This document shows, piece by piece, positions 1 to 64,000 of a stretch of DNA of 64,000 nucleotides. How positions within the stretch are numbered: the first letter of the stretch is position 1; each line of letters starts with the position of its first letter. The position numbers and the translations under genes are program-made. A model generated the notes under the pieces. That model was not told the DNA's origin, did not search any database, and saw only the letters and a list, made by a program, of their open reading frames with translations. The DNA is from an uncultured Candidatus Saccharibacteria bacterium (GTDB lineage: Bacteria; Patescibacteriota; Saccharimonadia; Saccharimonadales; Saccharimonadaceae). Location: contig CANDYV010000001.1 in the NCBI GenBank assembly GCA_947425085.1, positions 11,253 through 75,252 of the forward strand. Direction: 5' to 3'.

Positions 1-2360
1 TGATTGAAGGTAAAGCTATTCAGCTTCACCCGCTCGTGGCTTCTGGCTTTAACGCTGACTACGATGGTGACCAAATGGCGGTCCACCTTCCGCTTTCCGA
101 TGCCGCGCAGGCCGAAGCTGGCGAACTTATGTCTGCTGGCAAGAACTTGTTGAAACCGGCCGATGGCGCTCCGGTGCTCGCGATTTATCAGGACGTCGTT
201 CTTGGTATTTATTACCTCACTTACGACAAGCCTGGCACCGAGACTGAAGAAGTCAAACCGTTTAGTTCGGTCTACGAAGCTGAAATGGCCTACGACCAGG
301 GCGTTATCGCTTTGCAAACCCCGATTCGCGTCTTCGCGAAAGGCGAAATCCGCAACACCACTCTTGGCCGCGTGATTTTCAACGAAGTTTTGCCAAAAGA
401 TTATCCTTTTGACAACTCTGTTCAGACCAGCAAACAACTTAAGAAAGTTATGGCCGACATCTTCGACATGTATGGCGCTGACACGACCGTGAAGACTGCT
501 GACGCCGTCAAGAACTTGGCCTTCGAATACGAAACGATTGCTTCCGTTTCAACCGCTAAGGATGACTACCCGACTTATCCGGAAATCGACGACTTTATCG
601 CCGAGGGTGATGCAAAGACCGCTCTCATTCAGGAACAATTTGACCAAGGTCTTGTCACCGAGGAAGAACGCTATAACTTAACCGTTGCCAACTGGCGCGA
701 CATCGACAAGAAGATTTCTGACTTCTTGAAGAGTAAACTCGCCAGCATGGACACCGATATCGCCGTGATGGTTAACTCCGGCGCTCGTGGTAGCGTCTCC
801 AACATTAAGCTCGCTTCCGCCGAAATCGGTATCATGGTTGATATTAACAACAACGAAATCGAGCTTCCGGTTAAGTCAAGCTACAAGAAAGGTCTCAACA
901 CCCTCGAATCCTTCATCGCCACTCGTGGTGCGCGCCAAGGTCAGGTCTCGACCGCTCTCCGTACCGCCGACTCCGGTTATCTCACTCGTCGCCTAGTTGA
1001 CGTCGCTCAAGATGTCTTCACGACCGACGAAGAGGCTCCGGATCCAGGCTTTGCCGTTTACAAGAGCGAATCCGAATATACTGGCATCGACTTTGCCGCT
1101 CGCATCGCTGGCCGCTACACTGCCGAACCAGTTCCAGGCTATGTTGGTGCTGATGAGTTGATTAGCAACGATATTGCCGAGCAGATTGCGAAAGACGACA
1201 AGATTGAAAGTATTAAGATTCAATCCGTCCTTACTACGACCGCAGTAAGTGGTGTTCCGCGCAAGAGTTATGGTGTCGATATGTCGACCCGCGCTCTCGT
1301 CGCCGCTCACCAGCCGGTCGGTGTTATTGCCGCTCAATCTCTCGGTGAGCCGGGTACGCAGCTGACGCTTGATACGAAACACGGTTCTGGTGTTGCCGGT
1401 TCTGGTGCTATCGCTCGCGGTCTTCCGCGCGTTGAGGAGCTTCTCGAAGCCCGCAGTCCGAAAGGTCAAGCGTTCGTTTCTCCAGTTGCTGGCGTGGTTG
1501 ATGTTCGCGAAGAAAACAACCGCTACATCGTCCAGGTCACTCCTGATACTGGCGATACCTTGCGTCTTGTCCTTGATGGCCGCACTCCACGTATTAAAGA
1601 CGGTGCAACCGTTAGCGCTGGCGATGTTCTTGCTGATAAGGGCGAAGGGAAAGAGCCGCTCATTTCACCGGCCGATGGTAATGCTCAGTTGACCGACGAC
1701 GCGATTATTGTTGTCGCCGAAGCTGGCGCCGCGGTTAAGCTCGATATCCCTGGCGATGCTGAACTCCTCGTCAAGGACGGCGACCGCCTCGAAGCTGGCG
1801 ATCGTATCACGACTGGTTCTTTGAACCTCCAAGACTTGCTCAAGTATAAGGGCGCCGAAGAAACTGCTCGCTACATCATGAACGATGTTATCTCGGTCTA
1901 TGCCGCTCAGGGCCACGAAATCTCCGCGAAACACCTTGAGATCATCGTCCGCCAGATGTTTAGTCGCGTCATGATTGACGAGGCTGGCGATTCTAGCTTC
2001 GTCTCGGGCGACATCGTCTCGAAGGCTGCTATCATTGCTGAGAACCGTAAGCTCGAGGAAGCTGGCAAAGAGCCTGCAACTTACGAAAGCCTCTTGCTTG
2101 GTATTACGAAGGTTTCAATCTGGTCCGACTCGTTCTTGTCGGCTGCGTCCTTCCAGGATACCACTCGCGTCTTGATTAACGCCGCCATCAATGGTCGTGT
2201 CGATCACTTGAACGGTTTGAAGGAGAACGTCATCATCGGCCGCAAGATTCCAGTTGGTACTGGTGTCACTCCGCTCGATGTGACAGATGCCGAAAAGGCT
2301 GAGCTCGAAATCGAAACTGAAGATCTTGAGCCATCCGCCGAAGACGTCGCCGAGATGTAA
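1..2360 (+). CDS. rpoC: DNA-directed RNA polymerase beta' subunit, C-terminal part (5' truncated by window edge)
   Basis: Frame open from position 3 ([12 protein letters not shown]...). Contains catalytic [40 protein letters not shown] and LKENVIIGR. Confidence 0.98.
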
Positions 2361-2370
2361 AACCGCAATT

Positions 2371-2403
2371 AGACCGGCAAAAGCAAAAATTGCCGGTCTT
2401 TTT
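2371..2403 (+). terminator. Rho-independent terminator after rpoC
   Basis: 10-bp stem agaccggcaa/ttgccggtct followed by a T-run. Confidence 0.85.
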
Positions 2404-2420
2404 GTAGTATAATAATATAT

Positions 2421-2708
2421 ATGGAAGTTAATCAGGAAGTTATTGCTCACCTGGCTGAGCTGTCGAACTTTGCGCTGACCGACCAGGAAAGCACTCGACT
2501 CGTCTCGGACCTCAATGGCATTATTAATTATATCTCGCAACTCGACGAGCTCGACACTTCGGGCATCGAGCCTACTTATCAAGTTTTCGAAATGGAAAAC
2601 GTTTGGCGCCCCGACGAAATCTTGCCCCAAGACGCCGACCGCGAACAACTTTTGAATTTGACTAAAGAAGTTCGCGATAATCAAATAAAAGTCCCGAAAG
2701 TTTTATAG
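2421..2708 (+). CDS. gatC: Asp/Glu-tRNA amidotransferase subunit C
   Basis: 95 aa, HLAELS...LDELDT...IKVPKVL pattern, directly upstream of gatA. TATAAT lies 7 nt before the ATG. Confidence 0.93.
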   Translation: MEVNQEVIAHLAELSNFALTDQESTRLVSDLNGIINYISQLDELDTSGIEPTYQVFEMENVWRPDEILPQDADREQLLNLTKEVRDNQIKVPKVL

Positions 2709-2717
2709 GAGTGCTCG

Positions 2718-4157
2718 ATGAAAACTGCGAATAAAGAAATCACGGCGGTTTCGCTCGTCCAAAACGCGCTCGAAAAGGCGCACAAATTTCAAGAAACTCA
2801 TCATATCTTCACTTTTCTAAACGATGTTGGGGCGATTAAAAAAGCTGCTGAAATTGATGAGCGTATCAAAAAAGGCGAAAATGTCGGCCGCCTAGCCGGT
2901 GTTCCATATGCCCTGAAAGATAACTTCCTGAGCCCCGAAGGCGAAACGACTGCCTCGGCGCACATTCTCCAAGGTTTTACTAGCCCGGTCACGGCGACCG
3001 CTGTCGAGAAGTTGGAAAAAGAAGGCGCAATCATGATTGGCCGCACGAACCTTGACTCCTTTGCGCATGGTTCCTCGACCGAGAACTCATACTTCGGCCC
3101 GACAAAAAACTCTAAAGACTTGGAGCGTGTCGCTGGTGGCTCTTCTGGCGGTTCCGCTGTTGCTGTTGCCCTAGACATCGTTCCGTTTGCGACGGGTACC
3201 GATACTGGCGGCTCGATTCGTCAGCCTGCTACCTTTAACGGTATTTATGGTCTCAAGCCGACCTATGGCACAGTCAGCCGCTACGGTGTTGTGGCTATGG
3301 GTTCATCGACCGACTGTGTTGGTTTCTTTGCTCAAACCCCAGAAGATCTAAACTTACTAATGGAAATTACTGCCGGCCAAGATCCGAAAGACATGACTAC
3401 ACTGCCAGATTTCTACGGCAAAGATAACGAAAAGTTTAACGACCCAATCAAGAAAATCGGCATTATCAAAGATTTTGACAACGACGCTGTTGCTCCGAGT
3501 ATCCGCAAAGCTCTCGCCGACAAGGTTGAGGAACTAAAAGCCAAAGGCCACGAAATCGTCGAGCTGAACATGCCGGCTCTGAAGTATGCTCTCGCGGCAT
3601 ATTATATCATTGTTCCGGCCGAAGTTGCCAGCAACTTGTCGCGCCATGATGGCGTTCGTTATGGCTTCCGCAGCGACAAGTCTGACAATCTGAACGATTT
3701 ATACGAGAATACCCGCAACGAAGGCTTCATGTCGGAGAATAAGCGCCGAATCATGACTGGCAACTTCGTGCTTTCGTCCGGTTTCTATGATGCTTATTAT
3801 CTAAAAGCAGCCAAGGCTCGCACGATGATTATTAACGAATATAACGATGCCTTCGAAAAGTGCGACTTTATTCTGACCCCAGTCAGCCCGAACCCAGCCT
3901 TTAAACTTGGCGAGAAGGTTAACGATCCGGTTGCGATGTATCTAGAAGACATGATGTCGGTTTCGGTTAACTTGGCCGGTCTTCCAGGTCTAGCGATTCC
4001 GGCCGGCGAGACGGAAGACGGTCTGTCGCTCGGTCTGCAGCTAGTTGGCCCGCGCCGCAGCGATGCCGATCTCTTGAAGTTTGCCGCCGAGATGGATAAA
4101 GATAGCCATGCCGGCAGCACCGATTCGCACGCTGACATCTTCGGAGGTAAAGACTAA
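2718..4157 (+). CDS. gatA: Asp/Glu-tRNA amidotransferase subunit A
   Basis: Amidase signature GGSSGGSA...GTDTGGSIRQPA, and SNLSRHDGVRYG. Confidence 0.97.
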   Translation: MKTANKEITAVSLVQNALEKAHKFQETHHIFTFLNDVGAIKKAAEIDERIKKGENVGRLAGVPYALKDNFLSPEGETTASAHILQGFTSPVTATAVEKLEKEGAIMIGRTNLDSFAHGSSTENSYFGPTKNSKDLERVAGGSSGGSAVAVALDIVPFATGTDTGGSIRQPATFNGIYGLKPTYGTVSRYGVVAMGSSTDCVGFFAQTPEDLNLLMEITAGQDPKDMTTLPDFYGKDNEKFNDPIKKIGIIKDFDNDAVAPSIRKALADKVEELKAKGHEIVELNMPALKYALAAYYIIVPAEVASNLSRHDGVRYGFRSDKSDNLNDLYENTRNEGFMSENKRRIMTGNFVLSSGFYDAYYLKAAKARTMIINEYNDAFEKCDFILTPVSPNPAFKLGEKVNDPVAMYLEDMMSVSVNLAGLPGLAIPAGETEDGLSLGLQLVGPRRSDADLLKFAAEMDKDSHAGSTDSHADIFGGKD

Positions 4158-4576
4158 TGTGGCCTTCAGTTTTATTCCTAGTTATTGCGATTGTTGCGGT
4201 TGGTCTGCTCGCGCTTGTTGCGATGACCTTAATGGGGAAGCGTAAGCATGATTTTAATGTCGAAGAATACCAGACCCGCTGGCTTAAAATCGAGAACGGC
4301 CTTGTCAAGGGTCAGCGCCAGACCTACAATCTCGCCGTCTTGAATGCTGACAAGTTGCTCGATCGTGCCCTAATTGAGCTTGGTCTTCCCGGGAAGACTA
4401 TGGGTGAGCGCATGAAGCGTATTGGCGACCGTTTCACGAAAGTTAACGCTGTCTGGTATGCGCATAAGTTGCGTAACCAGATCGCCCATGAACCAGATTT
4501 TGAACTTGATTATGACGAGGCTAGCCGTGCCCTCGCCGCCTTCCGCCAGGCACTAAAAGATCTAGGAGCTATCTAA
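4157..4576 (+). CDS. Membrane-anchored hypothetical protein with HEPN-like RNxxxH motif
   Basis: N-terminal hydrophobic helix and KLRNQIAHE. Stop/start overlaps (TAATG) with both gatA and gatB. Confidence 0.75.
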   Translation: MWPSVLFLVIAIVAVGLLALVAMTLMGKRKHDFNVEEYQTRWLKIENGLVKGQRQTYNLAVLNADKLLDRALIELGLPGKTMGERMKRIGDRFTKVNAVWYAHKLRNQIAHEPDFELDYDEASRALAAFRQALKDLGAI

Positions 4577-5994
4577 TGACAAAATACATTCCCACTATCG
4601 GCATCGAATGCCACGTCCAACTTTGCACTAAAACCAAACTCTTCTCCGAAGTCGACAACGACGCTCGTTTGAAGGAACCGAACTCTTGCGTTTCGCCGGT
4701 CGACTACGGTCTGCCCGGCATGTTACCGCGCCTAAATCAAGACGCGATTACTTACGCCGTGCGCGCTGGCCTCGCCCTAAACTCCGAGATTAACCTCGAA
4801 TCGCGCTTCGACCGCAAACACTATTTCTATCCTGACCTCCCGAAGGGTTATCAGATTACTCAGATGTACCATCCGATTATTGGCGCCGGCTTTGTCGAGC
4901 TTCCAGATGGCACCAAGATCCGCATCGAACATGCTCATCTCGAAGAAGACGCCGGAAAACTGAGCCACGAATCGACTTATAGCCTCGTCGACCTGAACCG
5001 TGCCGGCACGCCTCTCATCGAAATCGTCTCCATGCCCGATATCCACTCCGCTGCCCACGCTCGCGACTATACGAAAGAACTTTGGCGCTTGATGACTTAT
5101 GCAAAAGTCACTTTTGGCGATTTGTACAATGGCAACATGCGTTTCGATGTTAATATTTCGCTTGCGCCTGAAGGTAGCGAAAAACTTGGCACTCGCGCCG
5201 AAGTCAAGAACCTGAACTCTTTCCGCAGTGTCGAGCGCGCCGTTGAATATGAAATCAAGCGCCAGACTAAGTTGCTTGAAAAAGGCGAAAAAGTCATCCA
5301 GGAAACTCGTGGTTGGAGCGACGCCACCGGCGAGACTACCTCTCAGCGCAGTAAGGAAGAAGCTCAAGATTATCGCTATATGCCGGAGCCAGACATCCCA
5401 CCAATTCGCCTCGCGCCTGAAGTTATTGAAGCGGAGCGCGCGCGCTTGCCGAAACTTCCTGCCGAATATCGTCATGATTTCAGCAAGGTTCTCACTGCGG
5501 ACTTGATCGAAGTTTTGCTCGACTATCAGAACTTAGTTGAGAAACTCGCCGAGCTCGAAGATGAAAAAACTGCTAAGAAGGTTGCCAACTTGTTCTCGTC
5601 GGTACTGTTGGCCGAAGAAAACGCTAGCCTCCTGAACGACGAGCTCCCGACCAAAGAACAACTTCTTGAACTTGTCGAGATGAATGACAAAAATGAACTT
5701 TCCAGCACCGCGACTAAGGAAGTTTTTCTGAAGTTCTTCGACCCGGAAATGCATTTCAAAGATACCCGCTCGATCGCGAAAGAACTCGGCGTCATTCAAG
5801 AAAACGACATGGGCGCGCTCGAAGCAATTGTCGACGCTGTGCTTGCTAAGCCTGAAACCAAACAGGCCCAAGACGATTATAAAGCTGGTCAGGAAAAAGT
5901 CCTCGGCTTCCTTGTCGGTCAAGTGATGAAAGAATCTCACGGCAAGGCTAACCCGAGCGCCGTTCAAGAAATCCTGAAAGCCAAGCTTAAATAA
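4576..5994 (+). CDS. gatB: Asp/Glu-tRNA amidotransferase subunit B
   Basis: IGIECHVQL, FDRKHYFYPDLPKGYQITQ, HLEEDAGK, DLNRAGTPLIEIVS, DYRYMPEPD. Confidence 0.97.
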   Translation: MTKYIPTIGIECHVQLCTKTKLFSEVDNDARLKEPNSCVSPVDYGLPGMLPRLNQDAITYAVRAGLALNSEINLESRFDRKHYFYPDLPKGYQITQMYHPIIGAGFVELPDGTKIRIEHAHLEEDAGKLSHESTYSLVDLNRAGTPLIEIVSMPDIHSAAHARDYTKELWRLMTYAKVTFGDLYNGNMRFDVNISLAPEGSEKLGTRAEVKNLNSFRSVERAVEYEIKRQTKLLEKGEKVIQETRGWSDATGETTSQRSKEEAQDYRYMPEPDIPPIRLAPEVIEAERARLPKLPAEYRHDFSKVLTADLIEVLLDYQNLVEKLAELEDEKTAKKVANLFSSVLLAEENASLLNDELPTKEQLLELVEMNDKNELSSTATKEVFLKFFDPEMHFKDTRSIAKELGVIQENDMGALEAIVDAVLAKPETKQAQDDYKAGQEKVLGFLVGQVMKESHGKANPSAVQEILKAKLK

Positions 5995-7778
5995 TGCCGC
6001 CAGTCCCGACGGAGCTCGAAGCCTTCCGGGACTGGTTTGCGGAGCACTTTTCACTCTACGACAAACCTTATACGCTCGACCTCGACCAGGCTCGCGCCGT
6101 GCTCGACGGGCATAAGAATACCCTTATCACTGCTCGCGCTGGCTCTGGGAAAACCCGCGTCATCGTCGCGAAGATCGCCTATCTCCTCGCAACAGGCCAG
6201 GCCACCCAAGCCGAAATCGTCGCCTTCATGTTTAATCGCACCGCTGCGCAGGAAGTCAACGAACGCATCGCCGAAGTCAAGTTCGACGGACAACCGATCA
6301 TCAAACATGCCAGCACAGGGCAAACCTCGACCACCGGCCAACATCCCGCAAAAATCGCTTCAACTTTTCATAAGTTTGCCCTTGACATTGTTAAACTTTC
6401 TGGTGCTCGCCCGGAACTTATCTCCGAAATTGAACATGAGGAGCTAATCCGTCGCAGTTTGGATCAGGCTCTCAAATCCTTAGAACCGAAGCGTCATGTC
6501 TCAAAGCGTGACTTCGATGAACTTTTGAAAACTATCTCCGGCTTTGTTGCGCGCGCCGGGCAAAAGTATATTGGTCAAACTGGCCTCGCGGAACTTCAGA
6601 AAAATGTCGAAGATTATGCCTCGCAGCATTTCGACGATCCTAGCTTCGTCGAAAAAGTCCGCCTTCACCAACTCGGCTCCGCCACCTTCAAAAACTATCT
6701 TCAAAACCTTCGTCCGTCCAAAACCGATTTTAATCTCCTCATGTCTCGCGCCGCCGAAGTATTACATGGTTGCGACTTGAAAACAGGGACTGGCGAACTT
6801 CCGCATGACTACGCCACGGCAGCATCCCGCATTCTCCGGAAAGTTCGCCCGCTGAAGTTTATTATGATTGACGAATATCAAGACTTTTCGCAACTTTTCC
6901 TGAACCTCGTGCTGTCTCTGCGAGAAAACTGTCCTTCGGCGCACCTTTTCGCGGTCGGTGACGATTGGCAAGCGATTAACCGCTTCGCCGGTTCCGACGT
7001 CGATTATTTTATTCACTTCGCCGACTATTTTTCGGAAGATGTCATAAACATTCCGCTCATGACTAACTATCGCAGCTGCCGACGCATCGTCGAGAATGCC
7101 AACGACTATATGCTGGGAAACTACGACCCGACCGCCAGCCGCGCTGTCCCTTTCAACCATAAACCCGGCAAAATTATTCGCCGAAATCCAGATAAAACTC
7201 GTTTCGATGCCGACGACATCCGCGAAGACGCCCTCGGCGACGCTCGCTACCAACTCGCTCTCGCTCGTGCTATCGATACTTATAAAACGCCCCTTAACCA
7301 TCAGCCCAAAAGCACGGCACCCTCTACCGACCGCATCAAAGCCGCCAATATCTCCGCCGATGTCGCCAAACTCCTAAAAACCGTTTTCAAAATCCTCCAT
7401 AAGAATCGTCATTCGGAAATCATGCTCCTCCATCGCCATAATTTCACGACTTTCTCAAATATTACGCTCGAAACTTTTTACGCCGCGCTTAAAATCCTCA
7501 CCATCGAAGAGGGAATTATGACGTCAGAAAACTTCGACCAACAAGTCCGCTGCCTGACCATGCACAAGTCGAAAGGGCTCGAATCGGAGGTTGTCATTTT
7601 GCTTGAAGCGAACCGCGACCTCGTTCTCGGCCAACATTCGAACGCCGACCTCTGGCAGCTTTTCGGCGACAACTTCGTAACCGAAAAATCCGACCAGCAT
7701 CGCCTCCTCTATGTCGCCATGACCCGTGCCAAGCAAAAACTCTACATCTTGAGCACCGACAAAAAATTTGCGCTCTGA
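5994..7778 (+). CDS. UvrD/Rep-family SF1 helicase (helicase IV-like)
   Basis: Walker A ARAGSGKT, TFHKF, IDEYQD, VGDDWQAINRFAGS, NYRS, TMHKSKGLE, LLYVAMTRAK. Confidence 0.9.
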   Translation: MPPVPTELEAFRDWFAEHFSLYDKPYTLDLDQARAVLDGHKNTLITARAGSGKTRVIVAKIAYLLATGQATQAEIVAFMFNRTAAQEVNERIAEVKFDGQPIIKHASTGQTSTTGQHPAKIASTFHKFALDIVKLSGARPELISEIEHEELIRRSLDQALKSLEPKRHVSKRDFDELLKTISGFVARAGQKYIGQTGLAELQKNVEDYASQHFDDPSFVEKVRLHQLGSATFKNYLQNLRPSKTDFNLLMSRAAEVLHGCDLKTGTGELPHDYATAASRILRKVRPLKFIMIDEYQDFSQLFLNLVLSLRENCPSAHLFAVGDDWQAINRFAGSDVDYFIHFADYFSEDVINIPLMTNYRSCRRIVENANDYMLGNYDPTASRAVPFNHKPGKIIRRNPDKTRFDADDIREDALGDARYQLALARAIDTYKTPLNHQPKSTAPSTDRIKAANISADVAKLLKTVFKILHKNRHSEIMLLHRHNFTTFSNITLETFYAALKILTIEEGIMTSENFDQQVRCLTMHKSKGLESEVVILLEANRDLVLGQHSNADLWQLFGDNFVTEKSDQHRLLYVAMTRAKQKLYILSTDKKFAL

Positions 7779-7795
7779 ATGATATAATACTACGA

Positions 7796-8587
7796 ATGAC
7801 AACTTATTATCCCAAACAAATCCCTTATCTCCTAGATCAAGATTTCCGCGAGCGAGTGGACTACCAAGAACATCATTTTACGGAGCTGGACGAAGCATGC
7901 TTCTGCCTTTGGACAATGCGCTCACGCGCCACGCTTGCGGGCGAGGTAACGAATTATATCTTGCCGGATGCTTGCATTGATCTGGTGATAGATTTCACTA
8001 AGCAGACTATCAATTTTGCCGGCTTTAGCAAAGCAACCGAGCCATTTCCACTCACTGGTGAGATCGATTATCTCGGGGCGCGGCTGAAACCGAGTGTGTT
8101 TTATGTGTTGTTTGGTGTCGCTGCGCAGAAAGTCATGGATCGCGAATTGCCGTTTAGTGCAGTTGAGCAAAATTTTAATCTTGCCGATATTTTCCGCTAT
8201 ACCGACACCGATGACCGCCTTCCCTACCTTAAATCATACCTACTAACGAAACTCCAAACCCATCCGACATTCCCATATTTCCAGGTTATAGATGAACTTT
8301 ATCAAGCTCCAACTCCGCAAACCGTCACTACTCTTGCGCAGAGTCTGAATTGTTCGAACGGGCGTAGTCTATACCGTTTATTTATGACCCAGTTCGGCGT
8401 ATCGCCAAAGACCTTGCTTAATATCTTGCGCTTGCATTTCGCTCTAACCTTAATTCTGGAACAGCAAAAATCCCTCGTTGATATTGCTAATCTCTGCGGC
8501 TTTTATGACCAAGCCCACTTCAACAAAGAGCTGAAAAAATACACCAATATTACGCCATCGCAAGTTTTGGATAATTACGGCAAATAG
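7796..8587 (+). CDS. AraC-family transcriptional regulator (DUF6597-like N-terminus)
   Basis: ILPDACIDL at the N-terminus and C-terminal HTH GFYDQAHFNKELKKY. Confidence 0.88.
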   Translation: MTTYYPKQIPYLLDQDFRERVDYQEHHFTELDEACFCLWTMRSRATLAGEVTNYILPDACIDLVIDFTKQTINFAGFSKATEPFPLTGEIDYLGARLKPSVFYVLFGVAAQKVMDRELPFSAVEQNFNLADIFRYTDTDDRLPYLKSYLLTKLQTHPTFPYFQVIDELYQAPTPQTVTTLAQSLNCSNGRSLYRLFMTQFGVSPKTLLNILRLHFALTLILEQQKSLVDIANLCGFYDQAHFNKELKKYTNITPSQVLDNYGK

Positions 8588-8654
8588 CCATTTTGTCTGT
8601 TTTTTACAAGACCTTTGGCGTGATTTTTTATACGATAAGAAAAAGGAGAAAACT

Positions 8655-9035
8655 ATGTATCAAACAATTACCGCAAACTTAATGGTGAAAAATGTTAAAG
8701 ACACAATCGAATTTTACGAGGATAAACTTGGGTTCAAGACAATTACTACCGTGCCGGAAGGTGGCGACATCCTCGACTTTGCCATCCTCGGCAAAGATAA
8801 AATTACCATAATGTTCCAAGAGCAGCAGAATCTCTTGGCGGAGTATTTGACTTTACAAAACGGAGTAATCACGCCAACCTTAACCCTGTTTATTACGGTG
8901 GATGATGTGAAGAAGTTATATGACGACCTGAAAGACAAAGTTAAGATTGCTAAAGAATTGCACCAGACTTTTTATGGCAAAGACGAGTTCGCAATTTTCG
9001 ACAACAACGGCAATATCTTAACGATTTCTTGCTAA
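8655..9035 (+). CDS. VOC (glyoxalase/bleomycin-resistance) family protein
   Basis: NLMVKNVKDTIEFYEDKLGF...TFYGKDEFAIFDNNGNIL, with SD aggag. Confidence 0.88.
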   Translation: MYQTITANLMVKNVKDTIEFYEDKLGFKTITTVPEGGDILDFAILGKDKITIMFQEQQNLLAEYLTLQNGVITPTLTLFITVDDVKKLYDDLKDKVKIAKELHQTFYGKDEFAIFDNNGNILTISC

Positions 9036-9143
9036 CATACAGTGCTTTTATTGATTTGGCGGGGCGCACGACTTACGGTGGCGCACCCTATCCATGCGAA
9101 GGGTGGTATAATAAGACAAAATATAATCATAGAAAGAGCATCC

Positions 9144-9689
9144 ATGCCCCGAGCCAAAAGTAAAGCAGAACTCCAAAAAACCGCTGCCGAAAATTATCAA
9201 AAACTTCTCGACATGATCGACGGCCTGACCGAAACCGAGAAATCAACCGAATTTGATTTTTTGAACGACCCGAAGAAAACCGAGCGACATTGGGGCCGCG
9301 ATAAAAATGTGCGTGATATTTATATTCACCTTTACGAATGGCATCAGATGATGCTGGATTTTATCAAGAACAATGTCGATGAAAAGCTCAGCAAACAATT
9401 CCTCCTCGAGCCCTACACCTGGAAGACTTATGGCGATATGAACCAAATACTCTGGGAAAAGCACCAAAACACTAGCGAAGTCGAAGCGCGCAAAATGTTT
9501 GAGAAATCTCACGCCGACGTTCTGAAGCTCGTCGACCGGTTCACCGACCAAGAACTTTTTGAAAAAGGTTTTTATGATTGGACTGGCACGACGAATCTCG
9601 GCAGTTATTTTATCTCTGTCATGCCAAGCCACTACGACTGGGCCATGAAAAAGTTAAAAGTCCATAAAAAGAATTGTGAAAATAGATAA
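9144..9689 (+). CDS. ClbS/DfsB (DUF1706) family four-helix-bundle protein
   Basis: Start re-called at ATG 9144 (MPRAKSKAEL). Family-typical RDKNVRDIYIHLYEWH, YTWKTYG, WTGTTNLGSY and SHYDWA. Confidence 0.82.
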   Translation: MPRAKSKAELQKTAAENYQKLLDMIDGLTETEKSTEFDFLNDPKKTERHWGRDKNVRDIYIHLYEWHQMMLDFIKNNVDEKLSKQFLLEPYTWKTYGDMNQILWEKHQNTSEVEARKMFEKSHADVLKLVDRFTDQELFEKGFYDWTGTTNLGSYFISVMPSHYDWAMKKLKVHKKNCENR

Positions 9690-9715
9690 TCATAATTTAT
9701 AGCAGCGTCCCCAAT

Positions 9716-10309
9716 ATGCCTAAAATCATTTTCAAAGGAATCACCAAGCCAGACGATCCGATTTTCGACGAAGTCGAGCCGCGCCCGAAGAACGCCATCA
9801 CTCTCAAGATTCCCGAGCACAACATGTTCGTATCGCTGATTTTTGCCGTGCCGTTCTTTCTCATTTGCTTGGCTTTAATCCCGCTCAAAGCTTCGTGGAT
9901 GGGCGACTTCCCAATGACGCGCGGCTTTATCCCGCTCGGCATCATCCTCGGGATTCTATGCTATTTTCTACACGAACTACTCCACGCTCTGCCGCAGCCG
10001 AAGCGGGCGAAAGTTTATATCGGCCTCATTCCTAGCCAGTTTATGTTCTATATGAAATGCGCTGCTCCAATAAAACGCAGTCGTTTTATCCTGATGTCGC
10101 TCCTGCCGGCTATTCTTGGTTTAATCCCGCTAGTTATCTTCCTACTCTCCAGTAATCCAGTTCTGAACGCCATTATGTGGCCAATGGCAATGGTCGGGCT
10201 CGTCTCGCCGTCGCCGGATTACCTCAATGTCTACGAAGTTCTGCGCCAAGTTCCGAAAAACGCCTACATCCAGGATAGCAAAGACGGGATGTGCTGGTTC
10301 GTTAAGTAA
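9716..10309 (+). CDS. DUF3267-like membrane zincin metalloprotease
   Basis: HELLH motif between transmembrane helices, and a C-terminal D-containing motif (SPDY). Confidence 0.72.
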   Translation: MPKIIFKGITKPDDPIFDEVEPRPKNAITLKIPEHNMFVSLIFAVPFFLICLALIPLKASWMGDFPMTRGFIPLGIILGILCYFLHELLHALPQPKRAKVYIGLIPSQFMFYMKCAAPIKRSRFILMSLLPAILGLIPLVIFLLSSNPVLNAIMWPMAMVGLVSPSPDYLNVYEVLRQVPKNAYIQDSKDGMCWFVK

Positions 10310-10376
10310 GATTTGACGCGTCGCAAAACTCATAATCCCCCTACCACTTTTCGCAATTTTATGATAAAATAAAACA

Positions 10377-10466
10377 AAGCCTGTGTCTCGGAGGTGATTA
10401 TGTCTGCCATAAAGTATATTTTTATGGCGACTAACTCCCGCCGAGTGTATAAGTAAAATCTCAGGC
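10377..10466 (+). promoter_or_regulatory. Structured fusA 5' leader containing an SD-led 18-codon uORF (10400-10456)
   Basis: Nested pairings gcctg/caggc, ctcgg/ccgag and gccataaa/tttatggc. GGAGGTGA precedes ATG 10400 ([18 protein letters not shown]). Confidence 0.45.
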
Positions 10467-10493
10467 AACAATAATAACATAAGGAAAACTTTC

Positions 10494-12593
10494 ATGGCAA
10501 GCGAAGTCACAGACCTATCAAAGCTCCGCAATATCGGGATTATTGCCCATATCGACGCGGGTAAAACCACTACGACCGAAGCGATCCTCTATCGCACCGG
10601 TCTCAAGCACAAAATCGACCTAGTCAAGGGCGGCACCGGTGGTGCTACGACCGACTGGATGGAACAGGAGAAGGAGCGTGGTATCACGATTACTTCCGCC
10701 GCCGTTACTGCTTATTGGAAAGGTCACAAGATCAACATTATTGATACCCCAGGCCACATCGACTTTACCGCTGAGGTCGAGCGTTCACTTCGCGTGCTCG
10801 ACGGTGCAGTTGTCGTCTTCGATGGTAAGATGGGTGTCGAGGCTCAGTCCGAGACTGTTTGGCGCCAGGCGACCAAATACGGCGTCCCTCGCATCTGCTT
10901 CGTCAACAAGATTAACCAAATCGGTGGCGACTTCTACAAATCCCTCGACAGCATTCACAAGCGTCTCTCGAAGAACGCTGTTGCCGTTCACTTGCCAATC
11001 GGTTTCGAGAAAGACATCTGCGGTGTCGTCGACCTTATTGACATGAAGGCTTACACCTACAAAGATTACGCCGATCATGAGTTGACTGTTGGCGATATTC
11101 CTGCTGATATGCTCGAGAAGGCCAAGAATGCCCGCTCTCTCCTCGTCGAGGAAGCCGTCCAGGCTGACGAAGCCCTCATGGAAAAGTTCTTCAACCAAGG
11201 CGAAGAGGCAATTTCTGAAGTTGAGTTGAAGGCTGCTCTTCGCAAGCGCGTGCTTGATGGCGACTTCTTCCTCGTCACCGGTGGTGATGGCCGCGGCGTG
11301 ATCGTCGAGAAAGTTCTCGATCTCGTTGCTGACTATTTGCCGTCTCCGCTCGATCGTGATCAAGGTCAGACTGTCGGCATTGACCCGAAGACTGGTAACC
11401 AGGTCATCCGCAAGGCTGACAATAGCGAGCCTTTGACTGCTCTCGCCTTCAAAATCGCAACCGATCCATTCGTCGGTAAACTCATCTTCGTCCGCGTCTA
11501 TGCCGGTAAAATGACTTCCGGTAGCACCGTTTTGAACGCTACGACTGGCGACAAAGAGCGCATCGGTCGCCTCGTCCGGATGTTCGCTGATAAGCGTGAA
11601 GAAATCTCCGAAATCACCGCTGGTGATATCGCCGCCGTGGTTGGCATGAAGGAAGTCACGACTGGCACGACTATTTGCGACCCAGCTCATCCAATCCACC
11701 TCGAAGACATCACCTTCCCAGATCCTCCAGTATCTATCGCTGTTGAGCCAAAGACTAAATCCGATCAGGAAAAAATGGGCCTCGGCCTCCAGAAGCTCGT
11801 CGAAGAAGATCCGACCCTCCGCGTCCACACCGACGAAGAGACTGGTCAGACTATCATCTCCGGCATGGGTGAGCTTCACCTCGAAATCGCGATCGACCGT
11901 CTCCAGAAAGAGCATGGTGTCGAAGCGAACACCGGTGCGCCGCAGGTCGCTTATCGCGAAACTATTCGCGGCACCGCTGAAGCACAGGGTAAGCACATCA
12001 AGCAGTCCGGTGGTCGTGGTCAGTATGGTGACGTTTGGGTTAAGTTTGAACCGAACGAGCCAGGCAAAGGCTTCGAGTTCATCGACCAGATTAAGGGTGG
12101 CGTGGTTCCTCAGGAATACCGCAAGCCAGTCCAGCAGGGTATCGAAGAAACCTTGAATGGCGGCGTTATCGCCGGCTACCCAGTCGTCGACGTGAAGGCA
12201 ACCCTCTACGATGGTTCTTACCACGATGTCGACTCCTCCGAGCTCGCCTTCAAACTCGCCGGTTCTCTCGCGACTCGCGCTGGTATCCAGAAAGCGAACC
12301 CAGTCCTTCTTGAGCCAATCATGAAGATCGAAATCACCACTCCGGAAGAGTTCATGGGCGACGTTATCGGCGACATCAACTCTCGCCGTGGCCGCATCGA
12401 CAGTATGGAAGACTTGAACGGCGGCGCCAAGCTCATCAAGGCTTTCGCTCCGCTAGCCAATCTCTTCGGCTATACTTCCGACCTTCGCTCAATGTCGCAA
12501 GGTCGTGCCGCTAGCTCCATGGAGCTCTTCGGCTACGAGGAAGTTCCACCCAACGTGGCGAACGAAATCATCGAGAAACGCAGCACAAAATAA
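10494..12593 (+). CDS. fusA: Elongation factor G
   Basis: [28 protein letters not shown] and [13 protein letters not shown]4 is the variant NKIN. Confidence 0.97.
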
Positions 12594-12603
12594 CAACTTA
12601 CGG

Positions 12604-12636
12604 AAAGTCCCCAATATACGGGGACTTTTCTGTTTT
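12604..12636 (+). terminator. Rho-independent terminator after fusA
   Basis: Stem aaagtcccc/ggggacttt with a T-rich tail. Confidence 0.85.
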
Positions 12637-12656
12637 CCTGACGAGTAGGATTATTT

Positions 12657-13109
12657 ATGAAAAAGGTAAAACTTATTGTTGCGGTTATTTTCATAGCCCT
12701 CCTTGTGGCGCTAGCTATCTTTCTAAGTCTACCTTCTCGGGAGCAAGCTAAATTTATTCCGCACTTTGACGTTCCCGAAGAATTCGTTGCCGTCCGCGAC
12801 TATACTGCCGAGGAAAAACGCACAATTGGCATATATGGCTATATCTCTTCGGATAACGAACCTTACGCCGTTGGCATTAACCAATATGATAAACCGGTTT
12901 TCAAGGATCCGAATCAAGCACTCGCCGCTCTATATATGGATTATGCTGACGCTATTGACTACATGGGAAGTTCGGTCGGCAACCTATTTAGTGGACTCAA
13001 TAATCAAACCGCTATCCTTAACACTGAAACCGACGATCCAATTTTGCGTGATCGTATTAGATTCGTGATTGAGTTCCTACTGATTTTTAATAACAGTTTC
13101 CACGAATAA
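12657..13109 (+). CDS. Hypothetical exported/membrane-anchored protein
   Basis: MKKVK followed by a hydrophobic helix. AT-richer than its flanks; SD agga. Confidence 0.7.
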   Translation: MKKVKLIVAVIFIALLVALAIFLSLPSREQAKFIPHFDVPEEFVAVRDYTAEEKRTIGIYGYISSDNEPYAVGINQYDKPVFKDPNQALAALYMDYADAIDYMGSSVGNLFSGLNNQTAILNTETDDPILRDRIRFVIEFLLIFNNSFHE

Positions 13110-13125
13110 TATATAATATACTCAT

Positions 13126-13908
13126 ATGTCGACTAAGATTTATATCATCGAAGACGAACCAGTCATGCGCCAAAGTCTCGCCGACCTTCTCGCGGGCTCC
13201 GGCTATGAAACCGACGCTCTAGTTTTTGAAGAGCGATCTACACCCCGCGAACTTGATCAACCTACACTTCATAACCCTGAGCAGTCTGCGCCCCGCGAGC
13301 TTGAACGGTCTGCGCCTTTTGATCTCGAGACTATCGTCGAACAAATCCTCGCGGCGAAGCCTGATTTGCTTCTGCTCGACATCAATCTCCCAGGCTTAAA
13401 CGGCGAACAACTCCTGAAAACCCTGCGCCAGACTTCCGAACTCCCCGTAATCATGGTGACGAGCAGCAGCTCCGAAATGGACGAAGTTCTCTCTATGAGT
13501 TATGGCGCCGATGATTACATCACGAAGCCTTATAGTCCGCAAGTTTTACTCCTCCGAATCGCCGCCGTCCTGAAGCGCGTCGAAGCCCCCAGCAGTATTA
13601 AAAACTTTCGCCACCTAAACATCGATCTTGCTCGCGGCGTGATTTCTGGAGAGAAAGACCCGAGAACTGGCAAGCCGCGTCGCGCCTTGCTTACGAAGAA
13701 TGAAATGATTATCTTGAGCCATCTCCTCGAAGCAAAAGGCGAAATTGTCACTCGCGACGCTCTCATGACCGACCTCTGGAACAACCAAGAATACATCAAC
13801 GACAACGCCCTGACCGTCAACACCAGCCGCCTTCGTTCGAAACTTAAATCTCTTGGCGCCGACGACGCTATTGAAACTCGCAAAGGCCTCGGCTATGTCC
13901 TCGCCTAA
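13126..13908 (+). CDS. OmpR-family response regulator (BceR/GraR-like)
   Basis: IEDE, LLDINLP, GADDYITKP, DNALTVNTSRLRSKL and TRKGLGY. Has a repeat insertion in the receiver domain. Confidence 0.92.
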   Translation: MSTKIYIIEDEPVMRQSLADLLAGSGYETDALVFEERSTPRELDQPTLHNPEQSAPRELERSAPFDLETIVEQILAAKPDLLLLDINLPGLNGEQLLKTLRQTSELPVIMVTSSSSEMDEVLSMSYGADDYITKPYSPQVLLLRIAAVLKRVEAPSSIKNFRHLNIDLARGVISGEKDPRTGKPRRALLTKNEMIILSHLLEAKGEIVTRDALMTDLWNNQEYINDNALTVNTSRLRSKLKSLGADDAIETRKGLGYVLA

Positions 13909-15082
13909 CCCGACCGCCGACCGCCGCGACAACCCCGCCAATCTCCGCCACTTTCTCCGCGAGAAGCTCTATTACTTTATACTTTTCTTCGTCCTTCTAG
14001 CCTGCCTACTACTTTTTCTGCTCGCCCTCCATGCCCGCGCCGAAATCATTATCATTACCGTAATCTTCTTCGCGCTTTTTGGCATCACTGTCCCGGTTTC
14101 CGAATATCTCCGCCGCCGCACCTTTTATCAAAAACTCCTCCAAAACATTGCCAGCCTCGACCGCGCCTACCTCGTCCTCGAGACCCTTGCTAGGCCGAAC
14201 TTCTATGACGGCGCCGTCCTCTACGAAGCGCTCTACGCTATCAACAAATCCATGGCCGAAGTCGTTCAGAGCTATGAAATCGAAGCCGACGAGTTTCGTG
14301 ACTATATCGAAATGTGGATTCACGAAGTTAAAACTCCCCTCGCCACTTTGAGTCTCATGAATAAAGATCGCAAAATTGCCGCCCAGCTTAGTCGTCTTGA
14401 CAGTTACGTCGAACAAGTTCTCTATTTCGCTCGCGCCGAAAACGCCGAGCACGATTATCTCATTAAGTCGACTTCGCTCGCCGAAATTATCAAAAATGTC
14501 GCCACTCGTAACCGTGACCTTCTCCTCGCCAGTAACGTCGACTTTGCCGTGAGCAACCTGGACCATGAAGTTTTTACCGATAGCAAATGGCTTGAGTTTA
14601 TCATCAACCAGATCCTTCAAAATAGCGTTAAATACCAGAGCAAAACTATTACCATTTCCGCCAAAGACACCGCAGAAAGAACTGTCCTCACGATTACCGA
14701 TGATGGTCTTGGCATTTCCGCGAAAGATCTCCCGCGCGTCTTCGAAAAATCCTTCACCGGCGAGAACGGCCACGGTACTACATCTGCCGCGAACAGTCGA
14801 ATCAGCCGCAACTCATTGCCAAGTAGCGGCCAAAAGTCGACTGGTATGGGTCTCTATATCGCGAAAACCCTCTGCGACAAGCTCGGTCACCAAATCGAAA
14901 TCTCCTCACCAAACCAAAAGGGCACCATCGTCGAAATCACTTTTCCGCGCCACGATTACTATACTATCATGCGCCCAGAAACCCCCGGAAACCCAGAGAA
15001 GTCCGCCCGTTCAGAAAACCATACTCCACCCAGCAAAAATCATACTCCGGCACCGCCAAATCATACTCTTTCAAAAAAGTAA
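13895..15082 (+). CDS. Intramembrane-sensing histidine kinase (BceS/GraS-like)
   Basis: Start re-called at ATG 13895. Two closely spaced TMs, WIHEVKTP H-box, DSKWLEFIINQILQNSVKY and STGMGLY. Confidence 0.92.
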   Translation: MSSPNPTADRRDNPANLRHFLREKLYYFILFFVLLACLLLFLLALHARAEIIIITVIFFALFGITVPVSEYLRRRTFYQKLLQNIASLDRAYLVLETLARPNFYDGAVLYEALYAINKSMAEVVQSYEIEADEFRDYIEMWIHEVKTPLATLSLMNKDRKIAAQLSRLDSYVEQVLYFARAENAEHDYLIKSTSLAEIIKNVATRNRDLLLASNVDFAVSNLDHEVFTDSKWLEFIINQILQNSVKYQSKTITISAKDTAERTVLTITDDGLGISAKDLPRVFEKSFTGENGHGTTSAANSRISRNSLPSSGQKSTGMGLYIAKTLCDKLGHQIEISSPNQKGTIVEITFPRHDYYTIMRPETPGNPEKSARSENHTPPSKNHTPAPPNHTLSKK

Positions 15083-15212
15083 GTTTTCTGAAACCTTGAG
15101 CAAACGACAAAACTTCCAGAGTAAACTATAATCAAGCCAAGACAAACTAAAACCGTCGCCGACAAAAGCCAAAAGTTAAGGCGACGACCCCCCAAAGAAC
15201 ATAAGGAGAAGC

Positions 15213-15980
15213 ATGAAAACTATTCTCGAGCTAGAAAAAGTCGAAAAGTATTATGGCAACAAGTCTTCGCTCACGAAGGCTATCAATAATATTTCCTTCA
15301 AAGTGAACGAAGGCGAGTTTGTGGCGATTATGGGCGCCAGCGGCTCCGGCAAGACCACTTTACTCAATATCATCTCAACCATTGACCGCGTTACTGCCGG
15401 CCACATCTACGTCGACGGCGACGACATCACGTCCCTCAAAGGCGAAGAACTCAACGAATTCCGTCGCGAAAAGCTCGGCTTCATTTTCCAGGACTTCAAT
15501 CTCCTCGATTCGCTCACGGCTTACGAGAATATCGCTCTCGCGCTTTCGATTCAAAACTTCGCACCCAGCGAGATTGATGACCGCGTCAAAAAGGTCGCTA
15601 GGGAACTAAATATCACTGATGTTCTCAGTAAATACCCCTATCAAATGTCCGGTGGTCAGAAGCAACGCGTCGCCTCCGCTCGCGCCATCATCACCGACCC
15701 GAAGCTCGTCCTCGCCGACGAGCCGACTGGCGCGCTCGACTCGAAATCCTCGAAAATGCTTCTCGAACAGTTTGAGCGTCTGAACCAAAAGTTCCAGACC
15801 ACGATTCTTATGGTCACGCACGACGCCTTCGCCGCGTCCTACGCGAACCGGGTCATTTTCATCAAAGATGGCAAAGTTTTCAATGAACTTTTGAAGGGTG
15901 ACGACTCGCGCAAAGATTTCTTCGACGCGATTATCGATGTTATCACTTTGCTCGGTGGCGACGCCAGCGACGTCTTGTAA
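15213..15980 (+). CDS. ABC transporter ATP-binding protein (BceA-like)
   Basis: GASGSGKTT, MSGGQKQR, ADEPTGALDS and VTHDAFAASYA; SD aggag. Confidence 0.93.
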   Translation: MKTILELEKVEKYYGNKSSLTKAINNISFKVNEGEFVAIMGASGSGKTTLLNIISTIDRVTAGHIYVDGDDITSLKGEELNEFRREKLGFIFQDFNLLDSLTAYENIALALSIQNFAPSEIDDRVKKVARELNITDVLSKYPYQMSGGQKQRVASARAIITDPKLVLADEPTGALDSKSSKMLLEQFERLNQKFQTTILMVTHDAFAASYANRVIFIKDGKVFNELLKGDDSRKDFFDAIIDVITLLGGDASDVL

Positions 15981-16016
15981 ACGACCATAAACCGCAATTA
16001 CAGAAAGGAATTAGCT

Positions 16017-18101
16017 ATGTTTACAAAACTCGCCCTCAAAAACATTCGCCGCAGCATTAAAGATTATGCAATTTACTTCTTCACACTCGTGCTAGGCGTC
16101 GCAATCTTCTATGTTTTTAACTCGCTCGAAAGCCAATCCGTCATGCTCGACGTCACCGAGCGCGTCAAAGACATGCTGAAACTTATGAACGTCATTCTTG
16201 GCGTTGTCAGCGTCTTCGTCTCCGTGATTCTCGGCGCGCTGATCATCTACGCTTCGCGCTTCCTGATCAAGCGTCGCAGCAAGGAGTTCGGGCTCTATAT
16301 GACCCTCGGCATGGGCAAACGCAAAATCTCCCGCCTCTTGCTCATCGAGACTTTCTTGATCGGCGTCCTCTCGCTAGTCGCAGGTCTTGCGCTTGGTATC
16401 ATCGCCTCGCAGTTCACCAGCGTCCTCGTCGCTAATATGTTCGACGCCGACCTGACTAACTTCCAATTCGTCTTCTCCGGCGCCGCCTGTCTGAAAACCC
16501 TCATCTACTTCGGCGTCATCTATCTCGCCGTCATGATTTTCAATGTCATCATTATCGGCCGCCAGAAACTCATCAACCTGCTTTCTAGCAACCGTCGCAA
16601 TGAAAAAGTCGCCCTGAAGAACCCCTGGGTCTGCACCGTTGTCTTCATTATCGCCTCCGTCATGCTCGGCTATTCCTACTATCTCGTCACCGCCGGTCTC
16701 AACACCCTTATCGAAAACGCCGACGTCCAAATCCTCCTTGTCCCGATCGCCATTGGCGTCGCCGCCACCTTCCTCCTCTTCTGGTCGCTTTCGGGCCTAC
16801 TTCTCCGAATTGTCATGAGCTTCAAGAAAGTCTACTATAGCAAGCTAAACTCGTTCATCCTTCGTCAATTTGGCAGCAAGATTAACACTACTGTCGTCTC
16901 CATGAGCCTCATCTGCCTTATGCTCTTCACGACGATTTGTATCCTCGGCTCCGCCCTCTCTATCAACCACACGATGCACGAAACCGCCGAAAAACTAATG
17001 CCCGTCGACATCCAGGTTGTCGGCATCGGCGAAGACCCAGTTGCTATTCCGGAAATCTACCAACGCGAGAACGTCATTCTGTCCGACTGGCTCGAAGATA
17101 TCACGACCTACGAAACTTATCGCCTCGACAGCGTCATTCTCGGCGACGTTATTGGCTCGGTTAGCGGCGTAAATGAAGGTGCTGGAGATGTGACGATCAT
17201 GGGTTCTTATGACGTCTCCGAACGCTTCATTCATCAAAGCGACTATAATCGCGCCGCGAAAGTTTTCGGTCATCCCGAAGTTAATCTTGCAGACGGCGAG
17301 TATGCTATGATTGCCGACTTCAAACCTGTGCTCGAACTTCGCAACCAAGCCATGAAAGATGGCAAAAAAATTACGGTTGCCGGCAAAACCCTCTCGCCAA
17401 ACTCCGATCAATGTATCGTCGGCGGCATCGAACTCCAAGTTTCGACTCTCAACGAGGGAATTATCATCGTGCCGGATAGTGTTAACCTCGCCGCCGAAGC
17501 TGAATCGCGCCGTGAAGTCCTCCTCGCGAACTACAAAACCGACGTCGATCCCGAGGCCGCCGAGCGCATCCTCTACGGTGTCAACAACCGTTTCTATAGC
17601 GACGACGAGCCTGACGAAGAAAGCGCGGTCTATAATTATAACGGCAGCAACCGCGGCATCTATTACTTTGATGTCGAGTCGCGCCAGGACCTCATCGATA
17701 ATAATGTCGGCACTTCCGCTCTCGTCACCTTCGTCGGGCTTTATCTCGGCATCATCTTCCTCATCTCCAGCGCCGCCGTCCTCGCCCTCAAGGAACTTTC
17801 CGAAAGCAGCGACAACCGCGCGAAATACACCGTTCTCCGCAAAATCGGCGCCAGCGAAAAGATGCTAAACCGCGCACTCTTCTGGCAGATTTTCATCTTC
17901 TTCCTTTTCCCGCTCCTCATCGCAATTCTCCACGCTGTCTTTGGCCTTCAATTCTGTGACGTCGTTTTGATTAGCCTCGGCGGTATCGACATCACCAGCG
18001 CCCTGCCCGCCGTTGCCATCATCCTCGGCGCCATCTATGGCGGCTACTTCCTCATCACCTACCTTTGCAGCAAAAACATTATTAGAGACCAACGAAACTA
18101 A
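16017..18101 (+). CDS. ABC transporter permease (BceB/FtsX-like) with large extracellular domain
   Basis: KLALKNIRRSIKDYAIYF, RRSKEFGLYMTLGM, about 10 TMs, LRKIGAS. Confidence 0.92.
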   Translation: MFTKLALKNIRRSIKDYAIYFFTLVLGVAIFYVFNSLESQSVMLDVTERVKDMLKLMNVILGVVSVFVSVILGALIIYASRFLIKRRSKEFGLYMTLGMGKRKISRLLLIETFLIGVLSLVAGLALGIIASQFTSVLVANMFDADLTNFQFVFSGAACLKTLIYFGVIYLAVMIFNVIIIGRQKLINLLSSNRRNEKVALKNPWVCTVVFIIASVMLGYSYYLVTAGLNTLIENADVQILLVPIAIGVAATFLLFWSLSGLLLRIVMSFKKVYYSKLNSFILRQFGSKINTTVVSMSLICLMLFTTICILGSALSINHTMHETAEKLMPVDIQVVGIGEDPVAIPEIYQRENVILSDWLEDITTYETYRLDSVILGDVIGSVSGVNEGAGDVTIMGSYDVSERFIHQSDYNRAAKVFGHPEVNLADGEYAMIADFKPVLELRNQAMKDGKKITVAGKTLSPNSDQCIVGGIELQVSTLNEGIIIVPDSVNLAAEAESRREVLLANYKTDVDPEAAERILYGVNNRFYSDDEPDEESAVYNYNGSNRGIYYFDVESRQDLIDNNVGTSALVTFVGLYLGIIFLISSAAVLALKELSESSDNRAKYTVLRKIGASEKMLNRALFWQIFIFFLFPLLIAILHAVFGLQFCDVVLISLGGIDITSALPAVAIILGAIYGGYFLITYLCSKNIIRDQRN

Positions 18102-18121
18102 TATGTGCTATAATAGCACAT

Positions 18122-19306
18122 ATGAAGCTTACGCTAATCGGCTTATTGCTTATCAATCTCGGCTTACTTGTGATTTTGATTGCCCGAAAGCCCGTCGCTC
18201 GTGTCGATACAACGAAGCTTGAAGAACGCCTTATTCGAGTCGAAGGCCAACTCGATAAACTCACCCCAAAAATTGAAGATGCCTTCCGCGAAAACCGCCG
18301 CGAGATTACGACGAACTTACAGGACAGCCGCAAAGAACTTTCCGACAACTTACAACTTATCCAGAAAACTGTCGACACTCGCGTCAAAAGCCTCCAGGAC
18401 GACAACTCGAAAAAGTTGGAGGAAATGCGCCTCACGGTTGACGAAAAGCTACAAAAGTCCGTCGAGGAACGCTTCAATAATAGTTTCAAGCATATCTCCG
18501 GTCAGCTCACCCAGGTTTATCAAGGCCTGGGTGAAATGCGTAATCTTGCGCACGGCGTCGGCGACTTGAAGAAAGTCATGGAAGGCGTCAAAACTCGCGG
18601 GATTTATGGCGAAGTTCAGCTCGGCAACATTATTTCCGATAGTTTGACCAAAGATCAATATCTTGAGAATACCCTAACGAAAGCCGGCAGCAATGACCGG
18701 GTTGAGTTCGCGATTAAAATGCCCGGCCAAGGCGAGAACCAAGTCCTTTTGCCGATTGACTCAAAGTTCCCAGTCGAGAATTACGCTCGGCTTATCGAGG
18801 CTTATGATCGTGGTGACAAAGCCGAAATCGAGGCTCTGCGCAAAGCCCTCGCGACCGACGTCAAGGAACAAGCCAAGAAAATCGCCACCAAATACCTCGA
18901 TCCTCCTGCGACGACCGATTTTGGCGTCATGTTTGTCCCGACCGAAAGTCTCTACGCCGAGATTCTCCGCATTCCGGGGCTTTTCGATGAGGTTCGTCAG
19001 AAGCTGAACGTTACGATTTGCTCGCCCTCGACCTTGCCGGTGATTCTTTCCGGTCTCACCATGGGCTTCCGCACGGTTGCGATCGAAAAGCGCTCCGCCG
19101 AAGTCTGGCAAACCCTCGGTGCCGTCAAAACTCAATTCTCAAAATTTGGCGATTTGCTCGATGCGACCAAGAAAAAACTCCAAGAAACCGTCAACAAAAT
19201 CGATTCTGCTTCTACCACTTCTCGTCAAATTGAGCGCAAGTTGAAATCTGTCGAGACTTTGCCGGAAGCCGAAAGCGTTAAAATGATTGGAGATATTGAG
19301 GTTTAA
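18122..19306 (+). CDS. rmuC: DNA recombination protein RmuC
   Basis: N-terminal TM, coiled coil, KTRGIYGEVQL, LPIDSKFP and MFVPTESLYAE. Confidence 0.93.
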   Translation: MKLTLIGLLLINLGLLVILIARKPVARVDTTKLEERLIRVEGQLDKLTPKIEDAFRENRREITTNLQDSRKELSDNLQLIQKTVDTRVKSLQDDNSKKLEEMRLTVDEKLQKSVEERFNNSFKHISGQLTQVYQGLGEMRNLAHGVGDLKKVMEGVKTRGIYGEVQLGNIISDSLTKDQYLENTLTKAGSNDRVEFAIKMPGQGENQVLLPIDSKFPVENYARLIEAYDRGDKAEIEALRKALATDVKEQAKKIATKYLDPPATTDFGVMFVPTESLYAEILRIPGLFDEVRQKLNVTICSPSTLPVILSGLTMGFRTVAIEKRSAEVWQTLGAVKTQFSKFGDLLDATKKKLQETVNKIDSASTTSRQIERKLKSVETLPEAESVKMIGDIEV

Positions 19307-19307
19307 T

Positions 19308-20081
19308 ATGGAGACTTTTTCCGAGCACAGCCCCGCTACCTGGTTTTTACTTTTTCTGACTTATTCCTGTGCTGGCTGGGCTATGGAGCTTGTCGTCACT
19401 TTGCTCCAAAAAGGTCGCCTGACCAATCGAGGCTTCTTCATCGGCCCGATTTGCCCGATTTATGGTGTTGGCGCGCTCGTCGGAACTCTGGCCATCGGCC
19501 ACGTCGAGAATCTTATCGCGATTTTCTGCGTTTCCGTCGTAGGTGCAGCGCTCCTCGAATACATGACTAGTTTTCTCATGGAAAAAATCTTCCGCGTGCG
19601 CTGGTGGGATTATTCCGACCAGCCTTTTAATATCAACGGTCGCATCTGTCTCGGTGCTTTGCTCGGTTTCGGCGTTGCTGGTGTTCTGATCGTCCGCGTT
19701 TTTAATCCGCTTCTTTTTGCCGCTTTCGATAGCGTTAACCCGGAGCTTCTCAATATCATCGCTCTTATTCTTGCCTTCCTTTTCGTTGTCGATGTTGTTT
19801 GCTCGCTAATTTTGATTTTCGGTTTCCGCGTCACCGTCGGCACCGTCGAGCGCGACGCTACCGAAGAAATCTCCGAGCGCGTCCACGCAATCATTATGGA
19901 GAAAGGCCGCCTCAGTCGCCGTATCGCCAAGGCCTTCCCGAACTACGAACCGAAGAAATCCACTCGCCGCAAAACCTCCCATAAATCTGCCAAAACCTCT
20001 CGCAAAACTACTTCAAAGTCTACTAAAACAACTTCAAAATCCGCCAAGTCTTCCTCGAAGTCGACAAAACCCCGAAGGTAG
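19308..20081 (+). CDS. Putative ABC transporter permease (DUF1113-like membrane protein) with basic K/S/T-rich tail
   Basis: NRGFFIGPICPIYG and WWDYSDQPFNINGRICL. ATG 19308 follows a gaggt SD. Confidence 0.82.
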   Translation: METFSEHSPATWFLLFLTYSCAGWAMELVVTLLQKGRLTNRGFFIGPICPIYGVGALVGTLAIGHVENLIAIFCVSVVGAALLEYMTSFLMEKIFRVRWWDYSDQPFNINGRICLGALLGFGVAGVLIVRVFNPLLFAAFDSVNPELLNIIALILAFLFVVDVVCSLILIFGFRVTVGTVERDATEEISERVHAIIMEKGRLSRRIAKAFPNYEPKKSTRRKTSHKSAKTSRKTTSKSTKTTSKSAKSSSKSTKPRR

Positions 20082-20096
20082 CATATAATAATATAT

Positions 20097-21128
20097 ATGT
20101 ATCAGAAGTTCACTCAGTTTTTAGCCGACAAAAAGCGCATTTGTATTATTCAGGCCGAGAATCCCGACGGCGATTCGCTCGGCTCCGCCATTGCGCTCGA
20201 TTATATTTTGAAAGACACCGAGAACTCGCTTTATTGTCCGGTCGACTTGCCGACTTATCTCCACTATTTCCCGGATTGGTCGCGCGTCACGAACGAATTC
20301 GACTACAAAGCCGATGGCTATATTATCGTCGATACTGCCGCAGCAGTCTTGCTTTCGAAACTTCTCGACGACGTTGCGATTCGCAATTCGCTTTATAATA
20401 AACCCGTTCTCGTCATCGATCATCATGAAACGGAGGATGACCTCGACTTTCCGCATGAAGCTATTATCGAACCGCGCCCAGCTTGTGCTGATTTGATTTT
20501 TCAAATTGCCAAGGCAGAAAACTTGGCCGTTCCGAAAGAAGCCGCCGAAGCTCTCTATGCTGCGATTTCCTCCGATACGCTCGGCCTTGTCAGTGCTTCC
20601 GTCACCTCCGAAACTATGCGCACCATGGCTGAACTAATCGACCTCGGCGCAAATCCTGCCGAGCTTGATGAACGCCGTCGCGATTTTATGAAAAAATCTC
20701 CGCGCATTCTCGACTATAAGGCCGATTTGATTAAGCGCATTGAGTATTCGCTCGACGGGGAACTGGCGACTATTCACATTCCGTTCGAAGAAATCCAGGC
20801 TTATTCCAACGAATACAACCCGAACGTCCTAATTCTTGAAGAGATGCGCCTGATTGAAGGCGTGGTGGTTGCTATCGCGATTAAAACTTATCCGGATGGC
20901 AAAGTCACCGGCAAAGTTCGCACCGCCGAGCCGATCGCCGAGCAAATCGCTGGATATTTTGGCGGCGGCGGTCACCCTTACGCTGCCGGCTTCCGCACTT
21001 ACGATACGAACTATGAAGAAGTGGTCGCTGATGTCGTGCGAATTATGCCGGGGCTTCTCGAAGCTACTCGCGCTGAAAAACTTGCCCAGCAAAACACCGC
21101 CGATAAAACTTCCGAGCCGGCGGCATAA
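20097..21128 (+). CDS. DHH-family phosphoesterase (NrnA-like)
   Basis: NPDGDSLGS, VIDHH, SDT and GGGGHPYAAG. Confidence 0.9.
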   Translation: MYQKFTQFLADKKRICIIQAENPDGDSLGSAIALDYILKDTENSLYCPVDLPTYLHYFPDWSRVTNEFDYKADGYIIVDTAAAVLLSKLLDDVAIRNSLYNKPVLVIDHHETEDDLDFPHEAIIEPRPACADLIFQIAKAENLAVPKEAAEALYAAISSDTLGLVSASVTSETMRTMAELIDLGANPAELDERRRDFMKKSPRILDYKADLIKRIEYSLDGELATIHIPFEEIQAYSNEYNPNVLILEEMRLIEGVVVAIAIKTYPDGKVTGKVRTAEPIAEQIAGYFGGGGHPYAAGFRTYDTNYEEVVADVVRIMPGLLEATRAEKLAQQNTADKTSEPAA

Positions 21129-21994
21129 TGCTAACGCAAAAACTCTATAATGCATCCACTTGGGTCTGGCACAAGTGTTTCCGGGTTCCCGTTCGCCTCG
21201 AGGCAACTTATGATCGTAAAGTCAAAAAACCGGAACTGACCGTAGTATTTCTCCACGGTATTTCTGCCACCTCCGACACCTGGCGCACGACCTTGAAGCA
21301 ACTCGCGAGAGACCCTGATCTCGAGAAAGTTCGTCTCGTTGCTCTCGATCTGCTCGGCTTCGGCAAGTCACTTCGTGCCGATTGGCTCGATTATGATTAT
21401 CTCGATTATGACCAGGCGCTTGACCAAGCTTTGAAACATCTCCGCGTCAAAACTCCGGTTGTTCTTGTCGGACACTCCATGGGCTCGCTGATTGCCGCTG
21501 ATTATGCCACGAATTTTCATCCCAGCGTCGAACTTGCCGAACTTGTCCTTGTCTCGCCACCAGTTTTGATGGCCGAAGAGCTTGCCCGTCTTCCTGATAA
21601 AGCCTATACAAAAACCTATGGCTCGCTCCACAAGATTGCGACCGAAGTTCCGGCCGCCGACGTTCTGGCGCACCTCGTCCAGCGCTTCAGTAGTTTTCGT
21701 AGCACTTATATCCGCACCGCCGCCTTTGCGAAATCTATGGAGCAAGTCATCTTAAATCGTAAAAACTACCAAACTTACACCAAAATCCGCATCCCGACTA
21801 CTATTATTCACGGTCATTTCGATCCGCTCGTCATGCGTTCGAACTTGAAGCGCGCCGCCAAGCAAAACTCGCGCTACATTACTTATGTCAGCGTGATTGG
21901 CCAACATGACATTTCGGTCGGGAAACGTGCTAAAATATTAGCAGAGATAAAGAAGGTTCTGAAAAATGCCAGCAAACAAACTGAAACTGTATAA
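21128..21994 (+). CDS. Alpha/beta hydrolase
   Basis: VFLHG, DLLGFGKS, nucleophile elbow GHSMG, HG-FD, and a C-terminal H. Confidence 0.88.
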   Translation: MLTQKLYNASTWVWHKCFRVPVRLEATYDRKVKKPELTVVFLHGISATSDTWRTTLKQLARDPDLEKVRLVALDLLGFGKSLRADWLDYDYLDYDQALDQALKHLRVKTPVVLVGHSMGSLIAADYATNFHPSVELAELVLVSPPVLMAEELARLPDKAYTKTYGSLHKIATEVPAADVLAHLVQRFSSFRSTYIRTAAFAKSMEQVILNRKNYQTYTKIRIPTTIIHGHFDPLVMRSNLKRAAKQNSRYITYVSVIGQHDISVGKRAKILAEIKKVLKNASKQTETV

Positions 21995-23339
21995 TACTTT
22001 AAGCCGCAAGGTCGAAACTTTCACGCCGTTTAATGCCGGCGAAGTTAAAATTTATACTTGCGGCCCGACTGTTTATAGTCAGCCCCACATTGGCAATTTT
22101 GCGGCCTATATTTATTGGGATTTATTAATTCGGACTTTGAGAGCGCAGGGCTACAGTGTGAAGCGCGTCTTAAACTTGACCGATGTCGGACATCTAACTT
22201 CCGACGCCGACGACGGTGAAGATAAGCTTGAAAAAGGTGCGCGTCTGACCGGAAAAACCGTCTGGGAAGTCGCCGAGTTCTATATCGATAAGTTTCTCGC
22301 CGACTATAGCGCGCTCGATTTGACCCCGCCCGACCTTCTCGCCCGCGCGACGGATTATATCCCGGAAGACATTGAACTGGTTGATATTTTGACTGCAAAG
22401 GGCTATACTTACGAAACTCGCGACGGTATATATTATAATACCGCGAAGTTCCCGCATTATGCCGACTTCGCTCGACTTGATCTCGACAACTTGAAGGCTG
22501 GCGCTCGTGTTGAGTTCTCTGACGAAAAGTTAAATCCTTCCGATTTTGCGGTCTGGAAGTTTATCCAGCCTGGCGAGAAACACGAAATGCGCTGGGATTA
22601 TCTCGGTCGCCCCGGCTATCCCGGCTGGCATCTTGAATGTTCGACGATTATTCATACCGAACTTGGCGAGACTATCGATATTCATGCTGGCGGCATCGAC
22701 CATATTCCTACCCACCACACCAACGAAATCGCCCAGAGCGAAGCCGCCTTCGAGAAAAAACTCGCCAAATATTGGATCCATTGTAATCATCTTACCTCTG
22801 AAGGTCAAAAAATCTCCAAGTCGCTCGGCAACGGATATTCGCTCGCCGACCTCGCCGAGAAAGGATACTCGCCGCTCGACTTCAAGATGTGGGTTTTGCA
22901 AGGGCATTATCAATCCGAGCGCGACTTTAGCCTCGAGAACCTCGAGGCCGCACGCATTCGCCGCTTGAACTGGCGCAATCGTATCGCGAAATGCTACCAA
23001 ACTTCCGCCGGCTCCTCAACTACAACTTCTGACGCTATCGCCGACATTATTGATGCCCTCGACGACAACCTGAACTCCCCGAAGGCTTTCGCCATTATCG
23101 ACGCCGTCACGAATGACGACCTTGATTTTTGGCAACAAATCGACCACCTCTTCGGGTTAGGTCTACTCTCTGACTCGCCTGAGCTTGGCTCTGCTGCCAA
23201 AAAGCTCCTTGAAGAGCGCCAAGCCGCTCGCGCCGCGAAAGATTTCGCGACCTCGGACCGTCTACGTGACGAGCTATTGGCGCAAAATATCTCTGTACTC
23301 GATTCGAAAGACGGTCAAATCTGGCAATATGCCCGCTAA
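21966..23339 (+). CDS. cysS: Cysteine--tRNA ligase
   Basis: CGPTVY, HIGN, PGWHLECS, HHTNE and KISKS. Confidence 0.96.
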   Translation: MPANKLKLYNTLSRKVETFTPFNAGEVKIYTCGPTVYSQPHIGNFAAYIYWDLLIRTLRAQGYSVKRVLNLTDVGHLTSDADDGEDKLEKGARLTGKTVWEVAEFYIDKFLADYSALDLTPPDLLARATDYIPEDIELVDILTAKGYTYETRDGIYYNTAKFPHYADFARLDLDNLKAGARVEFSDEKLNPSDFAVWKFIQPGEKHEMRWDYLGRPGYPGWHLECSTIIHTELGETIDIHAGGIDHIPTHHTNEIAQSEAAFEKKLAKYWIHCNHLTSEGQKISKSLGNGYSLADLAEKGYSPLDFKMWVLQGHYQSERDFSLENLEAARIRRLNWRNRIAKCYQTSAGSSTTTSDAIADIIDALDDNLNSPKAFAIIDAVTNDDLDFWQQIDHLFGLGLLSDSPELGSAAKKLLEERQAARAAKDFATSDRLRDELLAQNISVLDSKDGQIWQYAR

Positions 23340-23385
23340 ACTATGACATGTGTTATAATAGATATAATAATTTTGGAGGTCATTC

Positions 23386-24231
23386 ATGAATCAAGACAAA
23401 CCCGGCTTCTTCGCCCGCAAATATAACCCCAGCGAAGAAAGTTTGCTTAATATTTTCAAAACCCCGAAAATCTGGGGTGCGCTCCTTGGCGAAGTGCTCG
23501 GTACTATGCTTCTGACTATGTTGCTCATGTGCACAATCGGCATGTTCCGTGTCGACTTTGTGCCAATCTTCTTAATGTGCGCCGTCATCGGCATTTACGT
23601 TGTTATCGTTAAACTTTCTGGCGCTCAACTCAACCCGCTCGTCACCGCTGGCATGATGGCGACTCGCCGCATGTCTGCAATTCGCGGCGTGCTCTATATT
23701 CTATCTCAGGTCGTTGGTGCTTGGATTGCTTCGCTTTTGCTTAACGCCTTCCGCCTTGGTGGTAGCGGCGACGTCGGAGGAACCCTTCCCGAGCTTATTG
23801 AAGCCACCGGCGAAAACTTCTGGGCACTCACCTTTATTAGCCTCCTCTGCGCTGTTATTTTAGCCTTCTGTTTCGCTCGTGCTATTCGCTATGCTAAAAA
23901 GAATACTTTGGTTTTCGCCTTTACCGTTGCGAGCAGCATTGTCCTGACTTATTTGTTGAGCGTGGTGATTTCGCAGAACTTCTTTGGCCTTACTGAAAGC
24001 ATCGTCTTCAACCCCGCCTCCGCTCTTATGTATGGCGTCTTGCCGACCACGGCCGAAAACTTTGGCGCCCTCGCGAGTAGTGCCGGTCTAGCTCTTGCAG
24101 TTTATGTCTTGGTCCCGGTCATCGGCGGCATTGTTGGCTTCTACCTCTCCGATCTTGCGGCTCGCCTCGCAGGGCCGGCCTACCAGTTCGAGGAAGACCG
24201 TTGCCAGAACTCGAAAGAACTAAACGCTTAA
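23386..24231 (+). CDS. MIP/aquaporin family channel
   Basis: SGAQLNPLVT and FNPA boxes, about 6 TMs. Confidence 0.85.
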   Translation: MNQDKPGFFARKYNPSEESLLNIFKTPKIWGALLGEVLGTMLLTMLLMCTIGMFRVDFVPIFLMCAVIGIYVVIVKLSGAQLNPLVTAGMMATRRMSAIRGVLYILSQVVGAWIASLLLNAFRLGGSGDVGGTLPELIEATGENFWALTFISLLCAVILAFCFARAIRYAKKNTLVFAFTVASSIVLTYLLSVVISQNFFGLTESIVFNPASALMYGVLPTTAENFGALASSAGLALAVYVLVPVIGGIVGFYLSDLAARLAGPAYQFEEDRCQNSKELNA

Positions 24232-24268
24232 CGTTGCGCACTAGCTGCAGCCATGTTAGAATAAAGCA

Positions 24269-25048
24269 ATGGAAAAAGTTATTGAGGTAAAAAACTTAGT
24301 CAAAGTTTACGGCAAGCGTTCCGCCGCCTTCACCGCGCTCAAACACCTTAATCTAGATATCTACAAAGGCGAGTCGGTCGCTATCATCGGCAAGTCCGGC
24401 TCTGGCAAGTCTACGCTAATGCACCTACTCGCTCTTCTTGATAAGCCAACTTCTGGCACTATCGAGATCAACGGGGTCGATTCGACTAAACTCCGTGCCC
24501 GCAAGCTTAACCAACTTCGCAACCAGAGTTTCGGCTTTGTCTTCCAGCAATTCTTCATGAACCCGAATGATACCGTCCTTGAAAATGTCATGCTTCCGCT
24601 CAAAATCGCCGGCGTGAGGCGCAAGAAGCGCAAAGAGCTTGCAACTAAAGCTTTACATACGGTCGGGCTTGAAGAACGTCTTAAATTCAAGGCTAACGAC
24701 CTTTCCGGCGGCCAGAAGCAGCGCGTCTGTATTGCCCGTGCGCTCGTGAACGATCCGAGCATCATTTTTGCCGACGAACCGACCGGGAATCTCGACTCGA
24801 CAACTGGCGACAAAATCATCAAACTTCTCTTTGACGCCAACAAAAAAGGCACGACCTTGATTATCGTTACTCATGATGAAGACCTAGCGAAGCTTTGTGA
24901 TCGCCAAGTTCGTATCATGGATGGCGAAATCGTCGAGGATACTGGCGCCAAATCGCAAAAGTCATCCAAGAAACCAAACTCGCAGTCGAAAAACGCCAAG
25001 ACCTCTATGTCGAACGCTAAACCTGCCAAGAAAGGAGCTAAAAAGTAA
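24269..25048 (+). CDS. ABC transporter ATP-binding protein (LolD/MacB-type)
   Basis: GKSGSGKST, LSGGQKQR, ADEPTGNLD and VTHD. Confidence 0.93.
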   Translation: MEKVIEVKNLVKVYGKRSAAFTALKHLNLDIYKGESVAIIGKSGSGKSTLMHLLALLDKPTSGTIEINGVDSTKLRARKLNQLRNQSFGFVFQQFFMNPNDTVLENVMLPLKIAGVRRKKRKELATKALHTVGLEERLKFKANDLSGGQKQRVCIARALVNDPSIIFADEPTGNLDSTTGDKIIKLLFDANKKGTTLIIVTHDEDLAKLCDRQVRIMDGEIVEDTGAKSQKSSKKPNSQSKNAKTSMSNAKPAKKGAKK

Positions 25049-26340
25049 TGGGACTTTTTGAGATTATCAAGACCGCTAATCATAACCTTTTTCGCAACAA
25101 AGTCCGCACTTTTCTAACTATTCTTGCGATTTTCGTAGGTAGTTTTACGATCGTTCTGAATGTTGCTATCAATGCCGGCGTCAACTCTTTCATCGACAAG
25201 CAAACCGCTAGCCTTGGTGGTGATGATTACATTATGATCACTAGCAGCGGAGCTGTCGGTATGATGAACTCCATGATGTCGACCTCGAGCGAACCGACCG
25301 AATATAATCCGAACCAGACCCTCTCCGCCATGAATAAGGAACAGCTCGATAAGCTTGGCAAAATTGATGGTCTAAACCCAGATGACTTCTACATCGCAAA
25401 GCAAATACCGGTCGAATATATCACAAGCAAAGAAACTGACAAGAAATATAACATCACGGTCGGCGCGATGCCTCCAGGCGAATTTAATATTGCGACCACC
25501 GCCGGCACCTTGCCGAGCCAGGATACTAAGGAATACGAAATTACGCTTGAGCCTGGTTACCCGAAAGCGCTCGGATTCGGTTCCGACGAAGATGCTATCG
25601 GCAAAACCGTCACTCTTGTCATGCTCGATACGATGACGAATAAGCCCATTGAGTTTAAAGCCAAAGTTGTTGGTGTTCAGGCGCCGGGCGTCGTCGCCGT
25701 GAACGGCTCGATTATCAGTCGCGCCCTCGAAGATGCAATGTATGAAGAAGGCACAAAATACTACCCTGCCGAACAGAAAGAACTTGTTTACGCCATCCAA
25801 ACTCGTTTTGATAACTCAAAATACACCGAAGATGAAATCAAAGCCAAGCTAAAAGAGGCCGGTTTCGTTGGCCTTACCGTTTCCGACATGATGGGAATGA
25901 TTCGCACCTTCTTCGACGTCATCATGATCGTCTTCACGATTTTTGGCGGGATTGCCTTGCTAGCCGCTTCGATCGGCATTATCAACACCCTCCTCATGTC
26001 GGTCGAGGAACGGACTCGCGAAATTGGTCTTGATAAAGCGCTCGGTATGTCTTCCGGCAGGATTTTCCTTGAATTTGCCGTCGAAGCTATTGCGCTCGGT
26101 TTTTGGGGTTCCGCATTCGGCGTTCTTGTCGCTATCATCATCGGCAATATCACAAACACCCTTGTTCACGCTCCAGGCGGATTCCTGGAAGCTCTGCCGA
26201 CCTTTAATCTCTTCGAATTCACGCCGGCTAATGTCATCCCGATTATTCTTATCGTTATGTTCATCGCCTTTCTCGCTGGCACAGCCCCAGCCTGGAAGGC
26301 TGCCCATAAGAACCCAATCGACGCCCTTCGCTACGAGTAA
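25048..26340 (+). CDS. ABC transporter permease (MacB/FtsX-type)
   Basis: RNKVRTFLTILAI, GIINTLLMSVEERTREIG and NPIDALRYE. Confidence 0.92.
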   Translation: MGLFEIIKTANHNLFRNKVRTFLTILAIFVGSFTIVLNVAINAGVNSFIDKQTASLGGDDYIMITSSGAVGMMNSMMSTSSEPTEYNPNQTLSAMNKEQLDKLGKIDGLNPDDFYIAKQIPVEYITSKETDKKYNITVGAMPPGEFNIATTAGTLPSQDTKEYEITLEPGYPKALGFGSDEDAIGKTVTLVMLDTMTNKPIEFKAKVVGVQAPGVVAVNGSIISRALEDAMYEEGTKYYPAEQKELVYAIQTRFDNSKYTEDEIKAKLKEAGFVGLTVSDMMGMIRTFFDVIMIVFTIFGGIALLAASIGIINTLLMSVEERTREIGLDKALGMSSGRIFLEFAVEAIALGFWGSAFGVLVAIIIGNITNTLVHAPGGFLEALPTFNLFEFTPANVIPIILIVMFIAFLAGTAPAWKAAHKNPIDALRYE

Positions 26341-26351
26341 GCCGCGAGCAA

Positions 26352-26435
26352 AATATATCACAGAACGAATAAAACTACCCAAAATGAGTCGAAACAAATC
26401 GAAAAAAGCCCCAGAATATATCACAGAACGAATAA
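26352..26435 (+). repeat. 21-bp perfect direct repeat (period 63) spanning the methyltransferase start
   Basis: aatatatcacagaacgaataa at 26352-26372 and 26415-26435. Confidence 0.85.
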
Positions 26436-27790
26436 CTATCGAGAAGTTAGTTCCTGGCGGACAGGGTCTTGCGACGCTTTCCGATGGTGAAAATAGTGGC
26501 AAGAAAGTCTTTCTCTGGAATGCCTTGCCTGGCGAAATTGCCACCAGAATCCAGCTCACCAAAAATAAAAGCACTTACGCCGAGGGAATTGTCCTCGATT
26601 TCGAAAACCCCTCTCCGCATCGCATCCCGCCACGCGACGATTGCTACTTATCAACTTCGCCTTGGCAGATTATGACTTATGATTATGAACTGGAGCAAAA
26701 ACATGCGCTACTTCAAGAGATTTTCCGCCAGCAGAAAATCGATTTACCGAGCCAAGTTGAAATCGCGCCCGTCCAGACCGACGGCAAGGATTTTCATTAT
26801 CGCAACAAAATGGAGTACGCGCTGTATTTCGACCACAGCGACCAGAAGATTCATCCCGCCTTCCGCACTCGCGGCAGCCATCAAAAAGTCATTGTCGACT
26901 CATCTAGCCTTGAACGACCTGAGATTTTTCAAAAAGCCCAGCAAATTATCGCCGAGCTGAACGAAAAACATGATGAAGCTCGCAAATACCAATCGCTTCT
27001 ACTCCGCGCCAATCAATCCGGCGAAGTGAGCGGTGGTCTGATTGAGAATCATCAACCTCGCCCGAGGTTTAGCCTGCTCGAAGATGCAATTCTCGGCCAG
27101 ACTTACTCCTACTCGCCGAACGGCTTCTTCCAGATTAACCTGCCGGTCTACGAAATGGCGCTTCGCGAAATCGAGAAAGAAATTGAGAAAGAAATTGAGA
27201 AAGAAATCCAACAAGAAACCTGGCAGCAAGAAATCCACCCCGCCACCGCGCAGGCGCAAAACTCTCACCAGCCGCGCCCACGAAAAGTCCTCGACCTCTA
27301 CGCCGGGGTTGGCACGATCGGTCTCTCGGTCGCCCGCGACCAAGACCTAACCCTTGTCGAGTGTGACAAACCAGCCTATCTTGAGATGGAGCGCAACTGT
27401 CAAGAGGCTCGCCGTCAGGGGGCAAACGTTCACCCCGTTCTTGCGAAATCCGAAGAAGCTCTCGATTATATTGAGCCAGAGCAAATCGTAATCGTTGACC
27501 CTCCGCGCGCTGGTTGTCGCCCCGAGCTTCTTGATAAGTTTCTCGAAGTTCGGCCCGAGGTCATTATCTATCTCTCCTGTAACCCAGCCACTCAGGCACG
27601 CGACCTCAAAATCCTTACCAGTCCTCGCCCCGTCACGGATAATTCAACCGCTACTACGCCAGACAGCCCAGCCTACGAAATTAAAAAAGTTATCCCGTTT
27701 AACTTTTTCCCGCGTACGCCGCATCTCGAAAACCTCGTCATACTTCACAAAAAGTCCGCCGTCAATCAAAATCTTAAGCCCGCCAGCTAA
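26384..27790 (+). CDS. TRAM-domain RNA (uracil-5)-methyltransferase (RlmD/TrmA family)
   Basis: Start re-called at ATG 26384. IEKLVPGGQG, ALPGE, YRNKMEY, FFQIN, DLYAGVG, VDPPRAG, YLSCNPAT and FFPRTPHLE. Confidence 0.9.
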   Translation: MSRNKSKKAPEYITERITIEKLVPGGQGLATLSDGENSGKKVFLWNALPGEIATRIQLTKNKSTYAEGIVLDFENPSPHRIPPRDDCYLSTSPWQIMTYDYELEQKHALLQEIFRQQKIDLPSQVEIAPVQTDGKDFHYRNKMEYALYFDHSDQKIHPAFRTRGSHQKVIVDSSSLERPEIFQKAQQIIAELNEKHDEARKYQSLLLRANQSGEVSGGLIENHQPRPRFSLLEDAILGQTYSYSPNGFFQINLPVYEMALREIEKEIEKEIEKEIQQETWQQEIHPATAQAQNSHQPRPRKVLDLYAGVGTIGLSVARDQDLTLVECDKPAYLEMERNCQEARRQGANVHPVLAKSEEALDYIEPEQIVIVDPPRAGCRPELLDKFLEVRPEVIIYLSCNPATQARDLKILTSPRPVTDNSTATTPDSPAYEIKKVIPFNFFPRTPHLENLVILHKKSAVNQNLKPAS

Positions 27791-27817
27791 CAACCCTCGC
27801 CAAGAAAGGAACCCACC

Positions 27818-30800
27818 ATGCCGCTCAATCAACAACAAAAAGAGGCCGTCGAATACCTAGAAGGGCCGCTCTTGGTTTTGGCAGGTCCCGGGACTGGCAA
27901 GACTCAGCTCCTTTCCGCGAAGGTCGCCTATATTCTCGAACATACCGACGCTAACCCCGAGAACATCCTCTGCCTCACCTTTACAGACGCTGGCGCCGAG
28001 AATATGCGCGACCGTCTTCAGACTATGATTGGCAAGGCAGCTCTTGATGTTAATATCTACACTTATCACGCTTTCGGCGCGAATCTGCTTGAACGCTACA
28101 AAAACTACGCTGAAACTCTCGACCGCAAGCTTGACGCCCCGATCGACCAAACCGCGCAGTACAAAATCGTTGCCGACATTCAGAAATCGCTCCCCGCGAC
28201 CGACATCCTCAAAAACTCCGGCACGAAAGATATTATTGATACGATTTCAAGCGCGAAATCCGCTCGCCTCACCGCGAGCGACCTTCAGAAAATCGCCACT
28301 CAAAACACCGAAGATAGCCTAGCGATTAGCGCCGAGATTTCGCCGATTTTCCTTGCCGCCCCGCCCCGTCTGAAATTCGACCAAGCCCTAGAAGAAGTCT
28401 ATGAGCCCGTCCTCGAAATCCTCGCGAAATATACCTCGCCCAAGCCGATTGTCGGCAATATCGAACGCATCGCGAATACGATGCTTCGCGAGCTGAACCA
28501 AGTTATTGAAGAAATCCAAAATACCGACCCCGGAGTCACCGCCACCGGCAAACCGAAACAGCCCAGCGTCCAGCCGCTTTCCGCCTGGAAGAAAAAGTAT
28601 GTCGAAATCTTTGACGCTGGCGACCGCAAGCATCCCGCTCCTGCCTATCGCCTCTCTGATACCATCGCCAATAAAAAGCTTTTCTCGCTCGCACATATCA
28701 TGGAAAAATACGACCAGTATCTCGCTGCGAACGGACTTTTTGACTTCGATGATATGATTGAGTATGCTATCCATTATCTCAAGACCGACCGCGGTTTCCG
28801 CCTTAGTCTCTCCGAACTTTTCCAATATATCCTGCTCGACGAGTTCCAAGACACGAACCCGTCTCAATTCGAGCTAATTAAGCTTCTTACCGACTACGAA
28901 AAGCCACTCATCATGGCGGTCGGCGACGACGACCAGGCGATTTATGAGTTCCAGGGCGCGAACGCTTCGAATCTCATGGATTTCGAGCAACATTACGGCG
29001 CAAAAGTTATTACTCTGGTCGACAACTACCGCAGCATCGGCGCCGTTCTCGAGTTTTCCAAACACATTGCTGACCAAATCACCGACAGTTTCGCCAAAAA
29101 CTACGATGAAGTCGACAAAACTCTCCATTCCATGCAGGACGAGTGGAACGGCAAGCCGGAAACTCCCGAAATCGAGCGTCACGAGTTTTCTTGCCCTGAG
29201 GCGGAATACTATTGGATCGCCGAGAAAATCCGTGGGCTGGTCGATGCCGGCGAAGATCCGAACGAAATCGCCATCCTTGCTCCGAAGCATAAAAATATCG
29301 CCCCAATCCTCCCCTATCTCAAGGCGAAAAACCTCGATGCCACTTACGAAAAGCGCGACAACCTCCTTCAGGACGACAAAATTCGCCCTCTCCTCACGAT
29401 TGCCCGCTTCGTTTACGAACTTGCCGAAGGGAAGAAACCCGCGCATCGCCTCCTCGAGATTCTTTCTTACGATTTTTGGGGCATTCCGTCCGGCGTTGTC
29501 ATTGGCGCCATTGAATCCAGCCGCACGACGAATAAGCCGACCCTGAGTTACCTTTCTGGCGACGAGCGCCTCGAGAATCTCGCCGATTTCTTCGCGAACC
29601 TTGCGACCGCTTCGGCGACCGCTCCGCTTGAGCTCTGGCTCGACTATCTGACTGGTGCCGCGCCTCTCAACAACTTCACCTCGCCTTTCCTGAATTATTA
29701 TGACCAGCACGCCACCGCCTTCGAGAAGCTCGAGTTCTATGAGAATCTTGCCACTTTCCGCCAAACCATCCTCGCCCACGCGAAAAGTCTCGACCCAACC
29801 GCTTCGCTCGACGCCCCGAAACTGAAAGATTTCATCGCCACGCTCGACGACTATGAAGCGGCCGACGCCGAAATTATGCGCATCAGTACTTATCGCGACG
29901 ATAGTCAAGCCGTCCAGGTCATGACCGCCTTCAAGAGCAAGGGTCTTGAGTTTAAGCATGTCTTCCTAACCTCGGTCGACGACTCCGCCTGGGGTAAGGC
30001 TAAGGGTAACAACAACCTCCTCGCCCTCCCGAAAAACCTCGTCAGCATCCGCCACACCGGCGCCAGCGACGACGAGAAACTTCGCGTCCTTTTCGTTGCC
30101 ATTACCCGCGCAAAGCAAAGCCTCTACCTCACCAACTCTCGCCTCGCCCCGAGCGGCAAAGAAATTCATCGCCTCGCCTACCTCGAAGAGGATAGCCGCG
30201 ACAGCGTCGCCGGGGAATCGCCTTATCTTCCGACCTCCGACAAAATCATCCACCTTCACGACGGCGATCTCGACGCCTCGCAGAAAATCGAGACCAAACG
30301 CCTCAGCTGGATCTCCGCCTACCAGAACATCGAACCGTCCAAGATTGAACCGCTGTTGAAGGCCCGCCTTGAGAATTATCGCCTCACCGCTTCCGATCTA
30401 ACCACCTTCATCGACCTGACTTACGCTGGCCCCCAGGCCCTCTATCAGCGCAAAGTCCTCCGCGCTCCCGACGAGCCGGTCAGCCGCGCCCTCTGTTACG
30501 GCACTCTAATTCACTCTGTTTTCGAGCAAGTCACTAGCCAATCAATTGACGACGCAGCCGCCCTCGAACTTTTCAAAAACACCGTCCCCCGCACCGCGCT
30601 CGAGCCCGAAGAGCAGCGAGCGCTCCTCGAACAAGGCGCGCACGACCTTAGCATCGCCCTCGCCGAGTTTAGCGACATTCTCCGTCATCCGAACGCCCGC
30701 GCCGAAGCCAACCTCTCTCCTGAAAAATTAAGTTTCGACGGCGTCCCCCTGACCGGCAAAATCGACCACATCAACCTCGACGAAGCCGCCAAGACCATCG

Positions 30801-31174
30801 AAGTCTACGATTTCAAAACCGGCACCTTCCACGACGGTAAGTGGGACGGCCGCCCCTCTCTCTATAAATACCGCCTCCAGCTCGGTTTCTACAAGCTCCT
30901 CCTGAATCTCTCCCCGACCTATAGCAAATACAAGGTTACCCGCGGCCACATCCTCTTTGTCACCCCTGACGCCGACGAAAAAGTCCACGACAAGGTCTAC
31001 GAGTATAACGACACCGACGAGACTGAACTGAAATCCCTCATCAAAGCCGTCTACGCCCAGGTCAAATCCCTTGATTTTGTCAAGAATCCCGATCTCTTCC
31101 TCTCAGCCAACAAAGACAACACCATGAAAGACATCCGCGCCTTCGTTGAATTGCTCATTTCCGATTCCGAATGA
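27818..31174 (+). CDS. UvrD-type ATP-dependent helicase fused to a C-terminal PD-(D/E)XK nuclease (AddA/AdnB-like)
   Basis: AGPGTGKT, LDEFQD, VGDDDQAIY, SKGLEF and FVAITRAK. C-terminal GKID...VYDFKTG...QLGFY. Confidence 0.92.
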   Translation: MPLNQQQKEAVEYLEGPLLVLAGPGTGKTQLLSAKVAYILEHTDANPENILCLTFTDAGAENMRDRLQTMIGKAALDVNIYTYHAFGANLLERYKNYAETLDRKLDAPIDQTAQYKIVADIQKSLPATDILKNSGTKDIIDTISSAKSARLTASDLQKIATQNTEDSLAISAEISPIFLAAPPRLKFDQALEEVYEPVLEILAKYTSPKPIVGNIERIANTMLRELNQVIEEIQNTDPGVTATGKPKQPSVQPLSAWKKKYVEIFDAGDRKHPAPAYRLSDTIANKKLFSLAHIMEKYDQYLAANGLFDFDDMIEYAIHYLKTDRGFRLSLSELFQYILLDEFQDTNPSQFELIKLLTDYEKPLIMAVGDDDQAIYEFQGANASNLMDFEQHYGAKVITLVDNYRSIGAVLEFSKHIADQITDSFAKNYDEVDKTLHSMQDEWNGKPETPEIERHEFSCPEAEYYWIAEKIRGLVDAGEDPNEIAILAPKHKNIAPILPYLKAKNLDATYEKRDNLLQDDKIRPLLTIARFVYELAEGKKPAHRLLEILSYDFWGIPSGVVIGAIESSRTTNKPTLSYLSGDERLENLADFFANLATASATAPLELWLDYLTGAAPLNNFTSPFLNYYDQHATAFEKLEFYENLATFRQTILAHAKSLDPTASLDAPKLKDFIATLDDYEAADAEIMRISTYRDDSQAVQVMTAFKSKGLEFKHVFLTSVDDSAWGKAKGNNNLLALPKNLVSIRHTGASDDEKLRVLFVAITRAKQSLYLTNSRLAPSGKEIHRLAYLEEDSRDSVAGESPYLPTSDKIIHLHDGDLDASQKIETKRLSWISAYQNIEPSKIEPLLKARLENYRLTASDLTTFIDLTYAGPQALYQRKVLRAPDEPVSRALCYGTLIHSVFEQVTSQSIDDAAALELFKNTVPRTALEPEEQRALLEQGAHDLSIALAEFSDILRHPNARAEANLSPEKLSFDGVPLTGKIDHINLDEAAKTIEVYDFKTGTFHDGKWDGRPSLYKYRLQLGFYKLLLNLSPTYSKYKVTRGHILFVTPDADEKVHDKVYEYNDTDETELKSLIKAVYAQVKSLDFVKNPDLFLSANKDNTMKDIRAFVELLISDSE

Positions 31175-31237
31175 ACCCTAGTAGAGGCCTTTCTTCCGAG
31201 GTGACACCCGGAAACGACTCGCAATTAACGCACAGAC

Positions 31238-31266
31238 TTGACATTTTTATCGACCTGTGCTACAAT
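31238..31266 (+). promoter_or_regulatory. Near-consensus sigma70 promoter
   Basis: TTGACA-17 bp-TACAAT with a TG extension. Confidence 0.8.
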
Positions 31267-31417
31267 AGATGTAAGCCAACCGAATTGGTTAGTTTCGGCA
31301 TGTCTAAAATGTTTAAAGCGAGACGCACTACGCGTCCGAAGAGGCATCGCTCGAACTCCCCAATCGGTTCGCTTCGCACTGGTCCAAAAATCCACCACAG
31401 AAAAGAGGTGAATATGA

Positions 31418-31621
31418 ATGTCTTGGACTCAGCACAACTCCGACCTGCAACCGGCCGGAACCCAATCTACGGGCGCATATGGCAGCTCCCACTCAAGCCC
31501 GATCTCGGCTCTCTTGAGTGGATTCAGCAAGAGCCCTGCGCAATGTGAAGACGCCTACGGCGTCTACAAGTCCGAGTACGACCGCGAGGTCGCCAGACTC
31601 AAGCGTGAAGGTCGCCTGTGA
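31418..31621 (+). CDS. Small orphan protein (67 aa)
   Basis: SD gaggtg 7 nt before the ATG. Lies inside a promoter-terminator unit. Confidence 0.5.
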   Translation: MSWTQHNSDLQPAGTQSTGAYGSSHSSPISALLSGFSKSPAQCEDAYGVYKSEYDREVARLKREGRL

Positions 31622-31822
31622 GTGACAACATCCGTCGCCACCAAGACCCGCGCTTTAGCGCAGTTGAAGCGCTAACCGCGGCGAGAGGCTGACCAGGAAG
31701 GCTAGCCAAGCCAGCCGCTCTCCGCGGCAAAGGCTCTTCGCGCAAAGTCCGCGCGAAAACCGAAGCACAACCCCTGCGCTAGCACACCAGGCGCACCCTG
31801 CGCCAACCCGCGCTCATGACCA

Positions 31823-31854
31823 GGGCGGCCCCATAACGGCCGCCCAATTTTCTT
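31823..31854 (+). terminator. Terminator-like hairpin closing the orphan unit
   Basis: Stem gggcggcc/ggccgccc followed by aattttctt. Confidence 0.65.
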
Positions 31855-31928
31855 GTCAAAAACATAGACGAATGCATTACTAAGACGGCAAAAAGAAACG
31901 TAATTTTCCACACAAGCCAAACTTTCTA

Positions 31929-32160
31929 TGCTATAATAAAAACGTTCAATCTTGTTAACATATGTCAACTATTTTTAGTGACGTTGTCATTTTTACCTTT
32001 TGCGATTATCGCGTGTCGGAAACGGCACCGCAGCAATGCACACGATGGTCCGAAAGGTTCAAAGTTGACGCGTTGACAGGATTGAACACCCCTGCGGTGT
32101 CGTTTTTGTTTTAGGGCATGGACGGCCGCTGAGGTTATCAAACCTAAAAGGAGGGCTGTG
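31929..32160 (+). promoter_or_regulatory. Extended -10 promoter plus structured 5' leader (candidate cis-regulatory RNA), copy 1
   Basis: TGcTATAAT at 31929-31937. 31944-31970 pairs with 32063-32087 and 32020-32033 pairs with 32092-32105, followed by a U-rich tract and SD aggagg. Confidence 0.65.
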
Positions 32161-33216
32161 ATGCTAAAATACCAAAGAAACTTTAATGCTGTTGGAGGAA
32201 TAAGCTGCTTTTGCTTACTTTTGCTAGAACTTTTTCTAATCAACCCACTCGCAAGTTCGCCAGCTAGCGCCATTGAAGAAGCCGGCCAAGCTGATTCTGG
32301 GCAGTCCTTCGTAAGTTCTTCCGTCAAGATCGAATTTCTACCGGTCGCCTCTCCTAGCCCGATTACCCCGACCACGCCTGAAGGCGTGTCCGCGCAGGCA
32401 ACGGTTCGCTCTAACATCGGAATCAAAAATTCCGGCGGCTATAGCATTTATCTAGGCGGTTCCGGCGAGCTTGTCGGTCAAAAGACCGGTGCAACAATTT
32501 CCGGCACGCCCAACCCCTCAACTCTCGAAGATCTCCCAGCAAACACTTGGGGCTATGCCGTCACTACGGAAGAAAGCCTCCCATCAGATACAACCTATAA
32601 AGCGTTATCGGCTGGCCAAGGCGACCTCTTGGCCAGTCAGAACACTCCAGTTCGCGAAACCAACCATACTTTCACACTTGGCTTCGCAACGAAAATTGGC
32701 GTAGATCGCCCGGCCGACACCTACGAAGGAAAGTTTGTGCTTTCGGTTATCTCCTCGCCGCGCGAGCTCGTCGCGCTCAGTGATTTGGATACTTTGCAAC
32801 AAATGACGAGTAAAATCTGCGAAAATACAGCGCCGGGCACCGAGGTCGAACTTATCGATGAGCGCGACGGTCAAATCTACCCCGTCACCAAATTTGCCAA
32901 GGATAATAACTGTTGGATAACTCGGAACCTAGACTATGCGCTAGATCCAGGCGCTCCATTGACGAGCGAACTTTCCGATGTCTCGACGACATGGACGCCG
33001 CCGGCTACTGTGCTAACCGGCTCGCCGTCCAACTTTAATAATAGCAGCAATGATCTCGTTGCCTCATATCGAAGCGCCGACAATGCCACTTACGGTACGT
33101 ATTATTCCTGGGGCGCCGCAACCGCCTTTATCGTGCCGTTTGACCCTGGCGTAATCTGGCCGTCGGGTGTCACCAGCCGCTTTAACGGCTGCTCCGTTCG
33201 CTGCATCGCGCGATAA
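32161..33216 (+). CDS. Secreted FISUMP (Fib_succ_major)-domain surface protein, copy 1, with internally shortened C-terminal domain
   Basis: Signal-like N-terminus, NTWGY beta-domain, LQQMT..IC, DERDG..Y, CWITRNLDY, YYSWGAATA and SVRCIAR. Alternative GTG start at 32158. Confidence 0.82.
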   Translation: MLKYQRNFNAVGGISCFCLLLLELFLINPLASSPASAIEEAGQADSGQSFVSSSVKIEFLPVASPSPITPTTPEGVSAQATVRSNIGIKNSGGYSIYLGGSGELVGQKTGATISGTPNPSTLEDLPANTWGYAVTTEESLPSDTTYKALSAGQGDLLASQNTPVRETNHTFTLGFATKIGVDRPADTYEGKFVLSVISSPRELVALSDLDTLQQMTSKICENTAPGTEVELIDERDGQIYPVTKFAKDNNCWITRNLDYALDPGAPLTSELSDVSTTWTPPATVLTGSPSNFNNSSNDLVASYRSADNATYGTYYSWGAATAFIVPFDPGVIWPSGVTSRFNGCSVRCIAR

Positions 33217-33296
33217 AACTCTACAACGGTTGTAGAGTTTGGAGATTGACTAACAGGGGTGGAGAAAAATAAAAGTCTACAATGGTGATAGAGTTT
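33216..33296. repeat. Perfect 25-bp palindrome and a degenerate second copy
   Basis: aaactctacaac-g-gttgtagagttt (33216-33240) and aaagtctacaatggtgatagagttt (33272-33296); 21/25 identical, 31 bp apart. Confidence 0.75.
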
Positions 33297-33322
33297 GAGG
33301 GTTTCTGGAATTTCTAGGTTTT

Positions 33323-33497
33323 CTCCGCCCCAGCCTCCGCAACCGCCAAAATAAGTCAACCTGCCCGCGAATTATAACGCAGGAAACGATATAGCACATA
33401 CTTATTCCTTTTTTACAATAAAATCGATATCGAAGAGCTTATAAATCTACCCAACAGATTTATTAACTTATTTGGCGGGGCGGCGACTGGGGCGGAG
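33323..33497. repeat. Inverted-repeat-bounded element with conserved core, copy 1
   Basis: Imperfect ~35-37 bp terminal IRs (ctccgccccag.../...ctggggcggag). Core 33387-33432 matches the reverse complement of 51667-51711 except for one indel. Confidence 0.8.
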
Positions 33498-33560
33498 TTC
33501 CTGTATCTCATAGCACATCGCTAAAGACAAACCCGTAATTGATACCATTCCAACGCAATC

Positions 33561-33589
33561 AAAAATCCCAGCCGTAAAACTGGGATTTT
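33561..33589 (-). terminator. Terminator after rpmE (likely bidirectional)
   Basis: Stem aaaatcccag/ctgggatttt. Confidence 0.8.
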
Positions 33590-33617
33590 CCAAACATCGC
33601 CTAAATGCAGAAGAAGA

Positions 33618-33956
33618 TTAAGCCTTAGCTTCGGCCTTCTCAGCTCTCTTGACAGCTTCTTTTTCGGCTTTTTTCACCTTGTTGCCAAGAGAAGCACGCA
33701 ACTTCGCCGCACGCTCAGCGCGAGCCTTGAAGCGATCGACACGACCCTCGGTATCGATAATCTTCTCTTCACCAGTAAAGAACGGATGCGAAGCAGAAGA
33801 AATCTGAACTTTCACCAAAGGATACTCATTGCCATCTTCCCACTTGATCGTTTCTTCACTTTTAGCCATCGAGCGCGTCAAGAACGAAAAGTTCGCTGCC
33901 TCATCCATGAAGACAACATAGCGATATTCTTGCGGTTGTGAAACTTTTTTACTCAT
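33618..33956 (-). CDS. rpmE: 50S ribosomal protein L31 type B (zinc-free) with basic C-terminal extension
   Basis: [17 protein letters not shown] and [11 protein letters not shown]...DTEGRVDRF. No Cys. Confidence 0.93.
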
Positions 33957-34028
33957 AACTTTCTCCAGTTTATCACACTTTCGCCAACCTGTAAACCCCG
34001 AAATTACTAAAAACGCCGACCGAAGTAT

Positions 34029-34197
34029 TTGACAAACTAACTAAAGTTCGCTATAATGAAGGAGTAAATTAATCAACGAAACAGCCTCGGGAGGTTTCCT
34101 GATTTCAAGCCGCCGGTGAGAGCGCCATGTCGCAGCTTTGCGATGAAGCCTCAATAGCGGCCAGAAATCCCGCCCGTCGCAAAGAGAAAGGATAACC
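34029..34197 (+). promoter_or_regulatory. rpsB promoter and long structured 5' leader (possible S2 autoregulatory element)
   Basis: TTGACA-17-TATAAT at 34029-34057, then a ~135-nt GC-rich leader with hairpins (gccgc/gcggc, tcgca/tgcga). Confidence 0.55.
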
Positions 34198-34905
34198 ATG
34201 ACTGTCGATCCAAAAAACATCGATATCAAAGCCCTGCTCGAAGCAGGTGCGCACTTCGGCCACAAAACTAGCCGCTGGCACCCGAAAATGGCGCCATACA
34301 TCCACAGCAAACGCCAGGGTGGCCATATTATTAACCTTGAGAAAACTGTTGAAGCTCTCGAAAAGGCTCTCCCAGAACTCACCAAAATCGCCGCGAGCGG
34401 CAAGAAAATCCTCTTCGTCGGCACGAAGAAACAGCTCAAAGACGCAACTAAGGCTGCTGCTGAATCCGTCGACATGCCGTATGTTACGGTTCGCTGGGTT
34501 GGCGGCATCTTGACCAACGTCGAGACCGTCAATCGTCAGATTAAGAAGTTGAAAGACCTTGAGCGCCGCATGGCTTCTGGCGAACTTGAAGCTCGCTACT
34601 CGAAGCTCGAAGTCCAGCGCTTCCAGGAAGAAATCGACCTCTTGAACGAACGCTACGGCGGTATCAAAGACATGACCGAGCAGCCAGCTGCTATCATCGT
34701 CACCGACGCTTGCCAGGATAAGAACGCCATCAAAGAAGCGAACACCTTGAAGATCCCTGTCTTCGCTATCGTCGATACCAACGTTGACCCATCCAACGTC
34801 AACTACGTCATCCCGGCTAACGACGACGCTATCAAGTCTGTCCAGCTCTTGCTCGACTACTTCGTTGCCGCTATCAAGGCTGGCGAAGCTAAGAAAAATG
34901 CTTAA
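34198..34905 (+). CDS. rpsB: 30S ribosomal protein S2
   Basis: LLEAGAHFGH, WHPKMAPYI, FVGTKKQ, RWVGGILTN and IPANDDA. Confidence 0.97.
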   Translation: MTVDPKNIDIKALLEAGAHFGHKTSRWHPKMAPYIHSKRQGGHIINLEKTVEALEKALPELTKIAASGKKILFVGTKKQLKDATKAAAESVDMPYVTVRWVGGILTNVETVNRQIKKLKDLERRMASGELEARYSKLEVQRFQEEIDLLNERYGGIKDMTEQPAAIIVTDACQDKNAIKEANTLKIPVFAIVDTNVDPSNVNYVIPANDDAIKSVQLLLDYFVAAIKAGEAKKNA

Positions 34906-34949
34906 TCTCTCTCGGCAATCCGAGAACTAGAAACTAACAAAGGAGGCAA

Positions 34950-35573
34950 ATGAGCCAAGAACTCAAAGAAAAAGCTGGCGAAGTCAAAGCCATCTCTATC
35001 GAACTTATCAAAAAACTCAAGGAATTGTCCGGCGTTGGTTTGACCGACGCGAAACAAGCCCTCGTTGAGGCGAAAGGCGACTTCGACAAGGCTCTCGACG
35101 CTATGCGTAAAAAAGGTATGACCAAGGCCGAGAAGCGCGGTGATCGCGAAACTCGCGAAGGTATCATCGAGACCTACGTCCACGACGGCCGTCTCGGCGC
35201 TATCGTCGAAGTTAACTGCGAAACCAGCTTCGTCGCCAAGACCGACGAGTTCAAAGATCTCGCCCACAAGCTCGCGATGCAAATCGCCTCGATGAACCCG
35301 CTTTACGTTTCGATTGAGGACATTCCAGAAAAAGATCTCGAAGCCAAGAAGAAGGAATTTGAAGCCAATTTCAAGGGCCCAGAGAATATGAAAGACCAGA
35401 TTATCAGTGGTCAGATTAAGAAGGCTTTCTCTGACAAAGTTTTGATGGAACAGCCTTATATCTTGGATGATAATTTGACTGTCGCTCAGTTCATCAAGGA
35501 AGCGATCGCCAAGACCGGCGAGAATATCACCGTGCGCCAATTCAAGCGCCTTGAACTCGGTGTGACCGAATAA
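34950..35573 (+). CDS. tsf: Elongation factor Ts (short form)
   Basis: IKKLKELSG, EVNCETSFVAK and AMQIAS; follows rpsB. Confidence 0.95.
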   Translation: MSQELKEKAGEVKAISIELIKKLKELSGVGLTDAKQALVEAKGDFDKALDAMRKKGMTKAEKRGDRETREGIIETYVHDGRLGAIVEVNCETSFVAKTDEFKDLAHKLAMQIASMNPLYVSIEDIPEKDLEAKKKEFEANFKGPENMKDQIISGQIKKAFSDKVLMEQPYILDDNLTVAQFIKEAIAKTGENITVRQFKRLELGVTE

Positions 35574-35645
35574 TTTGCTAAGTTTGCTCGGCGCTAGGCC
35601 TTATAGTATCCTGGCGCCGACTTTATAATCCTACGAGGAGGTATT

Positions 35646-36188
35646 ATGTTTGACGATGGTGAATATCGAAAGGCGATGGACGCCGCTGTCCTGCGCTTTC
35701 AGGATGAGTTGAAAAAAGTTCGCACCGGCCGGGCGCACCCCGACATGCTTGCGAACGTGAAAGTCGAGGCTTATGGGCAATTCATGCCGCTAAATCAAGT
35801 TGCAAACGTCACCGCAAGCGGCGGGACTATGCTCCAGGTCACGCCTTTCGACCCTAGCACTATCCAAGCCATCGCTACCGCTATTCGTAGCGACGCCGCT
35901 CTCGGCCTTAACCCGTCCGATGATGGCCACGTTGTCCGCGTGCCGGTTCCGCCATTGACTGAAGAACGTCGCAAAGAAATCGTCAAAACCACTTCTTCCA
36001 AAGTTGAAGACGCAAAAATCGCCATTCGTAACGTCCGCGAAGATGCGCGTAAAGAACTGAAAAACGCCGAACTTCCCGAAGACGTGAAGAAAAAAGCCGA
36101 AAAGGCCGTCGATGAGCTAACAAAAACCTTCACCGACAAAATTGATGCCGCGTTCAAAGAAAAATCCGCGGAGATTATGGCAATCTAA
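35646..36188 (+). CDS. frr: Ribosome recycling factor
   Basis: VRTGRAHP, LGLNPS, PPLTEERRKE and IRNVRE. Confidence 0.96.
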   Translation: MFDDGEYRKAMDAAVLRFQDELKKVRTGRAHPDMLANVKVEAYGQFMPLNQVANVTASGGTMLQVTPFDPSTIQAIATAIRSDAALGLNPSDDGHVVRVPVPPLTEERRKEIVKTTSSKVEDAKIAIRNVREDARKELKNAELPEDVKKKAEKAVDELTKTFTDKIDAAFKEKSAEIMAI

Positions 36189-36868
36189 TGGCAGGCGAAC
36201 TCACTCACATTGGTTTTATTTGCGACGGGAATCGCCGCTGGGCGCGGGCTCAAAACCTCCCGACCCTCGAAGGTCACAAACGCGGTTTCGACAAAGTTGA
36301 AGTTATCATCGACGCACTCAAAGATACCGAAGTTCAATTTCTTTCGTTCTTCCTCTTTAGCACCGAAAACTGGGATCGCTCGCCCGAAGAAATCGCTTAC
36401 CTGATGGACTTAGTCGAGAAGAAAATCGACGATTTGACTAAAAAGGCCATGAAAGATAACATGCGCGTTGTCGTCATGGGACGCCCAGAGCCAGTCAAGC
36501 CGAAACTTTGGCAAAAAATCATGAATTCCGAGGCCGAAACCGCCGAAAACACCGGCAAGACGATTTGTATCTGCTTTAACTATGGTGGTAAGTGGGAGAT
36601 TGCCGACGCCGCGACGAAAGCTATCGCTGCCGGCGAAACCGAACTCACTCCTGAAACTTTCGAGAAGTATCTCTATCATCCCGAGGTTCCGGCCTGCGAC
36701 TTAATCATCCGCACCTCCGGCGAAGAACGCATTTCCGGGTTCCAGCTGTGGCGCGCCGCCTATGCCGAGTTCCTCTTTATCGACAAACACTTCCCGGCCA
36801 TCGAAGCCGAAGATTGCCAGAAGTTTCTCGACGAGTTTCACAACCGCCAACGTCGCTTCGGCAAATAA
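36188..36868 (+). CDS. uppS: Undecaprenyl (polyprenyl) diphosphate synthase
   Basis: HIGFICDGNRRWA, FSTENWDR, NYGG and DLIIRTSGEERISGF. Confidence 0.95.
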   Translation: MAGELTHIGFICDGNRRWARAQNLPTLEGHKRGFDKVEVIIDALKDTEVQFLSFFLFSTENWDRSPEEIAYLMDLVEKKIDDLTKKAMKDNMRVVVMGRPEPVKPKLWQKIMNSEAETAENTGKTICICFNYGGKWEIADAATKAIAAGETELTPETFEKYLYHPEVPACDLIIRTSGEERISGFQLWRAAYAEFLFIDKHFPAIEAEDCQKFLDEFHNRQRRFGK

Positions 36869-36922
36869 GTCCCGACAGGCTTGCTGCGACTTAATGGTTG
36901 CCGCTAAAAACTTAACATAAGC

Positions 36923-36951
36923 AAAATCCGGAACTAGCCTTCCGGATTTTT
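36923..36951 (+). terminator. Terminator after uppS
   Basis: Stem aaaatccggaa/ttccggatttt. Confidence 0.8.
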
Positions 36952-36968
36952 GTGCTACAATAGTAACT

Positions 36969-38231
36969 ATGAATATTGTATTTGGGATTATTATTGGCTT
37001 GGTTATTTTAATGCTACTCGTCGTCGCGCACGAATTCGGACATTTCATCATGGCTCGTCGAAACGGCGTTCGAGTCCTCGAGTTCGGTATTGGCTTCGCT
37101 CCGCGCGCTATCGCTTGGGTGAAAAAACCAGTTGAACAAAAAGATAAAGACGGTAAACCTCTCCTCGACGCCGATGGTAAGCCAATCATGAAGCTTAAAT
37201 GGGTAAAAATCCCGAAAAAAGATTGGAACAAGCCTCAAGATAGCATGATTTTCAGTCTGAACTGGCTGCCAATCGGCGGGTTCTGCGCAATGGACGGGGA
37301 ATCTGATGCTGACCGCCGCAAGGGAACATTCGGCGCGGCCAGCTTCTGGGGCAAGACAAAGATCCTCTTCGGCGGCGTCGCTATGAACTGGCTAGTCGCT
37401 TTCGTCATCCTGACTGTCCTAGCCTTGACCGGCATGCCGCAATTCCTCGAACATCAATTCTATCTCGGCCAAGACGCCCAGCAAGTCGACGTCAGCCGCA
37501 GCGTTGTCGTCGACAAAGTCGTCGAAGGCTCGCCTGCCGACGAGGCTGGCTTTGAAAGTGGCGACGAAATCATCGCTATCGAAGGTGAGACCGTTTCCTC
37601 TGCTGCCGTTATCAGCCAATACGGCAAAGACCATGCCGGCGAAACCGTCAAATACAAAATCAAACGCGGCGAAGAAGAAAAAGAACTCACCGCCAATCTT
37701 AACCCCGCCGACTCTGAATACGCTCTCGGCGTCAGTATGGCAAGCTACGGCCAAACCTTCATCCGCTCGACCTGGTCAGCGCCAATCGTCGGCCTCGGCG
37801 TCACCGCCCAAATCACCGGCGAAACCTTCAAAAGCCTCGGCCAGCTTGTCTGGAACCTAGTCTCTGGCATCTTTCGCCAATTCAGCCCGAACGATACCGT
37901 GCGCGAGGAAGGCCGCGAAGATCTTGCTGCCGCCGGAGATTCAGTCTCTGGTCCCGTCGGCATTATCGGAGTAATCTTTCCGACATTCGCCAGCACAGGA
38001 ATCTCCAACCTCGCCTTCCTCGCAGCGCTTATCTCCGTTTCGCTCGCCTGTATGAACGTCCTCCCGATTCCGGCGCTCGACGGTGGCCGCTGGCTCATCA
38101 TCGCGATTTACAAACTTCGCCGCAAAAAACTCACCAAGGAAACCGAGGAGAAAATCGTTTCTCGCGCTTTTATGGTGCTTCTGGCCCTCATTGCTATTAT
38201 CACCATTCTTGATATTATTAAGTTGTTCTAA
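36969..38231 (+). CDS. rseP: RIP metalloprotease RseP (M50, PDZ)
   Basis: HEFGH, LPIGGF, a PDZ domain and NVLPIPALDGG. Confidence 0.93.
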   Translation: MNIVFGIIIGLVILMLLVVAHEFGHFIMARRNGVRVLEFGIGFAPRAIAWVKKPVEQKDKDGKPLLDADGKPIMKLKWVKIPKKDWNKPQDSMIFSLNWLPIGGFCAMDGESDADRRKGTFGAASFWGKTKILFGGVAMNWLVAFVILTVLALTGMPQFLEHQFYLGQDAQQVDVSRSVVVDKVVEGSPADEAGFESGDEIIAIEGETVSSAAVISQYGKDHAGETVKYKIKRGEEEKELTANLNPADSEYALGVSMASYGQTFIRSTWSAPIVGLGVTAQITGETFKSLGQLVWNLVSGIFRQFSPNDTVREEGREDLAAAGDSVSGPVGIIGVIFPTFASTGISNLAFLAALISVSLACMNVLPIPALDGGRWLIIAIYKLRRKKLTKETEEKIVSRAFMVLLALIAIITILDIIKLF

Positions 38232-38233
38232 CC

Positions 38234-39196
38234 ATGGCCGAAACTCCCAAAACCCCTAAAACTCAACCGGCAAAACCTCACACAACTTCCGTAAACTCAA
38301 ACGCAACTTCCGCAAAAACCGGCAGGACCTCTTCAAAAGCCAAAAAATCTCCTAAGTTCAAACTCCCAACCCGCCAAAAAGTCTATTACGCCATTTTCGT
38401 CCTTGCCTGGACGGCTTTCGCAATCACCGCCAGCCAATTTATCATCATTTATCCGATGATTTGGATTCTCGGTGAGAGCTTCACTGAACCGTTCTGGACA
38501 TTTATTTACTATATATTATATAACGCATTGGCGCTCACCCTTGTCATCCTCGTCCCGCCAAAACTCGCCGCACTCTACCGGCGAAACCATAATGCTAAAG
38601 GCGATCTAAAACCCGCCAGCCAAGCTCGCCTCAATCGCGCTAAAGCCGAGAAAGCCATCGAAGCCCCCCGGGCAGTCGTAAAGCCTACCGCAGAGACCGA
38701 CGAACTTTTCTCGACCAATCCCGAGGAGCTCGGCGTCTCAAGCTGGCCGACTTTCGTCGATATTGGCCTCGCGCCCATTGCCTATTTTGCCTACGCCGTT
38801 CTCACGAACATTATCATCAACATCTTCACTAGCTTCCCCTGGTTTAATGCTGACCAAGAGCAAAATGTCGGCTTTAACGGCTATTTTATCACTACTAGCG
38901 ACCGCATTTTTGCCATGCTCGCCATCGTTTTCATTGCCCCGATCGCTGAAGAACTTATCATGCGCGGTTGGCTCTATGGCAAACTCCGCAACAAGTTCAA
39001 AATCCCCCTCGCCATTTTCCTCACCTCAATTCTTTTCGCCGTTCTCCACGGTCAACTCAACGTCGGCATCAGCGTTTTCATCCTCAGCGTCATTCTCTGC
39101 GGCCTTCGCGAAATCACCGGCACCATCTGGAGTGGCATGCTCCTCCACATCCTCTCCAACGGCATCGCCTTCTACGCAATATATATCGCCCTCTAA
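38234..39196 (+). CDS. CPBP/CAAX-family intramembrane metalloprotease
   Basis: AEELIMRG, FAVLH and HILSN motifs. Confidence 0.88.
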   Translation: MAETPKTPKTQPAKPHTTSVNSNATSAKTGRTSSKAKKSPKFKLPTRQKVYYAIFVLAWTAFAITASQFIIIYPMIWILGESFTEPFWTFIYYILYNALALTLVILVPPKLAALYRRNHNAKGDLKPASQARLNRAKAEKAIEAPRAVVKPTAETDELFSTNPEELGVSSWPTFVDIGLAPIAYFAYAVLTNIIINIFTSFPWFNADQEQNVGFNGYFITTSDRIFAMLAIVFIAPIAEELIMRGWLYGKLRNKFKIPLAIFLTSILFAVLHGQLNVGISVFILSVILCGLREITGTIWSGMLLHILSNGIAFYAIYIAL

Positions 39197-39225
39197 AGTC
39201 TAAATTATGCTATAATATACCCATT

Positions 39226-40464
39226 ATGCGTTTTAGTAAACTTTTCACCAAGACCCTCCGCACCGCCCCGAAAGACGAAGCGGCTCGCGGCGCCCAATTT
39301 CTTTTGCGCGCTGGATATATTCATAAAGAACTCGCCGGCATCTACGATTACTTGCCGCTCGGCCTTCGCGTGCTCGAAAACATCAAAAAAATCATCCGCG
39401 AAGAGCTGAACGAAATCGGCTGCCAAGAAGTCCTCATGTCCAGTCTTCAAAATCCTGAGCCATGGCAAAAAACCGATCGCTGGGATATTGAAAAAATGGA
39501 CATCTGGTTCCGCACTCAACTCGCTGCCGGAGGCGAACTCGGTCTCGCCCCGACCCACGAAGAGCCGATGACGAACATGCTGAAGTCCTATGTCTCTAGC
39601 TATAAAGACTTGCCGATTTATGTCTATCAATTCCAGACTAAGTTCCGCAACGAGCTCCGCGCCAAATCCGGCATTATGCGCACCCGCGAATTCTTAATGA
39701 AGGATCTTTATAGTTATTCGACCGATGAAGAATCGCACGATAAGTTTTATCACGAAGCCGAAAAAGCCTATAAACGCATTTATGATCGCCTCGGCATTGG
39801 TGGCGACACCTTCCAAACTTTTGCGAGCGGCGGCGTCTTCTCGAAATACAGCCATGAGTTCCAGACTATCACCGAAGTCGGCGAAGATACAATTTATTTC
39901 AACGAAGATAAGTCCGTTGTCCTGAACGAAGAAGTTTTGAATGATGAAGTTCTCCAGGACCTCGGCGTCAAACGCGAGGAGCTAAAATCCGCCCGCGCCG
40001 CTGAAGTCGGCAACATCTTCACCCTCCGCGAAAAGTATTCCGCTCCGCTCGATCTTGCCTTCAATGACAAAGGTGGTAGTCGCAAAACCGTTTTCATGGG
40101 CTGCTATGGTATCGGCGTCTCCCGCGTCATGGGCGTCATCGCTGAAAAACTTGCCGACGACAAAGGCCTGGTCTGGCCGGAAAACATTGCTCCTTACAAA
40201 TATTATCTCGTCAATATCGGCGACGAAGGCACGAAACTTGCCGAGAAACTCTACAAAGATCACGAAGAGGATACGCTCTATGACGACCGCGACCTCCGTC
40301 CTGGCGAAAAATTCGCCGACGCCGAGCTCCTCGGCATTCCGTATCGCATCGTCGTCTCCGACCGCAATCTAGAAAAGGGAATTATCGAAGTCACGAACCG
40401 CGCTACGGGCGAAACTCGCGAACTTCCTGCCAAAGATTTCTCGCTTAGCGACCTTCACTTCTAA
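39226..40464 (+). CDS. proS: Proline--tRNA ligase (short form, no INS editing domain)
   Basis: Start re-called at ATG 39226 (MRFSKLF). LAPTHEE, KFRNELR, REFLMKDLYS and MGCYGIGVSR; 412 aa. Confidence 0.95.
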   Translation: MRFSKLFTKTLRTAPKDEAARGAQFLLRAGYIHKELAGIYDYLPLGLRVLENIKKIIREELNEIGCQEVLMSSLQNPEPWQKTDRWDIEKMDIWFRTQLAAGGELGLAPTHEEPMTNMLKSYVSSYKDLPIYVYQFQTKFRNELRAKSGIMRTREFLMKDLYSYSTDEESHDKFYHEAEKAYKRIYDRLGIGGDTFQTFASGGVFSKYSHEFQTITEVGEDTIYFNEDKSVVLNEEVLNDEVLQDLGVKREELKSARAAEVGNIFTLREKYSAPLDLAFNDKGGSRKTVFMGCYGIGVSRVMGVIAEKLADDKGLVWPENIAPYKYYLVNIGDEGTKLAEKLYKDHEEDTLYDDRDLRPGEKFADAELLGIPYRIVVSDRNLEKGIIEVTNRATGETRELPAKDFSLSDLHF

Positions 40465-40545
40465 AACTTCCAGTAAACAAGAACAGAGTTTACTCGCAGA
40501 ATAAATATTGACAAGATCTATCAACCATAATAAACTTTAAGAGTT

Positions 40546-40992
40546 ATGAAAAAGACAATCAATCTTACGCCAGCTGGCAAAACTGAGCTGGAAAATGAAT
40601 TAGCTGAACTTATTGCCCAGCGTCCCGCCATTGCCGAGCGCATTGCGACTGCTCGTGCTTTTGGTGACTTATCTGAAAACCAAGAATACACCGATGCTCG
40701 TGCTGAGCAAAAAACTGTCGAGAATCGCATTCTCGAAATCCAAGAAACTCTCAAAAATGCCGTCTTGATTAAAGCCCCGAAGAAAACAGACAAAGTTTCT
40801 ATCGGCTCGACCGTCGAGATCACCATGAGCGGCAAAAAGTTTACTTATACTATCGTCGGCCCGGTCGAAGCTAACCCTCTCGAAGGCAAGATTTCTCACG
40901 AATCCCCCATTGGTAAGGAGCTTCTCGGTCGCAAAGTCGGCGAAAGTTTCGACTTCAACGGCAAGAAAGTCACCATCAAAAACGTCGGCTAA
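40546..40992 (+). CDS. greA: Transcription elongation factor GreA
   Basis: ARAFGDLSENQEY and ISHESPIGKELLG. Confidence 0.96.
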   Translation: MKKTINLTPAGKTELENELAELIAQRPAIAERIATARAFGDLSENQEYTDARAEQKTVENRILEIQETLKNAVLIKAPKKTDKVSIGSTVEITMSGKKFTYTIVGPVEANPLEGKISHESPIGKELLGRKVGESFDFNGKKVTIKNVG

Positions 40993-41056
40993 TCAAGGCC
41001 GATAAACCCCTCGACAAGAATAAAGGTCGAACTAATTAACTTAAAAAGGATAAATT

Positions 41057-42514
41057 ATGACTACACTTAGCGATTATCGCGACGAACGGCTTCGTAAATT
41101 AGCCGAAATCCGCGCAATGGGCATCGATCCATACCCCGCAAAATCACATCGTAACACTAAAATCTCGACCATCGTCGACCATTTTGACGAAAAAGACGGC
41201 CAAGAAGTTTGTATTGCTGGCCGCATTATGGCAATCCGCTCCTTTGGCAAAATCGCCTTCGTCAAGCTCCGCGATTATTTCGGCGAAGTGCAAGTCTTTA
41301 TGCAAACCGTTGACGACATTCCGGGAGGCAATTTTGGCGTCAAACAGCTTAAACTCCTCGATACCGGCGACTTCGTCGAAGCAGCTGGCACCGTTGGCAA
41401 ATCTAGCACCGGCGAGATTTCAGTTTTTGCGAACTCCTTGCGCCTTCTCACGAAGTCTCTGCGTCCGCTTCCAGGCTATGATGGCCTAACTAACAAGGAA
41501 GAGCGCTATCGTCGCCGCTATGTTGACATGAACGTCAACCCCGAAGTCCGCGAACGCCTCGTCCGTCGCTCAAAGTTCTGGCAGGCTACTCGCGACTTCC
41601 TCACCAGCCACGGCTTCATCGAAATTAACACTCCGATCCTCGAACGCACGACCGGCGGTGCCGATGCCAATCCTTTCGTGACACACATGGACGCGCTCGA
41701 CGAGGACTATTATCTCCGCATTTCTCAAGAACTTCCGCTCAAACGCTTGCTTGGTGGCGGTTTCGACAAAGTTTTCGACATCGGCCCTCGTTTCCGCAAC
41801 GAAGGCGTCGACGACGAACATCTGCCGGAACATATCGCCATGGAATCCTACGCCGCTTACGAAAACTATGAGGACGGCATGGAACTCTATGAGGCGATGA
41901 TTAAGTATGTTGCCGAGCAGACTTGGGGGACTTTGCAATTCAATGTCGGCGGCTTCGAAGTGAATCTTGACCAAGAATGGCCGCGCGTCAAATATGCCGA
42001 CCTCTTGATGGATAAGTTCGGTATCGATGTTTTCAATGTCGACCGCGAAAAAGCTCTCGCAATTTTGAAAGAGAACGGCGCTCAGATTGACCCGAAGGTC
42101 GCTGATTCGCGCTTGCTTGACAACCTCTGGAAGCTAATTCGCAAAACTTCCGCTGGTCCGTACTGGTTGATTGAAGAACCGCTAAGCCTCAGCCCGCTCG
42201 CGAAGATCGTTCCTGAACGCCCACTCGTCACCCAGCGCTTCCATCCAATTATTGCCGGTACCGAAATGGGTAATGGCTATAGCGAGTTGAACGACCCGAT
42301 TGACCAGCTCGAACGCTTTGAAGAGCAGCAGGCTATGCGCGACGCCGGCGACGATGAGGCGCAGATGCTTGATATGGATTTCGTGGAAATGCTCGAATAT
42401 GGTATGCCGCCCGCTTGCGGTTGGGGTAACTCCGAGCGCAACTTCTGGCTCCTCGAAGGCGTCAGCGGCCGCGAAGCCGTTCCGTTCCCAATCATCAAAG
42501 ATCGCAACGAATAG
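41057..42514 (+). CDS. lysS: Lysine--tRNA ligase (class II)
   Basis: GGADANPF, LRISQELPLKRL, FRNEG, NGYSELNDP and EYGMPP. Confidence 0.96.
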   Translation: MTTLSDYRDERLRKLAEIRAMGIDPYPAKSHRNTKISTIVDHFDEKDGQEVCIAGRIMAIRSFGKIAFVKLRDYFGEVQVFMQTVDDIPGGNFGVKQLKLLDTGDFVEAAGTVGKSSTGEISVFANSLRLLTKSLRPLPGYDGLTNKEERYRRRYVDMNVNPEVRERLVRRSKFWQATRDFLTSHGFIEINTPILERTTGGADANPFVTHMDALDEDYYLRISQELPLKRLLGGGFDKVFDIGPRFRNEGVDDEHLPEHIAMESYAAYENYEDGMELYEAMIKYVAEQTWGTLQFNVGGFEVNLDQEWPRVKYADLLMDKFGIDVFNVDREKALAILKENGAQIDPKVADSRLLDNLWKLIRKTSAGPYWLIEEPLSLSPLAKIVPERPLVTQRFHPIIAGTEMGNGYSELNDPIDQLERFEEQQAMRDAGDDEAQMLDMDFVEMLEYGMPPACGWGNSERNFWLLEGVSGREAVPFPIIKDRNE

Positions 42515-42519
42515 CCCAG

Positions 42520-42548
42520 AAATAGCCTCTAAGAACGGAGGCTATTTT
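42520..42548 (+). terminator. Terminator after lysS
   Basis: Stem aaatagcctc/gaggctattt. Confidence 0.8.
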
Positions 42549-42610
42549 CATATGTGATGCCTAAAATCGACTTTTCGAAAACTCATTAAGCGTGCTAAAA
42601 TAGTAGTAAT

Positions 42611-43558
42611 ATGAGTGGTAAAATTATGATTGTAGGGACGGGCAATGTTGGCTCGAGCATTGCGTTTACGCTTTTGAATCAGCGCACCCCCGTCAAAGAA
42701 GTAATACTAACTGATATCGACACTGAAGATGCCGAGGGTGAAGTCATGGATTTGACCGATGCACTCGCCGTCTCGCCCAGTTTCTTGCGCATCAAGACCG
42801 GCACTTACGCCGACGCTGGCGATTGTGATATCTGTATTATTACTGCCGGAGCAAACCAAAAGCCTGGCGAAACTCGCACCGACCTCGTCCGCAAAAACGC
42901 CGCCATTCTGAAAAGTATTGTCGACCCCGTCATGAACGCCGGCTTTCACGGTATTTTTCTCGTCGTTTCCAACCCAGTCGATACTTTAAGTTTCTTAACT
43001 TATCAGTATTCCGGTCTGCCTGCTGAAAAAGTCATCGGCAGCGGCACCGTCCTCGATTCGGCGCGCCTACGCTACTGTATCGCCGAAGAACTTGACGTCC
43101 ATCCGAAATCCGTCCACGCCTATCAAATCGGCGAACATGGCGATAGTGAGTTTACTCTCTGGTCGGCCGCTACGACCGGCGGCGAAAAAGTCGTCGACCT
43201 TCTTTCCAAAAATAAGCGCGACCAAATCGAAGATTATGTCCGCAATAAAGCCTACCAAATCATCCAGAAAAAAGGCGCGACTTATTATGGCGTTGGCAAC
43301 TGCGTCGTCCAAATCATCAACTGCATCTTGAACGACGAACGTCGCATCCTCCCGGTTTCTTCTTATGACGACAACACAAAAGTCTACAACGGTTTTCCGG
43401 CCGTCGTCGGTAAAGCTGGAATCATTCGCCGCCTGAAAGTTAAGCTTACCGAAGAAGAGGGAATTAAGTTCCAAAAATCCGCCAACGCTATCCGCGAAAC
43501 CATCACCGAGGCCGAACAAACGACTGGCGCAAAACCCGAGGAGGCAAAAAATGCTTAA
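42611..43558 (+). CDS. ldh: L-lactate dehydrogenase
   Basis: GTGNVG, TAGANQKPGETR (Q at the specificity position indicates LDH rather than MDH), SNPVD, LDSAR and GEHGDS. Confidence 0.9.
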   Translation: MSGKIMIVGTGNVGSSIAFTLLNQRTPVKEVILTDIDTEDAEGEVMDLTDALAVSPSFLRIKTGTYADAGDCDICIITAGANQKPGETRTDLVRKNAAILKSIVDPVMNAGFHGIFLVVSNPVDTLSFLTYQYSGLPAEKVIGSGTVLDSARLRYCIAEELDVHPKSVHAYQIGEHGDSEFTLWSAATTGGEKVVDLLSKNKRDQIEDYVRNKAYQIIQKKGATYYGVGNCVVQIINCILNDERRILPVSSYDDNTKVYNGFPAVVGKAGIIRRLKVKLTEEEGIKFQKSANAIRETITEAEQTTGAKPEEAKNA

Positions 43559-45497
43559 AAAACTCCGTCTCCTCGGTCTCGTCCTTATCGGCGCTCTTTT
43601 ACCACTTATCGCTCCCGTCGCGACCGCCAGCGCAACCACAATTTACGCCAGCTCCTACTTCCGCAGCTTCGACGCTGACTATTATCTTGAAAAAGACGAT
43701 GAAGGAAAGTCCGTCTTGCGCGTCGTCGAAGAAATTACCGCCGTCTTTCCGGCCGATAGCGAAGAACACGGCATCACCCGTATTCTTCCATTCACCGGTG
43801 AAGAAGATTTGACCGATGAGAAAACTCTCGCTATCACCGCCACTCGCAACGGCCAACCCGAAAATATTGCTCGAATCATTACCGACGACGACAACTTTGA
43901 ACTGCGCGTTGGCAATGCGAACCGCACCGTCTCCGGCGTCCAGACTTATCGTCTCGAATATACTTACCGCAACGTCATCACAACCGAAAAAACTCACCAA
44001 GAGCTCTATTGGAATACGAACGGCACCGGCTGGACGAAACCCTTCCTCGAATTGAACGCCCGCGTCCACTTCGGCGAGGGTCTTGAAAAGGCTTATACTG
44101 GCGATTACGCCTGTTATGTCGGACGCTATGGCAGCAGCGGCCAGAGTCGCTGCACTGTCTCGAAAATCTCTGACGGTCTGGAATTTTCTGCCGAAAACCT
44201 AAATGCCCGCGAAAATCTTACTTTCGCTATTGCCTTCGACTCTAAAACTTTCAAAGACAATGAGGACGACGGCTACATTCTCGATACCAAAACTTACACC
44301 GACAATCGTCTAATGGTCATGGTCATTGTGGCCGGCGCGCTCGGTCTTGTCCTTGTCGGAGTTGGCATCGTTGCTTGGCGTAGCGTCAGCGCAAAACGCA
44401 AATTCTATAAAGGCTACTTCATCAAACCTGAATATACCCCGCCTGCTGGTTTTTCGGTCGCGGAAATGTCTGAAAACTACATCGGCAAATCTTACGGCAG
44501 CAAACAAGTCGCAACTTTGCTTACTCTCGCCGTCAATCACAAAGTCGAACTCATTAAAACCGAGACCGACGGGCTCTTCGGCAAAAAAGTTCCTGCCTGG
44601 AAAGTTCGTATTAAATCTAACGAGATGACCAAGCAGCAACTTATCGTTCTCAAGATTCTCGCTGGTAGCAACACTAATATCCATGTCGGTCAAGAAATTG
44701 ATATTAAAACCCATACCGCCAATTCCGCGCTCATCCAACTCGGCAAAGATTTCGACGATAATATTAAGACTCGCCTCGAGGAAAAAGGTCTTCTCGAACC
44801 GACTGCCAAAGACTCGAAAGCCGCCAAAACCGCCGAACCAACCGCCCCTACCGCCAAGTCAAAACCGAAACTCTCCGGCATTCTTAGCGTTTGTGCCGCA
44901 ATCTGGGTAATCGCCTGGATCTTTGTCATTATCTTCTCTTTCGACGAAGATTCGCTTCCAAATTACGTCACCCTGCCAAATGCCGCCCTTTTCGGAACCT
45001 TACTTGCGGCCATCCTTATCGGCGTCACCATCTTCCTGATTGTCGTTATTTCTAATACTTCTCACTTCGAAAAACATACCGAGAAAGGTCTCGAATATTC
45101 TCGCTATCTCGATGGCCTAAAACTTTATATGAAAATGGCCGAAGCCGACCGTCTCAAGATGCTTCAAAGCGTCGATGGCACCGACACAACCAACGAGGGT
45201 ATTGTCAAACTCTATGAGAAACTTCTCCCTTACGCTATCATCTTTCAGCTTGAAAAAAGTTGGTTAGATGAACTTAGCCACTATTACGAACAGCCCGACG
45301 TCGCTACTCCGGCCTGGTATATCGGTATGGGCGCCTTCTCAGCTCGCGACTTCAGCTCGGCCATGACCCAGATGAGCAGCGCAGCCTCGAGCACAATTGT
45401 CTCATCTTCCAGCAGTTCTAGCTCGTCTGGTGGCGGTATCGGCGGCGGTGGTTTCTCCGGCGGGGGCGGAGGTGGCGGCGGAGGCGGCACTTGGTAA
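43551..45497 (+). CDS. DUF2207-family membrane protein
   Basis: Signal peptide, HGITR, ELYWN..GTGW, YEKLLPYA and a Ser/Gly-rich tail ending GGGGGTW. Confidence 0.88.
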   Translation: MLKKLRLLGLVLIGALLPLIAPVATASATTIYASSYFRSFDADYYLEKDDEGKSVLRVVEEITAVFPADSEEHGITRILPFTGEEDLTDEKTLAITATRNGQPENIARIITDDDNFELRVGNANRTVSGVQTYRLEYTYRNVITTEKTHQELYWNTNGTGWTKPFLELNARVHFGEGLEKAYTGDYACYVGRYGSSGQSRCTVSKISDGLEFSAENLNARENLTFAIAFDSKTFKDNEDDGYILDTKTYTDNRLMVMVIVAGALGLVLVGVGIVAWRSVSAKRKFYKGYFIKPEYTPPAGFSVAEMSENYIGKSYGSKQVATLLTLAVNHKVELIKTETDGLFGKKVPAWKVRIKSNEMTKQQLIVLKILAGSNTNIHVGQEIDIKTHTANSALIQLGKDFDDNIKTRLEEKGLLEPTAKDSKAAKTAEPTAPTAKSKPKLSGILSVCAAIWVIAWIFVIIFSFDEDSLPNYVTLPNAALFGTLLAAILIGVTIFLIVVISNTSHFEKHTEKGLEYSRYLDGLKLYMKMAEADRLKMLQSVDGTDTTNEGIVKLYEKLLPYAIIFQLEKSWLDELSHYYEQPDVATPAWYIGMGAFSARDFSSAMTQMSSAASSTIVSSSSSSSSSGGGIGGGGFSGGGGGGGGGGTW

Positions 45498-45573
45498 TCC
45501 TCCCCACCAACACCCAGTCAGTTATCGCTCGATAAAACTCTAAACTTACGCAGTTTTGTGCTACAATAATTAT

Positions 45574-46818
45574 ATGTTAGACATCAATTTCATTCGGAAA
45601 AATCAAGAGTTAGTTGAAAAGTCTGCTCGCGAAAAAGGTTATCAAGTTGATATTCCTACCCTTCTTGAGCTGGATGATGCGCGCAAGTCATCACTCCAAA
45701 CCGTTGAAGAACTTCGCCAGCGCCGCAATGAATTGTCTAGCCGCATGAAAGGCGGCAAGCCAGATCCCGAGCTTATTGCTCAGGCAAAAGAAGTTAAAGA
45801 ACAACTCGCCGCGCTCGAGCCTGGGCTTTCCGACATCGAAAAACAACTTGCCGACGGCTTGAAACAAGTTCCAAATATCATTTTTGAGGATGTTCCGCTT
45901 GGTGGCGAAGAATGTAGTGTCGAAATCAAAAGTTGGGGCGAACACCGCACCGATGGTGTCGACCATCTTGATTATGCAATTTCCCGCGATTGGGTCGACT
46001 TTGAACGTGGCGCCAAAGTTGCCGGCGCAAAGTTCTACTACCTAAAGAACGGTCTTGCCCTTCTCGAAAATGCTCTGCTTCAGTTCGGTCTGAAAAAAGT
46101 CACCGAGCATGGTTTCAATTTTATGACCGTCCCCGACATGGTTTCCAGCAAAATCCTCGAAGGTTGCGGCTTTAATCCGCGCAGCAGCGAGCAAAGTGAT
46201 GAATATTATATCGAGGGCGAAGACCTTGCCATGATTGCGACCGCCGAAATGCCGCTCACCGGCTATCATATGGACGAAATCATCGACGAAAAAGATCTCC
46301 CGCTTTGCTACGCTGGTTATAGCGCCTGCTTCCGTAAAGAAGCCGGCACTTACGGCAAACATACTCGCGGCCTCTTCCGCGTCCATCAGTTTAACAAGCT
46401 CGAAATGTATGTTTTCTGTTTGCCAGAAAAGTCTAAAGAAATGCACGAAAAAATTCGCGAAATCGAAGAAGAAATCTGGCAAGAACTCGGCATTCCGTAT
46501 CGCGTTATCAATATTGCCGCTGGCGATCTCGGCGCTCCCGCTGCCAAAAAATATGATATTGAATACTGGTCGCCGGTCGATCAGAAATATCGCGAACTTA
46601 CTAGCTGTTCGAACTGCACCGACTTCCAGGCTCGCAGTCTTAACATCCGCGTCCGCCGGAACGACGGCCAGGTCGAAGTCCTACATACTTTGAATGGGAC
46701 CGCAATTTCACTCGCTCGCACTATGGTCGTTGTTCTTGAAAATTACGCGCAGAAAGATGGAAAACTCAAACTTCCTGAAGCCTTGCGTGGATACTTTGGT
46801 GGAGCGACTGAGATTTAG
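45574..46818 (+). CDS. serS: Serine--tRNA ligase
   Basis: Start re-called at ATG 45574 (MLDINFIR). ATAE, CFRKEAG, RVHQFNKLE, SCSNCTDFQAR and HTLNGT. Confidence 0.97.
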   Translation: MLDINFIRKNQELVEKSAREKGYQVDIPTLLELDDARKSSLQTVEELRQRRNELSSRMKGGKPDPELIAQAKEVKEQLAALEPGLSDIEKQLADGLKQVPNIIFEDVPLGGEECSVEIKSWGEHRTDGVDHLDYAISRDWVDFERGAKVAGAKFYYLKNGLALLENALLQFGLKKVTEHGFNFMTVPDMVSSKILEGCGFNPRSSEQSDEYYIEGEDLAMIATAEMPLTGYHMDEIIDEKDLPLCYAGYSACFRKEAGTYGKHTRGLFRVHQFNKLEMYVFCLPEKSKEMHEKIREIEEEIWQELGIPYRVINIAAGDLGAPAAKKYDIEYWSPVDQKYRELTSCSNCTDFQARSLNIRVRRNDGQVEVLHTLNGTAISLARTMVVVLENYAQKDGKLKLPEALRGYFGGATEI

Positions 46819-46820
46819 CT

Positions 46821-48581
46821 ATGCCGGGGTCGGAGCAAACATCCCAGCAGGGCAAAAATTTCCCGCACGAAGAAAAACAACGCAGCAAAAACTCAGCCGC
46901 GCCTGATATTGAAGTCCCGCCGGCCGACCCCCATGCGCCAAAAAGCAAGCGCCGCAGCCATTTCCGCTTTAGCTCCGTCGTCGCGCTCGCAAATCGCAAG
47001 CTCTCCGTCAAATTTGCCGCAGTCGTCCTCGCCAGCTCGACCCTAGTCTCGGCCCTGCTCGGTATCTTTCGCGACCGCCTCTTAAACTCATATTATCTTG
47101 ACACCTACCCGACCGGCATCGACGCTTACACCGCCGCCTTCACTATCCCCGACTTCATGTTTTTCATCCTCACTTCTGGCGCACTCGCCGTCAGCTTTAT
47201 CCCGGTCTTCAATCAGCGTCTCGCCTCTGGCAATAAAAAGTCCGCTTGGGAGCTTTCTTCTAGTATCCTTAACCTCATGGCACTAATGACGCTCGTCGCT
47301 TCAATCCTAATTATGGTTTTTGCCGATCCGCTCGTCCGCTACATTGTCGGCCCCGGCCTCGACGAATCCGGCACCATCCTCGCTATCAACATGATGCGCG
47401 TCATCGCTATCAACCCCTTCCTCTTTTCTATCTCCACTATCCTCTCCAGCATCCAGCAGGCTCTCGGTCGATTCGTCTTTTACGCTCTCGCCCCGGCCCT
47501 TTATAATATCGGCATCTTGATCGGCATCGTTTGGTTCACCGGCGGCATCAACATCTTCGGCTGGCAAATTTTCGAAGGCGGAATCATGGGCGTCGCGCTC
47601 GGCGTGGTATTTGGCGCCGTGCTTCAGCTCATTGTTAGTCTCGTCGGGCTCTTTGGTCTCGGCTTTGATTATGAATTCAAGCTCCATTGGAAGAATCAAG
47701 GCTTCCGTTCCGTCCTCAAGCTCCTCCCCGCCCGCTCGCTCGACCAGGGAATTGACTACGTCAACACGCTCGTCACCACCAACCTTTCCTCGCGCATGGG
47801 TGCCGGGGCGCTTCGCTCTTATCAACAAGCCTCCAGCCTTGCTGGCATGCCCGTCAACCTCATCGGCGTCGCCATTTCGACCGCCTTTTTCCCGCAGCTC
47901 ACCGAAGAAGTCGGTGCCGGTCACGAAGCCAAGTTTCGTCAGACTTTTCGCACCGCCCTCAGCACTATTATCTGGATTTCCATGCCCATTTCTATCATCG
48001 CCTTTTTCGCTCGCGGTTATGTCGTCAGCTTTATTAAAAACGGCGGCGACCAGCTTATCTCATCGGTATTAGCCACTTTGATCATCTCGATTTTCGCGCA
48101 CTCTGTCTTCCATATCGCGTCGCGCGGATTCTATGCCAAACAAGACACAAAAACTCCATTCATTATTTCCGTTGTCGCTATCGGCGCCACGATCCTCCTC
48201 GCCGTCGCCTTCACAATGCTCGGACTTGGCCCGGAAGGCCTCGGCTGGGCGCAATCTATCGGCGCCATTCTAGAAATCGTTCTCCTTCTCGGCATCCTCC
48301 AGCGCCGCTCCGAACGCGACCTCCTGAACAAAGCTTTCTGGCGTAACTTCACCAAAACCGCCATCGCTACCGTCATCACCGGCTGCGTCGCCTATTCTAT
48401 GACCAAGTTTTTCCCGCTCATGGCAACCGACGACTCCATCTTTGTCGTTTTCCCGAAGTTCTGCCTCATCACCATCGTTTCGCTCGTCGCCTACCTTGTT
48501 GCCGGCTATTTCCTCGGCATCGAGCAAATCAAACCCATCACCGAAAAAGTCAAGAAAATCCTATTCCGCAATATCGAATAA
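46821..48581 (+). CDS. murJ: Lipid II flippase MurJ/MviN
   Basis: LGIFRD, DAYTAAFTIPD, SFIPVF and RGFYAKQDTKTP; multiple TMs. Confidence 0.9.
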   Translation: MPGSEQTSQQGKNFPHEEKQRSKNSAAPDIEVPPADPHAPKSKRRSHFRFSSVVALANRKLSVKFAAVVLASSTLVSALLGIFRDRLLNSYYLDTYPTGIDAYTAAFTIPDFMFFILTSGALAVSFIPVFNQRLASGNKKSAWELSSSILNLMALMTLVASILIMVFADPLVRYIVGPGLDESGTILAINMMRVIAINPFLFSISTILSSIQQALGRFVFYALAPALYNIGILIGIVWFTGGINIFGWQIFEGGIMGVALGVVFGAVLQLIVSLVGLFGLGFDYEFKLHWKNQGFRSVLKLLPARSLDQGIDYVNTLVTTNLSSRMGAGALRSYQQASSLAGMPVNLIGVAISTAFFPQLTEEVGAGHEAKFRQTFRTALSTIIWISMPISIIAFFARGYVVSFIKNGGDQLISSVLATLIISIFAHSVFHIASRGFYAKQDTKTPFIISVVAIGATILLAVAFTMLGLGPEGLGWAQSIGAILEIVLLLGILQRRSERDLLNKAFWRNFTKTAIATVITGCVAYSMTKFFPLMATDDSIFVVFPKFCLITIVSLVAYLVAGYFLGIEQIKPITEKVKKILFRNIE

Positions 48582-48610
48582 TCACATAATACTTATGCTA
48601 TAATAAACTT

Positions 48611-49417
48611 ATGGATATTTTTCAGTCAATTTTGCTCGGCTTCGTTCAAGGAATCACGGAGTTCATCCCAGTTTCCTCGTCCGGACATCTCGAACTTGTC
48701 CAACAGCTCTTCAACTTCTCCGGCGAGAACTTTCATCTTTTCCTCGAATTCATCAATCTCGGCACCTTACTCGCGCTCTTAATTTACTTCCGCAAGCGCA
48801 TTTGGAAAATCATCAAAGGCATTTTTGTCGAAAAAAACTACCGCCTCGCTCTAAACATTCTTATCACCAGCATCCCAGCCGGCATCATCGGCTTGCTTCT
48901 TTCGAGTTTTATTGAAGAAAACAGTTTCTTTAGCTCGCTCTATACCGTCTGCGCCGCCATGGGCATCGTCGGTATCATCATGGTCGTCATCGACCACCTT
49001 CCGCACATGTCGAAACTTAAAGACGAAAACGAACTCACGCCCGTCCGCGCGCTTATTATCGGTCTGTTGCAAACTTTTGCCCTCATTCCTGGCGTCTCTC
49101 GCTCCGGCTCGACTATCATCGCCGGCCGTCTCGTCGGCATGGACTCTGAATCCTCCGCTGAATACTCTTTTCTCGCCTCGATTCCAATTATGGCCGCCGT
49201 TTGTCTTCGCATGTTCCTCTCCTCGACTGGTCGCGACTACTTCTCGGCCAACCTCGGACCACTTCTACTTGGCAATCTCGTCGCCTTTATCGTCGGCCTG
49301 GTTGCCCTCCGCTTCCTCCTTACTTACCTCAAAAAACCAAAATCCCTCCAAAGTTTCGGCAAATACCGCATCATCGTCGCCTGTCTCGTTATCGGCACGC
49401 TCCTCATCCTAGCCTAA
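48611..49417 (+). CDS. uppP: Undecaprenyl-diphosphate phosphatase (BacA)
   Basis: QGITEFIPVSSSGHL and PGVSRSGSTI. Confidence 0.95.
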   Translation: MDIFQSILLGFVQGITEFIPVSSSGHLELVQQLFNFSGENFHLFLEFINLGTLLALLIYFRKRIWKIIKGIFVEKNYRLALNILITSIPAGIIGLLLSSFIEENSFFSSLYTVCAAMGIVGIIMVVIDHLPHMSKLKDENELTPVRALIIGLLQTFALIPGVSRSGSTIIAGRLVGMDSESSAEYSFLASIPIMAAVCLRMFLSSTGRDYFSANLGPLLLGNLVAFIVGLVALRFLLTYLKKPKSLQSFGKYRIIVACLVIGTLLILA

Positions 49418-49496
49418 CCGCGCCCTAATCTTACTTTTTCTATCTTTTTGTCATTCTACCTCTGTTAAAATCCACCCGAAATTATCTCGCTTATGC

Positions 49497-49525
49497 TTGC
49501 CTTATAGCTCAAGGTTTGCTATCAT
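49497..49525 (+). promoter_or_regulatory. Sigma70-type promoter of a stand-alone small transcript
   Basis: TTGCCT-17-TATCAT with a TG extension. Shares gcttatgcttgc...tttgctat with the promoter at 53706-53743. Confidence 0.6.
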
Positions 49526-49604
49526 AGTAAGGTGTTCCGGAGGATTAGGTCGATTAGCCTTTTGCTGCTATCCCGAGGCGCACAGCACTTAAACAGGAGA
49601 ATGA

Positions 49605-49700
49605 ATGCGTAGTAAATCCAAACGCCCGAACGCGCGCCGCGAGAAACTTTTCCCGCCTGCGCCTTGGCAAGAGTTCATTGAAATCGAGCCGAAGTTCTAG
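49605..49700 (+). CDS. Candidate small peptide (31 aa), not in the ORF track
   Basis: SD aggag; MRSKSKRPNARREKLFPPAPWQEFIEIEPKF*; sits between a promoter and a terminator. Confidence 0.4.
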   Translation: MRSKSKRPNARREKLFPPAPWQEFIEIEPKF

Positions 49701-49749
49701 CTTCACTCTATCGAGCCAAAGTTCTAGCAATAAGTTTAATACGCTTATC

Positions 49750-49783
49750 AAAGTCCCGAGCCCGCAAAGCCTGGGACTTTTTT
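49750..49783 (+). terminator. Terminator of the small transcript
   Basis: Stem aaagtccc/gggacttt followed by a T-run. Confidence 0.8.
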
Positions 49784-49873
49784 GACGCCATAACAAACGC
49801 CCATAAAACGCCTGAATGCTTCAAGACCTGAACGTCCTAGAACCAGACTACCTGAACCCGCTCTGACCCCAAC

Positions 49874-49901
49874 AAAAACCGCCAGCCCGAAAGCTAGCGG
49901 T
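49874..49901 (-). terminator. Terminator after the DsbA-like gene
   Basis: Stem accgc.agc/gct.gcggt preceded by an A-run, i.e. a U-run on the - strand. Confidence 0.7.
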
Positions 49902-49919
49902 CTTATCTAGCGTTCAATT

Positions 49920-50615
49920 TTACTTTTCGACACCTTTTTCGGCTAACTTCTCGTCAATCTTTGCCTTGAGCTCCTCCAAAAACGCATCGCGCGTCTTGTT
50001 TCGCTGATCGACAAAGTCGCCCTCAACATAGAAAGTTGGCGTGAAGGAAACCTTTTGTTTCTTCGCGAGACCGGCGTCGAAGCTAATCTTCTGCGAGACT
50101 TCGCTACTTCCCATGTCGGCCACGAACTTCTCCATGTCGCCCTTGCCGTTGGTCACCTTCTTGAAATAATCCTGGAACTGCGTCGGACACTCCGTTGGGT
50201 CAGAATAAAACCAATCATCCTGGTTTTCGTATAGATAATCCTTATACTCCTTCCAATACCCTTGCCGCGAAGCCGCCAACGCCGCAGAAGCCGCCGAAGT
50301 GCCGCACTGATGATAAGACATGATCATCGTCCGATAGACCACCGCCACTTTTCCATCATATTCCTCAACAATTTCGTTCACATACGGGTTCATCGGCGCG
50401 CAAGCATCGCATTGATAGTCGCCGTATTCGTAGATCTTCACCGGCGCATTCGGATCGCCCTCAATCATTTCCCCGAAATTTCCGTTCGCATCACTCGGTT
50501 CATAAACCATCGAAATATCATTCTGCGGAATCGTATTCTGCGCAATACTAATCCCAACCAGCCCTAAGAACGCCACTATCAGGACGCCGACAATAATCCA
50601 AGTTTTCTTATCCAT
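49920..50615 (-). CDS. Membrane-anchored DsbA/thioredoxin-fold oxidoreductase
   Basis: N-terminal TM, EYGDYQCDAC (CxxC) and the TPTF cis-Pro loop. Confidence 0.9.
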   Translation of the reverse strand: MDKKTWIIVGVLIVAFLGLVGISIAQNTIPQNDISMVYEPSDANGNFGEMIEGDPNAPVKIYEYGDYQCDACAPMNPYVNEIVEEYDGKVAVVYRTMIMSYHQCGTSAASAALAASRQGYWKEYKDYLYENQDDWFYSDPTECPTQFQDYFKKVTNGKGDMEKFVADMGSSEVSQKISFDAGLAKKQKVSFTPTFYVEGDFVDQRNKTRDAFLEELKAKIDEKLAEKGVEK

Positions 50616-50666
50616 TTTCCTCCTAGTATCCTTAAGCTAGATAACTTATTATGTTATAATTATAGC

Positions 50667-51548
50667 ATGGAACCGGCTAATTATATCCCAAAACCTCCCG
50701 CATCTCCCACTTTTGCCGAAAAAGCCCGCCGTGTCGCCCAAAACTTTCTCAAAATTTGTCAAAAAGTCGCTAAATCTATCTGGAAAGCCCTCAAGAACTT
50801 CGGCGCCTTCCTGAAGCGCAGTTGGAAAAAGTTTCTTCGCCGCTTCACCAAGTGGATCGACCCGAAGCTCGAGCCCTACCGCACCCATCCCCGCAATGCA
50901 TCTACGCTCACGAGCACTCCTCAGCCCGCGCCCACCAACCCTTCTAACCCCGACACACCCAAAGCCCCGACCTTTCAGCCCGCCTCTTCTGTGGCTTCCG
51001 ACGACACTCCGCAGACTCGCGCCGACATCTTTGAGATTCTCACCCAAGCTCCGCATAATATTTTCAGCCAGCGCGAGCGCAACATGATGACGAACCTTCT
51101 CGACCTCCCCGCTGTCAAAGTCTCCGAAATCATGCTCCCCGCCTCAAAAATCGTTTACGTCGACGCCGACGAAGTCCTCGGACCGCTCACTCTCGACCGC
51201 CTCTATCGCTCCGGCTTCTCACACTTTCCGGTCAAAGACGACAATGGCAGCTTGATCGGCTGCGTCCACACCACCCATTTCAACAATCTCGACATCAGAA
51301 ACTCTAGCCGTGTCGCCGACATCCTCGACCCCGGCCTCTATTATGTCCGCGATGACTACTCCCTCGAGCAAGCCCTCGACGCCTTCCTCCGCACCAACGC
51401 CTTCTTCTTCCTCGTCACCGACCGCTACGGCAAAGTCACCGGCCTGCTCACTTTCAATGATTTCTGCCGCCACCTCTTCGGCGCCAACCCGAAAGATACT
51501 TTCGACGGCGACTCCGACCGCCTCGCCGTCGCCACCCGCCAGAGTTAA
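50667..51548 (+). CDS. CBS-domain protein (CorC/HlyC-like CBS pair)
   Basis: VSEIMLP, SGFSHFPV and VTDRYGKVTGLLTFND. Confidence 0.82.
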   Translation: MEPANYIPKPPASPTFAEKARRVAQNFLKICQKVAKSIWKALKNFGAFLKRSWKKFLRRFTKWIDPKLEPYRTHPRNASTLTSTPQPAPTNPSNPDTPKAPTFQPASSVASDDTPQTRADIFEILTQAPHNIFSQRERNMMTNLLDLPAVKVSEIMLPASKIVYVDADEVLGPLTLDRLYRSGFSHFPVKDDNGSLIGCVHTTHFNNLDIRNSSRVADILDPGLYYVRDDYSLEQALDAFLRTNAFFFLVTDRYGKVTGLLTFNDFCRHLFGANPKDTFDGDSDRLAVATRQS

Positions 51549-51586
51549 GGTTCGACTCACCCATTTTTTCAAAGTTCCACAAAAAA

Positions 51587-51803
51587 CTCCGCCCCAGCCG
51601 CCGAGCCACCAACGGTTTATAAGTTAAGTTGTCCTAAAAACAACAATAACTTATTGGGGACTTATACGATATCGTTTTATTGTAAAAAAGGAATAAGTAT
51701 GTGCTATATCGCCCCTACATTAACAAACTTCAATCGCCAAAAACGGCTCAGCTTGTAAAAGGCAGGGTCATGACCTTTTGGCGGCACGGCGGCCAAGACG
51801 GAG
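51587..51803. repeat. Inverted-repeat-bounded element with conserved core, copy 2
   Basis: Left arm ctccgccccagccgccg, right arm cggcggccaagacggag, core 51667-51711. Same orientation relative to its FISUMP gene as copy 1. Confidence 0.8.
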
Positions 51804-51823
51804 TATTAAAGAACTAAATATAG

Positions 51824-53320
51824 TTATCGCGCAATGCAGCGAATAGCAAAGCCGTCTCTTCGCGTACTAGTTTGCGAAGGTTTTATGCTCGCATCACCAT
51901 CAAAACTCAAATAATAAGCTTTGCTTGCCGTCGAATACGGAGTAGACGACCAATACAACCCGCCCTCCCCAGGTCCATAAAGCAAAGTGCTAGACGTTTG
52001 ATCAACGTTACCGCCACGCACGAAATAATATGGAGCAGCAGTAAGCTTCTTCACATCGCCCACAATTCCGCTGACTGCAATTAGCCCACCAAAACTGCCA
52101 GCAGCGGTCGTATTAGATTCTGGCAATTTCCAACCTTTCGGACAAATAGAACTTGTTGCCTGGCCAGAGGTGATCGTGCCACCTGTTCCGGCTGTCGCAG
52201 CGTTCCATTGATAAAAGTTGCCAACGATATAATGTGCATTCACGTCACCGTTCGCGGTAGTTGGCGTGCTATAGGCTGTAAACTGGCTTGGACAATCCGC
52301 AAAGCTAGCTTTCTTTGAACCGCAAGCGCTCGAGGTGGTTGGATTCGTAATCCGATAATTTCCCAAACTCCAAGACCGCTGCCCAGTATCATTAGCCAAA
52401 ATTGTCGAGCTACTCGCTGTTGTCGCGGTAGTATACTCTGGTTTATATGAAGCTACAGAACCCTGCAAATCCGTATCTAAGTTTGTCAACGTCTTACTCG
52501 TAGACAAATCCAAATCTAGATTCTGTGTCATCCAGCATTTACCATCAACGAGCCTCGCCACCCAATAGTATTTTCCGTCCCGCGTATCTTTCAGTTGCTT
52601 CGTTTCGCCAATTTCGCTAGCCGCGCACACATCCGCCGTCATTTCCTGCATCTCGCTAATCGTCGTCAATCCAGTAATCTCCATCGGGCTACTCACCACA
52701 CTCATCGTCACTGAATTCCGGTATGTCCCAGCCGGTTTGTCCGCTCCAATATTCGCCGCAAAACTCAACATATAAGTCCGCGTCTCATCTTTGATATTCG
52801 TACTTGTATTCTCGTCCAACGCTGCGCCCCTCAAAGTTGCCGGCATCGCACTATAAGCATCTTTTGCTGCAGTTCCAACCGCAAACGAATATCCCCAACG
52901 ATTCACTGGCATATTGGCATATGTCGTAGTAGATGCAACCGAATCAATCGCATTAGTTCCATTTTTAAGTTGTGACGAGTCACTTCCTAGGTAAACATAA
53001 TATCCGCCCGAATTTTGCACCCGAACCGTCGCCTTAACATCCACCTTCGCCTTCGCGCCTTTTGAATCTATCGGAGTCACCGTGCCACTCGCCGAAGACG
53101 GCTCGAAAGCGATATTCACCGTCGAAATAGTCGTCGCCTGCGCGGAAATCGAATCACCATAATCCGGAGATCCTTCAGTATCAACTTCATCATTCTCCAT
53201 CTCGATAACCTCCTCCAGCGCACTCGCTGGCAAACTTAGTAGCGGATTCGCTATCAAGAATGCTAGTAGTAATGAACTTATACTCCCAACAATATTAACT
53301 TTTCTTTGACCTTTTCGCAT
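51824..53320 (-). CDS. Secreted FISUMP (Fib_succ_major)-domain surface protein, copy 2
   Basis: Start re-called at ATG 53320 after SD aggagg. NRWGY, MQEMT..VC, DTRDGKYY, CWMTQNLDL, YQWNAATA, ICPKGWKLP, YWSST and AIRCIAR. Confidence 0.88.
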   Translation of the reverse strand: MRKGQRKVNIVGSISSLLLAFLIANPLLSLPASALEEVIEMENDEVDTEGSPDYGDSISAQATTISTVNIAFEPSSASGTVTPIDSKGAKAKVDVKATVRVQNSGGYYVYLGSDSSQLKNGTNAIDSVASTTTYANMPVNRWGYSFAVGTAAKDAYSAMPATLRGAALDENTSTNIKDETRTYMLSFAANIGADKPAGTYRNSVTMSVVSSPMEITGLTTISEMQEMTADVCAASEIGETKQLKDTRDGKYYWVARLVDGKCWMTQNLDLDLSTSKTLTNLDTDLQGSVASYKPEYTTATTASSSTILANDTGQRSWSLGNYRITNPTTSSACGSKKASFADCPSQFTAYSTPTTANGDVNAHYIVGNFYQWNAATAGTGGTITSGQATSSICPKGWKLPESNTTAAGSFGGLIAVSGIVGDVKKLTAAPYYFVRGGNVDQTSSTLLYGPGEGGLYWSSTPYSTASKAYYLSFDGDASIKPSQTSTRRDGFAIRCIAR

Positions 53321-53566
53321 CACGGCCCTCCTTTTGATTATTGATAGACACATCGCGAGCCGCTCTGTCAACATAACAAAAATGGCACCGCGAGGTGTCT
53401 ATACAATGCATCAGGCAAGCTCTAGTTTCCTAGCACTTCTCCATCGGGCACCGTGCCTCGCGGCACCATTCATCGATCGAAAAATGCTAAAATTGCAAAA
53501 ACCAGAAACCAATAAAAACGAACCTGCCTTGACGCAACACATTGTATAGACAACTTCATTATACCA
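53321..53566 (-). promoter_or_regulatory. Extended -10 promoter plus structured 5' leader (candidate cis-regulatory RNA), copy 2
   Basis: TGgTATAAT at 53566-53558. 53552-53520 pairs with 53422-53396 and 53470-53456 pairs with 53395-53381, followed by a U-tract and SD aggagg. Confidence 0.65.
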
Positions 53567-53809
53567 CATAAATCCAAACCGCAAGCAAAATCCACAAAAA
53601 TCTAAAATCATCGTGGCTATGTTTGTATCTCAAAACCAAAATATGGTATAATGCCCAGTTTTCTAGCCAAAAACCAAAACACAAAAATCTCCCTAAAATC
53701 TTCGTGCTTATGCTTGCTAATCAAAAAAGATTTGCTATATACTAAACCCACGGGCAAAAGTAGGTCTTGATCTAAGCACGCTTAACAAGGGAGAAAGGAG
53801 GATAGGGTT

Positions 53810-53896
53810 ATGGTAATACGATTTTCAATCAAACGTATGAAAGTTTGGATCAATTTACTCCAAATAAAGATTACTTTCGTTAAGAAACGAAAGTAA
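53810..53896 (+). CDS. Candidate cationic small peptide / type I toxin (28 aa), not in the ORF track
   Basis: SD aggagg 8 nt upstream; MVIRFSIKRMKVWINLLQIKITFVKKRK*; own promoter at ~53714-53743. Confidence 0.5.
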   Translation: MVIRFSIKRMKVWINLLQIKITFVKKRK

Positions 53897-53911
53897 TCAA
53901 ACAACCTTAAT
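53862..53911 (-). ncRNA. Candidate ~50-nt antisense sRNA
   Basis: Minus-strand TTGATT-17-TAGAAT (53946-53918, TG-extended). A 13-bp perfect hairpin at 53869-53898 is followed by UUUAUUU on the - strand. Confidence 0.45.
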
Positions 53912-54016
53912 AACTCCATTCTAGCATCAAACAATAGCAAAATCAAGACCAAACTTGCCCGACCCGAATCATCATAAACCATAACGAAACCATCAGCGGA
54001 GTGCTATAATAAACCT

Positions 54017-55375
54017 ATGGCTAAATCTCATTCTCAATTCGTCTGCCAGCAATGCGGTGCCATCTACACCAGTTGGAACGGCCGCTGTAGCAAATGCGGC
54101 GCCTGGAACTCCCTCATCGAACAAGTCCCCGAAGACGCGCGCGATGAAAAATCTGCTGTTTCTCGCGGTCAAGCCTCCGGCAAACTCTTGAAATACGCCT
54201 CGATTAACGACCTTGAAGTTTCGAACGAAAAAGAACGCCTGAAGACCGGCTTTCCCGACCTCGATACCGTTCTTGGCGGCGGCATTCTCCTCGGCTCTGT
54301 CTCGCTTCTCGCCGGCCAGCCCGGCATCGGCAAATCCACCCTCCTCATGCAAATCTGCGCCAAAATCGCCGAAACTCGCACCGTATTATATATCTCCGGC
54401 GAGGAATCTGCCGGCCAGGTCAAGCTTCGCGCCGTCCGCCTCGGCGCTAAGTCCGATAACTTGAAATTCGCCAGCAGCACCTCCGCCAACGACATCGCGA
54501 AGACCATCGAAGGCGGCGAATTCGACCTCGTCATCGTCGACTCGATCCAAACCCTCACCCTCGCTGAAATCGCCTCCGCGCCCGGCGGCATCTCCCAGGT
54601 CACGAACTGCGGTAATCTCATCATCCGCGCCGCGAAAACCTCCGGCACCGCCGTCATCATCGTCGGCCACGTCACCAAAGAAGGAACTTTAGCCGGTCCG
54701 AAAGTCCTCGAACATCTCGTCGATGTCGTCTTGAATTTTGAAGGCGATCGCTACGGCGGGTTCAAGACCGTCCGCGCCGTCAAAAACCGTTTCGGCTCGA
54801 CCACCGAAGCCGCCATTTTCGAAATGAATCAACAAGGCCTCTCCGAAGTCAAAAACCCTTCCGCCGCCCTCCTCGCCGAGCGCCAAAACACCGACGGTTC
54901 AATCATCCTCGCTACCCTCGAAGGCACTCGCCCCATCCTCGTCGAAATCCAAGCCCTTGTCACCCCTTCAAACTTCGGCTATCCGAAGCGCACCGCTTCC
55001 GGCTGCGATCTGAACCGCCTTAATCTTCTCATCGCCGTCCTCGAGCGCCGCACGAAGCTCAAACTCTCTGACCAAGACATCTTCGTCAACGTCGTTGGCG
55101 GTCTGAAGCTCCAAGATTCCGCTGCCGACCTCGCTATCTGCCTTGCCATCGCCAGCGCCGTCGCCGGCCGCAAGCTCTCCGAAGAATACGTCGTGTTCGG
55201 TGAAGTCGGTCTCGGCGGCGAGATTCGCTCCGCCTTCCGTCCCGATCAACGCATCTCCGAAGCGAAGAAACTCGGCTTCACCCGCGCCATTGCCCCTGCC
55301 ACGATTAAAGACAAGTTCGTCATCCCCGTCCGTGACCTCCGCGACACGCTAATTAAATACGTCAACGAGAAATAA
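54017..55375 (+). CDS. radA: DNA repair protein RadA/Sms
   Basis: C4 zinc finger, GQPGIGKST, KNRFG and a Lon-like C-terminus (GEVGLGGEIR). Confidence 0.96.
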   Translation: MAKSHSQFVCQQCGAIYTSWNGRCSKCGAWNSLIEQVPEDARDEKSAVSRGQASGKLLKYASINDLEVSNEKERLKTGFPDLDTVLGGGILLGSVSLLAGQPGIGKSTLLMQICAKIAETRTVLYISGEESAGQVKLRAVRLGAKSDNLKFASSTSANDIAKTIEGGEFDLVIVDSIQTLTLAEIASAPGGISQVTNCGNLIIRAAKTSGTAVIIVGHVTKEGTLAGPKVLEHLVDVVLNFEGDRYGGFKTVRAVKNRFGSTTEAAIFEMNQQGLSEVKNPSAALLAERQNTDGSIILATLEGTRPILVEIQALVTPSNFGYPKRTASGCDLNRLNLLIAVLERRTKLKLSDQDIFVNVVGGLKLQDSAADLAICLAIASAVAGRKLSEEYVVFGEVGLGGEIRSAFRPDQRISEAKKLGFTRAIAPATIKDKFVIPVRDLRDTLIKYVNEK

Positions 55376-55843
55376 ATGCGCATCCTAGGCATCGATCCTG
55401 GCACCGGCATCTGTGGCTTCGGCGTCATCGAAGGCACAACTGCTCTCGACTACGGCGTCATCGCCACTCCTCCGCATACTCCGCTCCCCGACCGCCTCGA
55501 AGACATCTATAACTCTCTCCACGAAATCATCGACCAGAACCATCCCGACGTCATGTCGATCGAAAAACTCTTCTTCAAACAAAATATTACGACCGGCATC
55601 TCCGTCGCCGAAGCCCGCGGCGTTTGCCTCCTCGTCGCCAAACAATATAATCTCCCGATTTTTGAATACAGTCCGAACCAAATCAAAAAAGCCATCTGCG
55701 GCTACGGCCAAGCCCATAAACCTCAAATCCAAGAAATGGTCCGCCTCCACCTCCATCTCGAGCAAGTCCCGAAGCCCGACGACGCCGCCGATGCCCTCGC
55801 CGCCGCCATTGTTCATTCTTTCGTCGCCAAAACTTCCGCCTAG
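55376..55843 (+). CDS. ruvC: Holliday junction resolvase RuvC
   Basis: ILGIDPG, IEKLFF, EARGV and DDAADALA. Confidence 0.96.
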   Translation: MRILGIDPGTGICGFGVIEGTTALDYGVIATPPHTPLPDRLEDIYNSLHEIIDQNHPDVMSIEKLFFKQNITTGISVAEARGVCLLVAKQYNLPIFEYSPNQIKKAICGYGQAHKPQIQEMVRLHLHLEQVPKPDDAADALAAAIVHSFVAKTSA

Positions 55844-55958
55844 GCCACGAACCTGCTTCAAAACTTCCATCTAAAACTATTGTCGCGGCGCAAAACAACT
55901 TAATAACTCGCCAAAAGTCATAACTTATGCTACAATAGTAGCAACACAAGGAGTTATT

Positions 55959-56546
55959 ATGTTCAAAAAACTTATCTTTACTATTTCGGTGGGCATGGTG
56001 GGCATTTTCACTCTTATTTCTATGCCAAACAGCACTTACGCTACCGGCGACATTATCACCGACACGATCGAGGAGCCGACTATCAGCTCCGAAGAAGCTC
56101 TCGCGACCGCCGAGACTTTCGATACTACGACCTCCGAGGCCGTGCCTGTCGATGAAACCCCGTTCCCAGACGAAACTGCGCCTAGCGATGAAATAGAATC
56201 TACCGGCGAAATTATCTCGGCCGCGGACACTACAGAAGAAAACGCCGAAGAAACTGTCATGAGCCGATTCGACGCCATCGTCACCTCCGCCCTAACCTTT
56301 ATCGAAGAGCAATTCGGCGTCACCATCGACCGCGAGACGGTGCCACTCATCCTTTCTGCCGCCGCTCTCATTCTGACCGTCCTGCTCATCATTATCATTA
56401 ACCTCATCGCGCACAAAAAATCTCGCAAGATTATCGAAAAATCCGACCGCCAAGAACTAGCTGCCGGCCTTAACGCTAATAGTTTCGGCGATCTAAATAA
56501 TCGTCCGGACCTCGCAAGTGGGCTAAACGAGTTCCGTGACCTATGA
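55959..56546 (+). CDS. Hypothetical surface protein (signal peptide, acidic T/E/S-rich region, C-terminal TM)
   Basis: SD aggag and TGcTACAAT upstream; hydrophobic termini. Confidence 0.7.
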   Translation: MFKKLIFTISVGMVGIFTLISMPNSTYATGDIITDTIEEPTISSEEALATAETFDTTTSEAVPVDETPFPDETAPSDEIESTGEIISAADTTEENAEETVMSRFDAIVTSALTFIEEQFGVTIDRETVPLILSAAALILTVLLIIIINLIAHKKSRKIIEKSDRQELAAGLNANSFGDLNNRPDLASGLNEFRDL

Positions 56547-57127
56547 TTGCGCACCTCTTTGGCACCATCACCGAAAAACTCCCCACCTCCGTCATTATTG
56601 ACGTCCATGGTGTCGGCTACGAACTAATCCTTTCCGCTCCTGATGCAGAGCGCATCAACCTCGGCGACGAAGTTAAGTTCTATACTTTCCACTCCCTCCG
56701 CGAAAACGCCGAAGACCTCTACGGCTTCACCAGCCTCGCCGCCAAAAAACTTTTTGAAATGCTTATCTCCGTAAACGGTATCGGTCCAAAAGCCGCCATC
56801 AGCATCCTCAGTCTCGGTACCCCCGAAGAAGTCAGAAACGCCATCGCTAATACCGATGCCGCTTTCATTTCCAAAGCCGCTGGCGTTGGCAAAAAGTCCG
56901 CCGAACGCGTCATCGTCGACCTCCGCGACAAAGTCGGCCTCCCTAGCCATTATGGCGCCACCGAAACCAAGTTCACTCTCGCCCCTGAAAAAGGCCCCGC
57001 TGACGAAGCCCTCGATGCCCTCATCGCCCTCGGCTTCCCGCTCAAAGAAGCCTCTGCCGCTCTCGCTGAAGTCGACCCGAGCCTCCCCGTCGAAGAGCGT
57101 ATCCGCCTCGCCCTCAAGCAGAAATAA
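56543..57127 (+). CDS. ruvA: Holliday junction branch migration protein RuvA
   Basis: MIAHLFG, GVGYEL, LYGF, VNGIGPKAA and GVGKKSAERV. Confidence 0.96.
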   Translation: MIAHLFGTITEKLPTSVIIDVHGVGYELILSAPDAERINLGDEVKFYTFHSLRENAEDLYGFTSLAAKKLFEMLISVNGIGPKAAISILSLGTPEEVRNAIANTDAAFISKAAGVGKKSAERVIVDLRDKVGLPSHYGATETKFTLAPEKGPADEALDALIALGFPLKEASAALAEVDPSLPVEERIRLALKQK

Positions 57128-57162
57128 TTCCAAACAACGACCCGCCGTCTACAAAAACACAT

Positions 57163-57202
57163 AAAAAGAGCCGCCTGCCATAAGACAGACGGCCTTTGTT
57201 TT
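57163..57202. terminator. Bidirectional terminator between ruvA and the SLH gene
   Basis: Stem gccg.ctg/cag.cggc flanked by an A-run and a T-rich run. Confidence 0.7.
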
Positions 57203-57252
57203 GCTCAATCTCACACCCATTGGCATAAAATCGAGCTAAAGTCCGTGACGCG

Positions 57253-60200
57253 TCACCGCGCCAAATCCAAATTATTCAAGAGGTTCATCAAAATCTGCGC
57301 GACCTGCGCTCGGGTTGCCTGGCCCTTCGGGCCGATTCGACCATCGCCAAAACCGCTGACGATGCCGTTCTCGACCGCCCAAGCCATTGCTTCCTGCGCA
57401 TAGCCGCTCACCTGACCAGCGTCCGTAAAGCCAGTCAAAGTCCCGGCCGTCGTCGGCGAACCATAATAGCGCCAAAGCATCACGACCAGCTGCTCGCGGG
57501 TGATGTTGCCGTTCGGGTTCGACCCATCGCTGATGCCGTTCTCGACCGCCCACTCGACGCTCTTCGCGTACCAAGTCTCGCCGCCAGCCGTGTCGGCTCC
57601 GGCAAACCTCGCCAAAACCGTCATCAACATTCCGCGCGTCATTGCCACATCCGGTGAGAAAATCATCGCCGAAGTTCCAACAAGCAGTCCCCGAGCCGAT
57701 GCGAACGCCACAGCGTCCGCCGCCCAGTTTCCGGCCGGAACATCCGTAAACACTTTGCTATTGTCAACAAGAACTACCGTCGCGCCATCCGGCAGGGAAG
57801 CAATCACGCCCTCCGCCGTCACGACAGACGTTTTTACGACGTTCGTCGAAGCGTCCGTCCCGACCAGCATAGCCACGGTCCCCGGCGTCGTTGAAACGGC
57901 CGGAATCATAACCTGAACTTCTTCAGTCGAGCCAGTCCGCACCGTAATCGGCATCGTATCCGGTATATTCCGCACTACATGCACCGCCTCGACCGGCAAC
58001 CGAACCGCTTCTCCGCGCTGGTCGGACTCACTAATCACCTTCGCCGACAATCGCACTTCCGTCTTCACGGCGCCATTCACCATTGTTTCCACGGTGACAG
58101 CCGTGCCGTCTTTCTGCGTCGTGACGACCGTTTTCGAGCCATCCGGCCTCGTCGTCGTTTCGATCTTTGCGCCAGTCTTCGGGTCAGTCGTCACCATAGT
58201 CGTCGGCTTATTGGTCGGAGTCGTAGTTGACGACCCGCCGCCAGGATTCGGCCGGCTCGTATTCCCAGAACCTCCGGGATTACTCGGCTTATTCGTGCCT
58301 CCGGAGCCGCCAGGGTTACTCGGATTCCCGGTATTGCCACCAGTCGCCGGAATCGCTTCGGTCTGCTTATAGCCACAAACCACACAATCCCGATGTTGAC
58401 TGCCCGCTACTGTCGCGGTCGCCGCCGTATCAACAACCCACGCGCCGTAATCATGCGCCACATAGCCGTCTTTTCCGGCATTATCCGTCACATAACAGTC
58501 AGCAGCTTGACATTCGTGCCAGTGCGCATTCTCATCGTTCGTCCAACCAGTAGCCCAATCATGCTCATGCTTCGCCGGCGGATCAGGATCAACGGGCGGG
58601 TTAGGGTCAATTGGAGGGTCAACCGTCGAACCAGGCGTCCGGTCAAACGGCTCGCCGCAAACGTCACAGTTGCCTTCCGCGTCCTTCTCCCCGAGATGCT
58701 CACCCTTACCGACGCAAGTCATCACATCATCGGTATCCGGCAAGGGAACGAACGGGTCAGTTTGATTGTAGTAGACTTGCCCGGCCTCCGTAACAGCATC
58801 CATCCACTTCTTTGATTGATGCTGCGCAGTCGGTATTGCCGCCACTAACGCTTTCCATTGCGCCTCAGTCCCGCCAAAGTTAATAAAACTTACACCATTA
58901 CTACTCATAAACGGGTCTGTCACGCCCGCGACGGTAATATACCTCAGCGTACTCGGCATATAAATATACTTAATGAGCTTGCAGGACTGGAACATCCCCG
59001 GAGGCAGTTCTGTCATGCCTTCTGGCAGCGAGATCAGATTAATCCTCTGACATTCGGTAAATGTGTTCGGGCCAATCTGAATGTTGTCATTCGGCATGAA
59101 CCTGACTTGAAACAGATTGGTACAGCCAGAAAACACTGCGCCATCGACACCGCCAAGTGACCTCACGCTGCTCGGAATGTCGACGTAATTCAAAGCCGTA
59201 CAACCGTAAAAGGCTTTCTGGCCGATAGTCTCGACACCATTGCCGAGGTCAAGCGTTGTCAAATTGGGGCACCAATAAAATGCGCTGTCGCCGATAGTTT
59301 TTACGCTGCCAGGGATAGACACCCCAACCAGTCCGGTCTTATAGAACGCATAAGCGCCGACCCTTGTGACGGTCGTCGAAATAGTTACGCTGTTCAGGTT
59401 CGTATAGGCAATTTCAAGACCACGAAACGCATTGTCGCCGATACTGGTGACACCTTCGCCAATTTCTACAGAGTAGATCTGGTCGCGATAATCATACCAG
59501 CCAGGCCTCGCGTCATTCAGGTCATAATCCAGCATCGCGCCAGAACCCGTGATAGTCAGAACGCCCTTACTGTTTAACTCCCAGCTCAAGCTCCCCTCGG
59601 TGCCACTATGGTCGACTTTCACTTCAACGTTGTCCGACGGATCAGTATACCCCTTCGGGTAGCTGGTCACCATATAGGTAATCTCGCGCATCAGATCGGT
59701 TTTACTAATGACCCGCCCCCAGTGCACGCCGCCGTTGTAGTTGCCTTCAACGACGATAATGGCGTTGTCGGTCTTCTTCAGCACCGTCACAGAGTGCGTG
59801 CCGCTGTCCACCCGCAGGAAATCGCCTACATGGATGTCTTCCCAATCAAAACCGCCTCTGTCATAGACATAAATCGGCAAGCCAGGATAGGTCAGATCGT
59901 GGAACTTAAAGCAGAGTGCTGCGCATCCCACGCCCACAGCGTAAGCGCCATGAATCGTGCCACCCTGGAAACGGTAATATTTTCCCAGCTTACCATTATC
60001 GCCATAAGGCTCATAGTTCGTCCAGGTCATACCTTCCGGGTATTCGCTCATCAAGGCCATCATCGCCGCGTAGGCTTCCTCGTAGGACGGAAGGCTAACT
60101 CTCGCCGGCGCCCTGCGTTTGGTTGACGTAGTGTCAATCCCGAGAGCCTCAGGCGGCGCTTCGTCGACCGGCATTTCTACCGGCACCGGTTCCGCATAGC

Positions 60201-60540
60201 CGTCCATCCAGACGTACACGGTCACCGTTTCAGCAGCGGCGCCTTCTTCGTCCACTTCGAGCGTTTCCGGCTCTTCCGACTCCGCCTCATCAGCATCTTC
60301 CGGCTTAGTTTCCTCAACCGCGCCAGTTTCCGCCGCCTCAGTTTCGTCGAAATCGCCAGCATCGCCCTCCAGAGCTTCGCTCGTATCCGTCAGTTCAGGA
60401 TTCTCCGCCGCTTCGACCTCAGCCGTCACAGCAGGCTCTTCAGGCAATTCCGTCTCCGCCGCCATCGCCACGCCGCTCATCGAGAACAGCATCACGATCG
60501 CCAGCAGCCACGAAACCGCCCGCTTGGTCCATTTGCGCAT
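57253..60540 (-). CDS. Large secreted protein: CHAP-like Cys/His/Glu domain, BspA-type leucine-rich repeats, Pro/Gly/Thr linker and C-terminal SLH repeats
   Basis: Signal peptide; GCAAL...THSV...VEGN; repeats of VxSIGxxAF; FTDVPAGNWA, TRGML, ITREQL, FTDAGQVSGYA and ATRAQVA (SLH). SD aggagg. Confidence 0.88.
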   Translation of the reverse strand: MRKWTKRAVSWLLAIVMLFSMSGVAMAAETELPEEPAVTAEVEAAENPELTDTSEALEGDAGDFDETEAAETGAVEETKPEDADEAESEEPETLEVDEEGAAAETVTVYVWMDGYAEPVPVEMPVDEAPPEALGIDTTSTKRRAPARVSLPSYEEAYAAMMALMSEYPEGMTWTNYEPYGDNGKLGKYYRFQGGTIHGAYAVGVGCAALCFKFHDLTYPGLPIYVYDRGGFDWEDIHVGDFLRVDSGTHSVTVLKKTDNAIIVVEGNYNGGVHWGRVISKTDLMREITYMVTSYPKGYTDPSDNVEVKVDHSGTEGSLSWELNSKGVLTITGSGAMLDYDLNDARPGWYDYRDQIYSVEIGEGVTSIGDNAFRGLEIAYTNLNSVTISTTVTRVGAYAFYKTGLVGVSIPGSVKTIGDSAFYWCPNLTTLDLGNGVETIGQKAFYGCTALNYVDIPSSVRSLGGVDGAVFSGCTNLFQVRFMPNDNIQIGPNTFTECQRINLISLPEGMTELPPGMFQSCKLIKYIYMPSTLRYITVAGVTDPFMSSNGVSFINFGGTEAQWKALVAAIPTAQHQSKKWMDAVTEAGQVYYNQTDPFVPLPDTDDVMTCVGKGEHLGEKDAEGNCDVCGEPFDRTPGSTVDPPIDPNPPVDPDPPAKHEHDWATGWTNDENAHWHECQAADCYVTDNAGKDGYVAHDYGAWVVDTAATATVAGSQHRDCVVCGYKQTEAIPATGGNTGNPSNPGGSGGTNKPSNPGGSGNTSRPNPGGGSSTTTPTNKPTTMVTTDPKTGAKIETTTRPDGSKTVVTTQKDGTAVTVETMVNGAVKTEVRLSAKVISESDQRGEAVRLPVEAVHVVRNIPDTMPITVRTGSTEEVQVMIPAVSTTPGTVAMLVGTDASTNVVKTSVVTAEGVIASLPDGATVVLVDNSKVFTDVPAGNWAADAVAFASARGLLVGTSAMIFSPDVAMTRGMLMTVLARFAGADTAGGETWYAKSVEWAVENGISDGSNPNGNITREQLVVMLWRYYGSPTTAGTLTGFTDAGQVSGYAQEAMAWAVENGIVSGFGDGRIGPKGQATRAQVAQILMNLLNNLDLAR

Positions 60541-60714
60541 AAAACCTCCTTATTAACGTGCGTCTAGCCGGCCCGATTACACGACCGCCCAGACTGGGTT
60601 TCGACCCCGCAGGGTCCCTACAAAGTCAAAAATCGCCTCCTGACATTTTGTATTGTAATCTCAACTATTATAACTCATTTCGCCGCCAAAGTCGAGCAAA
60701 ACCACTTTCCTCTA

Positions 60715-60743
60715 TTGACTTTTTAAGCAATCTGTGATACAAT
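60715..60743 (+). promoter_or_regulatory. Sigma70 promoter, homologous to the one at 62564
   Basis: TTGACT-17-TACAAT, TG-extended. Confidence 0.7.
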
Positions 60744-60890
60744 AGAAAGATAGACCCTCTCTTTTTTACCTCGATCTCGCACACAAGCCCAGAGAACTCC
60801 CTTTCCGCCGCCTACAAACCTAGAAATCCCTCTTCTCAAATCCAAGAAAGTATGATAAAATAGTGAAAGTTGTAATATAAAGGTTAAATT

Positions 60891-61376
60891 ATGAGTTTTA
60901 CAGATTTGAAAAAAATCGGCGATGCCCAGAAAAAACCGGCCGTCGTCGACGTTCGCTCGGGCGATACCGTCCGCGTTACCCAGAAAATTAAAGAAGGCGA
61001 GAAGTTCCGCTCACAGGTCTTTGAAGGCGTCGTTATTCGCACCGACCGCAAAGATTCTCACACCGCCCGCATCACCGTCCGCAAGGTCGCTTCTGGCGTC
61101 GGCGTCGAGAAATCCTTCTTGATTCACAACCCGCTCGTCGAGAAAATCGAGATTGTTCACCGCGCGAAAGTTCGCCGCAAGAACCTCTCCTTCCTCCGCG
61201 AACGCTCCGGCAAATCCGCTCGCTTGGCTAACAAAGCCTTCGATCGCGTCGCTGTCAACACTTTAGCCGAAGTCAAGGCCGATGCTGAAAAGGTCGCCGA
61301 AGCTGTCGAAGCCTCCGTCGAAAACGCCGCTGAGAAAGTCGCTGCAGACGTCAAAGCCGAAGAAAACAAAGCATAA
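60891..61376 (+). CDS. rplS: 50S ribosomal protein L19 with Ala/Glu/Lys-rich C-terminal extension
   Basis: GDTVRV, QVFEGVVI, VRKVASGVGVEKSF and KVRR. Confidence 0.96.
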   Translation: MSFTDLKKIGDAQKKPAVVDVRSGDTVRVTQKIKEGEKFRSQVFEGVVIRTDRKDSHTARITVRKVASGVGVEKSFLIHNPLVEKIEIVHRAKVRRKNLSFLRERSGKSARLANKAFDRVAVNTLAEVKADAEKVAEAVEASVENAAEKVAADVKAEENKA

Positions 61377-61391
61377 TCTGTAAACTCATAA

Positions 61392-62498
61392 ATGACCGAG
61401 AAAATCATCCTCGGAATAGATGAAGTTGGACGTGGCCCCTGGGCGGGGCCACTTGTCGTGGGCGCCGTTATTCTCGGCTCAAATTTCAAAGTCCTCCCCG
61501 AATACGAACAGCTCACCGATTCTAAAAAACTTACCGCTAGGAAACGCGAAATCTTAAACGAACTCATCTTAGAACACGCCGCCGCGACCGGCCTCGGTTG
61601 GGTCTCAGCCGAAGAAATCGACCGCTATGGCCTCAGTCCCGCTCTAAAGCTCGCCACTCGTCGTGCCGTCAAACAAGTCCTCTCGCAAAAAATCCGTTTC
61701 AACGAAATCCTCATCGACGGCACCATCAACCTCCTCGCCGACACCCCTCTCGCGAACAAAGTCACCCTCCTCCCGAAAGCCGACTTCCTCATCAAAGAAG
61801 TTAGCGCCGCCTCCATCATCGCCAAAGTCGCCCGCGACCACTACATGGCCGACCTCGCCGAAAAATACCCCGGTTACGGCTTCGAAAAACACGTCGGCTA
61901 CGGCACCGCCGCCCACAAATCCGCCCTCCTCGACCTCGGCCCCTGCCCCGAACACCGCAAATCTTTCCGCCCCATAGCCGACCTCCTCGCCAGGGAATCA
62001 AGCCAAACCACAACAAACAAGAACCAAACCGCAGCAAGCAAGAACCAAACCCCAGCGAACAAAATCCCCGCAAAAATCGCAACCACCACCGCTCGCGGTC
62101 AAAAAGCCGAACAAATCGTCGCCGAATACCTCAAAACCGAACATAGCCACACCATCATCGCCCACAATTTCAAGACCAAGTCCTACGAAATCGACCTCAT
62201 CTCCATCGCCGAGCCGGCTCCGCCCCAAAAATCCGATGTCACACAATCCTCCGCCGCACCTTCCCCAAAAGCCGGCCCCTCGACCATCTACTTCACCGAA
62301 GTCAAATACCGCAAATCCGCCACCCACGGCTCGCCGCTCTCCGCCATCACTCCGAAAAAGCGCCAACAAATCCGCTTCGCCGCCGAAGCCTTCCTCGCCC
62401 AGCATCCCGAGTTTCAACACTACCAACCCATTCTCGCCGCCGCCTCGGTCAGCGGCCCCGGCTTTCATCTCGACGCCTGGCTCCCGCTCGACGAATAA
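61392..62498 (+). CDS. rnhB: Ribonuclease HII fused to a YraN (UPF0102) nuclease domain
   Basis: GIDEVGRGPWAGP, DSKKL, AASIIAKVARD and HVGYGT; C-terminal GQKAE...EIDLI...FTEVKYR. Confidence 0.92.
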   Translation: MTEKIILGIDEVGRGPWAGPLVVGAVILGSNFKVLPEYEQLTDSKKLTARKREILNELILEHAAATGLGWVSAEEIDRYGLSPALKLATRRAVKQVLSQKIRFNEILIDGTINLLADTPLANKVTLLPKADFLIKEVSAASIIAKVARDHYMADLAEKYPGYGFEKHVGYGTAAHKSALLDLGPCPEHRKSFRPIADLLARESSQTTTNKNQTAASKNQTPANKIPAKIATTTARGQKAEQIVAEYLKTEHSHTIIAHNFKTKSYEIDLISIAEPAPPQKSDVTQSSAAPSPKAGPSTIYFTEVKYRKSATHGSPLSAITPKKRQQIRFAAEAFLAQHPEFQHYQPILAAASVSGPGFHLDAWLPLDE

Positions 62499-62563
62499 TC
62501 ATAATCCGCCAAATTGCCATCTTTATATCCAAACACCACTACAATCACCCTAGCCTAATCCGC

Positions 62564-62592
62564 TTGACTTTTTCGGCTACCTGTGATAAAAT
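62564..62592 (+). promoter_or_regulatory. Sigma70 promoter upstream of the orphan gene
   Basis: TTGACT-17-TAAAAT, TG-extended. Confidence 0.7.
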
Positions 62593-62766
62593 AGAAGTAG
62601 AGACCTCTGTCAAAAAACCTAAAATTAGCTAAAATACTAGCGCAGACAGAGGTTCTTGTTGTTTATCACTCTCGATTCATGGCCCAACCGCAAACCCCAG
62701 AAACCGCTGGAACCGCAGCACATCTGCGTCCAAATACATGCGCTTTGCGCGAGAAAGAGGTATCTC

Positions 62767-64000
62767 ATGAACGTCCACGATCCCCGCGACACCCACATTC
62801 CGACCCAGTATCAGACCAACGGCGTCCAGGCCGCACCGGGCAGTACTCAGCCGAGCAGCGCCGAGACCGACGCTCTGAACACCGAGCAGTGCCACCAGCG
62901 CCTCCGCCTCCTGCGGAAACTGGCCGGCAAAACCGCCAATCTCCAGTCGACCGACGAGCTCCGTACTTTCCTCACTCAGAGCAGCGAGATTAGCGACGAC
63001 CTGACCGGCATCCTGACCTGCGTCAGCCCGCAGCCCTGGAAGAATCGCTTCAGTAGCTACTTCTTTTTAGAAAGCGTGGAGAGCTTCCGTGACGAGGACA
63101 GCAACCCGCTGCCCAGCGTCGAAGTCCGCGTCCGAAACGGCCAGATGGAAGTCATCGAGCTGTCGCCGACCGACTCCGGCTGCTGCAGCACCGCCCGCCG
63201 CGATTACGTCGAGTGGGTGCTGATCCGTGAATCCTGCCGGCGCGTCTCCGACGCTCTCAGCAGCGTTTTCACTCCCAGCGAAGTCAGCCAGGCCACGCCC
63301 GCCCGCGTCCAGATGCTCTGCGAGCTGTATCGGATTCTCTCCGACAAGCCTCAGCCCCAGTCTCCGCAGCCGCAATGGTTGCCGGATACCTGCTGCCGCG
63401 CCCGCATCATCCCCGTCGATCCCGCCGGAGTGGTTTCCGCCCCGGAAGGCCGCCGCCACATCACCACTCTGTTGATGCTGGCCGGCAAAAACGGGTTCAA
63501 AGATCCGGACACGCTCCAGGAGTTCCTTTTCAAAAACCGCGACATCGTGAAGCTGGCCACCGAGCTTCTGACCTGCACCGAGCAACAGCCGACCGGTCGC
63601 AGTTTCGACCAGCTCTTCCCGATGGAAAGCATCGAGGCCTACCTCACCCAGGACGGCGACAACCACCCGCTCCCCGGAGCCAAGCCGCGCATCTGCCAGG
63701 GAATAACCCGCATGGTCGAAATCCCCTGGAACGACCCCGACTGCAACTATTCCACCCGCCGCACCTACCTCCAGAGCATTCTGATTCCGGCCGCCCGCAC
63801 GCACGTCATCGAAGCCCTGCAATGTCTGATCTCCCCGGACGACCTCCACCAGGCCACCGACGGCGACATCCAGGAACTCTACGCCCTGGCCGAAGCTCTG
63901 ACTGCCATCAATCCCGACCAGACCAGCCCTCATGCCGGAGGATTTTTCGATTTCCTCCAGCACCTGGACGCCTTCCCCTGCTTCCATAACCCGGACCCCG
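62767..64000 (+). CDS. Orphan protein with a tandemly duplicated domain, 186-aa period (3' truncated by window edge; absent from the ORF track)
   Basis: SD agaggt, ATG 62767, and no stop over 411 codons. Strong C/G third-position bias and an internal repeat. Confidence 0.8.
   Translation, partial: MNVHDPRDTHIPTQYQTNGVQAAPGSTQPSSAETDALNTEQCHQRLRLLRKLAGKTANLQSTDELRTFLTQSSEISDDLTGILTCVSPQPWKNRFSSYFFLESVESFRDEDSNPLPSVEVRVRNGQMEVIELSPTDSGCCSTARRDYVEWVLIRESCRRVSDALSSVFTPSEVSQATPARVQMLCELYRILSDKPQPQSPQPQWLPDTCCRARIIPVDPAGVVSAPEGRRHITTLLMLAGKNGFKDPDTLQEFLFKNRDIVKLATELLTCTEQQPTGRSFDQLFPMESIEAYLTQDGDNHPLPGAKPRICQGITRMVEIPWNDPDCNYSTRRTYLQSILIPAARTHVIEALQCLISPDDLHQATDGDIQELYALAEALTAINPDQTSPHAGGFFDFLQHLDAFPCFHNPDP

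What the first reader, a model, noticed from the sequence alone, without database searches (positions are those of the whole stretch)
51..1382. RNA polymerase beta' with altered catalytic loop, bridge helix and trigger loop, and no second Zn site
Seen: NADYDGD replaces NADFDGD (51-71). The bridge helix is [14 protein letters not shown] versus canonical STHGARKGLADTAL. The trigger loop is [15 protein letters not shown] versus EPGTQLTMRTFHxGG (1347-1382), so Arg becomes Asp and Phe becomes Lys while His is kept. The Cys cluster normally written CxxxxGVCxxCYG reads [13 protein letters not shown] (~1221-1274). Established: the trigger-loop Met/Arg/His residues contact the incoming NTP and affect rate and fidelity. 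Inference: co-evolved active-centre remodelling that may change fidelity, pausing or inhibitor sensitivity. Zn-site loss parallels the zinc-free L31.
Basis: partly seen in the sequence, partly recalled or inferred. Interest (0 to 1): 0.6.

Follow-up and report, generated by a model that had tools for sequence, protein, structure and literature searches.

The report
Rewired RNA polymerase active centre
The only RNA polymerase of this gut Saccharibacteria (TM7) genus has replaced several residues of its catalytic moving parts that are near-invariant in other bacteria, in nested steps that look like charge compensation, so it offers a natural test of how those parts depend on each other.

Summary
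The window starts inside rpoC, the genome's only beta' gene.

**What the gene carries**
- NADYDGD in the catalytic loop.
- Bridge helix RQGQVST in place of RKGLADT (K781Q, L783Q, D785S).
- Trigger loop TLDTKH in place of TMRTFH.
- No cysteine at the second zinc site.

**How the changes arose.** They are four nested layers, not one package:
- Both zinc sites lost, H777R and M932L: in all ~100 order members read, but in none of 50 other Patescibacteria families.
- NADY: part of the family.
- K781Q with D785S: this genus and its sister.
- R933D, F935K and the AIAR arm: this genus only.

**Evidence for selection and coupling**
- All derived residues are invariant in 83 species, while their codons vary freely.
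- Changes at otherwise conserved sites are concentrated in the F-loop, bridge helix and trigger loop (odds ratio 4.6 to 18, p about 1e-4).
- Trigger-loop Arg933 is unusually labile across the order (R, K, N, D; at least 33 changes).
- Every Asp933 lineage also has a nearby charge adjustment (30 of 30, against 3 of 130 others).

**Reading.** This is a compensated electrostatic rewiring of a working enzyme. Kinetic and inhibitor effects are untested.

Other readers in this scan flagged the same motifs in sister genomes. I found no paper on them.

The parts
3..2360 (+). C-terminal 785 codons of rpoC (beta'). The full gene is about 1285-1298 aa. It starts upstream of the window at G000:C1:9716 and follows rpoB directly.
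   Evidence: ORF and translation. Pfam Rpb1 domains 2-5. The only match in the genome.
51..71 (+). Catalytic Mg loop NADYDGD (F461Y). The three Asp residues are intact.
   Evidence: Tyr is encoded by TAC in 58 and TAT in 25 of 83 genus members. It is present in six of nine sampled genera of the family.
834..872 (+). F-loop variant [13 protein letters not shown]. The rest of the order has DATGR/K and E. coli has AKPDGS here.
   Evidence: A750I fixed in the genus.
900..1007 (+). Bridge helix. The N-terminal hinge reads GARQGQVST (K781Q, L783Q, I/A784V, D785S). H777R, K789R and Asp792 are also present.
   Evidence: Helix 300-335 in the AlphaFold model. All synonymous codons are used at Q781, S785 and the rest.
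1035..1037 (+). Position of the first cysteine of the second zinc site (E. coli C814), here Ala.
1236..1274 (+). Remnant of the second zinc site, [14 protein letters not shown]888T, C895P and C898S.
   Evidence: Cysteine-free in every order member read and intact in 52 of 52 non-order Patescibacteria read.
1344..1391 (+). Trigger loop, N-terminal arm: [16 protein letters not shown] (M932L, R933D, F935K; Q929 and H936 kept).
   Evidence: Invariant in 83 of 83 genus members with free codon use.
1407..1451 (+). Trigger loop, C-terminal arm: [15 protein letters not shown] (D1133A, T1135A, G/Q1136R, F1145L).
   Evidence: All other lineages with data keep DITQ...ELFEA.
33618..33956 (-). Context: ribosomal protein L31 without any cysteine (zinc-free type). 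It is the only L31 found in the genome.
40783..40977 (+). Context: GreA/GreB-family transcript cleavage factor (domain match inside a 152-aa frame).
   Evidence: Coordinates converted from G000:C1:52035-52229.

Best explanation
This is the single, functional housekeeping beta' subunit of a Nanosyncoccus-like gut Saccharibacteria genus. Its catalytic moving parts (F-loop, bridge-helix N-terminal hinge, both arms of the trigger loop) have been rewired electrostatically in steps. Each loss of a canonical charged contact is offset by another change, so the enzyme keeps working.

**Shown**
- The order lost both zinc sites and fixed H777R and M932L.
- After that, the trigger-loop Arg933 position became labile (R/K/N/D).
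- Part of the family fixed F461Y.
- The ancestor of this genus and its sister lost both partners of the K781-D785 ion pair (Q/S).
- The genus stem then fixed R933D, F935K, D1133A, T1135A, Q1136R and the F-loop changes.
- All of these are now under strong purifying selection.

**Inferred**
- Asp933 is tolerated because a basic residue nearby (Lys935 and Arg1136 here) and the removal of Asp785 and Asp1133 rebalance the three-helix bundle formed when the trigger loop folds against the bridge helix.
- The F935 change probably shifts the open/closed balance of the trigger loop towards folding. This is what the equivalent yeast Pol II F1084I mutation does when it rescues N1082A.
- His936, Gln929, Leu932, the Asp triad and the beta-subunit phosphate contacts still carry out catalysis.
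For: **One working gene**
- Single copy, intact, in the rpoB-rpoC operon.
- Motifs identical in 83 of 83 species, with every synonymous codon in use at the derived residues.

**Nesting of the layers**
- About 100 order genomes from roughly 55 families, two further families of the class and 50 other Patescibacteria families were read.
- Trees place the sister genus (Y / QGLIST / LNVFH / DITQ) next to this genus at 97-98% SH-type branch support (FastTree and quick IQ-TREE), inside the NADY clade.

**Lability and concentration**
- Minimum changes on the 116-row tree: 33 at position 933, 12 at 935, 5 at 785, 2 at 781.
- 13 of 77 conserved module columns changed in the genus against 26 of 610 elsewhere (p = 1.2e-4).
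- At columns also conserved in other CPR bacteria and E. coli: 6 of 50 against 2 of 270 (p = 2.4e-4).

**Charge pairing**
- All 30 Asp933 rows have a basic residue at 935 or 937, or no acid at 785. Only 3 of 130 R/K/N rows do.

**Literature**
- K781 is called the invariant lysine of bacteria (PMC3077646).
- K781 alternates ion pairs with D785 and the beta fork, and E. coli K781Q is about 150-fold slower (PMC5791816).
- R933A costs 4-fold in E. coli and 50-fold in Thermus.
- Yeast N1082A is lethal but N1082A/F1084I is viable (PMC3325174).
- The TL C-arm residue 1136 touches R933 in a backtracked Thermus complex (PMC4756841).

**Catalytic residues kept**
- Beta K1065, K1073, R678, R1106, H1237 and D814, and beta' R425, N458 and R731 are kept.
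Against: - No contact distances could be measured. PMC3077646 states that D785 is near the trigger loop but not known to touch it.
- Phylogenetically independent contrasts all go in the expected direction but are too few for significance (p = 0.125 to 0.5).
- The column-wise Fisher tests treat columns as independent.
- The genus stem is long overall (0.31 changes per site), so part of the change may be a general burst.
- One Asp933 lineage (family f73 of the same class) keeps D785 and F935 and has only Lys937, so there is no single rule.
- No enzymology exists for any Saccharibacteria RNA polymerase that I could find.
Confidence: 0.65

Rival explanations
1. Adaptive retuning. The changes were selected to alter the enzyme's behaviour (slower, more accurate, different pausing or translocation bias) to suit a slow-growing epibiont, rather than merely to restore function after drift.
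For: - In E. coli, K781A/Q/D/G raise fidelity, and K781Q favours hypertranslocation (PMC5791816).
- Changes are concentrated in the module that sets rate and fidelity.
- There is strong purifying selection on the derived state.
- The order repeatedly reaches LNTFH, the Pol II-type motif.
Against: - There is no kinetic data.
- Sister genera with similar genome size and habitat keep canonical-like motifs.
- The many alternative states at 933 look more like wandering along a neutral ridge than a directed shift (33 changes).
Confidence: 0.2
2. Inhibitor escape. The bridge-helix cap and trigger loop were reshaped under pressure from natural RNA polymerase inhibitors that bind there (salinamide- or streptolydigin-type compounds made by actinomycetes, the known hosts of cultivated Saccharibacteria).
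For: - Of the nine salinamide-contact residues that PMC4029172 lists as bacteria-specific (beta' 738, 744, 746, 747, 748, 775, 781; beta 675, 677), eight differ here: R738K, R744I, L746I, A748V, S775A, K781Q, beta D675R, beta N677D.
- Several resistance sites (738, 748, 775, 783; beta 675, 677) are changed.
- The beta 675/677 changes are shared by every order member whose rpoB was read (19 genomes).
Against: - This is pure sequence mapping.
- Asp792, which sensitises to streptolydigin, is present (PMC3957892).
- Most cap changes are order-wide, while the trigger-loop changes are genus-specific.
- The hosts of this gut genus are unknown.
- The trigger-loop changes R933D and F935K are not known resistance sites.
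Confidence: 0.12
3. Artefact, pseudogene or specialised second copy. The odd motifs would then reflect a decaying or accessory gene rather than the working polymerase.
For: The genome is only 75% complete, so a second copy on a missing contig cannot be formally excluded for this assembly.
Against: - One match only, with an open 1298-codon frame and the canonical rpoB-rpoC arrangement.
- Near-complete relatives (99-100%) also show a single match.
- 83 species share the motifs with synonymous-only variation.
Confidence: 0.02

Closest known systems
Canonical bacterial RNA polymerase beta' (E. coli RpoC; Thermus thermophilus beta')
   Same: - Domain order, the Asp triad, bridge-helix and trigger-loop architecture, Q929, H936, R780, T790/A791, the GLPRV hinge and the rpoBC operon are shared.
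- The best solved matches are bacterial beta' chains (E = 1e-132 to 1e-160).
   Different: - No cysteine at either zinc site.
- F461Y, H777R, K781Q, L783Q, D785S, M932L, R933D, F935K, D1133A, T1135A, G/Q1136R.
- An altered F-loop.
- No trigger-loop insertion (no SI3).
Eukaryotic/archaeal Rpb1 trigger loop (yeast L1081-N1082-T1083-F1084-H1085) and its genetics
   Same: - The order as a whole has Leu at 932 and often Asn at 933, giving the identical LNTFH motif.
- The pairing of a change at 933 with one at 935 mirrors yeast N1082A being rescued by F1084I (PMC3325174).
   Different: - This is a bacterial enzyme by every other criterion.
- This genus has Asp and Lys, not Asn and Phe.
- Pol II has Glu at the K781 position, while this genus has Gln.
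E. coli bridge-helix hinge mutants K781Q and D785A (laboratory mutants)
   Same: The same positions are changed, and K781Q is the identical substitution.
   Different: - In E. coli, K781Q alone is about 150-fold slower and D785A is strongly defective (PMC5791816, PMC3077646).
- Here both occur together, are fixed, and are conserved in more than 80 species.
Zinc-free beta' of Saccharibacteria noted earlier in this scan (e1-5263520, e1-5271333, e1-2236339)
   Same: The same order-wide loss of both zinc sites. I re-derived it here.
   Different: Those reports deal with the zinc sites. [quoted passage not shown]

Membership tests
Bacterial DNA-directed RNA polymerase beta' (RpoC) | Rpb1 domains 2-5 in order, and high-scoring similarity to solved bacterial beta' chains | tested here: met
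   Pfam PF00623, PF04983, PF05000, PF04998. PDB hits at E = 1e-132 to 1e-160.
Bacterial DNA-directed RNA polymerase beta' (RpoC) | Catalytic NADxDGD loop with three Asp residues | tested here: met
   NADYDGD at nt 51-71. D460, D462 and D464 are kept and only the Phe is replaced by Tyr.
Bacterial DNA-directed RNA polymerase beta' (RpoC) | Single housekeeping copy directly downstream of rpoB | tested here: met
   One match in the genome. rpoB lies at 6340-9753 and rpoC at 9716-13612 of contig 1.
Bacterial DNA-directed RNA polymerase beta' (RpoC) | Two Cys4 zinc sites (E. coli C70/72/85/88 and C814/888/895/898) | tested here: not met
   P/D/V/E and A/T/P/S at these positions. This is an order-wide trait.
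Bacterial DNA-directed RNA polymerase beta' (RpoC) | Bridge-helix hinge GARKGL with the 'invariant' Lys781 (PMC3077646) | tested here: not met
   GARQGQ. Lys is present in 50 of 50 other Patescibacteria families and in all order members read, except this genus and its sister (Gln) and one family (Arg).
Bacterial DNA-directed RNA polymerase beta' (RpoC) | Trigger loop with the NTP-contacting Met/Leu932, Arg933 and His936 | tested here: not met
   Leu-Asp-Thr-Lys-His: Arg933 is Asp, while His936 and Gln929 are kept.
Bacterial DNA-directed RNA polymerase beta' (RpoC) | Catalytic activity as part of a core enzyme | not testable with these tools
   Inferred only, from single copy and purifying selection.
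Archaeal/eukaryotic Rpb1-type largest subunit | Glu at the K781 position, Asn at the R933 position, and a split or extended subunit architecture | tested here: not met
   Gln and Asp here. All best hits are bacterial beta'. The LNTFH motif seen in sister lineages is convergent.

The most novel reading that the evidence does not exclude
Saccharimonadales RNA polymerases have left the canonical bacterial solution for trigger-loop catalysis. Arg933 has become dispensable, and different families have settled on at least five alternative, internally compensated bridge-helix/trigger-loop configurations. This genus is the most extreme, because it also lacks the 'invariant' Lys781. The remodelled bridge-helix cap makes these enzymes intrinsically insensitive to cap- and trigger-loop-binding antibiotics made by their actinomycete hosts. 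The order would then be a ready-made natural library for mapping epistasis in the RNA polymerase active centre.
Probability: 0.25. Interest if true: 0.75.

Novelty: new variant of a known kind. Interest (0 to 1): 0.55.

Why it matters
[quoted passage not shown] Lys781 and Arg933 are treated as fixed in bacteria.

Here nature has replaced them in a whole genus. It has also left the intermediate stages in living relatives, and elsewhere in the order it has reached other solutions:
- Sister genus: Q781/S785 with LNVFH.
- Families with LDVFH plus S785.
- Families with SLDSKH plus KALIDI.
- Families with the Pol II-like LNTFH.

That gives enzymologists a graded series of naturally compensated variants. 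They can be used to test ideas so far explored only with crippled laboratory mutants: hinge ion pairs, trigger-loop folding balance, and positional catalysis.

It also bears on two further questions:
- How far essential enzymes can drift in reduced-genome symbionts.
- Whether Saccharibacteria are naturally insensitive to some RNA polymerase inhibitors.

Some Saccharibacteria are now cultivable and genetically tractable (PMC10633639). Purified polymerase from them may therefore be within reach; the trigger-loop state of the cultured strains is not yet known.

Tried and rejected
- **Contact distances from the AlphaFold2 model** (pLDDT 81.8, both trigger helices folded). Coordinates are not exposed to scripts, so no distances could be measured and the contact argument rests on literature and covariation.
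- **Phylogenetically independent contrasts**. The direction was always as predicted (0 opposite in three of the four tests, 0-1 in the fourth), but with only 3-7 pairs p was 0.125 to 0.5. I do not claim statistical proof of correlated evolution.
- **Naming the unusual representatives**. Only two carried names (Patescibacteria, and 'Nomurabacteria', which is probably a mislabel because it nests in this family), so the taxonomy of trigger-loop variants outside the order stays open.
- **Literature.** No paper was found for 'NADYDGD', for trigger loop with Saccharibacteria, or for trigger loop with Patescibacteria/CPR/TM7. A search for Thermus numbering R1239/D1083 gave only unrelated papers.
- **Pseudogene, artefact or second copy:** rejected.
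- **One co-evolved package:** rejected in favour of four nested layers.
- **The beta E813D change as genus-specific:** rejected, because it is shared by three families.
- **Sampling gap.** The most divergent order and phylum members (lower-scoring matches without listed coordinates) were not read. 'All sampled' therefore means the better-scoring part of each sample: about 100 of the 281 matching order genomes, and 50 families from the 392 matching phylum genomes.
Full report
**What is there**

The window begins inside rpoC. Frame 3-2360 (+) encodes the last 785 residues of beta', with Pfam Rpb1 domains 2 to 5. In the assembly the window is G000:C1:11253-75252. The genome has 717 kb in 45 contigs and is 75% complete.

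The whole gene runs from 9716 to 13612 of contig 1 and follows rpoB (6340-9753) directly. It is the only match to beta' in the genome.

The nearest public genomes are uncultured gut and rumen 'Candidatus Saccharibacteria'. Depositors named several of them Candidatus Nanosyncoccus.

**Checking the observation**

- NADYDGD at 51-71.
- [16 protein letters not shown] at 918-965.
- [16 protein letters not shown] at 1344-1391.
- [13 protein letters not shown] at 1236-1274.

Aligned with E. coli beta' from MG1655, the changes are:
- Catalytic loop: F461Y.
- Bridge helix: S775A, H777R, K781Q, L783Q, A784V, D785S, K789R, N792D.
- Trigger loop: M932L, R933D, F935K, with Q929 and H936 kept.
- Second zinc site: C814A, C888T, C895P, C898S.

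- The first zinc site (C70/72/85/88), just upstream of the window, is also cysteine-free.
- The returning arm of the trigger loop reads [15 protein letters not shown] instead of [15 protein letters not shown]. That is D1133A, T1135A, G/Q1136R and F1145L.
- The F-loop is altered to DINNN.

**Is it real and selected?**

The motifs are identical in 80 neighbouring species-level genomes and in the two other genus members of the order sample.

Across these 83 sequences the derived residues are invariant, while their codons vary freely:
- Y461: TAC 58, TAT 25.
- Q781: CAA 51, CAG 32.
- S785: four different codons.
- D933: GAT 72, GAC 11.
- K935: AAA 49, AAG 34.
- R1136: CGC, CGT, CGA and AGA.

This is the signature of purifying selection on a working protein. 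It is not decay or assembly error.

**How far each change reaches**

I read rpoC from the following samples:
- About 100 genomes of the order, from roughly 55 families.
- Two further families of the class.
- 50 other Patescibacteria families.

One of the order rows (L106, family f34) comes from a genome marked unpublished. No claim depends on it.

The changes form four nested layers:

| Layer | Changes | Where found |
|---|---|---|
| 1 | Both zinc sites lost, H777R, M932L | Every order member read. All 52 sequences outside the order keep eight cysteines, and 50 of them keep H777. |
| 2 | NADY | Six of nine sampled genera of the family, forming one clade (100% branch support). One member has reverted. 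|
| 3 | K781Q with D785S | This genus and its sister genus only (sister at 97-98% branch support). The sister still has LNVFH and DITQ. |
| 4 | L783Q, I784V, R933D, F935K, D1133A, T1135A, Q1136R and the F-loop changes | This genus only, on a long stem (0.31 changes per site). |

Outside the order, all 50 families keep Arg933, and 48 keep the whole [ML]RTFH motif.

**An unbiased look at the genus stem**

Among 687 beta' columns that are at least 90% conserved in the neighbouring families, 39 are changed and fixed in the genus.

| Column set | F-loop/bridge-helix/trigger-loop module | Elsewhere in beta' | Odds ratio | p |
|---|---|---|---|---|
| Conserved in neighbouring families | 13 of 77 | 26 of 610 | 4.6 | 1.2e-4 |
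| Also conserved in other CPR bacteria and E. coli | 6 of 50 | 2 of 270 | 18 | 2.4e-4 |

The six universally conserved module positions that changed are K781, L783, D785, F935, D1133 and T1135. The tests treat columns as independent.

In beta, 27 of 606 conserved columns changed (4.5%, the background rate). They include G682A and N684A in the LMGANMQ segment and N1099S next to the PSRM motif. The main catalytic residues of beta and beta' are kept.

**The wider pattern in the order**

Position 933 is strikingly labile. R, K, N and D all occur, with at least 33 changes on a 116-row tree. The minima at other positions are 12 at 935, 5 at 785 and 2 at 781.

Several internally consistent configurations recur:
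- L[RK]TFH with RKGMIDT.
- LNTFH, which is the Pol II motif.
- LDVFH or LDTFH, always with D785S (7 of 7).
- SLDSKH, always with RKALIDI. This is found in five families, and a KLD[SA][KR]H form occurs in deep-branching relatives.
- LRSYH with RKTMIDT.

Every one of the 30 Asp933 sequences also has a basic residue at 935 or 937, or lacks the acid at 785. Only 3 of the 130 sequences with R, K or N do.

Independent contrasts go the predicted way (three tests had no opposite pair; the fourth had 0-1). They number only three to seven, so p is 0.125 to 0.5. I report this as a consistent trend, not as proof.

**How it probably works**

The literature gives the frame:
- K781 is called the invariant lysine of bacterial bridge helices, and K781A fails all catalytic assays (PMC3077646).
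- K781 alternates ion pairs with D785 and with an acidic residue of the beta fork. In E. coli, K781Q is about 150-fold slower and hypertranslocates, while K781A/Q/D/G raise fidelity (PMC5791816).
- Here both partners of the K781-D785 pair were replaced on the same branch. The fork acid is kept (FDVRD).
- R933A costs only 4-fold in E. coli but 50-fold in Thermus (PMC3325174).
- In yeast, N1082A (the 933 position) is lethal, but N1082A/F1084I (the 935 position) is viable. F1084I on its own is a gain-of-function allele (PMC3325174).
- Residue 1136 of the returning arm contacts R933 in a backtracked Thermus complex (PMC4756841).

My reading is that the loss of Arg933 is offset by three kinds of change:
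- A new basic residue at 935 and at 1136.
- Removal of the acids at 785 and 1133.
- A change at the 935 position that favours trigger-loop folding.

Counting the six charge-changing substitutions (R933D, F935K, D1133A, Q1136R, K781Q, D785S), the net charge of the bundle shifts by only +1. Catalysis would still rest on His936, Gln929, Leu932, the Asp triad and the beta-subunit lysines and arginines.

The contacts themselves are inferred. The AlphaFold model folds both trigger helices, but I could not read its coordinates. PMC3077646 notes that D785 is near the trigger loop but not known to touch it.

**Inhibitors**

Mapping published salinamide contacts (PMC4029172) onto the alignment gives two results:
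- Eight of the nine bacteria-specific contact residues differ here: beta' R738K, R744I, L746I, A748V, S775A, K781Q, and beta D675R and N677D.
- Several resistance sites (738, 748, 775, 783; beta 675, 677) are altered.

Asp792, which makes enzymes more sensitive to streptolydigin, is present (PMC3957892). These are predictions only.

**Side points**

- A GreA-type factor is encoded in the window.
- Beta' has only 4 cysteines in all, against 15 in E. coli.

**What is known**

I found no paper on these motifs or on the trigger loop of Saccharibacteria or CPR bacteria.

Within this scan:
- The zinc-site loss has been followed up on other genomes (e1-5263520, e1-5271333, e1-2236339).
- First readers flagged the same bridge-helix and trigger-loop motifs in sister genomes (e1-5273163, e1-5269134, e1-5247857), without follow-up.

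**Verdict**

This is a genuine, selected, lineage-specific variant of the bacterial RNA polymerase active centre. It is best explained as stepwise compensated rewiring.

It is a new variant of a known kind. Specialists should find it of real interest because it replaces residues held to be invariant and because the intermediates survive in relatives. Its functional consequences are still untested.

Noticed in passing
L123, L133, L134, L137, L144, L157, L158, L160, L176, L177, L179-L181, L183 (order families f4, f32, f33, f37, f51); P0126-P0129: - A second, multi-residue configuration recurs with identical residues in five families that are not one clade in the rpoC tree. It combines trigger loop SLDSKH with bridge helix RKALIDI.
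- A close form, KLD[SA][KR]H, occurs in deep-branching zinc-free relatives.
- It is unresolved whether this is the ancestral state of the order, with repeated return to L[RK]TFH, or convergence or recombination.
   Followed up: partly
L135 (family f68), bridge helix: This family has a natural K781R with G782T (RRTMIDT). In E. coli, K781R is reported to be about 3000-fold slower (PMC5791816).
   Followed up: no
L219 (phylum family f99) and L200 (f179), trigger loop: Two otherwise canonical Patescibacteria have a changed catalytic histidine region: MRTFQ (His936 to Gln) and MRTVN.
   Followed up: no
L235-L253 and P0002, beta residues 670-692 (E. coli numbering): - The beta segment next to the bridge-helix hinge reads EKNRVDR or EKNYVYR in all order members whose rpoB was read (19 genomes), instead of EHDDANR. 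That changes beta D675 and N677.
- This genus alone has LMACAMQ for LMGANMQ (G682A, N684A).
   Followed up: partly
L174 and L175 (same class, other orders): Both keep the two zinc sites but already vary at position 933 (TLDTFHK with H777R; TMKTFHK). Trigger-loop lability may therefore predate the zinc loss.
   Followed up: no
window 33618-33956 (-): The only L31 gene is a cysteine-free (zinc-independent) form with a Lys/Ala-rich C-terminal tail.
   Followed up: partly
G000:C1:9716-9753 (upstream of the window): The longest rpoC frame overlaps the end of rpoB by 38 nt. Relatives are 1285-1287 aa, so the true start is probably the Met 13 codons downstream.
   Followed up: no
P0246 (representative search): An otherwise canonical beta' with both zinc sites and MRTFH also has NADYDGD. 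The Phe-to-Tyr change in the catalytic loop has therefore arisen at least twice.
   Followed up: no

Follow-up and report, generated by a model that had tools for sequence, protein, structure and literature searches.

A dispersed surface-lectin gene cassette of mouse-gut Saccharibacteria with a structured leader RNA and a conserved 3' element

Saccharibacteria are obligate epibionts, and to our knowledge little is understood, beyond type IV pili, of how they select their host cells and stay attached to them. Several described systems have parts in common with the gene cassette reported here. In the Mycoplasma vlp/vsp variable lipoprotein families, conserved 5' regions and signal peptides precede divergent surface-protein genes; the 3' untranslated region (UTR) of S. 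aureus icaR pairs with the ribosome site, and REP-type elements are stabilisers; and the targets of the diversity-generating retroelement (DGR) of a Bordetella phage have hairpins with 4-nt loops. Attenuation leaders and riboswitches (T-box and PyrR-type) combine a long 5' leader in which a GC-rich helix is followed by a U-run, alternative pairings that share one strand, conserved islands in loops, and use of one leader before many genes of a regulon. Among the domain classes recognised as DGR targets is FISUMP/DUF1566, and the CLec2/DUF1566/Fib_succ_major targets (Legionella LdtA type) have their C-terminal lectin fold in common with the proteins described below (PMC5758913).

The cassette leader has each of these T-box/PyrR-type traits, its alternative pairings being those of helices P1 and P5, but it has no Rfam match and a ligand or protein partner that is so far a proposal, its putative terminator 5' strand lies in the apex of a ~40-bp hairpin with helix T crossing P1, and its regulon consists of surface lectin paralogues, not metabolic genes. 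As in Mycoplasma, a host-attached bacterium with a reduced genome carries many surface paralogues with conserved upstream regions and signal peptides, divergent bodies and recombination among them; unlike vlp/vsp, the cassettes revealed neither a homopolymer tract nor an invertible site, the genes are dispersed and not clustered, and the upstream part is a folded RNA, to which a conserved 3' element is added. That element, if transcribed as we infer, is a structured 3' UTR conserved with its gene, as in the icaR and REP types, and a pyrimidine stretch of its core (UUCCUUUU) is complementary to the family ribosome-binding site (RBS; AAAAGGAG) in icaR-like fashion; unlike icaR, predicted pairing of the core with the leader or RBS is no better than for shuffled cores (mean duplex energy, −18.3 kcal/mol in both cases) and was rejected. 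As in LdtA-type targets, the gene end resembles variable regions and the same genome holds a reverse transcriptase (RT) and template-like repeats, but the two copies studied here fail the TR/VR test and are invariant across samples (as contigs), and the 5' leader and the 150- to 300-nt inverted-repeat-bounded element of the cassettes are both absent from descriptions of DGRs.

The window (the whole stretch of DNA analysed, 64,000 nucleotides) lies in a 717-kb draft genome of a mouse-gut Saccharibacteria (G000) and holds two cassettes, copy 1 at 31929-33497 (+) and copy 2 at 51587-53566 (−). The parts of a cassette are, in order, a TGnTATAAT promoter, a leader (215 to 260 nt), an RBS/start 18-mer, a coding sequence (CDS) and a 3' element (145 to 310 nt, on the gene strand in every case).

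Copy 1:
31929..31937, +, putative extended −10 promoter, TGCTATAAT (sequence match)
31944..32157, +, leader RNA (P1 and T covary)
31944-31959, +, leader P1 5' strand
32021-32033, +, leader T 5' strand
32072-32087, +, leader P1 3' strand
32092-32112, +, leader T 3' strand and U-run
32146..32163, +, invariant RBS/start 18-mer with GTG/ATG double start
32158..33216, +, CDS, 352 aa (signal peptide, predicted pilin-like beta-sandwich, FISUMP with large internal deletions)
33197-33216, +, conserved gene end 20-mer, IMH-like
33323..33497, +, 3' element
33323-33356, +, 3' element left arm
33387-33432, +, 3' core stem-loop
33445-33459, +, small 3' hairpin with ACCCAAC loop
33465-33497, +, 3' element right arm

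Copy 2:
53558..53566 (53566-53558), −, putative extended −10 promoter, TGGTATAAT (sequence match)
53324..53551, −, leader RNA
53551-53537, −, leader P1 5' strand
53470-53456, −, leader T 5' strand
53409-53397, −, leader P1 3' strand
53395-53375, −, leader T 3' strand and U-run
53351-53344, −, leader P5 3' strand
53318..53335, −, invariant RBS/start 18-mer
51824..53323, −, CDS, 499 aa from the family-consistent GTG
51587..51803, −, 3' element (T-run after the right arm)
51803-51774, −, 3' element left arm
51711-51667, −, 3' core stem-loop
51615-51587, −, 3' element right arm

A first-pass annotation had described these two loci as one four-part layout, and each of its features was confirmed to the base in both copies; the identities it gave between copies (17/18 for the ribosome-site/start sequence, 19/20 for the gene end) held on re-measurement. 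The perfectly conserved 37-bp stretch that it saw in the core is identical over 36 to 37 nt, but one indel adjoins. Both loci are real, but they belong to a family of about 16 per genome, over which the layout is dispersed as a true repeated module. G000 holds at least 16 cassettes (about 16 to 17), 11 of them complete in a genome-wide search that also returned five leader-only and five element-only pieces at contig ends. A chance resemblance is excluded because the 18-mer recurs in 14 exact copies and 16 places each were found for the leader and for the 3' core or arms, with leader and 3' element always flanking a family gene as a pair wherever the contig allows. A sister genome (G029) has 16 cassettes and 16 exact copies of the 18-mer, and the related metagenome-assembled genomes (MAGs) MGBC118057 and SRR16350202_bin.8 carry cassettes too; three related mouse-gut Saccharibacteria MAGs share the family. 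Some cassettes adjoin tRNA genes. One lectin-type surface-protein family takes up about 4 to 5% of this reduced genome. As had been claimed from the two copies, the noncoding parts are far better conserved than the coding interior: core and ribosome-site/start sequence are ~100% identical, compared with 50 to 56% amino acid identity.

The secreted proteins (~500 aa) carry a pilin-like beta-sandwich ahead of a FISUMP domain, which is C-type-lectin-like. TIGR02145 matches all eight members and PF09603 seven of the eight. Copy 2 has a signal peptide, the beta-sandwich (about residues 66 to 217) and a full FISUMP domain (243 to 498); its TIGR02145 match scores 55.1 bits (cutoff, 41.65) over profile positions 1 to 175 of 176, and its PF09603 match is marginal (34.3 bits; cutoff, 33.9). 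Copy 1 departs from the family pattern: internal deletion has left it with 352 aa (versus about 500) and without much of the FISUMP domain; its protein matches TIGR02145 at an E value of ≤0.01 and had no Pfam match in a profile search. Its main deletion is also present in its orthologues of 432 and 437 aa. In the full-length AlphaFold model, built on a shallow alignment, the lectin domain was of low quality (mean pLDDT, 50), and the N-terminal domain alone was used (pLDDT, 75 to 93). The best fold matches of this model are pilin and adhesin domains (Z, 7.6), by which the N-terminal domain is predicted to be pilin-like. The cassette proteins are candidate adhesins for this Saccharibacteria epibiont of the mouse gut.

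In about 29 cassettes, a TGnTA(T/C)AAT box lies 200 to 240 nt upstream of the start codon, and helix P1 begins 6 to 7 nt downstream of it. The box is probably an extended −10 promoter; a generic −35/−10 promoter scanner did not call the cassette promoters, because they have no −35. When the genomes of the family were searched with a 16-mer of the RBS/start, it was multicopy in G000 only, a search that under-reports the leader because the start region differs in distant lineages.

The leader is a genuine structured RNA with no counterpart in Rfam. P1 is a 15-bp helix and T an 11- to 12-bp long-range helix with a U-run at its end (4 to 6 U in all leaders), and both covary strongly. Across an alignment of 24 leaders, 93.9% of cells are paired, versus 72% when shuffled and 30 to 44% with the partners slid. 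P1 is 98.8% paired with 12 of its 15 pairs changed on both sides, and T is 96.6% paired with 5/11 so changed. Compensatory base-pair changes also occur in helix P2. P5, a 9- to 12-bp complement located 0 to 9 nt ahead of the RBS in 22 of 29 leaders, covaries in step with P1. The 3' strand of P1 can pair with either the leader 5' end or P5, which makes the two pairings mutually exclusive, and P1 and T cross in a pseudoknot topology. The compensatory changes bear out the common pairing architecture claimed for the two leaders, with one qualification: P1 and T are present in copy 1, but helix P5 has been lost. The nested minimum-energy fold is a long hairpin (−47 to −73 kcal/mol) far more stable than T alone; in copy 1 it is a single hairpin from the predicted transcription start (−63 kcal/mol). 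In the G029 orthologue of copy 2, the leader interior has been swapped (67.7% identity versus 97.5% for the CDS), and both strands of helix T are altered together.

The covariance model of the leader finds 15 matches in its own genome; of 120 other genomes of the family, two have a single match each. It also finds the leader before distant family genes outside the training set (26 to 48 bits; L129, L119, L143, L118, L133, L140 and L136); beside Firmicutes homologues it found none. In other Saccharibacteria that have no 3' element, the leader precedes homologues of 31 to 44% identity. Examples of it number more than 60 and come from several lineages. The supposition that the system had not been described agrees with what we found: a search of the window against Rfam 15 at gathering thresholds gave no match for the leader or the 3' element (in permissive mode, just far-subthreshold matches to long-hairpin microRNA models), a tRNA/tmRNA search of the window returned none, and literature searches turned up no description of the cassette system.

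A GC-rich helix followed by a U-run between promoter and start, together with alternative pairings, suggests that the leader is a transcription attenuator. From its first nucleotides it folds into the long hairpin P1-P2-P3. The apical T 5' strand can pair with the T 3' strand, which lies just after P1 and has the U-run behind it, and helix T plus U-run would then act as an intrinsic terminator. Access to the T 5' strand would be set by the leader fold and a putative shared trans-acting factor, protein or small ligand, so that one signal may gate all paralogues, and P5, a few nucleotides ahead of the RBS, would lock the read-through form. A weak terminator might also be provided by a short local hairpin (ACACC/GGTGT).

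The 3' element consists of a GC-rich closing stem formed by inverted arms of 27 to 35 bp around an interior of 100 to 250 bp, a near-invariant 31-nt loop on a short stem, and a small hairpin that covaries in 5/5 pairs. Related loci contain 34 full and 4 truncated matches and G000 contains 15, all just downstream of a family gene and on its strand. The genome-wide search with core and arms that had been proposed as a check thus placed the element solely beside family genes, with the same orientation relative to the gene in 49 of 49 elements examined. It begins 13 to 28 nt past the stop codon in most cassettes (13 to 125 nt after the gene overall). The inner parts of the closing stem are altered on both arms in SRR16350202_bin.8, and its variation is mostly one-sided. 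Mismatches in this stem comprise 80 G-U on the sense strand versus 40 on the antisense strand, a 2:1 excess that transcription-linked C-to-T mutation could explain equally well. A canonical terminator follows the element in several cassettes, so the element probably lies inside the transcript; its place would be the 3' UTR. Its most likely site of action is the sense transcript, where it may affect stability or 3'-end formation or provide a platform for binding; a role at the DNA level is less probable. A small open reading frame (ORF) in the element was rejected, since reading frames are not conserved between copies.

Taken as a whole, the explanation that we regard as probable, though well short of certain, is that the cassettes are a lineage-specific family of about 16 to 17 autonomous transcription units that descends from, and still overlaps with, DGR targets, with the gene end as a remnant of a DGR target site; such descent would account for the conservation of that end.

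A closer tie to the DGR is conceivable, in which the 3' element is a DNA-level recognition structure (cruciform) and the cassettes are a current target bank whose lectin tips are rewritten from template-like RNAs. The genome encodes a DGR-type RT (559-aa ORF with an RVT_1 match and IGNLTSQ and YVDDF motifs) and, upstream of it, a 209-aa accessory ORF, and these adjoin a family gene with a variable region. Eight template-like units, each with its own promoter and several directly flanking cassettes, have TCCGTTCGCTGC in common with the gene end; the 3' element stands, in most cassettes, where DGR targets have inverted repeats; and the domain class is a known target. In MGBC118057, two cassette-type genes keep template-like 3' ends and carry the 3' element, and in G000 the paralogue beside the RT (on contig C31) is 81% identical to a template-like unit with A-biased mismatches. 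Against this, the 3' ends of the window genes and the other G000 cassettes are 51 to 68% identical to any template-like unit with mostly non-A mismatches, so they are not current DGR targets; for the best unit, copy 1 reaches 60% and copy 2 reaches 62% identity, with 24 to 38 mismatches at C positions. Copy 2 differs at 0 to 1 positions over 1.63 kb among contigs from three independent studies (contigs drop rare variants), and its CDS is therefore not hypervariable. The template-like orphan units vary at A sites and have no 3' element, and the spacing of the arms is unlike that of the 4-nt-loop hairpins of described targets. The mismatch spectrum rules out current DGR targeting of cassette genes, and the reading as a whole is unlikely.

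The arms, the fixed place at the 3' end of an ORF (as for attC sites) and the mosaic modules also invite a reading of the cassette or its 3' element as a mobile or site-specifically recombining unit, be it an attC-like site, a MITE with terminal inverted repeats or an invertible adhesin promoter switch. Two tyrosine recombinases are encoded, on other contigs, the tRNA neighbours would fit, and more distant relatives have another gene order around copy 2. Read on its reverse strand, the core of every copy gives TGCTATATC, a word that resembles the TGnTATAAT promoters of G000 but is short of the terminal T that all promoters found in this analysis possess; with this −10-like word apparently defective throughout and the orientation never varying, an antisense promoter or inverton was rejected as the main reading of the core. 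A MITE or transposon remnant was rejected too, as every copy lies close behind a family gene, none away from one, and the flanks have no consistent direct repeat, and likewise an integron gene cassette with attC, as the cassettes are single and dispersed, each with its own promoter and leader, and form no array beside an integrase. No resolvase or invertase was found in the 75%-complete draft. Contigs from four independent metagenome studies contained no clean inverted, excised or rearranged form; they break at the core and 18-mer, and joints found at 90% likeness are short-sided and derive from paralogues. Contig word depth at the copy 2 core is 10 to 13 times higher in four metagenome runs, as expected for a multicopy sequence. 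Comparison with four or five same-genus genomes defined no empty site, since RadA and L31 have other neighbours there than in G000 (RadA has ClpP upstream, and L31 does not adjoin the helicase). Orthologous cassettes are syntenic and 92 to 97% identical in sister genomes; loci this stable argue against a programmed switch, and the switching, inversion or mobility envisaged in the first-pass annotation is not borne out. We hold a mobile unit to be quite improbable.

Exchange, which the same annotation had also raised, is evident on an evolutionary time scale. The nearest neighbours of modules are incongruent: the cassettes of C17 and C15 are 93% identical in the 5' CDS, 66% in the 3' CDS and 94% in the 3' element, and copy 1 and the cassette G000:C4:37962-38141 have 3' elements that are 93% identical and leaders that are just 69% identical. 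These patterns indicate that modules have been exchanged among paralogues by homologous recombination.

A more ambitious reading, to which we give a slim chance, makes the leader an RNA switch of a new class, one that senses a ligand or protein and controls the lectin adhesin repertoire, with the 3' element and the DGR, as one integrated system for varying attachment. The pyrimidine-rich 3' loop could pair with the invariant RBS of the same mRNA or of other family members, expression would be confined to one or a few paralogues at a time, and the DGR with its promoter-driven template-like RNAs would renew lectin tips in parallel; if so, host-attachment specificity would be varied in an obligate epibiont.

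That nothing here is functional, and that an old duplication family has its flanks kept alike by ongoing gene conversion alone, fits the swapped leader interior and incongruent neighbours but is strongly disfavoured and very remote, since conversion cannot yield the compensatory changes in P1, P2, T, P5 and the small 3' hairpin, cannot hold the 18-mer, the 31-nt core and the T strands near 100% amid divergence to about 65%, and leaves the leader before such distant homologues in other Saccharibacteria lineages unexplained.

For the autonomous cassette family that we favour, the leader and 3' element shared across its members point to a common, undescribed control system for candidate adhesins. 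The leader offers a concrete regulatory element open to testing and may represent a new RNA family, and the cassettes constitute a defined regulon of candidate adhesins tied to a DGR. Should the leader prove responsive to a signal from the host, it would offer a direct handle on the control of attachment in the candidate phyla radiation.

Both cassettes that the first-pass annotation had claimed for the window were present in the sequence with the layout and coordinates that it gave. Each consists of a TGnTATAAT promoter, a leader RNA, an 18-mer carrying the ribosome site and start, a FISUMP (Fib_succ_major lectin domain) surface-protein gene, and a 3' element, as follows.

31929-31937, + strand: copy 1 promoter, TGCTATAAT
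~214 nt, + strand: copy 1 leader
32146-32163, + strand: copy 1 18-mer, AAAAGGAGGGCTGTGATG
32158-33216, + strand: copy 1 ORF
33323-33497, + strand: copy 1 3' element, bounded by an inverted repeat
53566-53558, - strand: copy 2 promoter, TGGTATAAT
~229 nt, - strand: copy 2 leader
53335-53318, - strand: copy 2 18-mer, one C/T difference from copy 1
53323-51824, - strand: copy 2 ORF, from the family-consistent GTG
51803-51587, - strand: copy 2 3' element

Pairwise alignments reproduced the claimed identities (start word, 17/18; stop word, 19/20; identical core, 36 to 37 nt); between these conserved islands, the copies were ~50 to 65% alike. Immediately before the copy 1 promoter, a strong terminator-like hairpin, GC-rich and with a T-run (31823-31845), closes a 650-nt stretch 3' of a helicase gene with no convincing ORF.

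The repeat is real but is not a pair. In the window's own draft genome (717 kb, 45 contigs, ~75% complete), searches located 16 sites of the 3' element and 16 of the leader; the 18-mer had 14 exact occurrences and one with a single mismatch. Wherever the contig was long enough, the order was leader, ~1.5-kb gene, and element on a single strand. The tally was 11 complete cassettes, 5 leader-only pieces, and 5 element-only pieces, the incomplete pieces ending at contig ends. Contigs of independent metagenomes are likewise interrupted at the core and the 18-mer, with word depths of 10 to 13× (core) and ~4 to 5× (18-mer) the local level. The sister genome (MAG MGBC115424) had 16 start words with matching elements, and full cassettes were also found in the mouse gut Saccharibacteria MAGs MGBC118057 and SRR16350202_bin.8, the latter more divergent. 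tRNA genes lie directly upstream of two cassette promoters and one AAC-rich unit of the kind listed below (C4:~39950-40105, C15:~13870-13960, and C20:~700-800 of the draft).

A leader consensus was drawn from an alignment of 24 leaders. Its helix P1 (15 bp) pairs the start of the transcript with the segment that immediately precedes a conserved ACACCC, and helix T, which crosses P1, pairs an apical segment with the segment directly after P1. For P1, P2, and T together, 93.9% of cells were paired, versus 72.3% in shuffles and 30 to 44% with the 3' partners slid. P1 was 98.8% paired, with both sides changed in 12 of 15 pairs; T was 96.6% paired, with both sides changed in 5 of 11 (e.g., GGCACCGCAG/CTGCGGTGTC, GACGCCGTAAGG/CCTTGCGGCGTC, and GGCACCACAG/CTGTGGTGTC), and a U-run follows T in every leader. 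Folded without pseudoknots, each leader forms one long hairpin (-47 to -73 kcal/mol) whose first base is nucleotide 1, 2, or 3. A further helix, P5, forms between the end of the P1 3' strand plus CACCC and a 9- to 12-nt complement; in 22 of 29 leaders this complement, which changes to match, is located 0 to 9 nt upstream of the ribosome site. The copy 1 leader lacks P5. Because P5 uses P1 3'-strand bases, that strand has two partners. The shared strand, together with a terminator-like T that needs a strand sequestered at the apex of the hairpin, follows attenuator logic, and we infer an attenuation mechanism. Rfam families searched with the leader gave no match.

The leader is older and wider in distribution than the rest of the cassette. 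In other Saccharibacteria MAGs, family genes at 31 to 44% identity are preceded by the same leader architecture, T again being altered on both strands (e.g., GGCGCCATGAGG/CCTCGTGGTGCC). A covariance model trained on 27 leaders found 15 matches in the draft genome, further leaders outside the training set upstream of distant family genes, and single matches in 2 of the 120 genomes sampled from the family, the last figure being a lower bound, as only part of the candidates was scored. Among the MAGs searched, the 3' element was seen only in the four closely related ones (the draft, its sister, MGBC118057, and SRR16350202_bin.8).

In order, the element consensus consists of left arm, variable spacer (in many copies a hairpin), short stem and loop, small hairpin, and right arm. 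Its core is the stem CGATAT/ATATCG around an almost invariant 31-nt loop, for which a partner was sought and none found. Evidence on its mode of action is mixed. The small hairpin (loop ACCCAAC) covaries in 5/5 pairs. In the closing stem, 97% paired, variation is mostly one-sided, although in SRR16350202_bin.8 the two arms show joint changes along their inner half. All 49 elements point the same way with respect to the gene, and the reverse-strand promoter-like word is defective in every copy. A canonical terminator follows the element in several cassettes, which would place it inside the transcription unit. Mismatches were G-U in the sense transcript 80 times versus 40 on the other strand, which hints weakly at a sense-RNA role, since mutation bias could give the same pattern.

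Full-length proteins (491 to 522 amino acids [aa]; 48 to 56% identity to copy 2) all carry an N-terminal signal peptide, and the C-terminal FISUMP domain matched TIGR02145 in 8/8 members. A beta-sandwich at residues ~66 to 217 was modelled confidently (pLDDT, 75 to 93); its best structural neighbours were pilin and adhesin domains (e.g., CfaE; Z, 7.6), at which score the predicted likeness is one of fold only. Copy 1 (32158-33216) is a deletion derivative with the greater part of the lectin domain missing; the main deletion is also present in its orthologues from two sister MAGs (432 and 437 aa), so the shortened form has persisted for a while. Two otherwise full-length members of the draft have single in-frame stops (L023, C1:81507-83020; L028, C12:8700-10155), one a TGG-to-TGA change at a conserved Trp codon that reads TGG in both sister-genome orthologues, the other TAA. 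Such stops either mark recent pseudogenes or stem from assembly error or population variation. Homologues in Firmicutes (loci L105, L109, and L111, on Pararuminococcus, Intestinimonas, and Eubacteriales contigs) were 39% identical over the full length, both domains included, and neither leader nor 3' element was present there; Saccharibacteria and gut Firmicutes may have exchanged such genes by horizontal transfer.

FISUMP/DUF1566 is a recognised target-domain class of diversity-generating retroelements (DGRs) (PMC5758913), and the draft has a single reverse transcriptase of DGR type, accompanied by an accessory gene. The transcriptase adjoins a divergently placed family gene whose 3' end leaves the contig inside a variable region. 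Eight non-coding, AAC-rich, template-like units (~200 nt) have sequence in common with that variable region. All of the loci below lie outside the window.

C31:2807-5115 (outside the window): reverse transcriptase and accessory gene
C31:~5650-7324 (outside the window): DGR target gene, family member
C1:83603-83802 and C1:~81004-81206: template-like units
C6:7390-7592, C16:9198-9401, and C20:318-520: template-like units
C32:6159-6361, C36:431-633, and C40:3010-3212: template-like units

Eight such units for a single reverse transcriptase is unusual. All eight carry an extended -10 promoter of their own, along with a conserved 5' RNA domain bearing GGAGATCG, a sequence able to pair with CGATCTCC at the unit end. 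Differences among units fall preferentially, not exclusively, at adenines, the C36 unit being nearest to the consensus. Several units directly flank cassettes, and the conserved gene end of the cassettes is the TCCGTTCGCTGC end common to the units. As current DGR targets, the window genes were ruled out: identity to any unit was 60 to 62% with many non-adenine mismatches, and copy 2 hardly varied among three studies.

In the sister genome, cassettes are matched one to one by orthologues at 92 to 97% identity, flanks included. In copy 2, the leader interior was 67.7% identical to its orthologue, versus 97.5% for the CDS and 92.3% for the flank, and both T strands had been replaced together. Cassettes C17 and C15 agreed in 5' CDS (93%) and element (94%) but in only 66% of the 3' CDS, and copy 1 matched cassette C4b at 93% in the element and 69% in the leader. 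Such differing module histories reflect recombination among paralogues over evolutionary time. On that time scale the proposed exchange holds; it is not evidence for the programmed switch also proposed. In four same-genus genomes (L150 to L153, compared with 53600-54017 of the window), ClpP adjoins RadA upstream; in the draft the cassette takes that side of RadA, so cassettes may lie at rearrangement breakpoints.

The cassette family is real and larger than the earlier reading had it, and has no description in Rfam or the searched literature, leader and element included. The part with the firmest support is the leader RNA, which is new, covaries strongly, and is common to a regulon of candidate adhesins.

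Follow-up and report, generated by a model that had tools for sequence, protein, structure and literature searches.

The question raised by this locus is what kind of element precedes two genes for secreted FISUMP-domain proteins on a 64,000-nucleotide stretch of DNA (the window) from an uncultured Candidatus Saccharibacteria bacterium. The first-pass annotation of the window had described the two upstream regions as two copies of a cis-regulatory RNA in which four segments pair in the order A-B-A'-B', A with A' and B with B'. Both pairings were recovered in both copies (Table 1), and the copies can be aligned with each other from the -10 box through the start codon. Compared to dinucleotide-shuffled sequences both fold well (z = -5.5 for copy 1 and -5.65 for copy 2; 0 of 200 shuffles as good).

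Table 1. Features of the two leader copies, in window positions.
Copy	Feature	Position	Strand	Basis or remark
1	Extended -10 promoter (TGC TATAAT)	31929..31937	+	read in sequence
1	Segment A, 5' strand of P1, starts at the predicted transcription start	31944..31970	+	pairing, fold
1	U-rich stretch with small hairpin H1	31972..31994	+	fold
1	Hairpin P2, B near its apex	31995..32058	+	fold
1	Segment B (AAACGGCACCGCAG)	32020..32033	+	complementary to B'
1	Segment A', 3' strand of P1	32063..32087	+	pairing, fold
1	Local hairpin T (ACACC CCTGC GGTGT)	32086..32100	+	terminator-like in consensus terminator scan
1	Segment B'	32092..32105	+	complementary to B
1	U run (TTTTTGTTTT), after B'	32103..32112	+	read in sequence
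1	Element D (ACGGCC), anti-SD; pairs with GGCTGT at 32154-32159	32122..32127	+	complementarity
1	Element C, weakly mimics the first bases of A; complementary to the A' tail	32131..32146	+	-9.5 kcal
1	Shine-Dalgarno and start (GGAGGGCTGTGATG)	32150..32163	+	read in sequence
1	Downstream gene, secreted FISUMP-domain protein, 351 aa	32161..33216	+	domain match
2	Extended -10 promoter (TGG TATAAT)	53558..53566	-	read in sequence
2	Segment A	53520..53552	-	pairing, fold
2	Segment B (AATGGTGCCGCGAGG); 3' part is the GCGA-capped apex	53456..53470	-	pairing, fold
2	Segment A'	53396..53422	-	pairing, fold
2	Segment B'	53381..53395	-	complementary to B
2	U run, after B' (TTTTTGTT)	53375..53382	-	read in sequence
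2	Element D (GCGGCTC), anti-SD	53357..53363	-	complementarity
2	Element C (CGATGTGTCTATCAAT), pairs with A' tail and linker	53340..53355	-	complementarity, fold
2	Shine-Dalgarno and start (GGAGGGCCGTGATG)	53318..53331	-	read in sequence
2	Downstream gene, secreted FISUMP-domain protein, 498 aa	51824..53320	-	domain match

Two copies proved to be far too low a count. In the assembly from which the window derives (717 kb, 75% complete; the own genome in the following), BLAST, nhmmer and a pattern search together recovered at least 16 A-B-A'-B' leaders. The order of -10 box, leader and Shine-Dalgarno sequence (SD) was identical in all 16, and each is located 5' of a paralogous secreted protein. 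These copies share an invariant ribosome site, GGAGGGCYGTGATG, and the proteins encoded behind it have a conserved signal peptide and, where full-length, a FISUMP (Fib_succ_major) domain. A covariance model built on the part of the leader between B and the start codon (R1) gave matches in 84 of 151 sampled genomes of the source genus, with at least 20 leader copies in several of them, and single matches in 10 of 150 genomes from other genera and families of the order. A second model (R2) returned more matches, other orders of the class included, with 1-2 copies per genome outside the genus; the 14 matches from outside the genus that were inspected by eye had an identical architecture. Judged from their sequences, the two window stretches are thus members of a large, undescribed family of folded 5' leader RNAs that extends across the Saccharimonadia.

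The genes behind the leaders differ between the genus and its relatives. Within the genus they mostly encode FISUMP or Listeria-Bacteroides-repeat surface proteins. Outside of it the leader is usually single-copy and 125-135 nt long, and the SD of a small N-terminally anchored membrane protein lies 10-30 nt past its end; at one locus in another genus (L147) the protein is hydrophobic and has 34 aa. A strongly hydrophobic N-terminal segment was found in 61 of 77 leader-associated proteins, against 37% of background ORFs. Behind some intact leaders of the own genome we found short paralogues (76-132 aa) or paralogues with long, basic, low-complexity N-terminal extensions (C1:81510, C12:10152, C29:359 and C40:3518), which may be decaying or variant copies. 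At locus L157 (genome G334, contig C1, from another genus of the same family) the leader precedes a 169-aa membrane-anchored protein (1654-2163) and lies directly 3' of an ORF (3-1466) that resembles a phage tail tape-measure protein; the context of this leader may be a prophage. Leader-gene cassettes were often located at contig ends (own-genome contigs C7:52, C20:52, C3:47665 and C40:3518; loci L135, L138 and L139), and because the leader family breaks assemblies in this way, the copy numbers given above are lower bounds.

To compare the leaders, about 100 copies were retrieved from about 35 genomes, 98 of them unique. Whole-leader MAFFT alignments put segment A out of register, and the copies were therefore parsed one by one and aligned with the guidance of a model. 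The A:A' helix (P1) is specific to each copy. Within the own genome (n = 16), cognate A:A' pairs had a mean energy of -24.7 kcal/mol, non-cognate combinations one of -8.0 ± 3.4 kcal/mol, and the cognate pair was the best in every row and column of the 16-copy comparison. For the 98 unique copies the corresponding energies were -23.9 and -7.4 kcal/mol, and a copy's own P1 partner ranked first of 98 in 84 cases. The annotation had supposed that A:A' is maintained mostly through G-U wobbles, which does not apply to the family: the outer 14 P1 positions of the 98 copies are 89.1% Watson-Crick, 7.4% G·U and 0.7% A·C, and all four Watson-Crick pairs are seen at most of these positions. Its view that the pattern points to RNA was correct: the tenfold excess of G·U over A·C is confined to the sense strand, which in 96 of 98 copies also folds better than its antisense. 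Selection therefore acts on the sense RNA and not on the DNA.

The alignments led to the same picture for both helices. In a plain MAFFT alignment of 28 sequences, for which being in register was the sole selection criterion, P1 was 86.1% paired with 15 of 17 pairs changed on both sides, and B:B' was 98.7% paired with 7 of 14 pairs changed on both sides; none of 500 shuffles reached any of the five measures and slid controls stayed at 34-47%. In the model-guided alignment of 95 sequences, where the guiding model contained P1 and not B:B', 94.8% of the cells pair and 26 of 31 pairs are changed on both sides (0 of 500 shuffles match; slid controls 35-45%), figures that have to be read knowing that the sequences are related, many being paralogues, and that the P1 columns were fitted to the model, which leaves the B:B' columns and the non-cognate energy control unaffected. 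The covariation of A:A' and B:B' is very strong. What had been seen in two copies, pairing that is kept while the sequence changes, accordingly holds for both helices in the 16 own-genome and the roughly 100 retrieved copies, and the covariation that the annotation expected among homologues is overwhelming in about 95 further sequences.

The common anatomy of the leader begins at the promoter. In 94 of the 98 copies a -10 hexamer (TAyAAT-like) ends 4-7 nt before the first P1 pair, and in 71 of these 94 it is preceded by the TGn of an extended -10 element (TGnTAyAAT). A scan for -35/-10 promoters found none in the two window copies, because the leader promoters are of the extended -10 type. The spacing of the hexamer agrees with the earlier placement of A at the predicted transcription start: transcription is predicted to start with the first base of A or no more than 1-3 nt away from it, and the RNA would then have hardly any unpaired nucleotides at its 5' end (pairing sets in within 1-3 nt of that predicted start in 94 of 98 copies). 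P1 comprises 17-30 bp and closes a hairpin or three-way junction of 100-150 nt; the interior folds as a three-way junction with a small hairpin (H1) and a long hairpin (P2) in 55 copies and as a single continuous, imperfect hairpin in 43. A U-rich stretch on the 5' side of the interior is nearly invariant within the genus, H1 loops vary without conservation outside of it, and the cgatgg motif with GAAA hairpin that had been listed as a shared part is not conserved across the family.

Segment B (AAAYGGCRCCGYRAGG) is located at the apex, where it is often partly shut by a CC-GNRA-GG mini-stem; when B is kept single-stranded, its loop measures about 23 nt and leaves no more than 4 and 5 nt on either side of B. 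Segment B' begins 1-4 nt past A' and is followed by a U run in 98 of 98 copies, which extends to the whole family what had been noted for the window copies, namely that B' comes right after A' and is succeeded by a U tract. The complementarity of B and B' amounts to 12-16 bp and continues as 3-5 A:U pairs into the U run; at least three A's stand directly 5' of B in 86 of 98 copies. With so little sequence between A' and B', stacking of P1 on B:B' is possible and would give a single rod, with the 5' end of the RNA next to the 3' end of B. B and B' are conserved in sequence whereas the sequence of P1 drifts freely, a pattern suggesting that several pairings constrain B and B' at once or that a trans-acting factor recognizes them.

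The strand formed by A' and B' is contested. B' has mutually exclusive partners: segment B, the linker together with the end of A' (hairpin T), and a mimic further downstream. Pairing of B with B' yields about -25 kcal/mol, against a cost of about +7 kcal/mol for the release of B from the apex. Hairpin T is formed by the linker and the last 2-3 nt of A' with B', as (G)ACACC/CUUGC/GGUGU(C), directly before the U run; in window copy 1 its 3' arm is common with B' and its first bases are common with A'. Outside the genus T has 6-7 bp and -9 to -10.4 kcal/mol and is followed by U5-6, the canonical form of a terminator, and inside the genus it is weaker (median -5.8 kcal/mol). The last P1 pairs and the 5' arm of T have nucleotides in common, so that one GAC can pair either with the GU(C) at the very 5' end of the RNA or with the GU(C) in B'. 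There are two candidate structures that may block the terminator: the apical mini-hairpin that holds B (about 7 kcal/mol) and P1 itself, when it takes the first 2-3 nt of T.

The downstream mimics take two forms. In the own genome a segment of 10-16 nt just before the SD (C), preceded by GGG, repeats the first bases of A and matches the last ~16 nt of A' plus CCC, and in the 16 copies the cognate combination is stronger than the non-cognate ones (-18.4 versus -12.6 kcal/mol). In other genomes a copy of B (B2), at times fused to C, pairs with the CCC, B' and U run, and this second hairpin of B2/C with the CCC-B'-U run reaches -30 to -58 kcal/mol. Pairing between the downstream mimic and the terminator strand has a mean energy of -17.8 kcal/mol, against -11.9 kcal/mol for shuffled downstream sequence. 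The minimal single-copy leaders of other genera are devoid of B2 and C. For the A' tail the choice between A and C is nearly isoenergetic: the unconstrained full-length fold pairs it with C in 5 of the 16 own-genome copies, and in window copy 2 the unconstrained fold of the full leader has it paired to C, not A. Two further pairings were considered and dropped. An extension of the C pairing into B' holds in copy 2 and a few relatives and is not general, and a role of B as an SD-like ribosome decoy was abandoned because the sequence concerned (GUAAGGAG in some copies) is not general either.

Uncaptured mimic regions tend to form pairs with the ribosome site. The contact near the start codon that had been proposed for the window copies (ACGGCC or GCGGCTC with GGCYGT) was found in most own-genome copies, where element D (ACGGCY) pairs with GGCYGU between the SD and the start; at loci L066 and L132 it is B2 that pairs with the SD or the start codon. 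If the A'-tail/B' strand is free to take up the mimic, positions -14 to +3 are predicted to be more open (0.52 instead of 0.44; 58 of 82 copies show the rise), a modest effect over the whole set that was obtained by pseudoknot-free folding of non-independent sequences. In the own genome the openness increases by at least 0.15 in 11 of 16 copies, mostly from about 0.35 to about 0.7. A first and cruder test, in which the first 16 nt of A were blocked in a pseudoknot-free fold, left the openness of the SD unchanged (0.42 versus 0.43).

A GC-rich helix and a U run lie between the sole predicted promoter and the gene in 98 of 98 copies. No second promoter-like site was detected between the U run and the start codon in a scan of the two window copies, and in the minimal forms outside the genus only 10-30 nt separate the two; therefore every transcript passes the helix and the U run, and it is this arrangement that defines an attenuator. 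At the level of the sequence the leader has what characterizes an intrinsic terminator or attenuator, a GC-rich helix and then a U run between promoter and coding sequence. From this arrangement we infer that the leader is probably a cis-acting 5' RNA that gates its gene mainly by premature termination of transcription, to which a gate at the ribosome site would be added in the genus. Transcription would stop when B' pairs upstream, with B or in T, while the polymerase is on the U run, and a compact RNA of 140-190 nt with both ends base-paired would be released. With P1 fully closed and B locked at the apex the polymerase would read through; the free strand of A' tail, CCC and B' would then act as a toehold that is captured by the downstream mimic, and this capture would draw the mimic off the ribosome site and open it. 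Our best guess for the trigger would be a trans-acting protein or RNA that binds the conserved B apex, rather than a small ligand. The assignment of the strands could be reversed in one respect. B:B' adjoins the U run like a terminator stem; it could instead be an anti-terminator, as the tight-loop tether may prevent its completion in the exit channel while it would still block T.

A wider reading, which we hold tentatively and at a little short of even chances, is that of a class-wide switch of the Saccharimonadia which works by strand exchange among 3-4 look-alike segments (A and C, and B, linker and B2, competing for one A'-B' strand). In one genus this switch would have been copied in each genome before 16-20 or more genes for variable surface proteins, which make up about 2-3% of all genes, with one signal at the shared B apex gating the whole repertoire and P1 being private to each copy. 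The source organism was found in mouse-gut samples, and in two metatranscriptome runs the assembled contigs lie at 31284-31818 and beyond 33596 of the window, outside the leader and its gene.

The same features can be read in other ways. The leader might be a stabilizer or processing element of the mRNA, with P1 shielding the 5' end from 5'-dependent RNases or being cut by RNase III, and with a U run that is incidental or leaky; after cleavage, the part of A' that is left would form a new protected 5' hairpin with C or B2, as in S. aureus cspA. The 5' end indeed has a few unpaired nucleotides at most (pairing begins within the first 1-3 nt in 94 of 98 copies, for a transcription start that is predicted), the 17-30 bp of P1 are sufficient for an RNase III substrate, C corresponds exactly to the ~16 nt at the end of A' together with CCC, the remnant that a cut in the middle of P1 would leave, and the genes encode presumably abundant surface proteins. 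We nevertheless consider this reading unlikely, since it leaves unexplained the class-wide U run (98 of 98), the A run (86 of 98) and the adjoining GC-rich helix of 12-16 bp, as well as the canonical 6-7-bp terminator hairpin of other genera with an SD 10-30 nt behind it, and since the conservation of B and B' beside a drifting P1 asks for more than end protection. A little less probable again is a gene for a stable small RNA of 140-190 nt that runs from promoter to terminator and has a function of its own, the downstream gene being served by leaky read-through. Every examined copy is followed within 0-150 nt by an SD and a gene in the same orientation, with no separate promoter seen; the downstream mimics covary with the 3' strand of the leader and so tie it to the mRNA; and in the short RNA B and B' are paired to each other, with no obvious seed exposed. 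These points weigh against the strong promoter of its own and the terminator-like end, the pairing of both ends (P1 at the 5' end, B:B' and its A:U pairs at the 3' U tail) and the many copies per genome with a private P1 "barcode" and a shared B/B', all of which such a gene would account for.

In a riboswitch that senses a metabolite or an ion, the role of aptamer would fall to the P1/H1/P2 junction together with the B:B' pseudoknot, and that of expression platform to the terminator. A P1-closed junction, a pseudoknot between a loop and the 3' tail, and a terminator are reminiscent of several riboswitch classes, pseudoknotted aptamers being known from preQ1-III, SAM-II/V and fluoride riboswitches, and a regulon of envelope proteins might respond to a signal derived from the host. 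The leaders show no conserved unpaired ligand pocket, however: beyond B/B', the U-rich stretch and the A run there are almost no conserved unpaired nucleotides, the interior is a three-way junction (55 copies) or a continuous hairpin (43) and ranges from 100 to 180 nt in length, junction sequences and number of helices vary, the H1 loops are not conserved outside the genus, and a pseudoknot of 12-16 bp is far longer than the ligand-clamped ones. The chance of such a riboswitch is slim, and of the riboswitch- or attenuator-like switch that the first-pass annotation proposed it is the attenuator that agrees with the anatomy, given the helix and U run in 98 of 98 copies, the exclusive partners of B' and the downstream element; the ligand riboswitch is the weaker half in view of the few conserved unpaired nucleotides. 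There is, finally, a negligible probability that the element has no function as RNA and is a leftover of gene duplication or a DNA-level inverted repeat, such as the end of a mobile cassette or a recombination site. A cassette that is repeated before paralogous genes, with many copies at contig ends, would look like this, but P1 sequences that are unrelated between copies are self-complementary in every case, most positions showing each of the four Watson-Crick pairs, the motif is retained across orders of the class 5' of unrelated genes, and the tenfold excess of G·U over A·C on the sense strand alone contradicts it. Attenuation by a leader peptide was rejected as well: an SD-preceded ORF of at least 5 codons is present in only 25 of 98 leaders, and differs in length and position.

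The absence of a known family was upheld. With Rfam 15 (4227 models) there were no matches at the gathering score in the whole window, and at E ≤ 10 only noise was retrieved with the two leaders (IS009 with 16 bits against a cut-off of 117, a miRNA and isrJ), none of it for copy 2. In the literature on RNA motifs, riboswitches, UTRs and terminators of Saccharibacteria and Patescibacteria we found no description of the leader. The lysM-TM7 motif is a TM7-specific candidate for a cis-regulatory RNA that was described upstream of lysM genes (Weinberg et al. 2017, PMC5737381). Like this motif, the leader is located in 5' UTRs of genes for envelope-related proteins of Saccharibacteria; it is set apart by the described gene context, and it has no match in Rfam 15 at E ≤ 10, although Rfam 15 may not include lysM-TM7.

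With the attenuators and riboswitch platforms that use intrinsic terminators, protein-dependent ones (BglG/SacY-RAT, PyrR, TRAP) among them, the leader shares a GC-rich helix and U run between promoter and gene, one strand with mutually exclusive partners, and a P1 that closes the sensing domain beside the terminator. Unlike in those systems, the main upstream partner, B, is some 60 nt away in an apical loop, the pseudoknot is stacked on a 5'-terminal helix, and there is a third partner downstream of the U run; no leader peptide was found and no known protein-binding motif or ligand pocket was recognized in the leader. 5'-terminal stabilizer hairpins occur in the 5' UTRs of ompA, aprE and the S-layer gene slpA of Lactobacillus, and the 5' UTR of S. 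aureus cspA is processed by RNase III. The leader resembles these elements in its paired 5' end, the long duplex in the UTR and the association with surface-protein genes; to our knowledge they lack the conserved terminator-like helix with U run, the pseudoknot and the downstream mimic that the leader has. Long-distance interactions between 5' and 3' regions are also known from the mRNAs of type I toxins (hok, tisB, aapA1). As in these, the 5' end of the leader is locked by a long-range helix, successive mimics relay to the ribosome site, and in other genera the proteins encoded downstream are small and hydrophobic; different from these, the targets are for the most part secreted and about 500 aa long, the 5' end is locked by a segment of the leader itself and not by the 3' end of the mRNA, and we know of no antisense RNA for it. 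As a terminator-based leader the element is of a familiar kind; its architecture, distribution and copy number are new.

Saccharibacteria are ultrasmall bacteria that live on other bacteria, and beyond lysM-TM7 our searches of Rfam and the literature returned no regulatory RNA family for them. Here the genes for a large share of their surface and membrane proteins, through which contact with the host is expected to be made, lie behind one RNA architecture; in one genus this holds for 16-20 or more genes per genome of less than 1 Mb. If the leader is a switch, it would provide a handle on the control of the cell surface, and geneticists working on this group would have a natural inducible element. 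The fold is unusual in that a clamp on the 5' end is stacked on a long pseudoknot that doubles as the putative stem of a terminator and is accompanied by a downstream mimic, and the covariation is strong enough to make the leader a test case for kinetic, toehold-like switching of RNA.

We also made some observations on the surroundings of the leaders. The own assembly encodes reverse transcriptase only once (RVT_1), in a 561-aa open frame on contig C31 (locus L165, C31:3443-3688). A link between the FISUMP genes and a DGR was considered and is unsupported in the own assembly: BLAST of this contig against the genome returned no pair of template and variable repeat. Between a gene for an AddA/UvrD-like helicase and the promoter of leader copy 1 lies a GC-rich stretch of 675 bp (window 31175-31850) with no convincing ORF, which contains AAAGUCC, folds with a z-score of -5.3 and ends in a clean terminator (31823-31850). 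It matched no Rfam, tRNA or tmRNA model, and bacterial type-A RNase P RNA was not found anywhere in the 75%-complete assembly. In the two metatranscriptome runs this stretch is the deepest piece (contig depth 106 and 32, against about 5-15 for its neighbours), and it is a candidate for an abundant ncRNA of a new type. Finally, the stretch 3' of the FISUMP gene of copy 1 (33278-33545) had a contig depth of 146-229 in DNA-like runs, compared with about 14 in its flanks, and was assembled with several alternative joints; therefore, it is a multi-copy repeat.
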